From the NCBI GenBank assembly GCA_964016885.1, contig OZ024742.1:28272001-28336000 (forward strand): a DNA stretch of 64,000 nt, written 5' to 3'. Numbering within the stretch: position 1 is the first letter of the stretch; the number at the start of each line of letters is the position of its first letter. The notes beneath the pieces are model-generated. The model ran no database searches, had not been told where the DNA came from, and worked only from the letters and a program-made list of their open reading frames with translations. The position numbers and the translations under genes were made by a program. The stretch is from Eledone cirrhosa (lineage: Eukaryota). Positions 1 through 64,000 of this stretch are shown here, piece after piece.

Positions 1-285
1 TCTATTCCTGTATGTATGTAAATATATATATGTGTATATATATATATATATAAATACATAAATACGTGTATATATATATATGCATATGTATATACCCATA
101 TATAAATATGTATACATATACATACATATATACAAATACATACATATATACAAATATATATATATTGTGTATCTATATATATTTATTTTGTGTTTATATA
201 TATGTGTGAGTGTGTACACACACATATATTCCTCTCTGTCTCTTTGTATGTATATATACAAAAGAAAAAAATATATATATATATT

Positions 286-316
<31 letters not shown>
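1..316. repeat. (TA)n/(TG)n compound microsatellite
   Basis: Direct inspection: TA, TACA and TG runs. Confidence 0.95.
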
Positions 317-339
317 TCATTTCACATGGGGTAGGTAGT

Positions 340-530
340 AAGATTATTAGAAATTGTTGAAATCTCAATTAAATGGTGATTGTACTATTTAGTTATGTCC
401 CTTTACACTTCTCAGATGAAATCAGGCTAAGGTCGACAAAATAACTCACAGTCAAGTACTGGGCTTGATGTTATCAAATATATACCACCCCCAAAATATG
501 AGGTCTTCCTATGTTAGAAATCAATATTAT
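340..530 (+). mobile_element. Degenerate SINE copy (family B)
   Basis: ggtcgacaaaataactcacagtcaagtactgggcttgatg matches the core of better-preserved copies at 45166-45354 and 58223-59010. Confidence 0.55.
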
Positions 531-611
531 TACTGCTGGTTCCACAATAAAATATATTCAGTATTCACTATAAGGTGATTGGCATTCATCTAAAGTCTGC
601 TTCAAGCCAGG

Positions 612-775
612 AGTCTCATCAGGCTGGTGTTTATCCTGGTTTACATAACTATATATATAACTGACTGTGAGTACAAGACTTCCCCCTAGACAGTACATAA
701 GGTGACAGTCCATTGCAGGGTTAAACCCTCATTTTCAGCTGAGTATCCCGGAACAACATGAAATGTGTTGTCTAT
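612..775 (-). mobile_element. Degenerate tRNA-SINE fragment
   Basis: Alignable by eye to 15640-15885 (ctcatyagrctggt...aagactyccc...ggttaaaccct...tttcagctgagt...gaaatg). Confidence 0.55.
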
Positions 776-1179
776 GAGGTGGTCCCTTGACCCATTTGGA
801 ATGACAATAGTGATGCTATATGTCAATACAGTGCCTCTATGACTCCCTCAGCAGTTACAGAACCATGTCGGCATTCATTTAGTTATATATATTTCCATTA
901 GGTGTAGAAACCATATTGAGCTTAACTTTGTCTTATCTGCACCTATGGCTCAGAATTGTTGATCTGCCATTGATTTGACAAAGTTATTTTTCCTGAGCAC
1001 TGAAACGTAACCCTTTCATTACCATATTTCTATTGAAACAATCTATTTATGATTTTCAAATAATTTTGAATACAAGAATTTGGAGAGATTTAATCATTTA
1101 ACTAACTTTCTGATTGATAAGCTGGTGTTTGGAACATAACATAACCAAGGTTCTTACAGATAATTATGATGGAAGAATT

Positions 1180-1343
1180 TTGTGGTTGGTGTTAGGAAGG
1201 ACATCCAACTGTATAAACACCAGCCAAATTTACAGTCCCGTTAGAGCAAGGTACCATGTGGCCAATCCGGGCCAGACTTGTCTCTCAACGCAGATGACCC
1301 GTCTGACCCATGCAAGCATGGAAAAATGGTGATGATGATGATG
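1180..1343 (+). mobile_element. RTE/SINE shared 3' tail fragment
   Basis: gtggttggtgttaggaagg...cccatgcaagcatggaaaa followed by (GAT)n; same tail as 13679-13847. Confidence 0.75.
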
Positions 1344-1734
1344 TATAGAAAAAATTGACAAAGTACCAGACCTTATTTCTTACTGAGTGGGGTTGAACCC
1401 ATCAAATAGAACCAAGGAAACAATGTTTCCATTGGTTTTTCTATTGCTGATACTATCAACCAATCACAACTCTTGACAGATTCACAAATATAAGTGAAAT
1501 AAAACAAACAGTTTTGAATTTTAGAAAGAAGGACAGTTTATGGCAGTTTGATATGAAAACGGTTAAGGAAGATATTTTATCAATCCTATAATTGTTTCTG
1601 TTGCTCATTATGGAGATAAAATTGTATTTCTTTATTGGACTCCTTCACAGTATCACAGACAACGCCACGGCAACAGAGAAAGATTCTTTCTGAGTCAGCA
1701 AAGGAAATTTTCAATGTGTTTACTACCTCTCCAC

Positions 1735-1756
1735 CTCTCTCTCTCTCTCACACACA

Positions 1757-1788
<32 letters not shown>

Positions 1789-2010
1789 TTCTCTCTCTCT
1801 GCGTGTGTATGAGCATGTGTGTGTGTGTTTGAGTGTGTACATGTGTGTATGTGTGAGTGTGTGTGTTTGAGTGTGTATGTGTGTGTATGTGTGTGCATGT
1901 GTATGTGAGTGTGTGTATGCATGCACGTGTGTGTATGTACATGTGTGTGACCATGTGTGTGTGTGTGTGTGTGCATGTGTGTGTCAAAGTGTGTGTATGT
2001 GCATGTGTGT
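1735..2010. repeat. (CT)n/(CA)n/(TG)n compound microsatellite
   Basis: Direct inspection. Confidence 0.95.
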
Positions 2011-2063
2011 ATCCATCATACTGGATTATATGGATTGTTTTCAAATAGTTGTGTACTTAATGT

Positions 2064-5000
2064 CTATAGTAGAATAACAAAAACATACAAAATATTACTA
2101 CCACCACTACTGCCACCATCACAACCACCACCAATATAACCACTACCTCTACCAATACCACCACCACCAATACAACCACTACCAATACCAATACCACCAC
2201 TACCAACACCACCACTACCAACATTACCACAACCACTACCTCTACCAATACCACCACCACCAATACAACCACTACCTCTACCAATACCACCACTACCAAC
2301 ACCACCACTGCCAACATTACCACAACCACTACCAACATTACCACAACCACTACCAACATTACCACAACCACTACCAACATTACCACAACCACTACCAACA
2401 TTACCACAACCACATCCACTACCAACATTACCACAACCACAACCACTACCAACATTACCACAACCACTACCAACATTACCACTACCACTACCAACATTAC
2501 CACAACCACAACCACTACCAACATTACCACAACCACAACCACTACCAACATTACCACAACCACAACCACTACCAACATTACCACAACCACAACCACTACC
2601 AACATTACCACAACCACAACCACTACCAACATTACCACAACCACTACCACTACCAACATTACCACAACCACAACCACTACCAACATTACCACAACCACAA
2701 CCACTACCAACATTACCACAACCACAACCACTACCAACATTAGCACTACCACTACCAACATTACCACAACCACAACCACTACCAACATTACCACAACCAC
2801 AACCACTACCAACATTACCACAACCACAACCACTACCAACATTACCACTACCACTACCAACATTACCACAACCACAACCACTACCAACATTACCACAACC
2901 ACTACCACTACCAACATTACCACAACCACAACCACTACCAACATTACCACAACCACAACCACTACCAACATTACCACAACCACAACCACTACCAACATTA
3001 CCACAACCACAACCACTACCAACATTACCACAACCACAACCACTACCAACATTAGCACTACCACTACCAACATTACCACAACCACAACCACTACCAACAT
3101 TACCACAACCACAACCACTACCAACATTACCACAACCACAACCACTACCAACATTACCACTACCACTACCAACATTACCACAACCACAACCACTACCAAC
3201 ATTACCACAACCACTACCACTACCAACATTACCACAACCACAACCACTACCAACATTACCACAACCACAACCACTACCAACATTACCACAACCACAACCA
3301 CTACCAACATTACCACAACCACAACCACTACCAACATTACCACTAGCACTACCAACATTACCACAACCACAACCACTACCAACATTACCACTAGCACTAC
3401 CAACATTACCACAACCACAACCACTACCAACATTACCACAACCACAACCACTACCAACATTACCACAACCACAACCACTACCAACATTACCACAACCACA
3501 ACCACTACCAACATTACCACAACCACAACCACTACCAGCATTACCACAACCACAACCACTACCAACATTACCACTACCACTACCAACATTACCACAACCA
3601 CAACCACTACCAACATTACCACAACCACTACCAACATTACCACAACCACAACCACTACCAACATTACCACTACCACTACCAACATTACCACAACCACTAC
3701 CACTACCAACATTACCACAACCACAACCACTACCAACATTACCACAACCACAACCACTACCAACATTACCACAACCACAACCACTACCAACATTACCACT
3801 ACCACTACCACTACCAACATTACCACAACCACTACCACTACCAACATTACCACAACAACAACCACTACCAACATTACCACAACCACTACCAACATTACCA
3901 CAACCACAACCACTACCAACATTACCACTACCACTACCAACATTACCACAACCACAACCACTACCAACATTACCACAACCACAACCACTACCAACATTAC
4001 CACAACCACAACCACTACCAACATTACCACTACCACTACCAACATTACCACAACCACAACCACTACCAACATTACCACAACCACAACCACTACCAACATT
4101 ACCACAACCACTACCACTACCGACACTACCACTACCAACATTACCACAACAACAACCACTACCAACATTACCACAACCACAACCACTACCAACATTACCA
4201 CTAGCACTACCAACATTACCACAACCACAACCACTACCAACATTACCACAACCACAACCACTACCAACATTACCACAACCACAACCACTACCAACATTAC
4301 CACAACCACAACCACTACCAACATTACCACAACCACAACCACTACCAGCATTACCACAACCACAACCACTACCAACATTACCACAACCACAACCACTACC
4401 AACATTACCACTACCACTACCAACATTACCACAACCACAACCACTACCAACATTACCACAACCACAACCACTACCAACATTACCACAACCACAACCACTA
4501 CCAACATTACCACAACCACAACCACTACCAACATTACCACAACCACTACCACTACCAACATTACCACAACCACTACCAACATTACCACAACCACAACCAC
4601 TACCAACATTACCACTACCACTACCAACATTACCACAACCACAACCACTACCAACATTACCACAACCACAACCACTACCAACATTACCACAACCACAACC
4701 ACTACCAACATTACCACAACCACAACCACTACCAACATTACCACAACCAACATTACCACAACCACAACCACTACCAACATTACCACAACCACAACCACTA
4801 CCAACATTACCACAACCACAACCACTACCAACATTACCACAACCACTACCACTACCAACATTACCACAACCACTACCAACATTACCACAACCACAACCAC
4901 TACCAACATTACCACAACCACAACCACTACCAACATTACCACTACCACTACCAACATTACCACAACCACAACCACTACCAACATTACCACAACCACAACC

Positions 5001-8000
5001 ACTACCAACATTACCACAACCACAACCACTACCAACATTACCACAACCACAACCACTACCAACATTACCACAACCACTACCAACATTACCACAACCACAA
5101 CCACTACCAACATTACCACAACCACAACCACTACCAACATTACCACAACCACAACCACTACCAACATTACCACAACCACTACCAACATTACCACAACCAC
5201 AACCACTACCAACATTACCACAACCACAACCACTACCAACATTACCACAACCACAACCACTACCAACATTACCACAACCACAACCACTACCAACATTACC
5301 ACAACCACAACCACTACCAACATTACCACAACCACTACCACTACCAACATTACCACAACCACTACCAACATTACCACAACCACAACCACTACCAACATTA
5401 CCACAACCACAACCACTACCAACATTACCACAACCACTACCAACATTACCACAACCACTACCAACATTACCACAACCACAACCACTACCAACATTACCAC
5501 AACCACTACCAACATTACCACAACCACTACCAACATTACCACAACCACAACCACTACCAACATTACCACAACCACAACCACTACCAACATTACCACAACC
5601 ACTACCACTACCAACATTACCACAACCACTACCAACATTACCACTACCACTACCACTACCAACATTACCACAACCACTACCAACATTACCACAACCACTA
5701 CCACTACCAACATTACCACAACCACTACCAACATTACCACAACCACAACCACTACCAACATTACCACAACCACAACCACTACCAACATTACCACAACCAC
5801 TACCAACATTACCACAACCACAACCACTACCAACATTACCACAACCACAACCACTACCAACATTACCACTGCCACTACCAACATTACCACAACCACAACC
5901 ACTACCAACATTACCACAACCACAACCACTACCAACATTACCACAACCACAACCACTACCAACATTACCACAACCACAACCACTACCAACATTACCACAA
6001 CCACAACCACTACCAACATTACCACTGCCACTACCAACATTACCACAACCACAACCACTACCAACATTACCACAACCACAACCACTACCAACATTACCAC
6101 AACCACAACCACTACCAACATTACCACTGCCACTACCAACATTACCACAACCACAACCACTACCAACATTACCACAACCACAACCACTACCAACATTACC
6201 ACAACCACAACCACTACCAACATTACCACAACCACAACCACTACCAACATTACCACAACCACTACCAACATTACCACAACCACAACCACTACCAACATTA
6301 CCACAACCACAACCACTACCAACATTACCACAACCACAACCACTACCAACATTACCACTACCACTACCAACATTACCACAACCACAACCACTACCAACAT
6401 TACCACAACCACTACCAACATTACCACAACCACAACCACTACCAACATTACCACTACCACTACCAACATTACCACAACCACTACCACTACCAACATTACC
6501 ACAACCACAACCACTACCAACATTACCACAACCACAACCACTACCAACATTACCACAACCACAACCACTACCAACATTACCACTACCACTACCACTACCA
6601 ACATTACCACAACAACAACCACTACCAACATTACCACAACCACAACCAACATTACCACTACCACTACCAACATTACCACAACCACAACCACTACCAACAT
6701 TACCACTACCACTACCAACATTACCACAACCACAACCACTACCAACATTACCACAACCACAACCACTACCACTACCAACATTACCACAACCACAACCACT
6801 ACCAACATTACCACAACCACAACCACTACCAACATTACCACAACCACTACCACTACCAACATTACCACAACCACAACCACTACCAACATTACTACAACCA
6901 CTACCAACATTACCACAACCACAACCACTACCAACATTACCACAACCACTACCACTACCAACATTACCACAACCACAACCACTACCAACATTACCACTAC
7001 CACTACCAACATTACCACAACCACAACCACTACCAACATTACCACAACCACAACCAACATTACCACAACCACAACCACTACCAACATTACCACAACCACT
7101 ACCAACATTACCACAACCACAACCACTACCAACATTACCACAACCACTACCACTACCAACATTACCACAACCACAACCACTACCAACATTACCACTACCA
7201 CTACCAACATTACCACAACCACAACCACTACCAACATTACCACTACCACTACCAACATTACCACAACCACAACCACTACCAACATTACCACAACCACTAC
7301 CACTACCAACATTACCACAACCACAACCACTACCAACATTACCACTACCACTACCAACATTACCACAACCACAACCACTACCAACATTACCACTACCACT
7401 ACCAACATTACCACAACCACAACCACTACCAACATTACCACTACCACTACCAACATTACCACAACCACAACCACTACCAACATTACCACAACCACTACCA
7501 CTACCAACATTACCACAACCACAACCACTACCAACATTACCACTACCACTACCAACATTACCACTACCACAACCAACATTACCACAACCACAACCAACAT
7601 TACCACAACCACAACCACTACCAACATTACCACAACCACTACCAACATTACCACAACCACAACCACTACCAACATTACCACAACCACTACCACTACCAAC
7701 ATTACCACAACCACAACCACTACCAACATTACCACTACCACTACCAACATTACCACAACCACAACCACTACCAACATTACCACTACCACTACCAACATTA
7801 CCACAACCACAACCACTACCAACATTACCACAACCACTACCACTACCAACATTACCACAACCACAACCACTACCAACATTACCACTACCACTACCAACAT
7901 TACCACAACCACAACCACTACCAACATTACTACAACCACTACCAACATTACCACAACCACAACCACTACCAACATTACCACAACCACTACCAACATTACC

Positions 8001-10399
8001 ACAACCACAACCACTACCAACATTAGCACTACCACTACCAACATTACCACAACCACAACCACTACCAACATTACCACAACCACAACCAACATTACCACAA
8101 CCACAACCACTACCAACATTACCACAACCACTACCACTACCAACATTACCACAACCACAACCACTACCAACATTACCACAACCACAACCACTACCAACAT
8201 TACCACAACCACTACCACTACCGACACTACCACTACCAACATTACCACAACAACAACCACTACCAACATTACCACTACCACTACCAACGTTACCACAACA
8301 ACAACCACTACCACTACCACTACCAACATTACCACAACAACAACCACTACCAACACCACCACAACCACTACCACTACAACCAACATTACCACTACCAACA
8401 TTACTACAACCACTACCACTACCGACACTACCACTACCGACATTACCACAACCACTACCAACATTACCACTACCACTACCGACATTACCACTACCACTAC
8501 CAACATTACCACAACCACTACCACTACCAACATTACCACTACCACTACCAACATTACCACAACCACTACCACTACCGACACTACCACTACCGACACTACC
8601 ACTACCGACACTACCACTACCGACATTACCACTACCACTACCAACATTACCACAACCACTACCACTACCGACATTACCACTACCACTACCGACACTACCA
8701 CAACCACTACCACTACCGACACTACCACTACCGACACTACCACTACCGACACTACCACTACCAACATTACCACAACCACTACCACTACCGACACTACCAC
8801 TACCGACACTACCACAACCACTACCCCTACCGACATTATCACAACCACTACCGACACTACCACTACCGACACTACCACAACCACTACCCCTACCGACATT
8901 ATCACAACCACTACCAACACTACCACTACCGACATTACCACTACCACTACCACTACCGACACTACCACTACCAACATTACCACTACCACTACCGACATTA
9001 CCACTACCACTACCAACATTACCACAACCACTACCACTACCGACACTACCACTACCGACACTACCACAACCAACATTACCACAACCACTACCACTACCGA
9101 CACTACCACTACCGACACTACCACAACCACTACCACTACCGACATTACCACAACCACTACCACTACCAACATTACCACAACCAACACTACCACTACCAAT
9201 GCTACCACGACCAACATACCACAACCACTACCAACACTACCACTACCAACATTACCACAACCAACACTACCAACATTACCACTACCACTACCACTACCAA
9301 CATTACCACAACAACAACCACTACCAACATTAGCACTACCACTACCAACACCACCACAACCACTACCACTACAACCAACATTACCACTACCGACATTACC
9401 AACACTACCACTACCAACATTACCACAACCAACACTACCAACATTACCACTACCACTACCGACACTACCACTACATACATTACCACAACCACTACCACAA
9501 CCACTACAAACATTACCACAACCACTACCACACCCACTACCATTACCACAACCAATAATAGCATAACTATCAACAGAACCACCGCTACCACCACAACTAC
9601 TACCAGTACCACCACCACAACCACAACCACTACCACCACAACTACTACCAGTACCACCACTACCACCACAACCACTACCACTACAACTACTACCACCACA
9701 ACCAATACCACCACAACCACTACCACCACAACTACTACCAATACCACGACTAACACGACAACCACTACCACCACTACCACCACAACTACTACCACTACCA
9801 CCACAACCACCACAACCACTACCACCACAACCACTACCACCATTACCACTACCACCACTACCACCACAAATACTACCAGTACCACCACTACCACCACAAC
9901 CAATAACACCACAACCACTACCACCACTACCACCACAACTACTACCACTACCACCACAACCACTACCACCACAACCACTACCACCACTACCATCACAACC
10001 AATACCACCACAACCACTACCACCACAACTACTACCAATACCACGACTAACACGACAACCACTACCACCACTACCACCACAACTACTACCACTACCACCA
10101 CTACTACCACAACCACTACCACCACAACCACTACCACCACTACCATCACAACCAATACCACCACAACCACTACCACCACTACCACCACAACTACTACCAG
10201 TACCACCACTACCATCACAACCAATACCACCACAACCACTACCACCACTACCACCACAACTACTACCAGTACCACCACTACCATCACAACCAATACCACC
10301 ACAACCACTACCACCACTACCACCACAACTACTACCAATACCACCACTACCATCACAACTAGTACCACCACCATCATTATAGTTACTGTTATTTTCCAT
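2064..10399 (-). CDS. Hypothetical ~2,780-aa Gly/Cys/Ser-rich repeat protein (GSGCGCGNV)n; needs a 1-nt correction at ~9217
   Basis: ATG at 10399 opens a G/S/C frame that slips at ccaacatacc (9211-9220; consensus ccaacattacc) into the frame of ORF 2064..9224, ending GGSSGGSNILYVFVILL*. No signal peptide. Coding status unproven. Confidence 0.25.
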
Positions 10400-10405
10400 A
10401 GCTAA
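2073..10405 (+). CDS. Alternative hypothetical mucin-like exon (TTTTTTTNI)n, antisense and in register with the Gly/Cys frame
   Basis: Stop-free from 2073 (after TAGTAG, a possible acceptor) to TAA 10403-10405 with the same 1-nt slip; N-I-T/S sequon in almost every core unit; no ATG, so absent from the ORF track. Confidence 0.2.
2097..10376. repeat. Giant triplet-phased tandem array; main unit CCACAACCACAACCACTACCAACATTA (27 nt) with 15/21/33-nt variants; 69-nt higher-order units at the right end
   Basis: Direct inspection; homogeneous core ~2310-8210, more divergent 8210-9530, distinct ACC-rich domain 9530-10376. Confidence 0.97.
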
Positions 10406-10436
10406 TTTTGAAATAAGATTAAACTAATGTTTTAAC

Positions 10437-10850
10437 ATGACCGTAACCACAATTGCTGCCACCACCACCACCACCACCACCACCACTACCAACATTACCA
10501 TTGCCACCACCACCACAATTGCCTTAACTACCACTACCACCAACAACACCCTCATTGCCATCACCCCCAATACCACCACTACCATTGCCTTAACCACCAC
10601 TACCACCAACAACAACACCCTCATTACCATCACCCCCACTACCACCACCACCACCATTGCCTTAACTACCACTACCACCACCACTATTGCCTTAACCACC
10701 ACTACCACCACCAACAACAACACCCTCATTACCATCACCCCCACTACCACCAACACCACCATTGCCTTAACTACCGCCACCACCACCACCGACAACAACA
10801 ACACCCTCATTACCATCACCCCCACTACCACCACCACTGCCACCATCAGC
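10437..10850. repeat. ACC-rich minisatellite with recurring attgccttaac and aacaccctcatt motifs (Thr-rich ORF 10437..10880)
   Basis: Direct inspection; about four diverged higher-order units. Confidence 0.85.
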
Positions 10851-11424
10851 AGAAATTTTAATATATCTTTCTGTACATAGATAATCTTTTAATGTAAATA
10901 ATCCACCATTGATCTGTCCAAGTATTATTGCTAATCTATTTATCTATCAATCAATCAGAAGTCGCCGTCTCTGAGTGTACCACCCTATATCAGACGGACC
11001 TAATCTGAAAGTCTTAACATCCGATCCAATATTCCTCAAACACATCGTATTCCAAGAATTGATATTGAAATTATTTCAAAATCTCTTTAGTTATATATTT
11101 CTTTATCTATTTGATTTTTGCATTATATGTATTTATTTTCGTTCGTACTTTTATCTAACAGTGCAAAGACTTCTAAATCAATAGTTTCTATTCACTCCTT
11201 TCTCTTAGCCTTTTTATTATCACTGTTGCCATATATATATCTTATGTGTGTGTCCATATGTGTGATGTGTGGACACTGTATGACTGAATGGTTAAGATGT
11301 TGGCTTTGCAATTATTAGGTCCTAGATTCGATACCATATGTGACATCTTGATCCTGGGTAAGTTTTAATTACCAAAGCATCAGGTCTGATTTCAGGCCTT
11401 TGTATAAGGACACTATAACGGTAT

Positions 11425-11660
11425 TTTGGATATCTCTTGGTTATCTCTCCTTTCAACCAGTACTGTACAACCAGGTCAGTGAGCTTCTCAAGGAGTGAAC
11501 CACCACCATGCTTGTACACCTCAGTGGGAATACTGTCAACACCAGGATCCCTATGTATTTTCAGGTGGGTCACTGCAATCTTTACCTCCTCTATGGATGG
11601 TGGTGCATCCAGCTCACTGTCAACTTGCTGCTGTGAGTTGTTGTTGATCGAAGTATCTGT
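11425..11660 (-). pseudogene. RTE LINE fragment, start of the RT region
   Basis: ELDAPPSIEEVKIAVTHLKIHRDPGVDSIPTEVYKHGG...LLEKLTDL...W matches the RTE motif PTxxEVxxAIxxLKxxKAPGxDGIPAE. Confidence 0.85.
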
Positions 11661-11664
11661 CACC

Positions 11665-12050
11665 ACGCGTTTGTCTCCAGTTTTCTATGGCGAACTACAT
11701 CAAGGTGAGTCAAGTGAAACCAAGGGGCCCTTTGAAAATTCTTCAAGGCTCAACTCAAGTGCCAGCTGGTCCAAGGCAATATTGATGACAGGGAATAAGA
11801 ACACCTGGCACAAGACAGAGAGAAATGGAGAGTGACCATCAAAACAGCTGGAGCCAGCTTTGAGGAGGGCAAAAAGGTGGCAGCTGAAGACAAACATCAA
11901 GGAAGAAAGCAGCCTGCCATCCAACCACCAACTGACTAAATACACACTTGCCTCAACTTTACCAGAGCCGTGCAGCCACCTCAGGGTGTGCCACAGCACT
12001 GAACAGGGAAATTCTTCCCACTGTTCTTTGCAAGTGAAGAATTCTTAACC
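11665..12050 (+). pseudogene. RTE LINE C-terminal fragment, opposite orientation to its neighbour
   Basis: RLSPVFYGELHQG...GP resembles the RTE motif RLPxxxxYGELxxGxR; heavily decayed. Confidence 0.6.
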
Positions 12051-12627
12051 ATTCATTCATATGACTGAATGGTTAAGAAGATTGCTTTGCAATCATTAGG
12101 TCCCAGAATCAATGCCACATCTGACATCTTGATCTTGCATTGTACCGGCTGTTTGAAACTTATCAGTCATTTATTACATGACAAAGGTTCTTACATAAAA
12201 AGGTTTAAGGGAAATTTGGTAGCTGTTTCTAAAGGGCTGAATAACAATGTAAATGCCTACTTGTTAGCTTTAAAGGAAGAGATGGCTAACACACCTTTTG
12301 ACAAGTCAGAAGACATTATATGGTTTATCTAACATATGATGACTATGTTGGTAGTACTGATGAGAAGGATGATGATGATGACATAATTGATAATTATGAT
12401 GATGATGATAATAATGTAATAAGGAATAAGACAATGATGAACATTTTTATACTAGTGTTCCTTTTTATGGTCATTGGAATAGTAAAGGAAAATGGTGATG
12501 ATATATATATATATATGTGTGTGTGTATATTAAATATAGATTAATGGAGATGTGTGTATGCATATGATTATATATATTTATTATTTATATAAGAGAGTAT
12601 TGAAGTTTGCTTGAATCATTGTGGAAC

Positions 12628-12995
12628 AATAAGTAAATATCTTTAAGTCGTTTGGAAGCCTCGACAATGCAAATCGGTAAATCTCCGGGTAACAAGGTCC
12701 GGTGGTGGAGAGAGAGATGTAAGTGGGTGTACGTTGAGATGCGTGGTGTGTATAAGATGTGTGAGATGTGTAGAATGAAGGGAAGAGTATAAAGGATAAA
12801 AATAAAAATAATTATTTTTATTTTTATCCTTTATACTCTTCCCTTCATTCTACACATCTCACACATCTTATACACACCACGCATCTCAACGTACACCCAC
12901 TTACATCTCTCTCTCCACCACCGGACCTTGTTACCCGGAGATTTACCCATTTGCATTGTCGAGGCTTCCAAACGACTTAAAGATATTTACTTATT
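12628..12995. repeat. Spacer-less palindrome with 184-bp arms and one mismatch
   Basis: Centre 12811/12812 (ggataaaaataaaaataa|ttatttttatttttatcc); arms match except aaatcggt versus acccattt. Confidence 0.95.
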
Positions 12996-13038
12996 ATTTA
13001 TATATATATATATATATATAAATAAATATATATATATA

Positions 13039-13847
13039 TACGAACAGCAATGCTGCATGGCAGTGAGACCTGGGCATTGTGTGCAGAGGATATACGCAGA
13101 CTAGAGAGGAACGAAGCTTGCATGCTCCGCTGGATGTGTAACAGTAATATACGTGAACGGCAAAGCATAAACGAACTAAGGAAAAAATTAGAGATAAGAG
13201 GGATCAGATGTTGTTTACTCGAGAGAAGGCTACGTTGGTATGGACACGTGATGCGCATGAAAGTCGATAGCTGTATAACAAAGTGCAGGGCAATAAAGAT
13301 AGACGGTAGTCACGGAATAGGCAGACCTAGAAAAACCTGGGACGAGCTGATAAACTCCGACATCACACACTTACACCTCTCCAAGACAATGTCACTGGAC
13401 CGAGACCTTTGGCGGTACTCAGTAACAGAGAAGACCCGCCTTACCTAAATATATAGTAAAACCTACTCCAGCCAGTAGGCATCTCTAATAAAATACACCC
13501 CGTCCCACCACCACCACCCCCATCCCATCCACACCACCCCGTTCTATGTAAAGTTATGTTGGTGCCGCGCTATCCAGGCCGAAACAAATGAGATCGTGTA
13601 GGTGTCACGACAAAAAAACACACAGTCCACGCTGTAATGTGGCCGTGTAGGCAACACGGTAAAAACCTCCCAGACCCACACTGTAAATGTGGTTGGTGTT
13701 AGGAAGGGCATCCAACTGTAGAAAACCTGCCAGACAGTCCTATGCGAGCAAGACAATCACTCTTGCCTCAAGTGGGACTACCCCCGTCCAAACCCATGCA
13801 AGCGTGGAACACGGACGTTAAACGTTGATGATGATGATGATGATGAT
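13039..13847 (+). mobile_element. 5'-truncated RTE LINE (family A): ORF end 13050-13448, 3'UTR and (GAT)n tail
   Basis: MLHGSETW...RRLRWYGHVMR...GRPRKTW motifs; GAT tail; TA tracts on both sides; near-identical copy at 27771. Confidence 0.93.
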
Positions 13848-13964
13848 ATAAATATATCTATATATATATATGTAGAAGTTATATTTAATTTGTTGGGATA
13901 CAACAAGCAAATATTTTTATAACTGATATAAAGCACTCAACAAATTTTTTGGAGTAAAAATACA

Positions 13965-14291
13965 ATATATTAACAAATGGAAACTATATTTATAAAACCA
14001 TATTTATTTCATTATACATATTTCAAGGACACCAAAGCAAATTATGGTGCGCTTTCATCAGATAAAATATAATATAGATCAGTTTTATAAACAAATATTG
14101 ACATACTCTTAAAGAATGTGACCAACCGACATAGTTGCATTCTGTAAGGGTATGTCAATATTTGTTTATAAAACTGATCTATATTATATTTTATCTAATG
14201 AAAGTGCACCATAATTTAACTTGACGTCCTTGAAATATGTATAATGAAATAAATATGGTTTTATAAATATAGTTTCCATTTGTTAATATAT
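13965..14291. mobile_element. Fold-back element with ~155-bp imperfect arms and a hammerhead motif in each arm (Penelope-like end)
   Basis: atatattaacaaatggaaac...gtttccatttgttaatatat; loop ~14121-14133. Confidence 0.85.
14006..14068 (-). ncRNA. Minimal type I hammerhead ribozyme
   Basis: attttat-CTGATGA-aag.cacca(loop)tggtg.ctt-GAAA-tatgta-TA-atgaaat; the mirror copy at 14188-14250 (+) has a mutated CTAATGA core. Confidence 0.75.
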
Positions 14292-14515
14292 ATGGAGGCA
14301 CATGGCTTAGAGGTTAGAGCACTGGCCTTGCAATCGAAAGATTGTGAGTTCAATTCTCAGACCGGGTGATGTGTTGTTTCCTTGAGCAAGACACTTTATT
14401 TCACATTGCTCCAGTTTACTCAGCTGTAAAAATTAGATGATAGGGACTGGGGCCCATCTCATACCACTGCAAAGTGGTCGTGGAGGTGTCATGGCAAAAA
14501 AGCACCCAGCACTCA
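14292..14515 (+). mobile_element. tRNA-derived SINE (family A)
   Basis: A box tggcttagagg, B box gagttcaattc, central ccttgagcaagacacttt domain; matching copies at 27023-27240 and 36648-36762. Confidence 0.85.
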
Positions 14516-14519
14516 GTTT

Positions 14520-14550
<31 letters not shown>

Positions 14551-14617
14551 AATATATATTTATAAATATATATATATATATATTTATAAATATATATATA
14601 TATATTTATAAATATAT

Positions 14618-14650
<33 letters not shown>

Positions 14651-15104
14651 AATATAATATATATATATATATATAGAGAGAGAGAAAGAGATGTGTGTGT
14701 TATCAAAATCATTGTTTAACGTCCATTTTCCATGCTAGAATGGGTATATATATATAGATATATATGAGTGTGTGTATTAAGGGTATATATATACATATAT
14801 ATAGATATATAGATGTGTATGTATGTATGTATAAGTATGTATGTGTATATATATATATACACACACACAGAATTACACACACAAACAGAGAGAGAGAAAC
14901 AGCCATACATAATTACACATAGCTAGATATAAGATGATCATATATCATTGCTATATGAAGTATCATCATTTATCACTATATAGCATATTTTATGGTAGTC
15001 TGAAACAAACAGGAGATAATAGAACACACTCTATCATTCTCTGGTGTCTTTTATACCATTCCAAAGAATCTAATCAATGGAAACCTCCTAGCAAGTATCT
15101 CCAC

Positions 15105-15512
15105 CTCCCACCACTACCTTAACTATTATTGCTCCCACCACCACCACCACCACCACCACCATCCCTCAAACCATCATCATCACCATCATTATCATCAACA
15201 TTATCTTCGCCACTACGTCCATCATCAGGACCATCATTATCATCATCCTCATCCCCACCACTATGACCACCATCATCATCATCCCCACCACTATGACCAT
15301 CATCACCATCATCATCATCCCTGCTACAACAACCATCATTGTCACCATCACCACTACGACCATCATCATCACTATCATCATGAAAGTACCACCACTGCAA
15401 CCATCCTCATCACCACCACAACTAACATAGCAATCATCATCAGCACAACCAGCATCATCACAAGAAACATCATCATCATCATGACCACCACTAACATAAC
15501 CATTAGCACCAC
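15105..15512. repeat. Degenerate (CAT/CAC)n low-complexity repeat
   Basis: Direct inspection. Confidence 0.9.
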
Positions 15513-15639
15513 TAAATACTGTTTTGTACCTTTCAAGAATGTCTTGCTTGTTTCCATATGATTTCTTAATTGAAATGTTTATGGTATCTATTTTAATAGG
15601 AGACCAAATGCTGTATGCCTATGTCTAAAGTCTATCTCA

Positions 15640-15885
15640 AGCTCAGAAGCTCATTAGACTGGTATCTACGGTATGAAGACTCCCTCCCTGGACAGGACGC
15701 CAGTTCATCGCAAGGTTAAACCCTTGGTTATTGCTGTTACTCAGTTTTGTTTCAGCTGAGTTTACTGGAGCAACAGGAAATGAAATGTTTTATTCAAGAA
15801 CACAACATGCAAACCAGCCCAGGAATCAAACCCACGACATTATGATTGTAAGTCCAACACTCTTACTATTAGGCCACATGCCTCC
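15640..15885 (-). mobile_element. tRNA-derived SINE, diverged
   Basis: Minus strand ggaggcatgtggcctaatagtaagag...gtttgattcc...ttgctccagtaaactcagctg...gcgatgaactggcgtcctgtccaggg. Confidence 0.75.
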
Positions 15886-16189
15886 AATGCTCCAAGTGGA
15901 AGAAAAGACCTTTGTTTCAGTTCACATGTTATTTAATCATGTGACGATGTCTATATATTTTCTATTTCATTTCTTAGTTTCCAGCTTTAAACAAATATCT
16001 ATGGAAATTCTCTCAGAGAAATTACTTTAATTGATTTATCTCACAGATTTCTACCAAATATGTTTACTATTTTAGATTTTTAAGTTAATGCTCTTGATTT
16101 TGTTGTTTATTACGTTTATTTTATGTGTTGTTATTGTTGCTGTTATCTTAATTCCTAAACGTGAATAGAATCTTTATTGTTAAATATAT

Positions 16190-17115
16190 TCATCTATAAT
16201 AATCTGTACAAATAAACACAATTTAGGTGGAAAAAAAATTATATTAACAAAATAGAGGAAAAATCTAGACGACACACACATATATGGGCCACAAGGGGAG
16301 AAACTGGAGTTACCCTTTAATATTTGTTGAGGGATGCCAACACATGCATGACGCCAAAACATTGGAATAACCAAACACACTTGCAAGCAACATGGTATAT
16401 CTAGGTGTGAACTTTCACCTGCTGAGGCCCTGAGCTATATGAAATTTGAGTCACTTCACAAAAAAAAAAAAAAATGGGGTAAAAATTCTTGAAATATTTA
16501 TATATGATTATTTTTTAATATGATGAAAAAATAAATAACATATATATATAAATTTATTGGTTATTTAATGTTAAAGAATAAAAACTAATGATAAAATGCA
16601 AATATCTTTTTAAAGATCAGGCCCCAAGGGTATGTCGCTTTAAGCTATAGTTTATTTAGCTTATAAATAAAGTCCAGCATTGGGTATATCAATAAAGTGA
16701 GGCACCAACAATAACAAGAACTTCATTGTCAGTGGCCCAGCTTCACAAAGAGTCTGGAACAACAGAGGATGAAAAAAAATGGCTTGCCAATATTGCTTTT
16801 CAGGTTTTAAATAATACCTCAGGAAATTCCTGTAGAGAAATTTCTTTAATTGATTTATTTCAAAGATTTCTAGCAAATCTTATTACTATTAATGTTGTTG
16901 TTTATCACATTTGTTTTATACGTGCCATGGCATTGCTGCAAGTGTGGTGGCGTCCCTTAAAATATATTAAAGGGAAACTTTAGCACCCGTTGTGGCGTGT
17001 GATTAAGTGTGAGTGTCTCCTTCCACCTTTTATTTCTTCCTCCTACTTTCTTTTTATTACGTGAATGTTTTTTTTTATATATAAATTGTGTTTATATGTA
17101 TGTATTCTATTGAAA
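16190..17115. mobile_element. Old element with long diverged terminal inverted repeats
   Basis: 16288-16356 aligns to the reverse complement of 16929-16997; ataaacacaattta / taaattgtgtttat extends the symmetry outward. Confidence 0.55.
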
Positions 17116-17601
17116 TAAATAGACACCAAATTTTATAGTTGAAGGTGTGTGTCGGTGTATGTGGATGTTGTTGTTGTTGTTATTGCAATCGTAATTCTTA
17201 AACTTCCTTCTAAATTAAGCTGTCCAGGGACCCCAGCAAAGAATCAATAAAAAGAACTTCAACTGTTCTGCAATGGAATGGAACATTAACCAAAGTTGTT
17301 TTCTTCTTAGAAATAAATATGAACATTATTGAAGAATGAATTGGAAAAGTTTGTTTATCTACTTAGTATTTTTATTTTACACAAACATATATATACACAC
17401 ACACAAACACATACATAAATGTGAGTGTGTGTGTGTGTGTGATAGGTATTAATGTAAATATCTCATATATATATATATATATATACATGCACATGTGAAG
17501 ATATACATATATATAAATTAATACACATGCGTAGATATATACATAAGTATTATACATTTATGTGTATGTATGTCTGTGTCAGTATGTGTTTATATATCTA
17601 C

Positions 17602-17639
<38 letters not shown>

Positions 17640-17795
17640 GTAGATGTACATATAGTTATTATAAATTTATGTGTGTATGTGTGTCTTTGTGAGCGTGTTT
17701 ATATATAAATATCTCTCTTTCTACATATATATATATAAATAAATGTATGGGTAGATATACATTCATGTATTATAAATTTGTGTATGTGTCTGTGA

Positions 17796-17890
<95 letters not shown>

Positions 17891-18277
17891 TATATCGACA
17901 TACACATACAAATGTGTTTAATCATAAATATATACTTTTTAAAGATTTCACAAGAGCTTTCCCATTCCAATATCTTGAAGAACAGAAAACAAATTGTTGG
18001 GGAGAAGAAAAAAAATGCCATTTTGAAATACCGTTATTTCTGTTTGGAATGTAAGTAGCCATTGAAAACATCTATACATTTATATCTTAAGAGGTTAAAA
18101 GGCTGATTTGAATCTAAATTGTTTTGCAAGACACTAAAATAATACCAACCAATAACACTGTTTACTTAAAATATTACTGTACACATGAATATGTGTGTAT
18201 ATGTATGTTCTATGTAGATGTGAATAAATATATATTTACATCTTTATACTACAAATTATATATATAAACAAATACAC

Positions 18278-18309
<32 letters not shown>

Positions 18310-18722
18310 TGTTACTCACGTAATAAGCTATATATATATATATATATAATTGGAAATAGATATAAACACTAAAATACTTCCATATGAATTAATCTATGTA
18401 TACAAATTTACCTGTTGAAGCCCATGCCCTGTGACCAAGCAAGGACACTGTTTGTAGTGTCATGCCTTGGGATTGATAAAGGACCCATAAATGTTTTATT
18501 CACACAGCTATGCCTGTGCCATCTTAACAACAGAGCTATGCTGGCATCTGTAAATCTCTCATTCCATATACACACATATTTAAAATCTATGTATAGATAT
18601 ATAGCTACTGGAGCCTTGAGAAAGCAACAGCAAATTTCAGCCCGGAGCTTATAAATGAATCGAAACAACAGAAGTAAGTTTTATTTCATCGTTATGTTTT
18701 TCTGTTTTTTCCCGTTCAAATT

Positions 18723-18790
18723 ATAGCTGTCTGATGAGGTCATAGCTGTTGCATAAAGGTTATCACCGAAATATATATAACAGTGTCTAT
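18723..18790 (+). ncRNA. Minimal type I hammerhead ribozyme
   Basis: gctgt-CTGATGA-ggtcatagc(loop)gttatcacc-GAAA-tatata-TA-acagt followed by AATAAA; lies in a TA-flanked unique segment 18350-18840. Confidence 0.8.
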
Positions 18791-18833
18791 GAATAAATAA
18801 AATTAATTTTATACTGTTGACTTGTACTTCATG

Positions 18834-18864
<31 letters not shown>

Positions 18865-18989
18865 GTAGGAGGTGAGTTTTATTGTAGTACAATAAAGCAA
18901 TGCAGATATCGGATAAGAAGCACTCTACAGTTTGTGGGACTGGAGTATGCATAATATAAGATCAAAAGATGGTTAAAGGAGTTCAATAT

Positions 18990-19058
18990 ATTTTATTATG
19001 CGCATTTCAAAAACAAACATCATCAAACAATAATATTTGTGTTTTCATCAGATAAAAC
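18990..19058 (-). ncRNA. Minimal type I hammerhead ribozyme with palindromic helix III
   Basis: gttttat-CTGATGA-aaacacaaatattat(loop)atgatgtttgttttt-GAAA-tgcgca-TA-ataaaat. Confidence 0.8.
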
Positions 19059-19117
19059 AGGAGAACATGATATGAAGGCTAAAAAAACACTTGTTGATAG
19101 TGCAGTTTTAAATCAAC

Positions 19118-19154
<37 letters not shown>

Positions 19155-19744
19155 AATAGATAGATAAATAATTGATATTGTTATTGTTTCTGATGTTTGA
19201 TTCTGTGCTGGATATTCCTGTTTAGAGAAGAACTGAGCTGTTAACTGATCACCATCTAAGTACCCTCAGTCTGAGATGTCCTAAACATCAGAAAGCCCAT
19301 AAAACTGGCAGATCTAATTTGACCTACATGATAAGGAAGTCAGGACCAGATATGTGGTAACTATTGCATCCAAATTCAGAGAAATCCTCGATCAAACTCA
19401 GAACATTGAAACAGAGTGAAGACTGTTCTGCTTGCCAGTTTTTAATTCAGATGTTAAATGCTGCCGGTGAAATTTTCTTGATGTGGCTGGAATACCTCTC
19501 AGTTCAATCAAGAAGTCAAAGATGCCATCTGAGCAAAGAAGGAGGCTTACAAAGCATAGCTAGGAAATAAGTCTTCCTTCTTGCACTTGCAGTACAAGCA
19601 GGTGGGAAATGTCAGAAAAGAGATAGTAAAGATGATCAAATATAAGACATAGGAGGACTTTGGAGTTAAGCTGGACTAAAAATCAGTATTTAAAGTGTTT
19701 TGGCAGACTATCTGCCGACTTATTTTTATTATTATACTAGACAG

Positions 19745-19955
19745 TGGTGGGTTGGTTGTATCAATACAGTATTAGACAACATATTTTACAGCAGAGCTAT
19801 GTTTGTTACATTCTGAGTTCAAATTCTGGCGAGCTTTGATTTGTCTTTTATCGTTATGGTGTTGATAAAATGAAGTATCAGAAATGTACTGGGATCAATT
19901 TCATTGACTTCCCCTCCCTCAAAATTATTGGTATTATGCCTAAATCAGAAACTAT
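19745..19955 (+). mobile_element. SINE family B, diverged
   Basis: ttctgagttcaaattc...ttgataaaatgaagtatcag...tactggg. Confidence 0.75.
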
Positions 19956-20203
19956 TACTATATGTATTTGACAAAATCAAAATAAATAGGAAACACAAAG
20001 GAGAAAGAATAGTCATTGAAGATGATACAGAATGTGTGATAAAAGAGCTTTGACAAACAAATAGGACAAGCAAATAACTATCTAGTTATTAATCTAACCA
20101 AGGAATAGACTAGACTGTTTTTATATATATATAGGTTTTAACGATGTATATCGGAAGGTGACCACAGTTAAAAAAGGCACTCAATTCATTAGTAGAGTAT
20201 AGG

Positions 20204-20496
20204 CAAGACCAACCCCAGACTATCTGGCTCCCTAGGCAAGGTTAGATTCTGGTGCCCCCTGCTCTCCCTCCTCAAGGAAAATATCAATTTCAAAATTTAT
20301 AAAAAATAAATTAAAAACAATGTTTTTCAACATTTATTTGTCCCTGTATGAAATAAACCAGGATAAAAAAACGACCCTCAATAACACTGAAATTTATTTA
20401 TATATTTTACAAAATTGTTGATTTGGAGGAATGCACCCCTTGAAATCAGTGCCCTAGGTGGCTGCCTAGTTTGCATATATGGTAGCACCAGCCCTG
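20204..20496. mobile_element. Non-autonomous hAT-type MITE
   Basis: 8-bp TSD AGTATAGG at 20196-20203 and 20497-20504; right TIR accagccctg; empty-site homologue at 39021-39110. Confidence 0.85.
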
Positions 20497-20518
20497 AGTA
20501 TAGGCACATTTATATTAG

Positions 20519-20601
20519 AGAAATGACTTCTACAGGACTAGAACTGTTTCATTCATAAGAAGTCAACAGGAAACAATTTTAGTCCTGTAGAAGTCATTTC
20601 T
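20519..20601. repeat. 32-bp inverted repeat with a decayed hammerhead-like loop
   Basis: agaaatgacttctacaggactagaactgtttc / gaaacaattttagtcctgtagaagtcatttct; minus strand reads CTGTTGA...GAAAc...GTC. Confidence 0.75.
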
Positions 20602-21212
20602 ATAATAATATAAATATATAAATAAATATAAATATATATATATATAAATATATACATACACATATATGTACATGAACATATATATATATATTTGTGTATA
20701 TACATATGATGATTGTATGTATGTGTGTATAAGTTTATATATGCCATTCTTTACTTTAGATTAGAGTTCTGGGGAAAGAAAACATGCCCATAAAATTTCC
20801 ATCATCAAAGAATGTAAACAATATATTGTTTTATATATTATTCAGATTATTATTATTATCATTTTCATTATTATTATTGTTGTCTTTATATTTTATTTCA
20901 TTTTAATATCATTTCATTATTATTAATGTTATATATATATACACATACAGTAATATATGTGTGTGTGTGTATATATACATATTTTTGATCTGTCTCTCTC
21001 TCATGCTGGTTATTAATGTTATATATATATATACACACATATATATATGTGTGAGTGTATATACATATTTTTGATCTCTCTCTCTCTCTCGTACTGGTGG
21101 CAGGAACAAAAGCACCCAGTCCATGCTGTAAAGTGGTGCTGGTGTTAGGAAAGCCATCCAGCCAGTATATATTAATGCCAAAAAACTATGATGATATATA
21201 TATATATATTTC

Positions 21213-21435
21213 ATCATCATCATTTAACGTCTAGCTTCCATGCTAGCATGGTTTTAGACGGGAATTGTCCAACATTGAGGCAAGATTGGTCGGGTGACCA
21301 TGTCTCGACTGGAAGGTTTTCTACGGCTGGATGCCCTTCCTAACACCAACCACATTTACAGTGTGGTCTGGGAGGTTTTTACCATGTTACCTACACAGCC
21401 ACATTGCAGCGTGGACTGTGTGTTTTTTTTTACGT
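21213..21435 (-). mobile_element. RTE/SINE shared 3' tail fragment
   Basis: (CAT)n then ttaacgtc...tgcccttcctaacaccaaccacatttacagtgtgg, as in 28794-29175. Confidence 0.85.
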
Positions 21436-21723
21436 GAAACATCTGCTTGACTAAGGAACCATTAAGAGAATTTGAAATTTAAAATGCAGTCGTCCCAATG
21501 TAACTTACTTCGGTAATAGTTGATGAAAGTAAATAACAAAGATGAGCATGTAATATAACTCTGTTCACATTTTCTCTGTCAGTTACCCTACCAATTTTCT
21601 CAAATATGTAGAGTGGTAAACCATTACTATAGTCAATTACATATTGGCAACTACATTTCAAACACACACACACATTATATATATATATATATATATAAAC
21701 AAACTTATATGCCTACACACCCA

Positions 21724-21761
<38 letters not shown>

Positions 21762-21769
<8 letters not shown>

Positions 21770-22297
21770 TGTATATATAGTGTATTTGCTAATACACTGT
21801 ATGCTTAATTAAAAGTATTTTGAAGACCTCACGCTATTGTTTTAAAGTAATGACATAGTCACTACTATAAACCAATAGCGTAAGGTCTACAAAATACTTT
21901 TAATTAAGCATACAGTGTATTACCAAATACACTATATATACATTCATATATACATCGCTATTTCAGAGCATCGATTCTAATTTTCAATTTTTGCTGGACC
22001 GGCAACCGTCTGTATAATCAGTTCCTGATTATTACTGGAATTCTATAAGAATCCAACATTCATAATTTTGAACAAGCAAGGGGAGTGCTAAGCTCTGAGG
22101 AATACCAACACTATGAAACAGAGATCTGTCAGTTTATCTCCCTTTGTTTGTTGAAAAAAGAAGTAAGTGACATTGTCACTACTTTAAAACAATAGCGTAA
22201 GGTCTTCAAAATGCTTTTAATTAAGCATACAGTGTATTACCAAATACACTATATATTACATTCTTATATACATCGCTATTTCAGAGCACCAATTCTA

Positions 22298-22299
<2 letters not shown>
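21762..22299 (+). mobile_element. Retrozyme/Penelope-like non-autonomous element: inverted 5' segment plus ~1.4 copies of a ~317-bp unit containing a hammerhead
   Basis: Direct repeats 21845-21981 and 22161-22299; inverted arm 21762-21854; bounded by (TA)n and (TG)n. Confidence 0.8.
22071..22152 (+). ncRNA. Canonical type I hammerhead ribozyme, predicted cleavage after GUC at 22130
   Basis: Helix I aacaagcaaggggag.tgc.taagct / agttta.t.ctccctttgtttgtt; CTGAGGA 22095-22101; helix II ata/tat; GAAA 22115-22118; helix III acag/ctgt. Confidence 0.88.

Positions 22300-22380
<81 letters not shown>
22300..22380. repeat. Pure (TG)n microsatellite
   Basis: Direct inspection. Confidence 0.97.
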
Positions 22381-22384
<4 letters not shown>

Positions 22385-22509
22385 CTTACATTGAAGAGAA
22401 ATAGTGGCTGAGAAAGTAAGTTAGTAATGTTGGTGTTTTTTATTGTAATTCTCTTTAATTTCCATTCTTTTGATGTGGATGTTATCATGTTGAAAGCTTT
22501 AAGAACATT

Positions 22510-22572
22510 ATATATAGATAGGCAAATATACACACACACATATATATATATATATACACACACACATGTATG

Positions 22573-22612
<40 letters not shown>

Positions 22613-22930
22613 CATACGTATATATGTATATATATATATACACACATACGTATATATGTATATATATATACACACATACGTATATATGTATATATATATA
22701 TATATATACACACATGTATATATGTATATATATATATATATATACACACATACGTGTATATATATATATCACACACACACATACGTATATATATATACAC
22801 ATACACACATGTATATATATACACACACATACACACATATGTATATATATATACAGACACACACATACGTATATATATATATATACAGACACACACATAC
22901 GTATATATATATACACACATACGTATATAA

Positions 22931-22961
<31 letters not shown>

Positions 22962-23105
22962 AAACTGTGGAGAGGAGGCACACATATGTAGGTATATATA
23001 TATACATACATACACACACATATACATATATACATATATATGCACATATATATATGTATATACACACATATATATCATATATATTTATACACACATACAT
23101 ACATT
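22510..23105. repeat. Compound (TA)n(CA)n-TACG minisatellite
   Basis: Recurring cacacatacgtatatatata units. Confidence 0.93.
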
Positions 23106-23519
23106 CACTTGAGTGTGTTTGACTGAAAGTGTGACTGTGATGTTTATTTCTTGTTTATTGTTATTATTGTTGTTATTGTTATTGTTGTGTTAATTCTCAT
23201 ACATCTACTTCTTATTTAGTTTTTTTCTACCTTTCTCTTTCCCATCTTTCTTTCCTTCTTTCAGTCATTGTTTATATATTAATTCTTTCTTTCTATATTT
23301 TACTTCTTTCTTGTATCTGTTAAGAGATTTACCATCTGAAGACATTGATCACAAATGGTTAATTCTAATGTTGATATCTAGTAAACACTGTCCTTTGTAA
23401 AGCTCTTTAACATCGAAAAGATATTTTGTATATATATACATACAATATGTGTATATATGAGTGTGTTGTGTGTGTGTATATGCATATATATGTTTCTTTG
23501 TCTCTCTCTCTCTCCCTCC

Positions 23520-23562
<43 letters not shown>

Positions 23563-23675
23563 AATAAATATATATACAAATAAATATATATATATATAAA
23601 TAAATATATATATATAAATAAATAAATATATATATATATACATATATCATCATGGCTTGGCTTCGCGAACGAAGA

Positions 23676-24327
23676 TTAGGGAAGTTGTCCACGTCGTCTG
23701 CAGGCACGCTCATGACTGACAAGCCCGATGCAGGAAAGGCAGGTCCATGAGCAGTGTCCACAGATGAAGGTAACGTCCGGTGTGGTGTCAGAGGCGGTTC
23801 GGGCTTTCCTTCTGCGTCTCTTGTCTTTTTGCGCGCCTCTTCTGTCTTCCTCAAACTCGCTGACCGCGTTGAAGATCGTGTGACACCAGGCACCACGGTC
23901 CGCAGCCAGGTCTGACCAGCATTGGTGGTCAACATGACATGCGGTGAGAGACTTTTTGAGACAGTCTTTGTAGCGTTTCTTCGGGGCTCCTCTCTCGGTG
24001 GCCGGTGGAGAGTTCGCCAAACAGGGCAATCTTAGGAGGGCGATGGTTCTCCATTCTGGAGACATGCCCTGCCCATCAGAGGTGGTACTTCAGTAGCATG
24101 GCTTCAATGCTGGGGATCTTGGCCTGCTCCAGAACTTCAACATTTGTGACGAAGTCACTCCAGCGAATATTGAGGATGGTGCGGAGACATCGCTGGTGAC
24201 GGATGTGACTGCGGTAGGTGACCCAGGTCTCCGAGCTGTAGAGGAGAGTGGTGATAACCACGGCCCTGTAGACGCTGATCCTTGTCTTCTTCTTCAGGTT
24301 TTTGTTGTGCCAAACACGTTTGTACAA
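23676..24327 (-). pseudogene. RTE C-terminal region with zinc-finger-like motif
   Basis: VYRAVVITTLLYSSETW; [12 protein letters not shown]; [23 protein letters not shown]. Confidence 0.9.
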
Positions 24328-24634
24328 TCTGCCAAAGGAGCTATTTGCCCTAGAGTGTCTGTTGTCAATTTCTTTGTCGATCCTTGCATCGGATGAGATG
24401 ATGCAGCCCAGGTATGTGAACTGCTGTGTTGATTTCAGTTCGGTATCACAGATAGTGATGTAGGGTGGGCGGTATTCTTCTTGGGAGCAGGCTGTTGAAG
24501 AACCTCCATCTTCTTGAGGCTAACCTCCAGGCCAAAGAGCTGTGAGGCGTCTGCAAAGCAGGACGTGATGCGCTGCAGAGCTCGCTCTGTGTGGGCGACG
24601 AGGGCAGCATCGTCTGCAAAGAGAAGGCCTCAGA

Positions 24635-25054
24635 TCAGCCTCTCCTGGGTCTTGGTATGGGCCTGGAGACGCCATAGATTGAAGAGGCTGCCATCCATAC
24701 GGTACCTAACATAACCCCATCCCCATTATCCAGATCCTCAGTTGCATGCTTGAGCATCATGCTGAAGAAGATGCTGAAGAGAGTCGGTGCCGGGACACAA
24801 CCCTGCTTCATGCCGTTGGAGATGGGGAAGGGTTCCCACAGGTCACCGTTGAGTCTGATCTGGCCGCGCTGGTTCTCGTGCAGCTGGATCACCATCTGTA
24901 GAAATTTGGTGAGACAGCCAAGTCGTTCCAGGATGAGCCATAGTCCTGTGCTGCTCACTGTGTCAAATGCTTTTGTGAGGTCGACAAAAGCAGCATAGAG
25001 TCCCTTGTTTTGTTCTCGGCACTTCCCCTGGAGTTGGCGGAGGATGTACACCAT
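24635..25054 (-). pseudogene. Reverse transcriptase core fragment of the RTE ORF
   Basis: RQLQGKCREQNKGLYAAFVDLTKAFDTVS...GMKQGCVPAPTLFSIFFS. Confidence 0.95.
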
Positions 25055-26049
25055 GTCCGTCGTGCCTCTGTTGGCTCTGAAGCCACACTGGCTCTCGGGG
25101 AGGTTTTCTTAAGCAATGGTTGGTATGAGCCTGTTGAGCAGGATCCTGGCAAGTACTTTGCCAGCGATGAAGAGTAGGGTGATTCCCCGGTATTTGGAGC
25201 AGTCAGACTTTTCACCCTTGTTCTTGTACAGGGTTATGATGATGGCATCGCGAAGATCCTGTGGCAGCTTACCCTGCTCCCAACAGCAGACAAGAAAATC
25301 GTGTAATTTGTCGTGGAGCGTCGGGCCTCCTTTCTTCCAGATTTCTGGTGTGATGCTGTCAACTCCTGCTGCTTTGCAACTCTTGAGTTATTCTATGACT
25401 TCAGTCATCTCTTCGAGGGTAGGTGGTTCGTCGAGCTCCTCTTTGAGTGGAAGTTGAGGAACGCGATGGATGGCAGCGTCCTGTACGGTGCGGTCAGCAC
25501 TGAAGAGGCTTTGGAAGTGCTCGGACTAGCGAGCGAGGATGGAGGTGTTATTGGTGAGGAGGTCCTCTCCATCTGAACTGCGCAGGGGACTCTGGACCTG
25601 GTGGGTGGGGCCATACACTGCTTTCAGAGCCTCATAGAAGCCCCTATAGTCTCCGAGATCAGTGCACAGCTGGGTTCTCCATGCCAGGTGGTCCCACCAC
25701 TCGTTCTGTATTTTTCTGAGTTTGCGCTGTAGGGTGCTGCATGCGCGTCAAAAGGTATCTTTCTTTACAGGACAGGTTGGTTGTGCAAGGTGGGCCTGAT
25801 GAGCTGCCCTCTTCTTTGCTAGTAAGTCCTGGATCTCCTTGTCATTTTAATCAAACCAGTCCTTGTTTTTCTTTTTTGTGTGTCCAAGAACTTCCTCAGA
25901 TGTCTTAAGGATGGCTGATTTCAGGTTCTCCCACAAGGTGTTTGGGGTGGGGTCATCAGTGCAAGGGGATTTGTCTAGTTTTTGTTGCAGGTCTGCTTGG
26001 AACTTGGCTTTCACTTCCTCCCGGCACAGGCTGCCGACGTTGAGTTTCT

Positions 26050-26886
26050 TTACGGGGCTACCTTTCTTCTTGGGTTTGGGTTTGAACTGCAGCGGACGTG
26101 GCGATGGTCAGTGTGGCTCTCTGCACTGAGCATCACTCTCATGTGTAGAACATCTTTCAGGTCCCATTGGCGCACAAGCACATAGTCAAGTAGATGCCAA
26201 TGTTTGGACCGAGGATGCATCCAAGTTGTTTTCAGGCGGTCTTTCTGTTGGAAGATTGTGTTGGTATTGGCAAGTTGTTGCTCTGTGCAGAACTCGAGCA
26301 GGAGGCGCCCGTTGTCGTTACAGCCACCAATGCCGTGTCTTCCAAGGACTCCTTTCCAGGCCTCAGAGTCCCTCACAACTCTTGCGTTGAAGTCGCCAAG
26401 GATCAGGACCTTGTCATCTGCAGCGGTGTTGTTCAAGAGTCTGTGCAGATCAGAATAGAAACTGTCTTTGTCCGCAGCATCTGCCAGTAGCGTTGGAGCA
26501 TAGACACTGAAGAGCGTGAGATGTTGTTTGCTCTCCAATGGTAGGCGCATGGATATGATGCGATCCGAGTGGCCCATGGGTAATGTTTCCAGATTGGAGG
26601 CAATGGAATTCATCACCATGAGACCCACACCTGACAAGCGTCTTCCAGATGATGGTTTCCCGGACCAGAAAAGGGTGTAGCCAGCGCCACATTCTTTGAG
26701 GCTGCCCTCGTCAGCGAAGCGGACCTCGCTGAGAGCTGCTATGTCAATGTTGAGGTGGGAGAGTTCATGGGCTATGAGAGCCGAACGATGTTCCGGGTAG
26801 CTGCTGTCAGCCTTGTCAAGCATAGCCCTGACATTCCAGCAGGCAACTTTCAAGTCCTGCTTACTTTTCTTTAGTTTTGTTTCCAT
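26050..26886 (-). pseudogene. APE-like endonuclease domain of the RTE ORF
   Basis: ACWNVRAM, DIAALSEVR, SVYAPT, ILGDFNARV, WHLLDYVLV, TDH motifs. Confidence 0.95.
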
Positions 26887-27022
26887 GTTTGTTCGACCGC
26901 TCTGAAGATGCCCGTTGACCGCGGCTAGCCAACTGGGTATAGAGGAGACGAGCTTTGTTTAGGTGAACCTTTTCTACCGCCCCTCTCCATGTGGAGCAGG
27001 CAGTGCTCACTCTAGATAGGGC

Positions 27023-27240
27023 TGCCCTTACTAACACCAACCTCATTTACAGTGAGTGCTGGGTGCTTTTTTGCGTGGCACCTTCACGACCACTTTGCAG
27101 TGGAATGATAGGGACTGCAGTCCCTATCATCACATTTCTACAGCTGAGTAAACTGGAGCAATGTGAAATAAAGTGTCTTGCTCAAGGAAACAACACATCA
27201 CCCGGTCTGAGAATTGAACTCACAACCTTTCGATTGCAAT
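27023..27240 (-). mobile_element. tRNA-SINE family A, 5'-truncated and fused to the LINE 5' end
   Basis: Matches 14328-14515; ends in ggtgttagtaagggca and continues directly into the LINE 5'UTR. Confidence 0.85.
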
Positions 27241-27362
27241 ATATATATAAGTATGTATATATAAGTATATATATATATAAGTATATATAAGTATATATAT
27301 ATATATATATAAATATATATATATACGTATATATATATATAAATATATATATATACGTATAT

Positions 27363-27395
<33 letters not shown>

Positions 27396-27454
27396 CGTAT
27401 ATAAATATATATAAATATATATATATATATACGTATATAAATATATATAAATAT

Positions 27455-27531
<77 letters not shown>

Positions 27532-27738
27532 AATATATATAAATATATAAATATATATTTATTAAAATAACAGATTAAAGTTTAAGCAAAGAATCGCTGC
27601 TTTCACCCTTAACGGGATCTTCTGAAACTAACAAAGTCAATCTGTGAACGCAGAAGTGAATATTTCAAAAAACGTTGTAACCGAAGGTAGACGGGAAGAC
27701 GATACTTTGGTTTGTGGAAACGTATATATAGACATATA

Positions 27739-27770
<32 letters not shown>

Positions 27771-27773
<3 letters not shown>

Positions 27774-28573
27774 GTGAACGGCAAAGCATAAACGAACTAA
27801 GGAAAAAATTAGAAATAAGAGGGATCAGATGTTGTTTACTCGAGAGAAGGCTACGTTGGTACGGTCACGTGATGCGCATGAAAGACGACAGCTGTATAAC
27901 AAAGTGCAGGGCAATAAAGATAGACGGTAGCCACGGAGTAGGCAGACCCAGAAAAACATGGGACGAGCTGATAAATTCCGACCTCACACGCTTACACCTC
28001 TCCAAGACAATGTCACTGGACCGAGACCTTTGGCGGTACTCAGTAATAGAGAAGACCCGCCTTACCTAAATACAAAGTAAAAACCTACTACAGTCAGTAG
28101 GCACCTCTATCAAAACACACCCCCGTCCCACCACCTCCACCCCACCCACACCGCCCCTTTCAATGTAAAGTTATGTTGGTCCCACAACATCCAGGCCGAA
28201 ACAAATGAGATCGTGTAGGTGTCACGACAAAAAACACACAGTCCACGCTGTAAATGTGGCCGTGTAGGCAACACGGTAAAAACCTCCCAGCCCCACACTG
28301 TAAATGTGGTTGGTGTTAGGAAGGGCATCCAGCTGTAGAAAACCCGCCAGACAGTCCACGCTGTAATGTGGCCGTGTAGGCAACACGGTAAAACCTCCCA
28401 GCCCCACACTGTAAATGTGGTTGGTGTTAGGAAGGGCATCCAACTGTAGAAAACCCGCCAGACAGTCCTATGCGAGCAAGACAACCACTCTTGCCTCAAG
28501 TGGGAAAACCCCCGTCCAAACCCATGCAAGCGTGGAACACGGACGCTAAACCTGATGATGATGATGATGATGA

Positions 28574-28577
<4 letters not shown>
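27771..28577 (+). mobile_element. 5'-truncated RTE LINE (family A), second copy, with ~113-bp tandem duplication in the 3'UTR
   Basis: ORF 27869..28069 is nearly identical to the end of 13050..13448; (GAT)n tail; TA-flanked. Confidence 0.93.
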
Positions 28578-28618
<41 letters not shown>

Positions 28619-28630
28619 TATATATATATA

Positions 28631-28792
28631 GGAAAATGTATGACCCCGACGGCAGAGCTCAAGCTGTTTCGACGAAACGGCTTGAGGTCTGCCATCAGGG
28701 TCATATATTTTCCTATTACCCACTCTACTACCCTAAGTAGTACTAACTCTGGTGCATTATGGTCCATCTGGTTCCTTACCACAACTCCGTTA
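28631..28792 (+). mobile_element. Short hairpin-headed repeat family HP-A (copy 1)
   Basis: ~40-bp arm fold-back then tattacccactctactacc...ttatggtccatctgg; homologues at 39864 and 57273. Confidence 0.85.
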
Positions 28793-28793
28793 T

Positions 28794-29175
28794 ATCATTA
28801 TCATCATCATCGTTTAACGTCTGTGTTCCATGCTTGCATGGGTTTGGACGGGAGTTTTCCCACTTGAGGCAAGAGTGGTTGTCTTGCTCGCATAGGACTG
28901 TCTGGCGGGTTTTCTACAGTTGGATGCCCTTCCTAACAGCAACCACATTTACAGTGTGGGGCTGGGAGGTTTTTACCATGTTGCCTACACGGCCACATTA
29001 CAGCGTGGACTGTCTGGCAGGTTTTCTACAGCTGGATGCCCTTCCTAACACCAACCACATTTACAGTGTGGGACTGGGACGTTTTTACCGTGTTGCCTAC
29101 ACGGTCACATTACAGCGTGGACTGTGTGTTTTTTTTTCGTGACACCTACACGATCTCATTTGTTTCGGCCTGGAT
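28794..29175 (-). mobile_element. RTE family A 3'UTR copy in inverted orientation
   Basis: Reverse complement of 28189-28577, including the internal duplication. Confidence 0.92.
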
Positions 29176-29234
29176 TTTATATATATATATATATATATAT
29201 TTAAATATATATATAAATATATATATATATAAAT

Positions 29235-29269
<35 letters not shown>

Positions 29270-30334
29270 AATATATATATATATTAAAATACAAATATTA
29301 ATAAAATAGATGTTCTTTTCATCAATTACATTTTATTATACATATTTTGGATGTACAACTGTACGTCGTCATCATATATAAATATATATATATATAAATA
29401 CATATATATATATATAAATACATATATATATATATAAATACATATATACCCATGCAAGCGTGGAACACGGACGTTAAACGTTGATGATGATGATGATATA
29501 GATAAATATATATAAATATATATATTTATATAAATATATATATATATATAAATGTATATATATATATATATATATGTAGATAAATCTACCAAGAGATGCA
29601 ATGAAAAAACAGTTGCCAATTCTAACACATATATATCCTAGAAACGATCGTTAAATAATGAACTTTTTTTGTTTAATATAAGGAACTGTTTCATTGTTTT
29701 ATTCATTATTTTTTTAATACTTTATATATATATATATATATATAAATGTATATATATATAAATGTATATATATAAATATATATATATATTAATATATATA
29801 TATCTAAATATAAATATAAATTCAGCAAGAATCGCATATATAGCATGGAAGATAGACGTTAAACGATGATGATATATGATTCCTATATCTATAGATATAT
29901 ATATGTATGTATATATATATATATATAAAGAACCAGAAATGATACCATCAGGTTGCTCTCCCTTAGATTGTTAATGACTGGTGATAAATTAATCACCACT
30001 TCTAAAATTCATAGTGAGGCTATAAAAATGTTTATTTACATGTACGTTTCATTCTGATTCAATATAAACCCAATCATGTATATACATACATATATAGATA
30101 GATAGAAAGATAGGTACTTGGTTTATTTAGCGATAGCTAATCAACCAACCATAGTGTACTCAATATTGAGGACTTGACAAAGTATAGATGTAGGTCTGTG
30201 TACTCTGGAGTATAAGTATAATAACAGCTTGTAACAGTTATATTACAGTTACCATTGAAATATGTATAACAGCAAATATCTAACAAATAAATGTGGTAAA
30301 TTTAAACAACCTCATTGCTTTATAAAGTGGTCAT

Positions 30335-30530
30335 GTAGGCGCCACGACAAAAAGCGCCCAGAACACACTGTAAATATGGTTGGTGTTAGGAAGGACATCC
30401 AGCCATAGACACCAAGTCCAAACTAGTTCTGTATGGGTAAGACATGGTCATCAAATCTGGCTTGTCTCACAACAAGGTAACTCATCTAACTCATGGTTGT
30501 GTAGGAAAATGTGCATTAATTGATGATGAT
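30335..30530 (+). mobile_element. Diverged SINE/RTE shared tail
   Basis: cactgtaaatatggttggtgttaggaagg...(GAT)n; similar relics at 32560-32700 and 37110-37265. Confidence 0.7.
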
Positions 30531-30558
<28 letters not shown>

Positions 30559-30561
<3 letters not shown>

Positions 30562-30795
30562 AAAAAGATGAAATCGAAAATGCAACTGGCGTCTTATTTT
30601 TAAAAAAAATATATATATTTATTTGGTTCCTTTACCGGTTTCGCCGTTCTTCTGCTTTTCAAGGAACCAAATAAATATATATATTTTTTTAAAAAATAAA
30701 ACTCCAGTTGCATTTTCGATTTCATCTTTTTTTCTGTATACTTTCACTCGTGTAGGACACCTCGGTCATTTTTCATTTTGTAAAAAAAACCTCAC

Positions 30796-30802
<7 letters not shown>
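30559..30802. mobile_element. Fold-back element with ~75-bp arms whose loop is a variant hammerhead core
   Basis: Minus strand ttcc-TTGAAAA-gc(loop)gc-GAAA-ccgg-TA-aaggaa at 30625-30668; TA tracts on both sides. Confidence 0.75.
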
Positions 30803-30826
<24 letters not shown>

Positions 30827-31639
30827 AATATATATGAATAAAATTAGTCCTTCATCAGTGATCTTCCAACCTTCATTGGTATTTCATCAATTTAAAAATC
30901 ATATACCTCTAGTTGGTGCGAGCAATAACTAAATAATGTTATTGGGACAAGTAAAATAGAGTGAAGCAAGCGAGACATGTAAACAAACAAAGATGGTATT
31001 GCAACGGAAAGATAGGAAGAGACAAGTACATGATATCTATAAGCTTAAGCTTGGTGAAATCATGGATGAGAGATACAGACCATCCGACCTGGGTGAGATG
31101 TGAGCGAGAAAAGGATTTCACACAGGTCAAACGGGAGGAAGTGAGAGAGGGGTAGAAGCAGAGAGTGAGTGAGTGGAATTTGTGAGGAAGAGGCCAGCTG
31201 AGAGAGAGTGTGACTGGCAGAGGGGGTAAAAGAAGGTGAGAGATACAGAGAGAGGGGAAGCAGTAAGAAAGAAACAGACAGGTCGCAGCTGAGGAAAAAA
31301 TATAAATATAAGAGTAGTGTTTTGTGGTTGCACATGGGTTACATATATAAATAAATAAGATTGTTATTGCTCCAATCATTTCACAAAACACTTAACAAAC
31401 ACCCAAAACTGAACGCCAACCTGCACTCATGACTGCTGCTAAATATGTTTTAGCAGGAAGGAAACGGAATGGCTGTTTTCAGTCCCAGTCATCTCTAATG
31501 CCACAAGACCATAGATGGACATTGTTATCTGCAGATAATAACAAAGTAAAACATTTGAAAGCTATAAATTAAATTTCTACTCAAGCCAAGAGACGCTTGT
31601 CTCTCTCTTGGTTATTCGGGGTATGTTTTGCTGTTGTGC

Positions 31640-32220
31640 GTGTGTGTGGGGGGGGGGGGGCATTTGTTGTTGTTGTGGTGGTGGTGGTGGTTTGGTGGTG
31701 GGGCATTTGTTGTTGTTGTGGTGGTGGTGGTGGTGGTGTGTTGGTGGAGCATTTGTTGTTGTTGTTGTGGTGGTGGTGGTGGGGCATTTGTTTTCTTTTG
31801 CCCATCAATTTCAAAATATTAGACAAAGATAATTTTTATCTTGTTTACTCTCATCTTTCTTTCTCTCATCTCTTTCTCCCTCCTTCCCATTCCATTTCTC
31901 GCTCTTGTATGCAGCTTTATCACTCTCTCTCCCTCCCATATTTCATTGCTCTTTCCTCTCCCTTTCTATCATTCTCTCATTCTATCTATCTCTCCCTCCC
32001 TCCCTCTTTCCCATCCTCGTCTTCTTTGCCCACTAATTCCTGAGAGGATCATGGAAGGAGAGCTTGAGAACTCTCAAGAAGAAGAAGAAGAAAAAGAAGA
32101 AAAAAGAGAAGAAAAATAAAAAGAAGAAAAAGAAAAAGAAGAAAATGAAGAAGAAAAGAAGAAAAAGGAAAAGAAAAGAAGAAAAGGAAAAGAAGAAGAA
32201 AAATAAAAAGAAGAAGAAGA
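31640..32220. repeat. (GGT/GTT)n, CT-rich and (GAA)n low-complexity tracts
   Basis: Direct inspection. Confidence 0.9.
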
Positions 32221-32830
32221 ACCCTATCTTCTGTTTATATCAACAACATGGCTAAATGGTAAGGGATATGCTTTCCAATCATTAGGTCATGGGTTCAACC
32301 TCACTATGTGACATCTTGAGTAACCAGGGCACCGTGAGACCCAGCATTTTGTCTGTGTGTAATTAGTAGATGGAAACCTTTTGGAAGCCTGTTGGGTGGA
32401 CTGTACCTGTAATTTAAGAACCAGCTTAGTCACACACTGACAATGAATATTCTGGTTGTTCAATCAATGGAACAGCCAGCTCATGAAATGAACATGTAAG
32501 TGTCTGAACATTCTACAATCATGCATAACCTTAATATAACTTACAAAGAGATTCACTCCACACTGTAATGTATTTGGTATTAGGAAGGACATTCAGTTAT
32601 AGAAACCAAGCCAGAAACAATTCTGTATGAGAAAGACATGGTCACCTTATCTGACATAACTCACAATCGCATGGAAAATAGATGTTAAATGGTGATGATG
32701 TTTCAGCATAGGAGTGTGTGACAGGGCAAGCTCCTTGAATTACAGATATAGTCAATAAAGTGGGCTTCCAAATAGTTTCCATCTACAACTACAGGGTGTG
32801 ACAAAAGTAACAGCTTTTTTTTTCTATTAA

Positions 32831-33190
32831 TTAACCCTTTACCATTTACATTACTCTATATATACTATTTCATTTTCACAGTAAAACATACATCTCACTT
32901 AATATTGAATCTAAAAGAATTGGATCATCATCATTTCACATCCGCTTTTCTCTGCTTGCAAGGGTTGGACAGGTCTTATTAAGCACGGCATCGTCACAGT
33001 CCTTTATCATCTCCTCCGTGAGCTTCAGCGATCTGAGGTCTGCTGTCACCACCCATGTTTTTCATGATCTTCTTTGGATATTATTTATTTTGAGAACAAT
33101 ACCTTAATGTCGGTATGAGGAACCGGTTATGACCAGTTTGTACAGAAAGAGTTGAGAGAATTCTGGCTGGTTTAAATGCTAAAGTGTTAA
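32831..33190. mobile_element. piggyBac-type MITE (family 1) with an RTE 3' fragment inserted at ~32925-33075
   Basis: TTAA-CCCTTTA..CATTTA ... TAAATGCTAAAGTG-TTAA; insert reads KTWVVTADLRSLKLTEEMIKD on - with a (CAT)n tail. Confidence 0.8.
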
Positions 33191-33778
33191 ACTTATTGAA
33201 AATAAATTTCAGTAGTTTAAGAAAATATTTTTGTTCAATAAAATTAAATAAATAAAACGAGGAGATTACTTTTGCTGCAATCTATATTTTACTGATATGG
33301 CATTGGTTCACTCAGAGCTCTGGTAAATATTCCTTGTCCAGGATGCCATATAGTGGGATTGAACCTGGGACTTGAGGATTACAAAGTGAACTACTTAACC
33401 ATTCAGCCATACTCTGTTTACGATTGTTAAATCCTGCAACTTAACAAAACACTAAGTTCCACTTGAAAGTCTACCATTTTATAGTACCTACAGTGAAACG
33501 ATGATAAAACAGAATAACTCGCATTCATTACTTCTCAGTGGAACACAGTCACACACACACACACACACACACATTGACATAGTCACACACACACACATTG
33601 ACAGAGACACACATACACATTGACATACAGACACTCACACATTTATATTTATATATATATACACGCATGCACACACACACACACACATCTGAATATCCCT
33701 ATATACTCATTTACATATATGCACTCATACACTCACACATATAAAATCAGATATCTACATACATACTTTATATATCTA

Positions 33779-33823
<45 letters not shown>

Positions 33824-34027
33824 GTATATCTGTGTATATATATATATGTATTCAAGTTATATCTGTATAAATAGTGTGTATAACTTTCTTAGTATATATA
33901 TATATGTATATATATATATGGGGAGAGAGAGACAATCAACCCATCATACTTCTACATAAAATAAACCAAACAAAAAATAAGTCCCACAAATGCTAACACA
34001 AAATTATGAGAAAATATCCAACAAAAC

Positions 34028-34530
34028 CCCCACCACCACCAACAACAGTACTACCACCACCAACCCCACCACCAACAGCACCACCACCACCGCCTCCAAC
34101 AACAACAGTACCACCACCACCAACAACAACAACAACTATAACAGTACCACCACCAACCCCACCACCAACAGCACCACCACCACCTCCAACAACAACAGTA
34201 CCACCACCACCAACAACAACAACAACTATAACAGTACCACCACCACCACCACCACCACCACCACCACCAACAACAACTATAACAGTACCACCACCACCAA
34301 CAACAACAGTACTACCACCACCACCACCAACGGCTATAACACTACCACCACCACCAACAGCTATAACACTACCACCACCACCACCAACAGCTATAACACT
34401 ACCACCACCACCAACAACTATAACAGTAACACCACCACCACCACCTCCACCAACAACAACAACAACAACAACAGTACCACCACCACCACCACCACCACCA
34501 ACAACTATAACAGTACCACTAGAACAACTA
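34028..34530. repeat. (ACC/AAC)n-derived minisatellite
   Basis: Recurring aacaactataacagtaccaccacc units. Confidence 0.9.
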
Positions 34531-34647
34531 GCGGGAATGGTCCCACCATGGGGTTGGAGGCTGTTATATCAATATACAGTTGGTGTTTCATGAACTGGAG
34601 CTAACTGAATAATAATGTTGTGTGCTTTTCAGTTGTTTTATTACATT

Positions 34648-36092
<1,445 letters not shown>

Positions 36093-36647
36093 ATGTGTAT
36101 ATAATGTATATACGTGTATATGTGTGTGTGTCTATGTCTATATTTTACACTGATTACTGACACGTGTTACCATGTTATGAAATGCTATCATCATCATCAT
36201 CATTGGTAATAGTATTACCATTAAGGCGTTAGAGGGCAGAACCAGTAGAGGGTCCGACAAATTACATACTATGTAAAGGAAATTGTTACTATTGTTACTA
36301 TTATTGTTACATCTACTACTACTGCTACTACTGCTACTACTACTACTACTATTATTATTCTTATTGTTTTTCTCTTGTTTTGATTATTGTTGTCAGTAAT
36401 GTTGTTTTTATTGATGTGCCTGTTGGGGATGTTATTTTGATTATTATCATCATATATAGAAGTATTATTATTATTATTATTATTAGTAGTAGTAGTAGTA
36501 GTAGTAGAGGCAGCCATTTCAAGAGATGTGTAATGGTCTCTATCATTCGAATGCTAACAAAAGTATAAAAAGATTATATATGCATGAATGTATGAAGAAA
36601 ATGTATATATGTCTATATTTTTACATATTACATGTGTCTATATTGAA

Positions 36648-36762
36648 GGGGCATGGCTTAGTGGTTAGAGAGTTGAATTCACAATTGTGAGTTTGCGAGT
36701 TTGATTCCTGGGCCGAGTGATGTGTTTTCCTTGAGCAAGACGCTTTATTTTCACATTGCTCC
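36648..36762 (+). mobile_element. tRNA-SINE family A head
   Basis: A box tggcttagtgg, B-box-like gtttgattcc, ccttgagcaagacgcttt. Confidence 0.8.
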
Positions 36763-37499
36763 TTCTGCCAGGTTTTGTGAAAGGTAGATAGTATTAACAT
36801 TATTTCCTTGGTCTGATCTGATAAGTTCGACACCACTCATGAATGAGGTCTGAGATCTTGTTGATTTTGATCATATCGATATTTCTTCATATTAGGCTTG
36901 TATACATAAGTTTTTATGTTGTATATATTATGGTGTGTAGATATCTATATTTCTACATACTAGGCTTGCATATATACAACATAGACACACTGTATATATG
37001 TGCTTCCTCTATCCCACCCCAGTTACTTTGTAAAGTGGTTGTTTTGGTTCCACGACAAAAGGTGATCAGTCCACACGCTAAAGTGGTTGTTTTAATGACC
37101 TGATAAAAAGCACCTAGTACATACTATAAATGTTGTTGGTGTTAGGAAGGTCATCAAGCTATAGAACCAAGCCAAAATCAGCTCTGTTTGAACAAGACAT
37201 GGTCATCTGATCTGGCTTGTCTCACATTCGGACAACTCGTTAAACAGTGATAATGATAATGATGAAATGTTTAGTTGTCAACATATTAATGTTGTATATA
37301 TATTATGGTATGGATATGTTTATATTTTTACATATGAATTAACATGGCTGAGTGTTTCAGAAGTGTGCTTGGCTATCATGATACTCCAAGTTCAATACCA
37401 CTCTATGGCACCTTGATCAAGTATTATTAACAGATACACACATTGAAGATTTCTTCATAGTTTCTGTAGCGATCAAGGTTTTTTTTTATTAGACTGGAT

Positions 37500-37790
37500 T
37501 ACTAATAAAGAGAAGTAAACAGAGGCTATTGATTGACACCATCGCTGAATGGCACCTGAAACTGGCTGGACACATTCTGCACATGTCTGAGTACTGGAAC
37601 CTCTCTGTGGCAATGAGAGGGATCCCAGTTGGTGGCAAGAGGTAAAAAGCAAGACCCAAGAAAACCTGGCACTCAACTTTCAAAGAAGATCTCCAGAGAA
37701 TTGGACTGGAATGTTGCAGCTGATCATGTAAATTGGAGACAATTCATTGCACAATGAACCCCAGAGCATAGGAGGACCTAAGACTAAGAC
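37500..37790 (+). pseudogene. RTE-type LINE 3' fragment (another family) with (TAAGAC)2 tail
   Basis: LKLAGHILHM...GGKR*KARPKKTWHSTFKEDL...WRQFIAQ. Confidence 0.8.
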
Positions 37791-39816
37791 AGATAGACCC
37801 ATTATTTCTCAATGAAATTGGGTTAAATGGAAACTGTTGCAAACTTGTCAGATGAACTCAAATATAGGTCTTCATATTTGTAGAGTGAATAACTGGTTCA
37901 AAATTTAGATATTTACAGGCAAAGAATTGTGAGAGTCATAAGAACATTGAATTTGTTTAAGCTGATATTTGGGACATAAATTGACAAACATTCGTTAAAT
38001 TACTATTGTAAAAACGTTATAGAAACACAGAAGGAGGAACACAACAATATTCACTGAATATGTTGCAGAAAAATGTGTGATGAAAGAACTTTGAGAAATT
38101 ATATTCATATTTATATTTTTAACTGTTGGTCAATCAATGATAAACATTGATTGCCAGCTAAATTATTTATAGAAATATATTGTAGTGAAAACCAAACCAA
38201 ACAGTGAGTGTGATCTACTATTTTTGGCAATATTAGAACACCATGACGCTTCCCCAAATATAATAATATCTGTTTCAACACACGATTTTATATCAAAAAC
38301 CTTGCAAAATAAATACATCGCTGCCATAATATGAAATAATTCTAGTAAATTCATAAAAGTTCTTCATTAATTTATCAAAATACAGGGCATTTCATGAGAA
38401 ATTCAGTCACAAAATGTTTAAGCTGATGTTTGGAATATAAATTGACAAAAATTCATATATAGAATTATGACGAAGGATAGTGAAACATTTTATATCATAG
38501 GACCAGGGGCAGTTTCAGGGGTTGGAGATCAAAAGCATTAGGGCTGAAGTATTATTACTAACCCCAATGCAGAACACTTAGTGTTTGTAATGTGGGCTAG
38601 GCTGTGTGAGTGTGTGACTTCCTAACCATTCAAAGTCATGTAAGTAGTATTGCAAACAGATATATTCATATCTAAACAATATTATGTTATATATATTCTT
38701 AAACTACATTTTTCAGAGATGAAATAAACATTGAAGCTACTGAGAGGAACCAATCCAAACCTCACTTTGCTACCATTTAGACTCCCCAGAGACTAAAAAC
38801 TCTTTCTAACAGATTAAACATCAAATATTTATATCCATCTCCAAGCATCAAACACTTATCTCAATTAGAAAATTGTGGTGAAAAAGAAGACATGCCCCTT
38901 CCCCCTACACTTTGATGATACTTCTGTAAATGAAACAAACACCAATTTGCGACAACTAAATACATATATATATCCTCACATACCCTCATATATATCTATG
39001 TTTATCTATATACATATATAGTTCTAGTCTTGTAGATGTCATTTCTATATATACTAAAGATGCCTATACTCTACCAATGTATTGAGTGCCTTCTTTAACT
39101 GTGGTTACCCCACGAACACAACTCAGGAATCTACATATTATATATCCACATACACATATTATATATATATATATATATATATAGATATACATATACACAA
39201 AGGCAACACAAAATAATGTGGGGAGCCAACAGTTAAAATGTAAGCATTTAAAACAATAAACAAAAAAAGGTGAAGAAGGACACATGGTTGAAAATACACA
39301 CACCAAAATATGAACAATGTGTACAGCAGAAATATGTACATTGTATAGAAAGAGAATGGATTTGAGGTGTTGGATCAAGCAGAGGTGTAACTAAGGTATG
39401 ACAAGCACACAACGTGCTATGGGTGCCACTTGAAAGGAGGTGTTCGACATTGACAAGGAGCACTTTCTATTAAAGTGTAACTTTAACCAAATTACAGACA
39501 ACAGACTTGCATCAGTAAAAGCAAAGATGTAGTTGTAATTTTCATGTATTGTTTTCAATAAAAAAATTAATGAACATGATTAGTATTTTTGAGCTGATTT
39601 TCTCTGTGCATATGTGTGTGTGTGTGTATTCAGAAAAGGTGCACACAGGATAAAGACAATGGAAAAAACAAAATAAAAACAGAAAAATGGGCACTCCCAT
39701 CTCTTCAGTCACCCTCTGGAAATCACTAGGTTTCTGTGAAATAAGCTTGATACATTACTATCATTCTCTCTCTGTTTATATATATATCTATATTCAATAT
39801 ATCCATATACACACAC

Positions 39817-39863
<47 letters not shown>

Positions 39864-39865
<2 letters not shown>

Positions 39866-39998
39866 AAAAAATAGCCGTCGAAACGGCTTGAGCTCTGCCG
39901 TCGGGGTCATACTTTCTCCTATTACCCACTCTACTACCCCAAGTATTGAGTACTCTGGTGTGTTATGGTCCATCTGGTTCCTTACCACAATTCCTTCG

Positions 39999-40000
<2 letters not shown>
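39864..40000 (+). mobile_element. HP-A family (copy 2)
   Basis: gtcGAAAcggc...gccgTCggggtc...; pure (TA)n on both sides. Confidence 0.85.
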
Positions 40001-40051
<51 letters not shown>

Positions 40052-40323
40052 TATATATACATACACCCACACATATACACACAGATGACTGAATAAGAAG
40101 GGAAATCCAGTGTATATAAATGGTATCTAATATGTATGCACATGCATATATATATGTGTATGTATTTACATAGATGCATGCATGTGAGCGTGCAAGTGTG
40201 AGGGTGATGAAATGGAAGTTAAATTTAATATAAATACTGTTTAACAAGAAATTTCTAATTTCTTTGGAAAGTCAAAGGTCAAATTTCACTGTGTACAGCT
40301 GATAGGAGATAAATCATTAATAG

Positions 40324-40388
<65 letters not shown>

Positions 40389-41862
40389 ACATACACACAC
40401 ATATATATATATTATCACACATGCACATATATATATGTATATATACTCCCACACATACTGGCATGCACACATAAACATATATGTATATATATAATATATA
40501 TATAAAGACACTTACACACATATATATAGTTTATGCGCACCCCCCCCCCCCCCCCACATACACACACTTAGAAGTAACCACACATTGACGTGTGCTGTAT
40601 GTGTTGTTCCATTATCTCATAGCTGGTGCACAAACACACATACACATATATATATAAACACACTTAGAAGTAAACACACATATACATGTGTTGTATGTAT
40701 TATCTCATCTCATAACAGATGCACTAACACACAATCACACACGCATATATATATATAAACACCCACATACCCTCATTTATATAGATAAACATGCACATGC
40801 CCTCATATATATAAACACACACATCCTCATATATATATAAACACACGCGCACACATATATATATATATAAATGCAAACACACACATCCTCATATATATAA
40901 ACACACAGAGATTTATATATAAACAAACACACACACATGTTCGTGTGCTGTTAAACATCTCACAAGAGGATCTCAGACCTTCAAATTGAATTGCAATGTT
41001 TATATATATGCATATCAGTTAATATCTGCAGTAAATCACTTGTGTATAATTCATTATATATATATATACAGAAAAAGAGTGGGTTGCTGGTTTTAAAGGT
41101 ATCAATCACACAATATCCAAGGGAAGAGGCAGTGGGTACACAACAATAAATACAACCTCCTCCAATCTACATTTTTCAACAATCATCAGTCAACCACAAG
41201 TTTTCCACAATCTTCTTCCCTGTTGATTCCTAGATGTTACTCATCCCTTATCCCCTCCCTCCTCTTATTTATTATCCTCTTATAACCTTTACATGTGCAG
41301 TGGATGGGTGGAGAGTTATTAAATATATCTCTTAATAAATGTAGAAGAGAATAGCAAAGTATCAATTTGTATGATACCCACTAGCCCTATATCACCCCTT
41401 TCTAAGGGTACCGATGTTAAAAGCTTCCAACACAATTTCAAATAACCCTCAAAATTCTTCATTAACCCGTTTGATACCAACTAACCCCAAAACCAGCTCT
41501 GTTTCTATGAAACTAAACCATCCATTTCCACTATGTTGAAGGGTCATGAATAGTTGTGTTCACAGAACAGCACCATTAATCCTTTCACCACAACTCTGGA
41601 CTATATTGTTATAGATGATATAGTAAACATTATAAACATAGTAGTTACATCACTTAATCTTTAACTCCACAAAATACTTCAGCAATGTTGATATAGTCAC
41701 AACCACCATCTCCCCATCTCTCACTATTATAAACGGACAGAAGAAAGAAGTCATTTCCCTTGAGAATGGTGAGGGAGACGGGTTGGAAGAGCCCATTTCC
41801 AAGGGTTTGTATGTTGATTAAACTTTTCCAATATAATTTCATATAACGCTCAAAATTCTTCA

Positions 41863-42090
41863 TTAACCCGTTTGATACCAATTACCCCTAAGCCCCACCT
41901 AGTTCTATGAAACAAAACCACCCATTTCCAAGGGTTCCTATGTGAATTAAAGTCTTCCAAAATAATTTTATATAGGAACCCTGTTTTAAGTTACTATCTT
42001 ATTAATGAAATAATTATTTTAGTAAATCCCTCCAAATAATTAATTGAAATCAAGTCTATTTTATTAGAAATATGATATGAAAATGGTTAA
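41863..42090. mobile_element. piggyBac-type MITE (family 2); partial duplicate at ~41400-41535
   Basis: TTAA-CCCGTTTGATACCA ... tgaaaatgg-TTAA; homologue at 59611-59844. Confidence 0.65.
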
Positions 42091-42369
42091 TATGATTATG
42101 AAGAAGTGGATAAATTGGTTATAAAATATAGCAGTTGATGGGGAAGATAGATGGGGGAGAGGGAGAGTCCTAGTTGGTGGGGAAGAAAGATAGGTGGGGA
42201 GGTAGGGTCTTAAGAGATGGTAGTGGATGTTTGAGAAGGGGAGAGAGAGTAGCTAAGTATTAAAAGATGGTAGTTAATGAGAGAGCAGAAGAGAGAGAGA
42301 TGGGAGGAGAGGGAGGAAAAGAGAGAAAGGGGGAGGAAGAGAGGGAGAGGAAGAGAGAGATGAGAAAGA

Positions 42370-42565
42370 GGGGAAGAGAGTGAGGGGAAGAGAGTGAAGG
42401 GAAGAGAGTGAGGGAAAGAGAGTGAGGGGAAGAGAGTGAGGGGAAGAGAGTGAGGGGAAGAGAGTGAGGGGAAGAGAGTGAGGGAAGAAAGTGAGGGGAA
42501 GAGAGTAAGGGAAGAAAGTGAGGGGAAGAGAGTGAGGGGAAGAGAGTGAGGGGAGGAGAGTGAGA
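42370..42565. repeat. 14-bp minisatellite (GAGAGTGAGGGGAA)n
   Basis: About 13 tandem units. Confidence 0.93.
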
Positions 42566-42759
42566 GAGTAGTTGATTCTTAAAAGATAGTAGCTGATGTT
42601 TGAGAGAGAGAGGGAGAGAGGGAGAGAGTGGAAGAGGAAGAGAGAGAGAGAGGAAGAGAGAGAGAGAGGAGAAAGAGAGAGAGGAGAAAGAGGGAGAGTA
42701 GCTGGGTATTTAAGGATGTAACAAGTATGAAGGATGGTAGTTGATATATGACAGAGAGA

Positions 42760-43252
42760 GTGTGTGGATGGGCGTGGATGTCTGTGTAAGTGTGTGTAAG
42801 TGTGTGGATGTGTGTGGATGTGTGTGGATGCGTGTGGAAGCGTGTGAATGCGTGTGAATGTGTGTGGAAGTGTGTGGAAGTGTGTGGAAGTGTGTGGATG
42901 GGTGTGGAAGTGTGTGGAAGTGTGTGGAAGTGTGTGGATAGGTGGGGATGGGTGTGGAAGTGTGTGGAAGCGTGTGGATGCGTGTGTGTGGAAGTGTGTG
43001 GATGTGTGTGGAAGTGTGTGGATGTGTGTGGAAGTGTGTGGAAGTGTGTGGAAGTGTGTGGAAGTGTGTGGATGTGTGTGGATGTGTATGGATGTGTGTG
43101 GATGTGTGTGGATGTGTGTGGATGTGTGTGGATGGGTGTGGATGTGTATGGAAGTGTGTGGATGTGTGTGGATGTGTGTGGATGTGTATGGATGTGTGTG
43201 GATGTGTGTGGATGTGTGTGGATGGGTGTGGATGGGTGTGGATGTGTGTGGA
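42760..43252. repeat. 10-bp minisatellite (GTGTGGA[T/A]GT)n
   Basis: Roughly 45-50 tandem units. Confidence 0.95.
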
Positions 43253-43626
43253 AAGGGTAACAGATGATATATTATAGAGGAGATATAACTGGACTGGATA
43301 TGTGCTGTAAATGGAGGGAGGCTTGTGTTAGAGGAGAAAAGTTATGTGTATGTGTACACGTGTGTGTATGTGTGCCTGTGTGTGTGTGTCTGTGTGCGTG
43401 TGCCTGTGTGTGTGTTCATATGTATGTGTGCCTATGTGTGTGTTCATATGTGTGTATGTGTGTGTTTTCATATGTATGTGTGCATGTGTGTGTTTTCATA
43501 TGTATGTGTGCCTGTGTGTGATTTCATATGTTCACACGTGTGTATGTGTGTGTGTGTCCATGTAGTGTCAATAAAAGATGCATGTGGAAGTGTAAGATAT
43601 GAGTATTTATCATCATCAACATTGTT

Positions 43627-43850
43627 TTAACTCTTTATCATTTACATTACTCTATATATACTATTGTATTTTTGCAGTAAATGCTTTACCTTATTATCTC
43701 ACATAATATCAAATCTATGAGATTTTGATATTATTTATTTTGAGAACAATACCTTAATGTCGGTATGAGCAGCTGGTTACAGCCAGTTTGAACAAAACGA
43801 GGTGAGAGATTTCTGGCCTGATATGGCCAGTTTAAATGCTAAAGGGTTAA
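43627..43850. mobile_element. piggyBac-type MITE (family 1)
   Basis: TTAA-ctctttatcattta ... taaatgctaaaggg-TTAA; internal match to the 32831 and 54358 copies. Confidence 0.85.
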
Positions 43851-43964
43851 AATCCATTATCCCTGCTAGCAAGGGTTGGGTGGGTCTACGAAGACCAAGT
43901 CAGTACTGAAGTAGGACTACTGACCACCCAGACAGGCTGGAGTGTCTGTTATCTCACTTATATA

Positions 43965-44256
43965 CAGGGTTGGATTTAAACCTTGGGGGCCCAGTGCACT
44001 TCAGGTTTGGGAGGGGAAAGGGGCTCATACTTTTAAAAACATTTGAATACACAGCAAAACGCCCAATTTTACATATCAAAGTCAGCTTGGCACAAGTAAT
44101 TGGAATTGAAAAGTTATACTTTCAGGTATTAAATTCAAGAATTTTAACCATCCTAAAATTAAAATGCCCAGCTGAAGGCACAAATAAATTGCTACGACCA
44201 TCGCTGTGAGGGCTCCTCAGTGCAGGGGGGCCAGAGCAATTACCCTCTTTGCCCTG
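43965..44256. mobile_element. Non-autonomous hAT-type MITE
   Basis: CAGGG...CCCTG termini with 8-bp TSD CTTATATA/CTTACATA. Confidence 0.7.
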
Positions 44257-44511
44257 CTTACATACAACCTCACATTCTACCAAGTGCACAGGACAGATTG
44301 TGATTCTATTTCAATCAAAAGTAGTGTGAGATAAGGGTATGTAGAGCTGTGCTATAGCTATCACAATAGAGCTCCAAATTCCTCCATATCTCATAACCTT
44401 TGAAGATCATGAATTGTGAAACCGGTTAAGTAAGTGTAAATAAATTTTAATGCCTCTAAATTAATTCTTTAATTATTTTCCTTATATTTCTAATCATGTG
44501 AGATAAAGAAC

Positions 44512-44553
<42 letters not shown>

Positions 44554-44572
44554 AAATGAAATTTCATTTTTT

Positions 44573-44615
<43 letters not shown>

Positions 44616-45074
44616 CATACAGAGAGAGACAGAGAGTTCCACAACAAATTTATATATATATATATAAATTTGTTGTGGAACTTTCTCTCTCTGTATATAT
44701 ATATATATATATATACACACATGTATGTATGCAAAAAGCAAACAGAAATAACTAAGCACACAACATAGTGTAATAAATATATATATTAGTTTAAAGCTTG
44801 ATATAGTTAGAAAAGCGTCTTTAAATTTCCGACACTAATCCTTCATTAGAAGATTGAATTAGAAATAATAGAGGTAAGAGGAAGTGAGAAGAGGAAGGGA
44901 CATTTGGGGGTAGAAAAATCATGTGCATGTATTCCGTCTGCCTTATGTCAACTTTGCCTTTCATCCTGTCAAGGTCGGAAAGAATCTACCAGTCTAGTAC
45001 CGGGGTCAGTTCTTCCTTTATATCTCTTTTTCTTCTCTTGCACTTTCTATCCTTCTCTCACCTCTTTCTGTTCA

Positions 45075-45445
45075 GTTCAAACCGGCTGTAACTGGCCACT
45101 CATACATATGTTAAGGTATTGTTCTCAAAATAAATAACATTAAAATCTTGTAGATTCAATATTATTGTTTCTACTTTTGGCACAAGGCCAGAAATTATCC
45201 CAGTGTATTACTGGTATTTTATTTTATCGACTCTGTTAGGATAAATGGCAAAGTTAACCTCAGCGGTATTTGAACTCAGACCATAAAGGGCCATAACTCT
45301 TTGCTGGAAAGCATGGCGTCCGACCCTCTACCAATACTGCCAATCCACCGCCCTTAGATTCAATATTATGTGAGATAATTATGTGAGGTAAAGCCTTTAC
45401 TGTGAAAATATATTAGTAACTATAGAGTAATGTAAATGCTAAAGG
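45075..45445. mobile_element. piggyBac-type MITE family 1 (reverse orientation) interrupted by a SINE
   Basis: ttaaggtattgttctcaaaa...tatagagtaatgtaaatgctaaagg is the reverse complement of the 43627 copy. Confidence 0.8.
45166..45354 (-). mobile_element. SINE family B, full-length
   Basis: 15-bp TSD TAGATTCAATATTAT at 45151-45165 and 45355-45369; B box gagttcaaat on -. Confidence 0.9.
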
Positions 45446-45515
45446 ATTCAGGCAATAATTTGAGTATAACTTAACAAAGGTTCTCACATAAAATCATGAC
45501 GGAAAGCTTCTAGAT

Positions 45516-45805
45516 CAGTCATGGGTAACCTGCGGCCTGCGAACCTTTCTGAATGGCTCACCTAAGTCACAGAAGTGAAATCTTTCTTTTTTTACCCAAA
45601 CTTTTCAGTCTTAATTTATCTTTCTATCATTTTTACGATCAAGGAAAACAATGTCTACGAATTCTGAATAAACAAATCAAAACAACCTGAGTTACTACCC
45701 CTTTTTTTTTAATGTGGGCACAAATGTAAATTAGTGCTTGCGGCCCGCCTGATGATGAACCATACCTCATGCGGCCCGCTTCTCGAAAAAGATTGCTCAT
45801 GCCTG
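45516..45805. mobile_element. hAT (Charlie-like) MITE
   Basis: TIRs cagtcatgggtaa / ttgctcatgcctg; 8-bp TSD TTCTAGAT at 45508-45515 and 45806-45813; subterminal gcggccc motifs. Confidence 0.9.
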
Positions 45806-46267
45806 TTCTAGATAAATATAAACAATTTAAAATAAGCAGTTGCGTGCTGTAGAAGAACCAGGGTGGATTTGGTAAGTTTGGTATCAAGTTTGGTATCAAA
45901 GATTCTAGAAGAGTTAAAATGCCCAATACATGCCATATGCCACTACAACGCCTCTACGACTATCAGGTGTTACAGGATCCTACGATATCATATGATACAG
46001 ACAAAGAGATGGGTATCATGGTTGGAGTATATTTGATATCAGTGCTGTTGTAGCAAGGTTATAGCAGACCTAAACAACATCAAATGTCCTAGTTATTAGA
46101 AGACATTTAGCAATAAATGACATTGAAGTGAGAGACTAACAGATGGTACCAGTTTTACCATTATTACCAGTTCTCACAACTTACAGACGATATCTTACAA
46201 AAGATAGCATTATTAAAACTTCTATCAGCCAAACAACCATGTTATTGTTGTGGTTGTTGTTGTCAGA

Positions 46268-48144
46268 CATGTATGTGTGTATGTATGTGCACGAATGCAT
46301 ATGTATGTTTGCATGTGAGTATGTATGTATTTATATATGTATATATGCGTATGTATGGAATGTTTATATGCATATCTTTGTATATATGTATATCTGTATA
46401 TATGCATGTATATATGTATGTATATATATATATGTATGTATGTATATATGCATTTATGTATGTATTTATGTATGTATGTATGTATGTATATCTATATATG
46501 TATATTTGTATTTATGTATGTATTTATGTATGTATATATTTATGTATGTATGTATGCATATGTATGTATGTATTTATGTATGTATATATGTATGTATGTA
46601 TGTATGCGTATGTATGTATTTATGTATGTATTTATGCATATGTATGTGTGTGGGTTTCTATATATCAAATCAATCAAAAATTTGTTGATCTCCCTTGAAG
46701 CTGACAGTAAAAAGAATATACTATGTATGTGTGTCTGTGTGTGTGTGTGTGTACATTGTGTGTATGTGTGTGATGGTCAGTCTGTGTGTGTAGATTGTGT
46801 GTATGTGTGTGACGGTCAGTCTGTGTGTGTGTGTGACGGCCAGTCTCTCTGTGTCTGTGTAGTTGCATGATTGTACTTCCTGGAAATTATTGTGTATGTA
46901 TATATGTGTACATATATGTATGCATATATGTTTTTGTATGCATGTATGTTTATGTATGTGTATGTATGTGTGTGCATGTGTATGTATGTGTATGTATGTG
47001 CATTTGTGTTTGCATGTATGTATATGTATGTGTATGTATGTGCATGTGTGTGTATGTATGAGTTTGTATAAGTTTGTATGAGTATGTATGTATATGCATG
47101 AGTTTGCATGAGTATGTATGCATGTGTATGAATATGTATGACTATGTATGCATATGTATGAATATGTATGACTATGTATGTGTATGTATGTGTATGTATG
47201 AATATGTATGTGTATGTATGAGTATGTATGACTATGTATGTGAATGTATATCATCATCATCATCATCGTTTAACGTCTATCTTCCATGCCAGTATGGGTA
47301 TATATATTTTTGTATGTATATGTGTATGTAAGAGTGTATATACATATATATGTGTGTGTGTGTGTGTGTATGTGTGTGTATATATATAAATGTGTATGGG
47401 AGAGAGATTGTGGGAATTTACTGTTTATATCTGTTATGTTTTCCTTTTTTATAGTTTACAGTGTTTTAGTATATTTTGTTTGTATTTAATAAAGTATATT
47501 TATCATGTTTTAGTTATTCACTTTGAATATATTTCTTAATATCTCACAAACATCCTAGCTAAATAGACACATACACGTATATACACATATATGTGTGTGA
47601 GAGACAGAGGGGAAAGAGAGAGAGAGTGAGTATGTGAGAGAGAGCGGAAGTCAGAAAGAGTGAGTATATGTAAAAGAGGGTGAAAGAGAGAGACTGACTG
47701 TGTGTGCATGCATAAATGTATAAATATGCATGTGTTTAAATTTATACATATATAAACACATATACATATATATATATACATATATAAACATATACACACA
47801 TATACATATACGTACACACACACACATATATACGCATATACGTACACACACATATATACACATATACATACACACACACACATATATATATACACATATA
47901 CATACACACACATATATATACACATATACATACACACACACATATATATACACATATACATACACACACATATATATATATATATATACACATATGTATA
48001 TGTTTATATATATATATACCCACAGATATATATCATCATCATCACTTTTAAGTCCATTTTTCTACGTTTGGATGTATGCATACTTAGGTACGTATGTGTG
48101 CCTACATATATGCAAATATATACATATTTATGTGTGTGTGTGTC

Positions 48145-48181
<37 letters not shown>

Positions 48182-48310
48182 ATGCATGTATACCTAAATA
48201 TCTAAATATGTGTGTCTACATATATACAGATATGTATATGTGTGTGTGTGTGCATATATGTGTATATGTATGTATATTTAAGTATGTAAATATATATGTC
48301 TACATATACC
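46268..48310. repeat. (TATG)n/(TG)n/(CATA)n microsatellite field
   Basis: Direct inspection. Confidence 0.9.
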
Positions 48311-48855
48311 CTGTTAGTTAATCAATGTTTTGTTTTGGTTTGTTTTGTTCGTTTATCTTCTGTTGATGTTGGCAGATGGGGTTGTTTTCCATATTTTTTT
48401 AATACTTTTATTATCCTTTTATTTGTTCTATTTGTTCTTGTTGTTGTTATTGTTGTTGTTTGAGTAAAGTGAGTGCCAATGGAGGCACAATGACCAAATG
48501 GATATGAAATTCGCTTCACACTTATTAGGTTCCAGATATAGTATCTGAGAAAAATGTCATTTGCCATAGCCACAGATCAACCCATGTCCTCTTAGTGAAA
48601 TTTGGTAGACAGAAACTATTTGGAAGCCCGTCAGATGGACTCTAGCCTCTCTACCAGTAATTCTAAGGGCCACCCTTTTCTTACACTGTCACACTGAATA
48701 CTGAATGTTCTTATATTATAATAATAATGAAATTATTGTGTACAGTGCTCAGGTGCACTATAACTCATCAAAGGTGCATGTATAGTACATAGAATAATAT
48801 ACAAATGTCAGGAAAGTGAATAGTGTATGAGTCATGATATACGTGTGTGGGTGTG

Positions 48856-49154
48856 TATGGAGGGGGTATATTGAGCAGTAAGTTAAAGGGACACATCTAT
48901 GGAGGGGGATATTGAGCAGTAAGTTAAAGGGACACATCTATGGAGGGGGATATTGAGCAGTGAGTTAAAAGGGACACGTCTATGGAGGGGGATATTGAGC
49001 AGTAAGTTAAAGAGGCACGCCTATGGAGGGGGGAGATATTGAGCAGTAAGTTAAAGGGACACATCTATGGAGGGGGATATTGAGCAGTAAGTTAAAGGGA
49101 CACATCTATGGAGGGGGAATATTGAGCAGTAAGTTAAAGGGACACGTCTATGGA
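48856..49154. repeat. 41-44-bp minisatellite, 7 copies (TATGGAGGGGGATATTGAGCAGTAAGTTAAAGGGACACATC)
   Basis: Units start at 48856, 48898, 48939, 48981, 49022, 49066, 49107; no spacers. Confidence 0.95.
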
Positions 49155-49489
49155 ATGCTCAGGCACTGATTTGTCAATTTTATAAACAGGCTATTCCATT
49201 GATCAAACTACTGGAACAGTCATTGAGAAATTGGTGGCACATCATATGGTGAATACTTCTCACTCTTCCCCATTCTCTATCTTTCCCTCTGTCTGTCTCT
49301 CTCTATCTGTTATAATTGTTATCCATGATATACCCAGCTATGATTCTCACCATCACCCTCACGCATAGTTAAGTATCTTCCCCAGCTGTCACAATTATTA
49401 CATCCACTACCATTGATAATCCATCAGAATCCTCCCTAACATCACACAAATCCCACCCTCCACCATACTCCTTTCCACCATCCTCAAAT

Positions 49490-49915
49490 GTACCACTGCC
49501 ATCACTACCACTCCACCATGACTACCACCACCACCACAACAACATCACCACCACATCACGAGGACCTTTACCATTGCCACCACCACTCTCATCACATATA
49601 ACCCTACCATCACTGACACCATCACCACATCACCATCAAATCTAACAGATCAGCACCATCACCATCACCACCACAACCACCACATATACTCCTGCTATCA
49701 AAACTAACACACCACCACCACCACATATACTCCTGCTATCAAAACTAACACACCACCACCACCACATATACTCCTGCCATCAAAACCACCACATTACCAA
49801 CATCCCCACAACCACCACCACTGCCACCACCATTACAACATGTCCCCCTGCCATCACCACCAACAGTAAACCACTCAGTAATACAACAAAAACTACAACT
49901 ACAACTACAAAACAT
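49490..49915. repeat. CAC-rich low-complexity tract with a short internal tandem repeat
   Basis: caccacatatactcctgcyatcaaaac three times at 49678-49786. Confidence 0.85.
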
Positions 49916-50189
49916 TACAAAATAAAATCCACCAGTGAAAGACAAACAATAAAGAGAGTAGAAGACAAAACATTGTTTTATCGCTGCTTTACCGATTCCA
50001 AAGAGTCTACATTACCATTACATAAGAGAATGTTCACAATGGGCAAGTTTGTACCTGTATGACACCTAAATATTCTCATAGAAACATATACACACTATAC
50101 TATATGCAAACATATACACACTACACCATGCGTAAATGTAAACATATATACATATACAGAAAGAGACAAAAATACATATACTCACATGC

Positions 50190-50221
<32 letters not shown>

Positions 50222-50304
50222 TATAGACTAAAATATAAAAAAATGTATATATATATATATATATAAATGAAAGTATAGAGATTAATGTGAGCAAGAAGCC
50301 AAAA

Positions 50305-50305
<1 letters not shown>

Positions 50306-50354
<49 letters not shown>

Positions 50355-50532
50355 GTATATATACATATATATATACATATACACACACACATATATATAT
50401 ATACAAATATATACATATACACACACACATATATATATATACACACACATATACATATATATATATATATACATACATATATATACATATATATATACAT
50501 ATATATATACATATATATACATATATATATAC

Positions 50533-50577
<45 letters not shown>

Positions 50578-50580
50578 TAC

Positions 50581-50631
<51 letters not shown>

Positions 50632-50683
50632 AATATATATACATATATATATATATGTATACATATATATACATATATATACA

Positions 50684-50737
<54 letters not shown>

Positions 50738-50862
50738 CATATATATACATATATATACATATATATACATATATATATATATACATATATATACATATAT
50801 ATACATATATATACATATATATATACATATATATACATATATATATATATACATATATATAC

Positions 50863-50939
<77 letters not shown>

Positions 50940-50956
50940 CATACATATATATATAC

Positions 50957-51013
<57 letters not shown>

Positions 51014-51109
51014 CATACATATATATATATACATACATATATATATACATACATATATATACATATATATATACATATATATACATATATATATATACAT
51101 ATATATACA

Positions 51110-51203
<94 letters not shown>

Positions 51204-51456
51204 CATACATATATATATATACATACATATATATTTATATACATATACATATATATATATATACATATATATATACATATATATACATATATATATCTAC
51301 ACATATATATACATATATATATATATACACATATATATATATACATATATATACATACATATATATACATATACATATATATACATATACATATATATAT
51401 ACATATATATATGCATATATATATACATATATATATATATACATATATATATATAC

Positions 51457-51506
<50 letters not shown>

Positions 51507-51640
51507 GAGAGAGAGAGAGAAAGACAGACAGAAAGAGAGAGAGAGAAAAAGAGAGAGATAGAGAAAGAGAGAGTGAGAGAGAGAGAGAGAGATAGAGAAA
51601 GAGAGGGAGAGAGAGAAAGAGAGAGAGAAGAGAGAGATTC
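50306..51640. repeat. 1.2-kb (TA)n-C interrupted microsatellite followed by (GA)n
   Basis: Direct inspection. Confidence 0.97.
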
Positions 51641-52415
51641 ATATACATACACATAAGAATATATATATATTTATATATATATACACACACATATGTACAT
51701 ACCTACATACATATATACCTAGCTACATACATTCATACATGCACACACACACAGACATACACACACACACATACATACATACATTTCCACATGAGACTAT
51801 GAGAATCGGTAATAACAAAAACCTGTCAGTAGACAGACATAGAGAGAGGAATATCAAAGAGACAGAGAAATTGCCTGATTATTGGTAAGCAAGGAAATAA
51901 ATATTTTTCTTTATGCTTTGTTCAATTTCATTTCATTTCACATCATCTTTACCATTATCATCATTATTATTATTTTTATTATCAATGTCATTATTATCAT
52001 TACGAATATTATTATTATTAAAGAAATTATTATTATTATTAGTAGTAGTATTCGTTGTTGAAAGGCAGAGGGTGGAGATAGGAATTTTGTGTTGTTTGTG
52101 ATTTTTTTTATCATTCATTTTTTTTGTCTCTCTCTCTCTGTGTCTGTGTTGCAACCAAAGCAACTGCGAAGTGATCAAAGAAATTTTGGTTTGAATTGCT
52201 GCTGGCAGTGACTAGAAAGGAAAGGCTCCAGGAATATGAGGTTGACAATACCTCTGAGAGAAGCACACAGCCGTTCTACAGATGAAATAACTATTCTAAG
52301 GATACCGAAACACTTGTTGTCAATCAATAGAAAAGACTCCAACACCGAATAAGAGAGGGAGAAAATAAAAATGATTTATAAAAAAACGTTGATGAATAAA
52401 AAATAAAGAAAATCT

Positions 52416-52458
<43 letters not shown>

Positions 52459-52461
52459 TAA

Positions 52462-52503
<42 letters not shown>

Positions 52504-52669
52504 TTATATATTAATATAAGTACATATATGTACATATATATGTACACACATACACAAATTTTATATATGCATATACATATATATATATATATTTGCTCAG
52601 ACATACACATTTTATATACATAAGTATATATACACACACAGATTTTTTTACACATGTCCATACACACAG

Positions 52670-52705
<36 letters not shown>

Positions 52706-53023
52706 GAGAGAGAGAGATCTATATAAAATCATGATGTAAAGAAGATAACATCACAAAGTTTATATCAAATATATTTTGCAGATGCCGAAGTGAAAAAAAA
52801 AAAAAAATGATCTGAAAACAAAATGGTTGACGCCAGCAGGAAGCTATTAAAGAAATAAATAATTGAAAAACAAAACACATCTGTGGAATTGGCGGGAAAA
52901 TAATGATAGTTTCTTCATTAAATTTCCATGTCTGTTTATTGTTCTTAATTAGGTCTTTAAAGAATTTATATATGTATGTGTGTGTGTATATATATGTATA
53001 ACTTATATTTATGTGTATGTATT

Positions 53024-53054
<31 letters not shown>

Positions 53055-53844
53055 ATGTTTGTAAGTATATATATATATATATGTTTGTATGTATATATAT
53101 ATATATATATACATACATATATATACATATAAATACTCATATATATATATACACACATAAATATACATATAAATACTCATATATATATATACACACATAA
53201 ATACATATAAATACTCATATATATATACACACATAAATACATAGATATATATATATATATACACACATAAATACATGCATATATATATATCTATATACAT
53301 ATACACACATAAATACACACATAAATACATACATATACACACATAAATACATACATATATATACATATGCACACAAATATATATATATATATATGTACAC
53401 ATAAATATATATATATATATATATGCACACATAAATATATATATATATATGCACACATAAATATATATATATATGTATACATTAATATATATATATATAT
53501 ATTTACATATAAATTTAGGATGCCTGCATTTGTATGCTAGACACTAATACAGGCTGTGTCTGGTTCCAAGAGTTTTTTTTTTCATCCTTACTAAACAATA
53601 TCTAGTGAATACAGCAGTATTGTTGTTGGTTAACTCCAGGTCAGTTCCCATCAAACAGACTTGGGATAAAAAACAAGGGCACGGCATAGACAAATAGTTA
53701 AATAGTTTGCTTCCCAATCATTATATCTTAGTTTCAAACCTGCTGTGTTGTATACTGGGCAAGTATTATTTACTAAATGCTGAAGCTCAGAGATCAGAGA
53801 GTTACTCGAGGTAGAGCCACTACTTCTCTGAATTGGACATGTGG

Positions 53845-54000
53845 TTAGAATGTCTCAGGAAAGAATTGCTGGACAAATTTTATGGGCAAAACCAACCGGC
53901 AGGAGACCCAATGGTAGACCCCGAGCAAGATGCTTGGATAACATCCATGAGGTTGGAGATCCAGCCAGATCTGCTGGAGATGGTTGCTTCTAACTGATAG
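53845..54000 (+). pseudogene. RTE 3' fragment; related relic at 55545-55675 (-)
   Basis: RMSQERIAGQILWAKPTGRRPNGRPRARCLDNI. Confidence 0.75.
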
Positions 54001-54357
54001 AATTAGCAAGATAGCGTATGTAACATGGCTGACCTTATGAATTACATGGACTTCCACACAGTTTCTGTCTACCTAATTTCAATCCCAAATGTTTCATCAA
54101 CCTGAAGCTATGATTCTTCTTCTCCTTGTCATATGCTCAATAGTTAGAGAGGCAGATCAAGGTAGGTGAACCAGATAAGGCATCATTTATAGTATTATTG
54201 ACAACCTCCATACCACAGGGAAAATGTCTGAGGGAGCAATCCTGAACAACAGGTAGCACTGTCTGATCAGGTCCCCACTCAGTCATATACTGGGCTGTCT
54301 TTCATTTTCCATCGATGGAGATGTTGGGCTGTCCTGGTGTGTGTTTTCCAGATCCGA

Positions 54358-54541
54358 TTAACCCTTTAGAATTTACATTACTCTATATTTACTATTGTAT
54401 TTTCATGGTAAAGGCTTTACCTCACATAATAACGAATCTATGAGATATTGATATTTATTTTGAGAACAATTTCTTAACATCAGTATGAGCAGCTGAGAGA
54501 ATTTTGGCCAGTTATGGCCAGTTTAAATGCCAAAGTGTTAA
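54358..54541. mobile_element. piggyBac-type MITE (family 1)
   Basis: TTAA-CCCTTTAGAATTTA ... taaatgccaaagtg-TTAA. Confidence 0.85.
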
Positions 54542-56178
54542 GGGACAGCAATTGCTTCCTAGGAAAGTCAAAGCCAGCTGGTTTAAAACACTTGTCCAAG
54601 ATCCCACACAGTGGGATCAAATCTGGAGCCTTGTAGTTGTAAAGTGAACTGCTTAACCATTGAGTCATGCTGCATCCAGAATAGAATATTCTACACAATT
54701 ATATAAGAATCACGCTTGAGATTTTGTCATTGTTAAAGCTAATATGTTAGAAATATTTTCCATTTCAGAATCATTTATCTGCTCAAGAAGTTTACAGTGT
54801 GGTTGATGTGGAAGTAAATATATAAACATCTAAGACGAGGTGTTAAATAGTTTTAAATTCTCAGACATATCGGTGCTAAGAGAAAACCTAATCACTATGG
54901 TCAGCACAGATTTCCAAACAATATGGCTGCCAGTTGTGTAAAATATTTTAGCTATGGCGATATTTGACTGGTGTTGTTGGTATTTAGTCCTGGGTCAGGC
55001 CTGATCAAGGAGATATATGATCAAAACTGATCATTCCAGACAGGACTGCTTTTATTTTTTGTTTTTCTTCTGTTTTTCAAGGCAAAGTGCGCCCCTTGCT
55101 ACATTATCCAGTGAGTCCATTTTTTTTAAGACACCAAAGTGTGCTTTGAGGTAATTGTAGTTGCTATTTCTATTAGGTCAAGAACCACATAGAGGCTCTC
55201 TTCAAATTTTATGAATAACTAATTTGATCCCCAAATCTGAATATTTCTATGATCCAATAAGTATGATTGGACCTGTAGGGGCACTATATTGATATACCAT
55301 GTTTCTGAGGCATTTTAGAAGCTGGCGGAGCCCATTTCCTCTCCAGATCTGATTACTGCAGATTTCTTCCAGAAAAGGATAGCAAGAAAGAAAGAGACTT
55401 GAAGTAAGAAAGATATATAGTGAAAGAATTGACATAACTACTAGACTTTTTATCTTCTTCACCCACTTATTCCTGAGAGAGTCATGGAGGCAGAGTACTC
55501 AAACACTCCTTCTAACAGGTACTGTCAGAAACAACTGTATTCAACTGATCTGGCTGGATTCCCAAGTGACACCAACCGACCTCATGGATGTTATCCAACC
55601 TTCTTGTTCAAGGTCTATCCCTAGGTATCCTGCTGGAAGGTTTTGCCTGTAAAATCTGTCTAGCGATTCTTTTTCTTATCGACCTCGAATGGACAAAAAG
55701 CAACTTTGATCACACCAGGATTTGAACACAGAGAACAGGAACGAATACCACAAAACATTCTATCCGACATTCTCATGACTCTGCCAATTCACTGCCTATC
55801 ATCCAATATACTTTAAATTAAACAAATTACAGTAATCAAAGTGAATGGCGACAGCAAATAGGCAAACTCACTTCATCTTTGTTAGATGTTAATCAATAGA
55901 CTTATTGTTCAATATCTTTATTTCAATACATTAAACTTGTCATACAATAATTGAAATTAATTCTTTTTCTCATAAATAAAATCAGTTCAACAACGAATCA
56001 GATTATTACTAATGTAAAGTAGACAATGTAATGCTTACCACTGCCATTAAATCAATTCAGGATTTTAATCTAGAAACGATATATTGTGTAATATGGTTTC
56101 TAGTTTAACTTAACGTCCTCTAACACATTAAACAGTTTTAGAAAAACTGCATTGAAAACAATGGAGGAAGCACCGGAA

Positions 56179-56207
<29 letters not shown>

Positions 56208-56210
<3 letters not shown>

Positions 56211-56390
56211 AATGCTATAAAGATAGCTTATGAAATAGGGTAAAAACCCTTAAAAGCAGAAAAAGATGTTGTCATATGCCGCTATAAAAAATTGAACCCC
56301 ATATCTTCCCGAGAGGCCAATGACAACACCTTTTTCCGTCTTTAAATGATGTTCACTCTATTTTATAAGCTCTGTCTATAGTACTATTTG
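56208..56390. repeat. Old imperfect fold-back between (TA)n and (TG)n
   Basis: agcttatgaaataggg...gaaaaagatgttgtcat versus atgacaacacctttttc...ctctattttataagct. Confidence 0.65.
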
Positions 56391-56949
56391 TGTGTGTGAG
56401 TTGAAAAATATATAACAACACTAAGCATGTATCACATGAAAGATTAAAGCGTCTATCCTGATACTTTGAATTTTCACAACGATTTGTTAACTAAGATACT
56501 ACAAATATTTGAATTGACAAAACTCTTTTTCGGATATTCAGTTAAATCATTGGAAGACGTTAGGAGTTAATTAAATGTTGTTCAACAAACAACACTGCAA
56601 CATGGGGCTCTAGAGTTGCCTTCTAATAATGTTTTAAGGCAAAATATTACACGGTATTGCCACAAGTGATAGCAAGACTAAGATTCTGGAATAATCAAGC
56701 AATGTTGCAGGCATCGCTTGACATGTCGGTAAGGCAAGCCGCCAACAATGACAAGAACCTCGTTGTCAGCTACCCAACAAACCCTATGTTTATGACTTAA
56801 ATGTGGGATATCGAAATAGCAGAGAATGAGAGCAGCAATTCTGCAGAACGATGTCTACGAAGCTGTAACAATATTATACTCAATGGACAGATGTTCGAAC
56901 AACATGATTCACATATTGGTTATATTAATAACGATATATGATATAACAT

Positions 56950-57250
56950 TAGGCAAGGTATTGGCAGAGTCTTTAGAACGCAATGCGGTGTTCGTTCCTG
57001 CCGTCTGGGTTCAAATTTGTCTTTTAACCTTTCGAGGTCGATAAAAGAACCTGTCTAGTACTGGGGTTGATTCTTCCTCTATATCTCCCCCTCTATCTGT
57101 CTCTTTAAGGAATCTGCTGTCCTGACCTTCAGAGGAGATAAGCGCCGCCAGACATAAAATGCTCAAGAAACGTTGTATGCTAATACGGCGCCCCTACATC
57201 TCCATTAGGAATTATAGGACTAAGCCCGCATACCATACAAGAGATAAAGT
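56950..57250 (+). mobile_element. SINE family B head with an alternative 3' tail; second copy at 62678-62935
   Basis: cctttcgaggtcgata...tactggggtygattcttcctctatatctc...caagaaacgytgtatg..tacggcgc..ctac present in both copies. Confidence 0.75.
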
Positions 57251-57272
57251 CAAACGCACACATATCTATATA

Positions 57273-57445
57273 GGAAAAGAGTCAGAACCCCGACGGCTAA
57301 ATCCGAACTAGTTCGGATCAAACTGTCGAAACGGCCGGAGCTCAGCCGTCGGGGTCGTAGCTCTTTTCCTATTACCCACTCTACTACCCTAAGTATTGAG
57401 TACCCTGGTGCGTTATGGTCCACCTGGTATCTTACTACACCCTCA
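57273..57445 (+). mobile_element. HP-A family (copy 3, diverged)
   Basis: ggaaaagag...accccgacggct / agccgtcggggt...ctcttttcc; same downstream body. Confidence 0.8.
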
Positions 57446-57569
57446 TCGGGATCCTGATGCTCTCTCTATATATATATATAGCTATCGATTTTCGTCAAAT
57501 CGGACTGAGGAAAAAATGTTTCCGTTGGTCTTTCCAATTGCTACTACTGTCTATCGGTCGCAACTCCAG

Positions 57570-57685
57570 GTAGAAGGAGCAACGGGAAATAAAGTGTCTT
57601 GCTCAAGGATATAACACATCGCCGGGTCCGGGAATCCTCACGATTGCGAATCCAATTCTCTAACCAATCAGCCATGCACCTTCAC
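57570..57685 (-). mobile_element. tRNA-SINE family A-like head
   Basis: Minus strand gcatggctgattggttagag...ccttgagcaagacactttatttc. Confidence 0.75.
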
Positions 57686-58222
57686 TAATATATATATATA
57701 TATCTTTTCCTGAGTCCAGTCTTTTTCGTTGCTATGGCAATGCGGCTGGACTGCCGATCGCTATATTTGATTTGCAAAGCTGTCTAAACGTATTGTTATT
57801 ACTCTGGGGTATTATTCTCCATCGAGTGCTAAAGCTACATTCCGAATCTGCATTCGTTAGCTTAGCCGCAGCCTAAAGCTTCGTTAATTCTGTACTAAAA
57901 TTTGTATATATATATAATATATATATATATATACTTATTGTCGTCGTTTATTCGGTGATGGTTATGGTCAGCCATATTTTAGTCATAAAAATCCCAGCTA
58001 TTTCAAAAATATATATCGTTTTTTTTTTTTTTATGCTAAACCTAAACTCTTACTTCATATATTTCTATATACGAATAAAGACATGAAAAAGACGGTCCCA
58101 TTACAATTACAGACACAGCTCCTTTTGTTGCTACATCTAGCAGGTCGAACGATTTAGTAAAGACACCCTCATTGATATATCATATAAATTGTGTAAACAG
58201 ATGACAGTAGTAGTAGTAATAA

Positions 58223-59010
58223 TTGTTTCTACTTTTTGTACAAGGTCAGCAATTAACCAGTACATTACTGGTACTTTATTTTATCGACCCCGTAAGAATG
58301 AAAGGCAAAGTTAACCTCGGCGGGATTTGAACTCAGATCGTAAAGGGACGTAATTATGCTGGAAAGCATGTCCGACCCTCTACGTAATAATAATTGTTTC
58401 TACTTTTGGCACAAGGCCAGCAATTACCCAGTGCATTACTGGTATTTTATTTTATCGACCCCGTAAGGATGAAAGGCAAAGTTAACCTCGGTGGGATTTG
58501 AACTCAGAATAGCAAGGGCCGTAACTCTATGCGTCAAAGCATGGCGTGCGACCCTCTACCGATACTGCCAATTCACCGAATAATAATAGTTTCTGATTCA
58601 GGCAGAAACCAACAATTTTGGGGGAGAGGAAAGTCGATTATTCGATCCCAGTGCATTACTGGTGCTTTATTTTTTCGACCCCGTAAGGATGAAAGGTAAA
58701 GTAGCCTTTGACGTAAAGGGACGTAACTATATGCTGCAAAGCATGTTGTCCGACGCTCTGCCAATCCATCGTCCTCTTTAACAAAAACCGGAACAACATT
58801 AACATAATAGTTTTTTACTTAAGCACAAGGCCAGCAATTTTGGGGGAGGGGGAAATCGATTAAATCCATCCCGGTGTATTACTGGTGCTTTATTTTATCG
58901 ACCCCGAAAGTATGAAAGGCACACTAGACCTTGACGGAATTTGAACTCGGGATGTAAAGAGCCGGAATATACGCCGCAACGTATTTTGTCCGACGCTCTA
59001 ACGATTCTGC
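58223..59010 (-). mobile_element. Four head-to-tail copies of SINE family B
   Basis: Copies at about 58223-58383, 58393-58578, 58586-58770 and 58808-59010, each starting at a (TAA)n-like tail. Confidence 0.9.
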
Positions 59011-59029
59011 TAAATGATAATAAAAAACT

Positions 59030-59328
59030 AAAGAATTGACAACTACTCTCGGTTAAGAGTTGAAATTGCTAGAATGTAGGACAAAAGCATGCAAACGATA
59101 CCAATAGTAATAGGAGCTTTAGGATTGGTCACCAAAAACGTCGAATGTTATTTGAAAGAAATTGGCATTTCACCAAATATAACTACTCTGCAAAAATCTG
59201 CTTTGTTGGTTGCTGTGAACATTCTGTGCAAAGTACTTTGAATCTGGGGTCATTTGACTTGATTGGGAGATTAAATATCATCACTTGTCTAGTCTAAGAA
59301 CTGAGCAGACTTATAATAATAATAATTC
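59030..59328 (+). pseudogene. 3' end of an R4/Dong-type LINE with restriction-like endonuclease
   Basis: YSRLRVEIARM*DKSMQTIPIVIGALGLVTK...LQKSALL..VNILCKVL*, short 3'UTR and (TAA)n. Confidence 0.82.
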
Positions 59329-59366
59329 TACTTTAAGGGGCCGATAAAATAAAGTACCAGTAATAA

Positions 59367-59397
<31 letters not shown>

Positions 59398-59610
59398 GAT
59401 GGCAATGATAATAATTTTTTTTTTTTTTTTCATTATTGCAGTTTACACATTCGAAATCGTATTTCTGTAAAATTTCATTAAAAAAAATTGCATCGTTAAG
59501 AAAGTTTTGGAGAAACAAAGTCGAATGGAAAACATTAAACTGTAAATCACATTTTATTACGAATAACGATAAAAAAAACTACTGAATTCGAAAGCTAATA
59601 AACAAGAAGT

Positions 59611-59844
59611 CTAACCTCTTTGATACGAAAGTGTCTGAAACCGCCCCTGGTTCTATGATACATGGCTGTTTGTATTAATCTAAAAACCTTATGTAAGATT
59701 TCTTTGTTAAATTTTTCTCGAAACACCAGCTTAATTGTGATAAATTTAATTCGATTGCAAAAGCCCTTGAAATTAATTGACTATATTGAAAATTAATTGA
59801 AATTCACAGGTAGTATCTTTCATTAGTGGTAATGAAAGGGTCAA
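59611..59844. mobile_element. piggyBac-type MITE (family 2)
   Basis: taacctctttgatac...ctgaaaccgcccctggttctatga...ggtaatgaaagggtcaa; relics at 1009-1180, 38340-38545 and 45460-45916. Confidence 0.7.
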
Positions 59845-60134
59845 ATACAAATAAATACAGAATAAATAGAAACATTTAGACTGAAAAAACAAATGGAAAT
59901 CAAGTGAGAAAGAGAAATATTCTCCCTCACAATACTCCGGGGAAATGCCGTCTCTATTCTGTCCTCCGGCGCCGCACGGCGGCCAGCGCGTGGGCCCCAA
60001 TTTGCTTATAATAGTGAGAGATGGGGAGAATATGATAGACGGTGGCAGTGACATTGTGAGTTTGGTTCCACTGTGTCCGGGCCTGGTGAATATGAATATA
60101 TTTATTTACCATACCGTATTAATGTATAACCAGA

Positions 60135-60835
60135 CCACTATCACAGGGTGGACAGACACGCCTTCTAGAAGGAATCACCTCCAATTGATTTGGCTGGATC
60201 CCCAAAAGAGACCAGCCGCCCTCATGGATGTTATCCAGCCATCTCTCTCAAGATCTACTCCTAGGTCTCATGCACGCTGGATTTTCCTGTAAAATCTGCC
60301 CAATGGTTCTTTCCTTAGATATTCTAATGACATGTCAGTTTACGGGATCTGTGTTCGGAGTAGTAGTGGTTACGAACCTTATCGAGAAATGTTACTCTAA
60401 ACCACTATCGGAGGGACACCATTTGCGATCGTATTCTTTCGGTCATGACCCAAGATTCATGACCAAAGGTAAGGTTGGGAACAAACAAGGAATTAAAGAT
60501 AACGTGTTTGGGCGAAGAACAAGAAAAAGAGAAGTGTTTGGTATTCACCCCTACCTCCCTTTTTTGATAACCGAGTGATGAAGCTGGTACATTACTACAC
60601 CAGCTCCTGCAATTCTTGCATTTAATTCAGCCTCACTCCTTTCATTACTCGTGCTTCAGTGCAACTTCACACACATGCAGAGTGCACTACGTGGGCTTTC
60701 TTAAAAGGGGGCGTGTCTCAGTTTTAACAGCAATGATTTTCATTCCAGCCGTGCAGCGCTCGGCAGCAATCCTGACCAGTGCATGCCGCGTATCAACACC
60801 CGGGGAGTTAAGTAGTATTATGCATTCTGCAAATT
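60135..60835 (-). pseudogene. Old RTE (Expander/Rex3-like) RT and C-terminal fragment
   Basis: Minus strand AGMKI..KTE and LTFGHESWVMTERIRSQ motifs; 3' part matches the 53845 and 55545 relics. Confidence 0.75.
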
Positions 60836-61147
60836 CCAGCTTACTGAAAATTACAATTAAGGCTTACTCTCACGAATTATGAGAGATGAAAGTCAGTATT
60901 GGCCGAATTTGAACTCACAACAAAATTTCAACTAATTTTGTGATTTACCCAACACTCACAATGTAGTGTCATCCATCAAAATAACAATAAGGTTTCACTG
61001 GACGTTAACAGAGCATGTTAGCCTGATTTTGCTGCCTTTTATCAAGTTGCCGTAAAGAACAACCACCAGCCTCAATCTAGCTTCTGTGTGCCCCTCTAAC
61101 ACGACTTTGTATGTTTGCATCTCTGTGTTTGTTTTATTTTATTTATC

Positions 61148-61198
<51 letters not shown>

Positions 61199-61789
61199 GG
61201 CCTTTTTTTATTTTCGCCGAAATTTCTGAAAAGTCTTTATTTCAACATCAAAGCTAACGGAATTTTAGTTCCTGCTGCGGCCTTTCCGATCACACGGAAC
61301 TCACATTTGCTGATGACATGACTTTACCATTTACAAGCGAACCCATTCACTCTAACATGTTCAGTGAATCCTTCAAATGTCCGTGTAACATGTCAGGCTG
61401 GCTCCCTAGGGAGAAACAAATACTTGTTGTTCCTCATCATTACCATTTCTTTGCGAATTACACACACACACACACACACATCGTTATTCAACACATGCAA
61501 ATTTCATTAAATCCGCTCCCACTTTCCTCCTACATTTCCACCAAAGATTGCTATTTCTACTGCTGCTGCTATATACATTTTTATAATACAGATAGTCGTT
61601 GTTATTTAGCCCAAGGCAAACCCTCATGAAGACGTCCTATCATCACATATTCTATCCATGATCCTCTGGTCTTCTGAGGATTACATCAGTGGCTCATAAC
61701 CTTTTTCCTTCTACGATCTACCAAAAACTTTCAAGGAATTTGATTTTCTCTATCAATGTTTTCAACATATTTGGTGTTTAAAATATACA

Positions 61790-61952
61790 ATAAACAGATG
61801 GTTGAGTGATTAAGGAATTCGCTTTGTAACAAGTTGGTTTTGGTTTCAATCCCGCTGCGAAACAACTTGGACAATTATCCTCTACTATAACCTTAGTTGA
61901 CCAATATCTTACGAATGGAGTTTGGTAGATGGAACGTGCAGAAGCCCATCGT
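61790..61952 (+). mobile_element. Degenerate SINE (family C); relatives at ~32245-32480 and 48570-48705
   Basis: tggttgagtgattaag...ttcaatccc...tttggtagatggaac..gaagccc. Confidence 0.55.
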
Positions 61953-61987
<35 letters not shown>

Positions 61988-64000
61988 CATACACACAGAG
62001 AAGCGGTTCTGAAACCGCCCGAGCTCGTGGTCGATCCTCTACTCTCACTAATATTATATATATATGTTTGTGGGTGTATGTGTGTAACAACGTTTATGTA
62101 TATATTTATGTCACACTACCTCGCGGTTCCACACAAACAAGATCGATAAAATAAGTACCAGACTTGAGAAAATAAATACTAGGAGTCAATATGATCAACA
62201 AAAAAAAAATCAAGGTGGGGCCGAAGCATGGCCGCAGTTTATTGCCTGAAAACCAATAAAAATAATAATGAAAACTTTAGAACTGTTGTTTCCTTTTGTT
62301 GGGTGTGCATCTCTCTTACTCCATTCAGAATCACTGGACTGCATTAGTGAACATGTTATTCTTTGTTTAAGACGATAGGGGTTAATTTTGTAGCAAATAC
62401 GCGCAAGAGTGAGGAAATCAAAGGCTGAAATACAGTCCACTAAATAAACAATCATAGAAGACTGTATATAGAATTACAATCTCTTATTTCCTCTACATAA
62501 GGTCAACTTAACATTAGTACGTAGAATAGATGATATACACAATAACTGAAATATTAATTTCAGTGCAAAAATGAAGATGTAATGAAGAGAGTGTAATTAA
62601 ATACTTTATGAATGCTTAATTCTTTTATATCCAGGGAACATGAAAACAACACTGTCTTAGATAGAAGCTATGACAAGTAAATTGCCTTTCATCCTTTCGA
62701 GGTCGATACAAAAGGTATTAGTCTAATACTGGGGTCGATTCTTCCTCTATATCTCTTTCCTAATTCCACTCTGTCACTTTCTATCCTTCTCTAGAAGAGA
62801 TCTGCTGTGTTCAGGCCTGGAGAGGGATGGACTCCGCCAGGTTTAAGATGCCCAAGAAACGCTGTATGACACTACGGCGCTTCTACGTCTCCGTCTGGTG
62901 TTACAGGGCCATACCATAGCAAATAAAGTTGTTTACTTGAATACCTAATGGTACATACAAATCCGGTAAACATGGATTCGGATTCGGGGAGATTTTTTTA
63001 AATATTTTCAGAAGCGTAACTTTACATTATTTTGTTATTATTATTACATGTCACATGACAGAAATATTCTAAGAAGGTTCTATGGATAAAAAAAAATGGC
63101 GTTGGTCTTAAAACATTGATATATAGAGTTGACAAGCCATGGTATCTAGCAAAAGGCGTAAATCAGAAATATGAATATATCATTTACAGAGAAATATGTC
63201 TGTCAAACGAACAAGTGATCAAACGTAGGGGGAGTCTATTTTATAATTTCATTGAAATATAGCTTCTATTTTCAACAGGTTGAGCGACCAAATATATTTT
63301 TTTACATAGACACGTGATCACAAACATGGGTAAAGTGTTATCGTCGACCCTCATATTTAACTGGTATTTTATAAGAAGCAACGCACTGGCCTTTCTGTTA
63401 GTTAAGTCTGCCTCGTGTCATACACTACTGTCTTGAAAATACAAAAAGCACATTAAATATTGTAATCGTTGATGCATTATTAATTAAGGACTCAATACAG
63501 TATTCACTGAACCCTTGAATCAGTGTTTACTAAACTTATTTTGTCACAAAACCCATATATTAGTATCCTACAATCGCAGTACCCATATCTATATTTTACA
63601 TGTATTACCCCTACGCTGGTCTGGTGAGGAAGTTACGTGGAACCCCAGCAGCACAAAAAAGATCTGTAAAAAGGGCAGATGAACTCCTCAGAATCAACGC
63701 TCATCCACCCCAACTATAGATTAAATATTGTCACCAACCCGCAATTGGCCAAGCATGGTGAGTACGGTTACATCGCTGACATGACCAAAACCAAACAGAA
63801 AGTGGTAGAGGTCAACCAGGTAGTGGTTCTTTCAACAGGAGTGTGAAGGCCCTGGATTGATTTGGATTGGATCTCCAGTTTAATTCTAATAAGCCATTGA
63901 CAAAAACAAAAATTGTTTTAGAGAGAAAATTTAATTGTATAAAATGCGCAGCATAAAATCAATTTTCATAAAATTTTTATTAATTATCACCTTATCTTGC

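Follow-up and report, generated by a model that had tools for sequence, protein, structure and literature searches.

The window analysed here is the whole 64 000-nucleotide stretch C3:28272001–28336000 of the 3.0-Gb Eledone cirrhosa genome (GCA_964016885.1), and positions given without a locus refer to it. The feature of interest is a repeat copy consisting of two arms of one sequence unit joined head to head and flanked by two microsatellites, (TG)6(TA)n on the left (21724–21766) and A(TG)39 on the right (22300–22379), neither of which has a strand (sequence and TRF). The left arm (21760–21863, minus strand; BLAST and sequence) is inverted and runs from about unit position 140 back to 36. Its outer end falls within the last 7 bases of the left microsatellite, its first unambiguous base is 21767 and it carries no tail. 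The right arm (21845–22299, plus strand) is direct and comprises 1.44 turns of a 318-nt unit, from unit position 31 through the predicted ribozyme cut site to position 168; position 1 of the unit is the first base after that cut (22131). The arms meet in the small palindromic hairpin of the unit, where the overlap of the two BLAST arms and the sequence itself define a junction of microhomology common to both (21845–21863, no strand). The inverted arm lacks C141, which both direct passes of the same locus carry.

Copying beyond one turn, and not an LTR, has given the direct arm a repeat on the plus strand with a first copy at 21851–21981 and a second at 22168–22299, the latter ending at the long 3′ end of the family (repeat comparison). 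The copies align as 21851–21939/22168–22256 and 21939–21981/22257–22299 with a spacing of 317/318 bp and 93–94% identity, and reach ~137 bp if extended to 21845. The preliminary description of the locus, made from the sequence alone, had reported direct repeats of ~137 bp some 317 bp apart preceded by an inverted 5′ copy; both are recovered, the latter as a 98-nt arm of 93% identity (21757–21854 in the repeat comparison). The last part of the direct arm is a tail of 28–35 nt, which separates the short 3′ end from the long one (22264–22299, unambiguous at 22271–22299, plus strand; end mapping). Two adjacent predicted hairpins (22231–22271, plus strand), the second of them AU/AC-rich, precede and contain the short reverse-transcription start. 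They appear in the circular fold of the consensus and of this monomer and agree with the end mapping, and on this modelling are likely to be the site recognised by the enzyme. Neither a poly(A) tract nor a target-site duplication is evident at the window copy. The copy is an ordinary, slightly decayed member of its family and a dead-end product, not a source: with 1.44 turns it holds one hammerhead, so that its transcript could be cut once but would be unable to release a monomer.

Several other features share the window. A further short dispersed repeat, marked by tandem duplications of 111/112 bp, has copies at 21090–21420, 28238–28468 and 28895–29125. An 8.3-kb array of 27-nt units (2073–10405, plus strand) keeps a frame of 2,497 codons open on the plus strand (2073–9566), 73% Thr with 246 Asn-Ile-Thr motifs, which by its sequence is a candidate for a mucin-like, heavily glycosylatable exon; the minus strand of the array is likewise open, for 2,788 codons. 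Two more hammerhead-like motifs, belonging to another family, occur at 18731 (plus) and 14061 (minus), each with CUGAUGA...GAAA followed by AUAUAUA. A close relative of these is found near position 5851 of locus L217, in which a different hammerhead tandem unit of ~480–510 bp with an internal (TA)n tract (6718–8001) probably represents another retrozyme family.

The hammerhead motif of the window copy spans 22066–22157 on the plus strand, with the predicted cut after C22130. The core is formed by CUGAGGA (22095–22101), GAAA (22115–22118) and GUC (22128–22130), with the helix II region at 22102–22114 and helix III at 22118–22129. Helix I (overall span 22066–22094/22131–22157) consists of 6 bp (22089–22094/22131–22136) and 15 bp (22071–22085/22138–22152) separated by a 3×1 internal loop, and contains three G-U pairs. 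The region 22055–22160 folds with a z-score of −3.5 on the plus strand, better than all 200 shuffles, and of 0.0 on the minus strand, like the shuffles. Both the type I hammerhead and the division of its helix I into 6 and 15 bp around an internal loop, as first described, are upheld by sequence and plus-strand fold. The accompanying argument, that the G-U pairs point to RNA structure on the plus strand, stands only in part: the three pairs are present, but from a single copy they are weak evidence compared with family covariation. Relative to the family consensus the copy carries G22111C, so that helix II loses its fourth pair (3 bp against 4 bp in the consensus), C22070G, which breaks one helix I pair, and C22133T, which accounts for one of the three G-U pairs, a position at which most copies have G-C. 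Rfam gave no hammerhead at the window copy at the gathering score or at E values up to 10, the latter yielding solely miRNA look-alikes driven by microsatellites. Therefore, the ribozyme assignment rests on motif, fold and family covariation. The circular consensus monomer folds with a z-score of −6.3 and its minimum-energy structure retains the hammerhead helices; since the minus strand folds as well (z −6.2), the circular fold is uninformative on strand.

The window copy belongs to a large repeat family, and the reservation in the preliminary description that the locus might be single-copy does not apply. The consensus unit is 318 nt long and non-coding with a GC content of 33%; its longest stop-free frame is 48 aa, in agreement with the lack of an ORF noted before. 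A search of the same genome with the unique middle of the unit returned 2,063 candidates, the 40 scored aligning along the entire query at 95–100% identity. Genome-wide there are 4,430 exact matches to a 24-nt motif close to the 3′ end, and 897 and 1,009 to two hammerhead-core motifs, with none for any of the reversed controls. The first 100 matches of the 24-nt motif fall into 71 loci, from which it may be extrapolated that roughly 3,000 loci carry the exact motif. The copies are scattered over many chromosomes and lie on either strand. Each mapped copy is a seamless circular permutation of one 318-nt unit, with 0.1–7 turns, and a dimer query returned arms of 2–7.25 turns (40 scored of 2,527 candidates), so that the multimers and permuted copies for which a genome search had been advised do exist. 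Exclusion of two segmental duplicates from the 71 loci left 69, taken in genome order, as the set used for mapping of ends. Most of these hold less than 1.5 turns, and the length of the direct repeat varies freely between loci. About 8 of the 69 contain two or more hammerheads in tandem (arms of at least 1.8 turns); two intact hammerhead cores each are found at L033, L036, L042 and L049.

Other forms of multiplication were also seen. At L006 (96–1408) a 38-bp minisatellite of more than 30 repeats, derived from the short-start hairpin region, lies directly upstream of a copy. At L150 (G000:C1:56077200-56080200) a hammerhead-less 163-bp deletion unit is present in 4.4 tandem copies with alternating variants (1183–1810), joined head to head to a 5′-truncated ORF of a Penelope-like element (PLE). 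This unit is confined genome-wide to that single locus and did not spread; a spreading hammerhead-less derivative was accordingly rejected in favour of a local duplication. Three sequencing runs from one sample were set aside as support because they behave like genomic sequence and may be the source of the assembly. A literature search, most of whose papers were judged from their listings, gave no published description of the family.

Compensatory changes are observed in helices I and II of the family. In a set of 110 hammerheads drawn from the first loci, A-U accounts for 82 and G-C for 20 of the 260/21 pairs; at 290/302 the figures are 67 A-U and 19 G-C, and at 291/301 they are 89 U-A and 9 C-G, although these counts reflect few independent events that were inherited by subfamilies. 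The core pair also varies: of 138 hammerheads, 79 (57 loci) have C3-G8, 53 (37 loci) have U3-A8 and 6 another combination. In the second subfamily, genome-wide, 99 of the first 100 of the 1,009 core-motif matches are U3-A8. The same swap occurs in Schistosoma PLE hammerheads (Cervera and de la Pena, 2014; PMC4209133), and rescue by C3G/G8C has been demonstrated (Frangieh et al., 2024; PMC11167929). Core covariation and the spread of U3-A8 to more than 1,000 matches point, at the level of sequence, to selection on catalysis. Helix III together with its loop is perfectly palindromic in five different variants and nearly so in the commonest. As it is self-complementary, a double-hammerhead fold of the kind described by Cervera and de la Pena (2014) may be available beside the monomeric one.

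The ends of the copies carry a distinctive footprint. The 69 loci contain 118 segments of at least 40 nt, with 3′ ends near position 142 in 53, near 168 in 48 and elsewhere in 17; 101 of 118 arms thus end at one of two fixed sites ~30 nt apart. By comparison the 5′ ends are spread over the entire unit, and 44 of the 118 segments run for at least one full turn. In the raw end lists, (AT)n comes next after the majority of short and long ends. Head-to-head inverted arms are present at 41 of the 69 loci. Thirteen of these pairs have one unclassifiable end, and the 28 classifiable pairs divide into 27 short+long, 1 short+short and 0 long+long (binomial p about 1e-7). The window copy obeys the same rule, its short arm on the minus strand being joined to its long arm on the plus strand in the palindromic hairpin. 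C141 is absent from the terminal short arm in 9 of 11 cases where internal passes carry it, and the two exceptions look like misclassified internal passes. This places the short start at 133–140 and gives the tail its length of 28–35 nt.

These features correspond closely to what has been reported for PLEs, which show partial tandems, an inverted 5′-truncated copy, an often one-ended tail of 30–40 bp and a bias towards microsatellites (Craig et al., 2021; PMC8557442). Purified anole PLE protein cuts and extends both target strands and begins reverse transcription at two internal positions of the RNA, which set the limits of the tail (Frangieh et al., 2024). The family has the tail at one end, variable 5′ truncation, partial tandems and the inverted 5′ copy. 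Two fixed 3′ ends, one per arm, taken together with the published behaviour, identify the footprint as that of a Penelope-type enzyme. The one-long-one-short rule is independent genomic support for PLE-type mobilisation, and the link to Penelope machinery that was first suggested from the tandem and inverted ends is in this respect stronger than claimed. Judged from these sequences, the family is very likely mobilised in trans by a Penelope-like element.

The nature of the RNA template is less certain. The predicted cut site was crossed in 84 of 88 passes. In the second subfamily, genome-wide, 1,597 read-throughs compare with 33 apparent stops at the cut site, of which 30 were inspected; 25 were true stops and 5 small indels, and with 2 further true stops the number comes to ~27. 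Some 98% of passes therefore read through the site, so that the template was usually continuous, either as a religated circle or as an uncut multimer. Given mobilisation by a PLE, a circular RNA is the probable template. The strongest alternative retains the same element and a Penelope-type enzyme and takes as template the uncleaved linear transcript of a tandem donor, with no circular intermediate, the ribozyme merely trimming transcripts or acting at another step. Read-through at the frequencies above is what uncut RNA predicts as well. Moreover, the anole PLE works in vitro mainly on uncut RNA and does not need ribozyme cleavage for insertion (Frangieh et al., 2024), and a free 3′ end is unnecessary as PLE start sites are internal. 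Of the Xenopus retrozyme dimers tested, only 1 of 9 cleaved (Li, Clavereau and Pollet, 2026; bioRxiv 10.64898/2026.07.22.740005). The long arrays are old and heterogeneous, with adjacent units 6–17% apart in L174/L175, and together with the multiplication of the L150 unit without a hammerhead they count against a circle.

Other observations are harder to reconcile with a linear donor. Loci with two hammerheads are few, about 8 of 69, and no locus of this set is longer than 2.35 turns, whereas 44 of the 118 arms go beyond one turn. If cleavage were of no consequence, it would be difficult to see why the catalytic core should have survived a double change; in addition, circles are the main form in which related retrozymes accumulate (Cervera and de la Pena, 2020; PMC7229834). 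Few tandem donors beside common copies of more than one turn, the conserved core and the circles of related retrozymes thus favour the circle. Finally, rare variants are common to both arms and to successive turns. Sharing amounts to 0.0036 per site within a locus and 0.0003 between loci (~11-fold), alike for tandem turns and inverted arms, a difference that is inflated by subfamily structure; it fits one template per insertion, although a homogeneous linear donor or later gene conversion could also produce it. A linear template appears unlikely, if still a serious competitor.

Stops at the cut site were considered as a possible trace of cleaved templates. In the second subfamily 5′ ends at the cut site number 27 of 1,624, against 6 of 2,415 at an ordinary control (6.8-fold, p 2e-6). 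Against a control matched for the AAAGCT palindrome (9 of 776) the excess is 1.4-fold and not significant (p 0.38), and the pile-up was rejected; single-arm stops are put down to microhomology. The window copy's own subfamily has 2 of 508. An extra U in helix I that seemed linked to stopping proved to be the consensus of the second subfamily and was likewise dismissed. Insertions with a stop at the cut site in both arms are a different matter: there are 10, on different contigs, against 0 at the matched site (p 0.036), and some have T/A runs between the arms. Near-symmetric junctions also occur elsewhere: position 68 has 2, position 91 as many as 5 over background, and 4 lie near 45. The 10 junctions are suggestive, not proof, of occasional linear, cleaved templates, and to that extent linear RNA may sometimes serve. 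At L280/L281 (G000:C10:13520547-13520625) a 28-nt T/A run separates two arms that both terminate exactly at the predicted cut site, as though at the end of its template the enzyme had added a poly(A) tract or jumped to one.

The genome also contains coding elements that could provide the enzyme. A PF01541 profile search gave 10,597 candidates, of which 150 were scored and 50 GIY-YIG loci examined. Coding elements with RT and GIY-YIG have uninterrupted frames of 844–1,096 aa, the stop-free frames being L207 1275–4562, L208 3809–6622 and L209 1488–4019. Several members of these families are 97–99.6% alike at their ends and the families are therefore young. One coding family has the same long and short arm ends at (AT)n (L212 and L216), and its long end has 7 nt in common with that of the repeat. 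By sequence homology nothing beyond these 7 terminal bases was found for a partner, and they are weak evidence of one. PLE fragments abut the repeat at L067, L131, L150 and L174. Such chimeras were rejected as proof of a partner, as nested insertion explains each; L067 combines long+long ends with a PLE arm that is much younger. At L067, L174, L131, L059 and L173 retrozyme 5′ ends are joined, with no (AT)n between, to arms of coding PLEs or of other hammerhead repeats, and these are possible two-template or nested insertions.

These adjacent PLE fragments could also be taken to mean that the unit is only the pseudo-LTR (pLTR) of a coding Penelope-like element, the loci being 5′-truncated copies. 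All insertion hallmarks are indeed PLE hallmarks, and 24 of 57 Xenopus retrozyme families match PLEs or related repeats at their termini (Li et al., 2026). However, arms longer than one unit wrap to the same unit and never into a UTR or ORF, and 5′ flanks are unshared apart from two pairs. In 133 family loci no ORF end runs into the unit; 8 have PLE protein matches, and in these the match is head to head, distant or has its ORF interrupted mid-way. Similarly, the ends of the 50 GIY-YIG loci, drawn from more than 10,000 candidates, have no extended homology to the unit except for complete inserted copies. The unit is thus, in the sampled loci and as far as sequence comparison goes, not merely a coding element's terminal repeat, the alternative that the preliminary description had named as fatal to its case, and this explanation is very improbable. 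The unit may still descend from the pLTR of a rare or lost coding PLE, as proposed for Xenopus (Li et al., 2026).

The arms might instead be the work of a LINE-type enzyme, or of a satellite spread by recombination, the inverted arms then being palindromic rearrangements or products of twin priming. Twin priming is known for LINEs, and local tandem duplication did occur at L150. This is the least probable explanation of all, given the window copy without evident poly(A) or target-site duplication, the dispersal over both strands of many chromosomes, and two fixed 3′ ends inside the unit, divided between the arms in 27 of 28 pairs, with a 28–35-nt tail of a kind described as PLE-specific (Frangieh et al., 2024).

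The window copy is best explained as a dead-end copy of a non-LTR retrozyme that was pasted into (AT)n in trans by PLE machinery, probably from a circular RNA, and we give this reading as a whole a probability of roughly 0.6. Loci with at least two tandem hammerheads, such as those seen among the 69, would be transcribed, and their hammerheads, as predicted from motif, fold and core covariation, would cut out a monomer. By analogy with the retrozymes of coral, mussel and axolotl this monomer would be ligated into a circle. A Penelope-type protein would then nick both strands of (AT)n and prime one cDNA per DNA end, one from the long start (168) and the other from the short start (133–140), as in the observed pattern of ends. 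The cDNAs would run for a variable distance, crossing the cut and ligation site as nearly all passes do. Finally, the two cDNA ends would be joined head to head, often by microhomology such as that present at 21845–21863, or one arm would be lost.

A bolder form of the circular-template reading is tentative, and to our mind somewhat less than an even chance. Here the family would be a ribozyme-dependent circular RNA parasite, in which a dimeric RT/endonuclease engages the 318-nt circle at two points ~30 nt apart and rolls from both ends of the (AT)n break. Cleavage and religation would be obligatory in each cycle, the core would be under selection, and a minority of insertions would be fossil evidence of cleavage in vivo and of the partner enzyme. 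If this were true, selection would be visible in the change from C3-G8 to U3-A8 with remodelled helices I, II and III and self-complementarity kept; the double stops at the cut site, of which some carry untemplated T/A runs, would record linear, freshly cut RNA; and a retrozyme arm joined to a coding PLE arm would record the partner enzyme.

Both the enzyme that mobilises retrozymes and the role of circles as intermediates were the subject of a proposal in 2020 (Cervera and de la Pena, 2020) and are listed as unresolved in the 2026 preprint; in these two sources the PLE as mobiliser is a hypothesis drawn from shared hammerheads, co-occurrence and pLTR homology. The present family provides base-level predictions, namely a start at 133–140 on one target strand and at 168 on the other, insertion into (AT)n and read-through of the ligation junction, and the genome itself encodes candidate enzymes in uninterrupted frames. 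As an in vitro PLE assay exists (Frangieh et al., 2024), a test of the enzyme is within reach. Hammerhead variants of the family also form a natural series, to which the core-pair swap in more than 1,000 matches belongs. The spread of this swap is a sequence pattern indicating that catalysis mattered for spread, in contrast to the PLE in vitro, for which cleavage is dispensable.

By its sequence-level definition the family is an additional non-LTR retrozyme family. Metazoan members have a non-coding unit of 150–450 bp (Cervera and de la Pena, 2020; Li et al., 2026), and here a 318-bp head-to-tail unit with a GC content of 33%, no coding capacity and no LTR carries a canonical type I hammerhead with a 6-bp helix I, an internal loop and a 4-bp helix II. 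Also shared, according to the parts of these accounts drawn on here, are thousands of loci, a highly structured predicted circle in which the ribozyme is free to fold, and co-existing PLEs. An ‘active’ non-LTR retrozyme has at least two intact tandem hammerheads (Li et al., 2026), which is the case for L033, L036, L042 and L049, the window copy having one. The family differs in consisting mostly of dispersed copies of 0.2–1.5 turns in place of arrays, in a longer helix III (4–5 bp) and in the U3-A8 core subfamily. Paired inverted arms, two fixed 3′ ends and a tail likewise set it apart from the descriptions in these parts; the main text of the 2020 paper has no mention of ‘inverted’, octopus or cephalopod. 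In contrast to many Xenopus families of the 2026 preprint, no homologous pLTR was found for this one in the sampled loci.

With EN+ PLEs (Craig et al., 2021; Frangieh et al., 2024) the family shares 5′ truncation, partial tandems, the inverted 5′ copy, a one-ended tail of ~30–40 bp, AT-rich or microsatellite targets, two internal starts and a hammerhead. It has no RT/GIY-YIG ORF, as an autonomous PLE would, and differs further in its full canonical hammerhead, where PLEs have the minimal type, and in a unit that closes on itself; it works like a non-autonomous PLE and not an autonomous one. The non-autonomous Chlamys elements, MRC1 among them, are similarly non-coding, with pLTRs and head-to-tail insertions via PLE machinery (Craig et al., 2021). 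However, they resemble their autonomous partners at the 3′ end and belong to a different kingdom; most Chlamys elements lack hammerheads. The Cercyon PLEs of Schistosoma have undergone the same compensatory change from C3-G8 to U3-A8, but there it is found in the minimal hammerheads of PLE termini, whereas here it affects a canonical hammerhead and both cores occur in one retrozyme family (Cervera and de la Pena, 2014).
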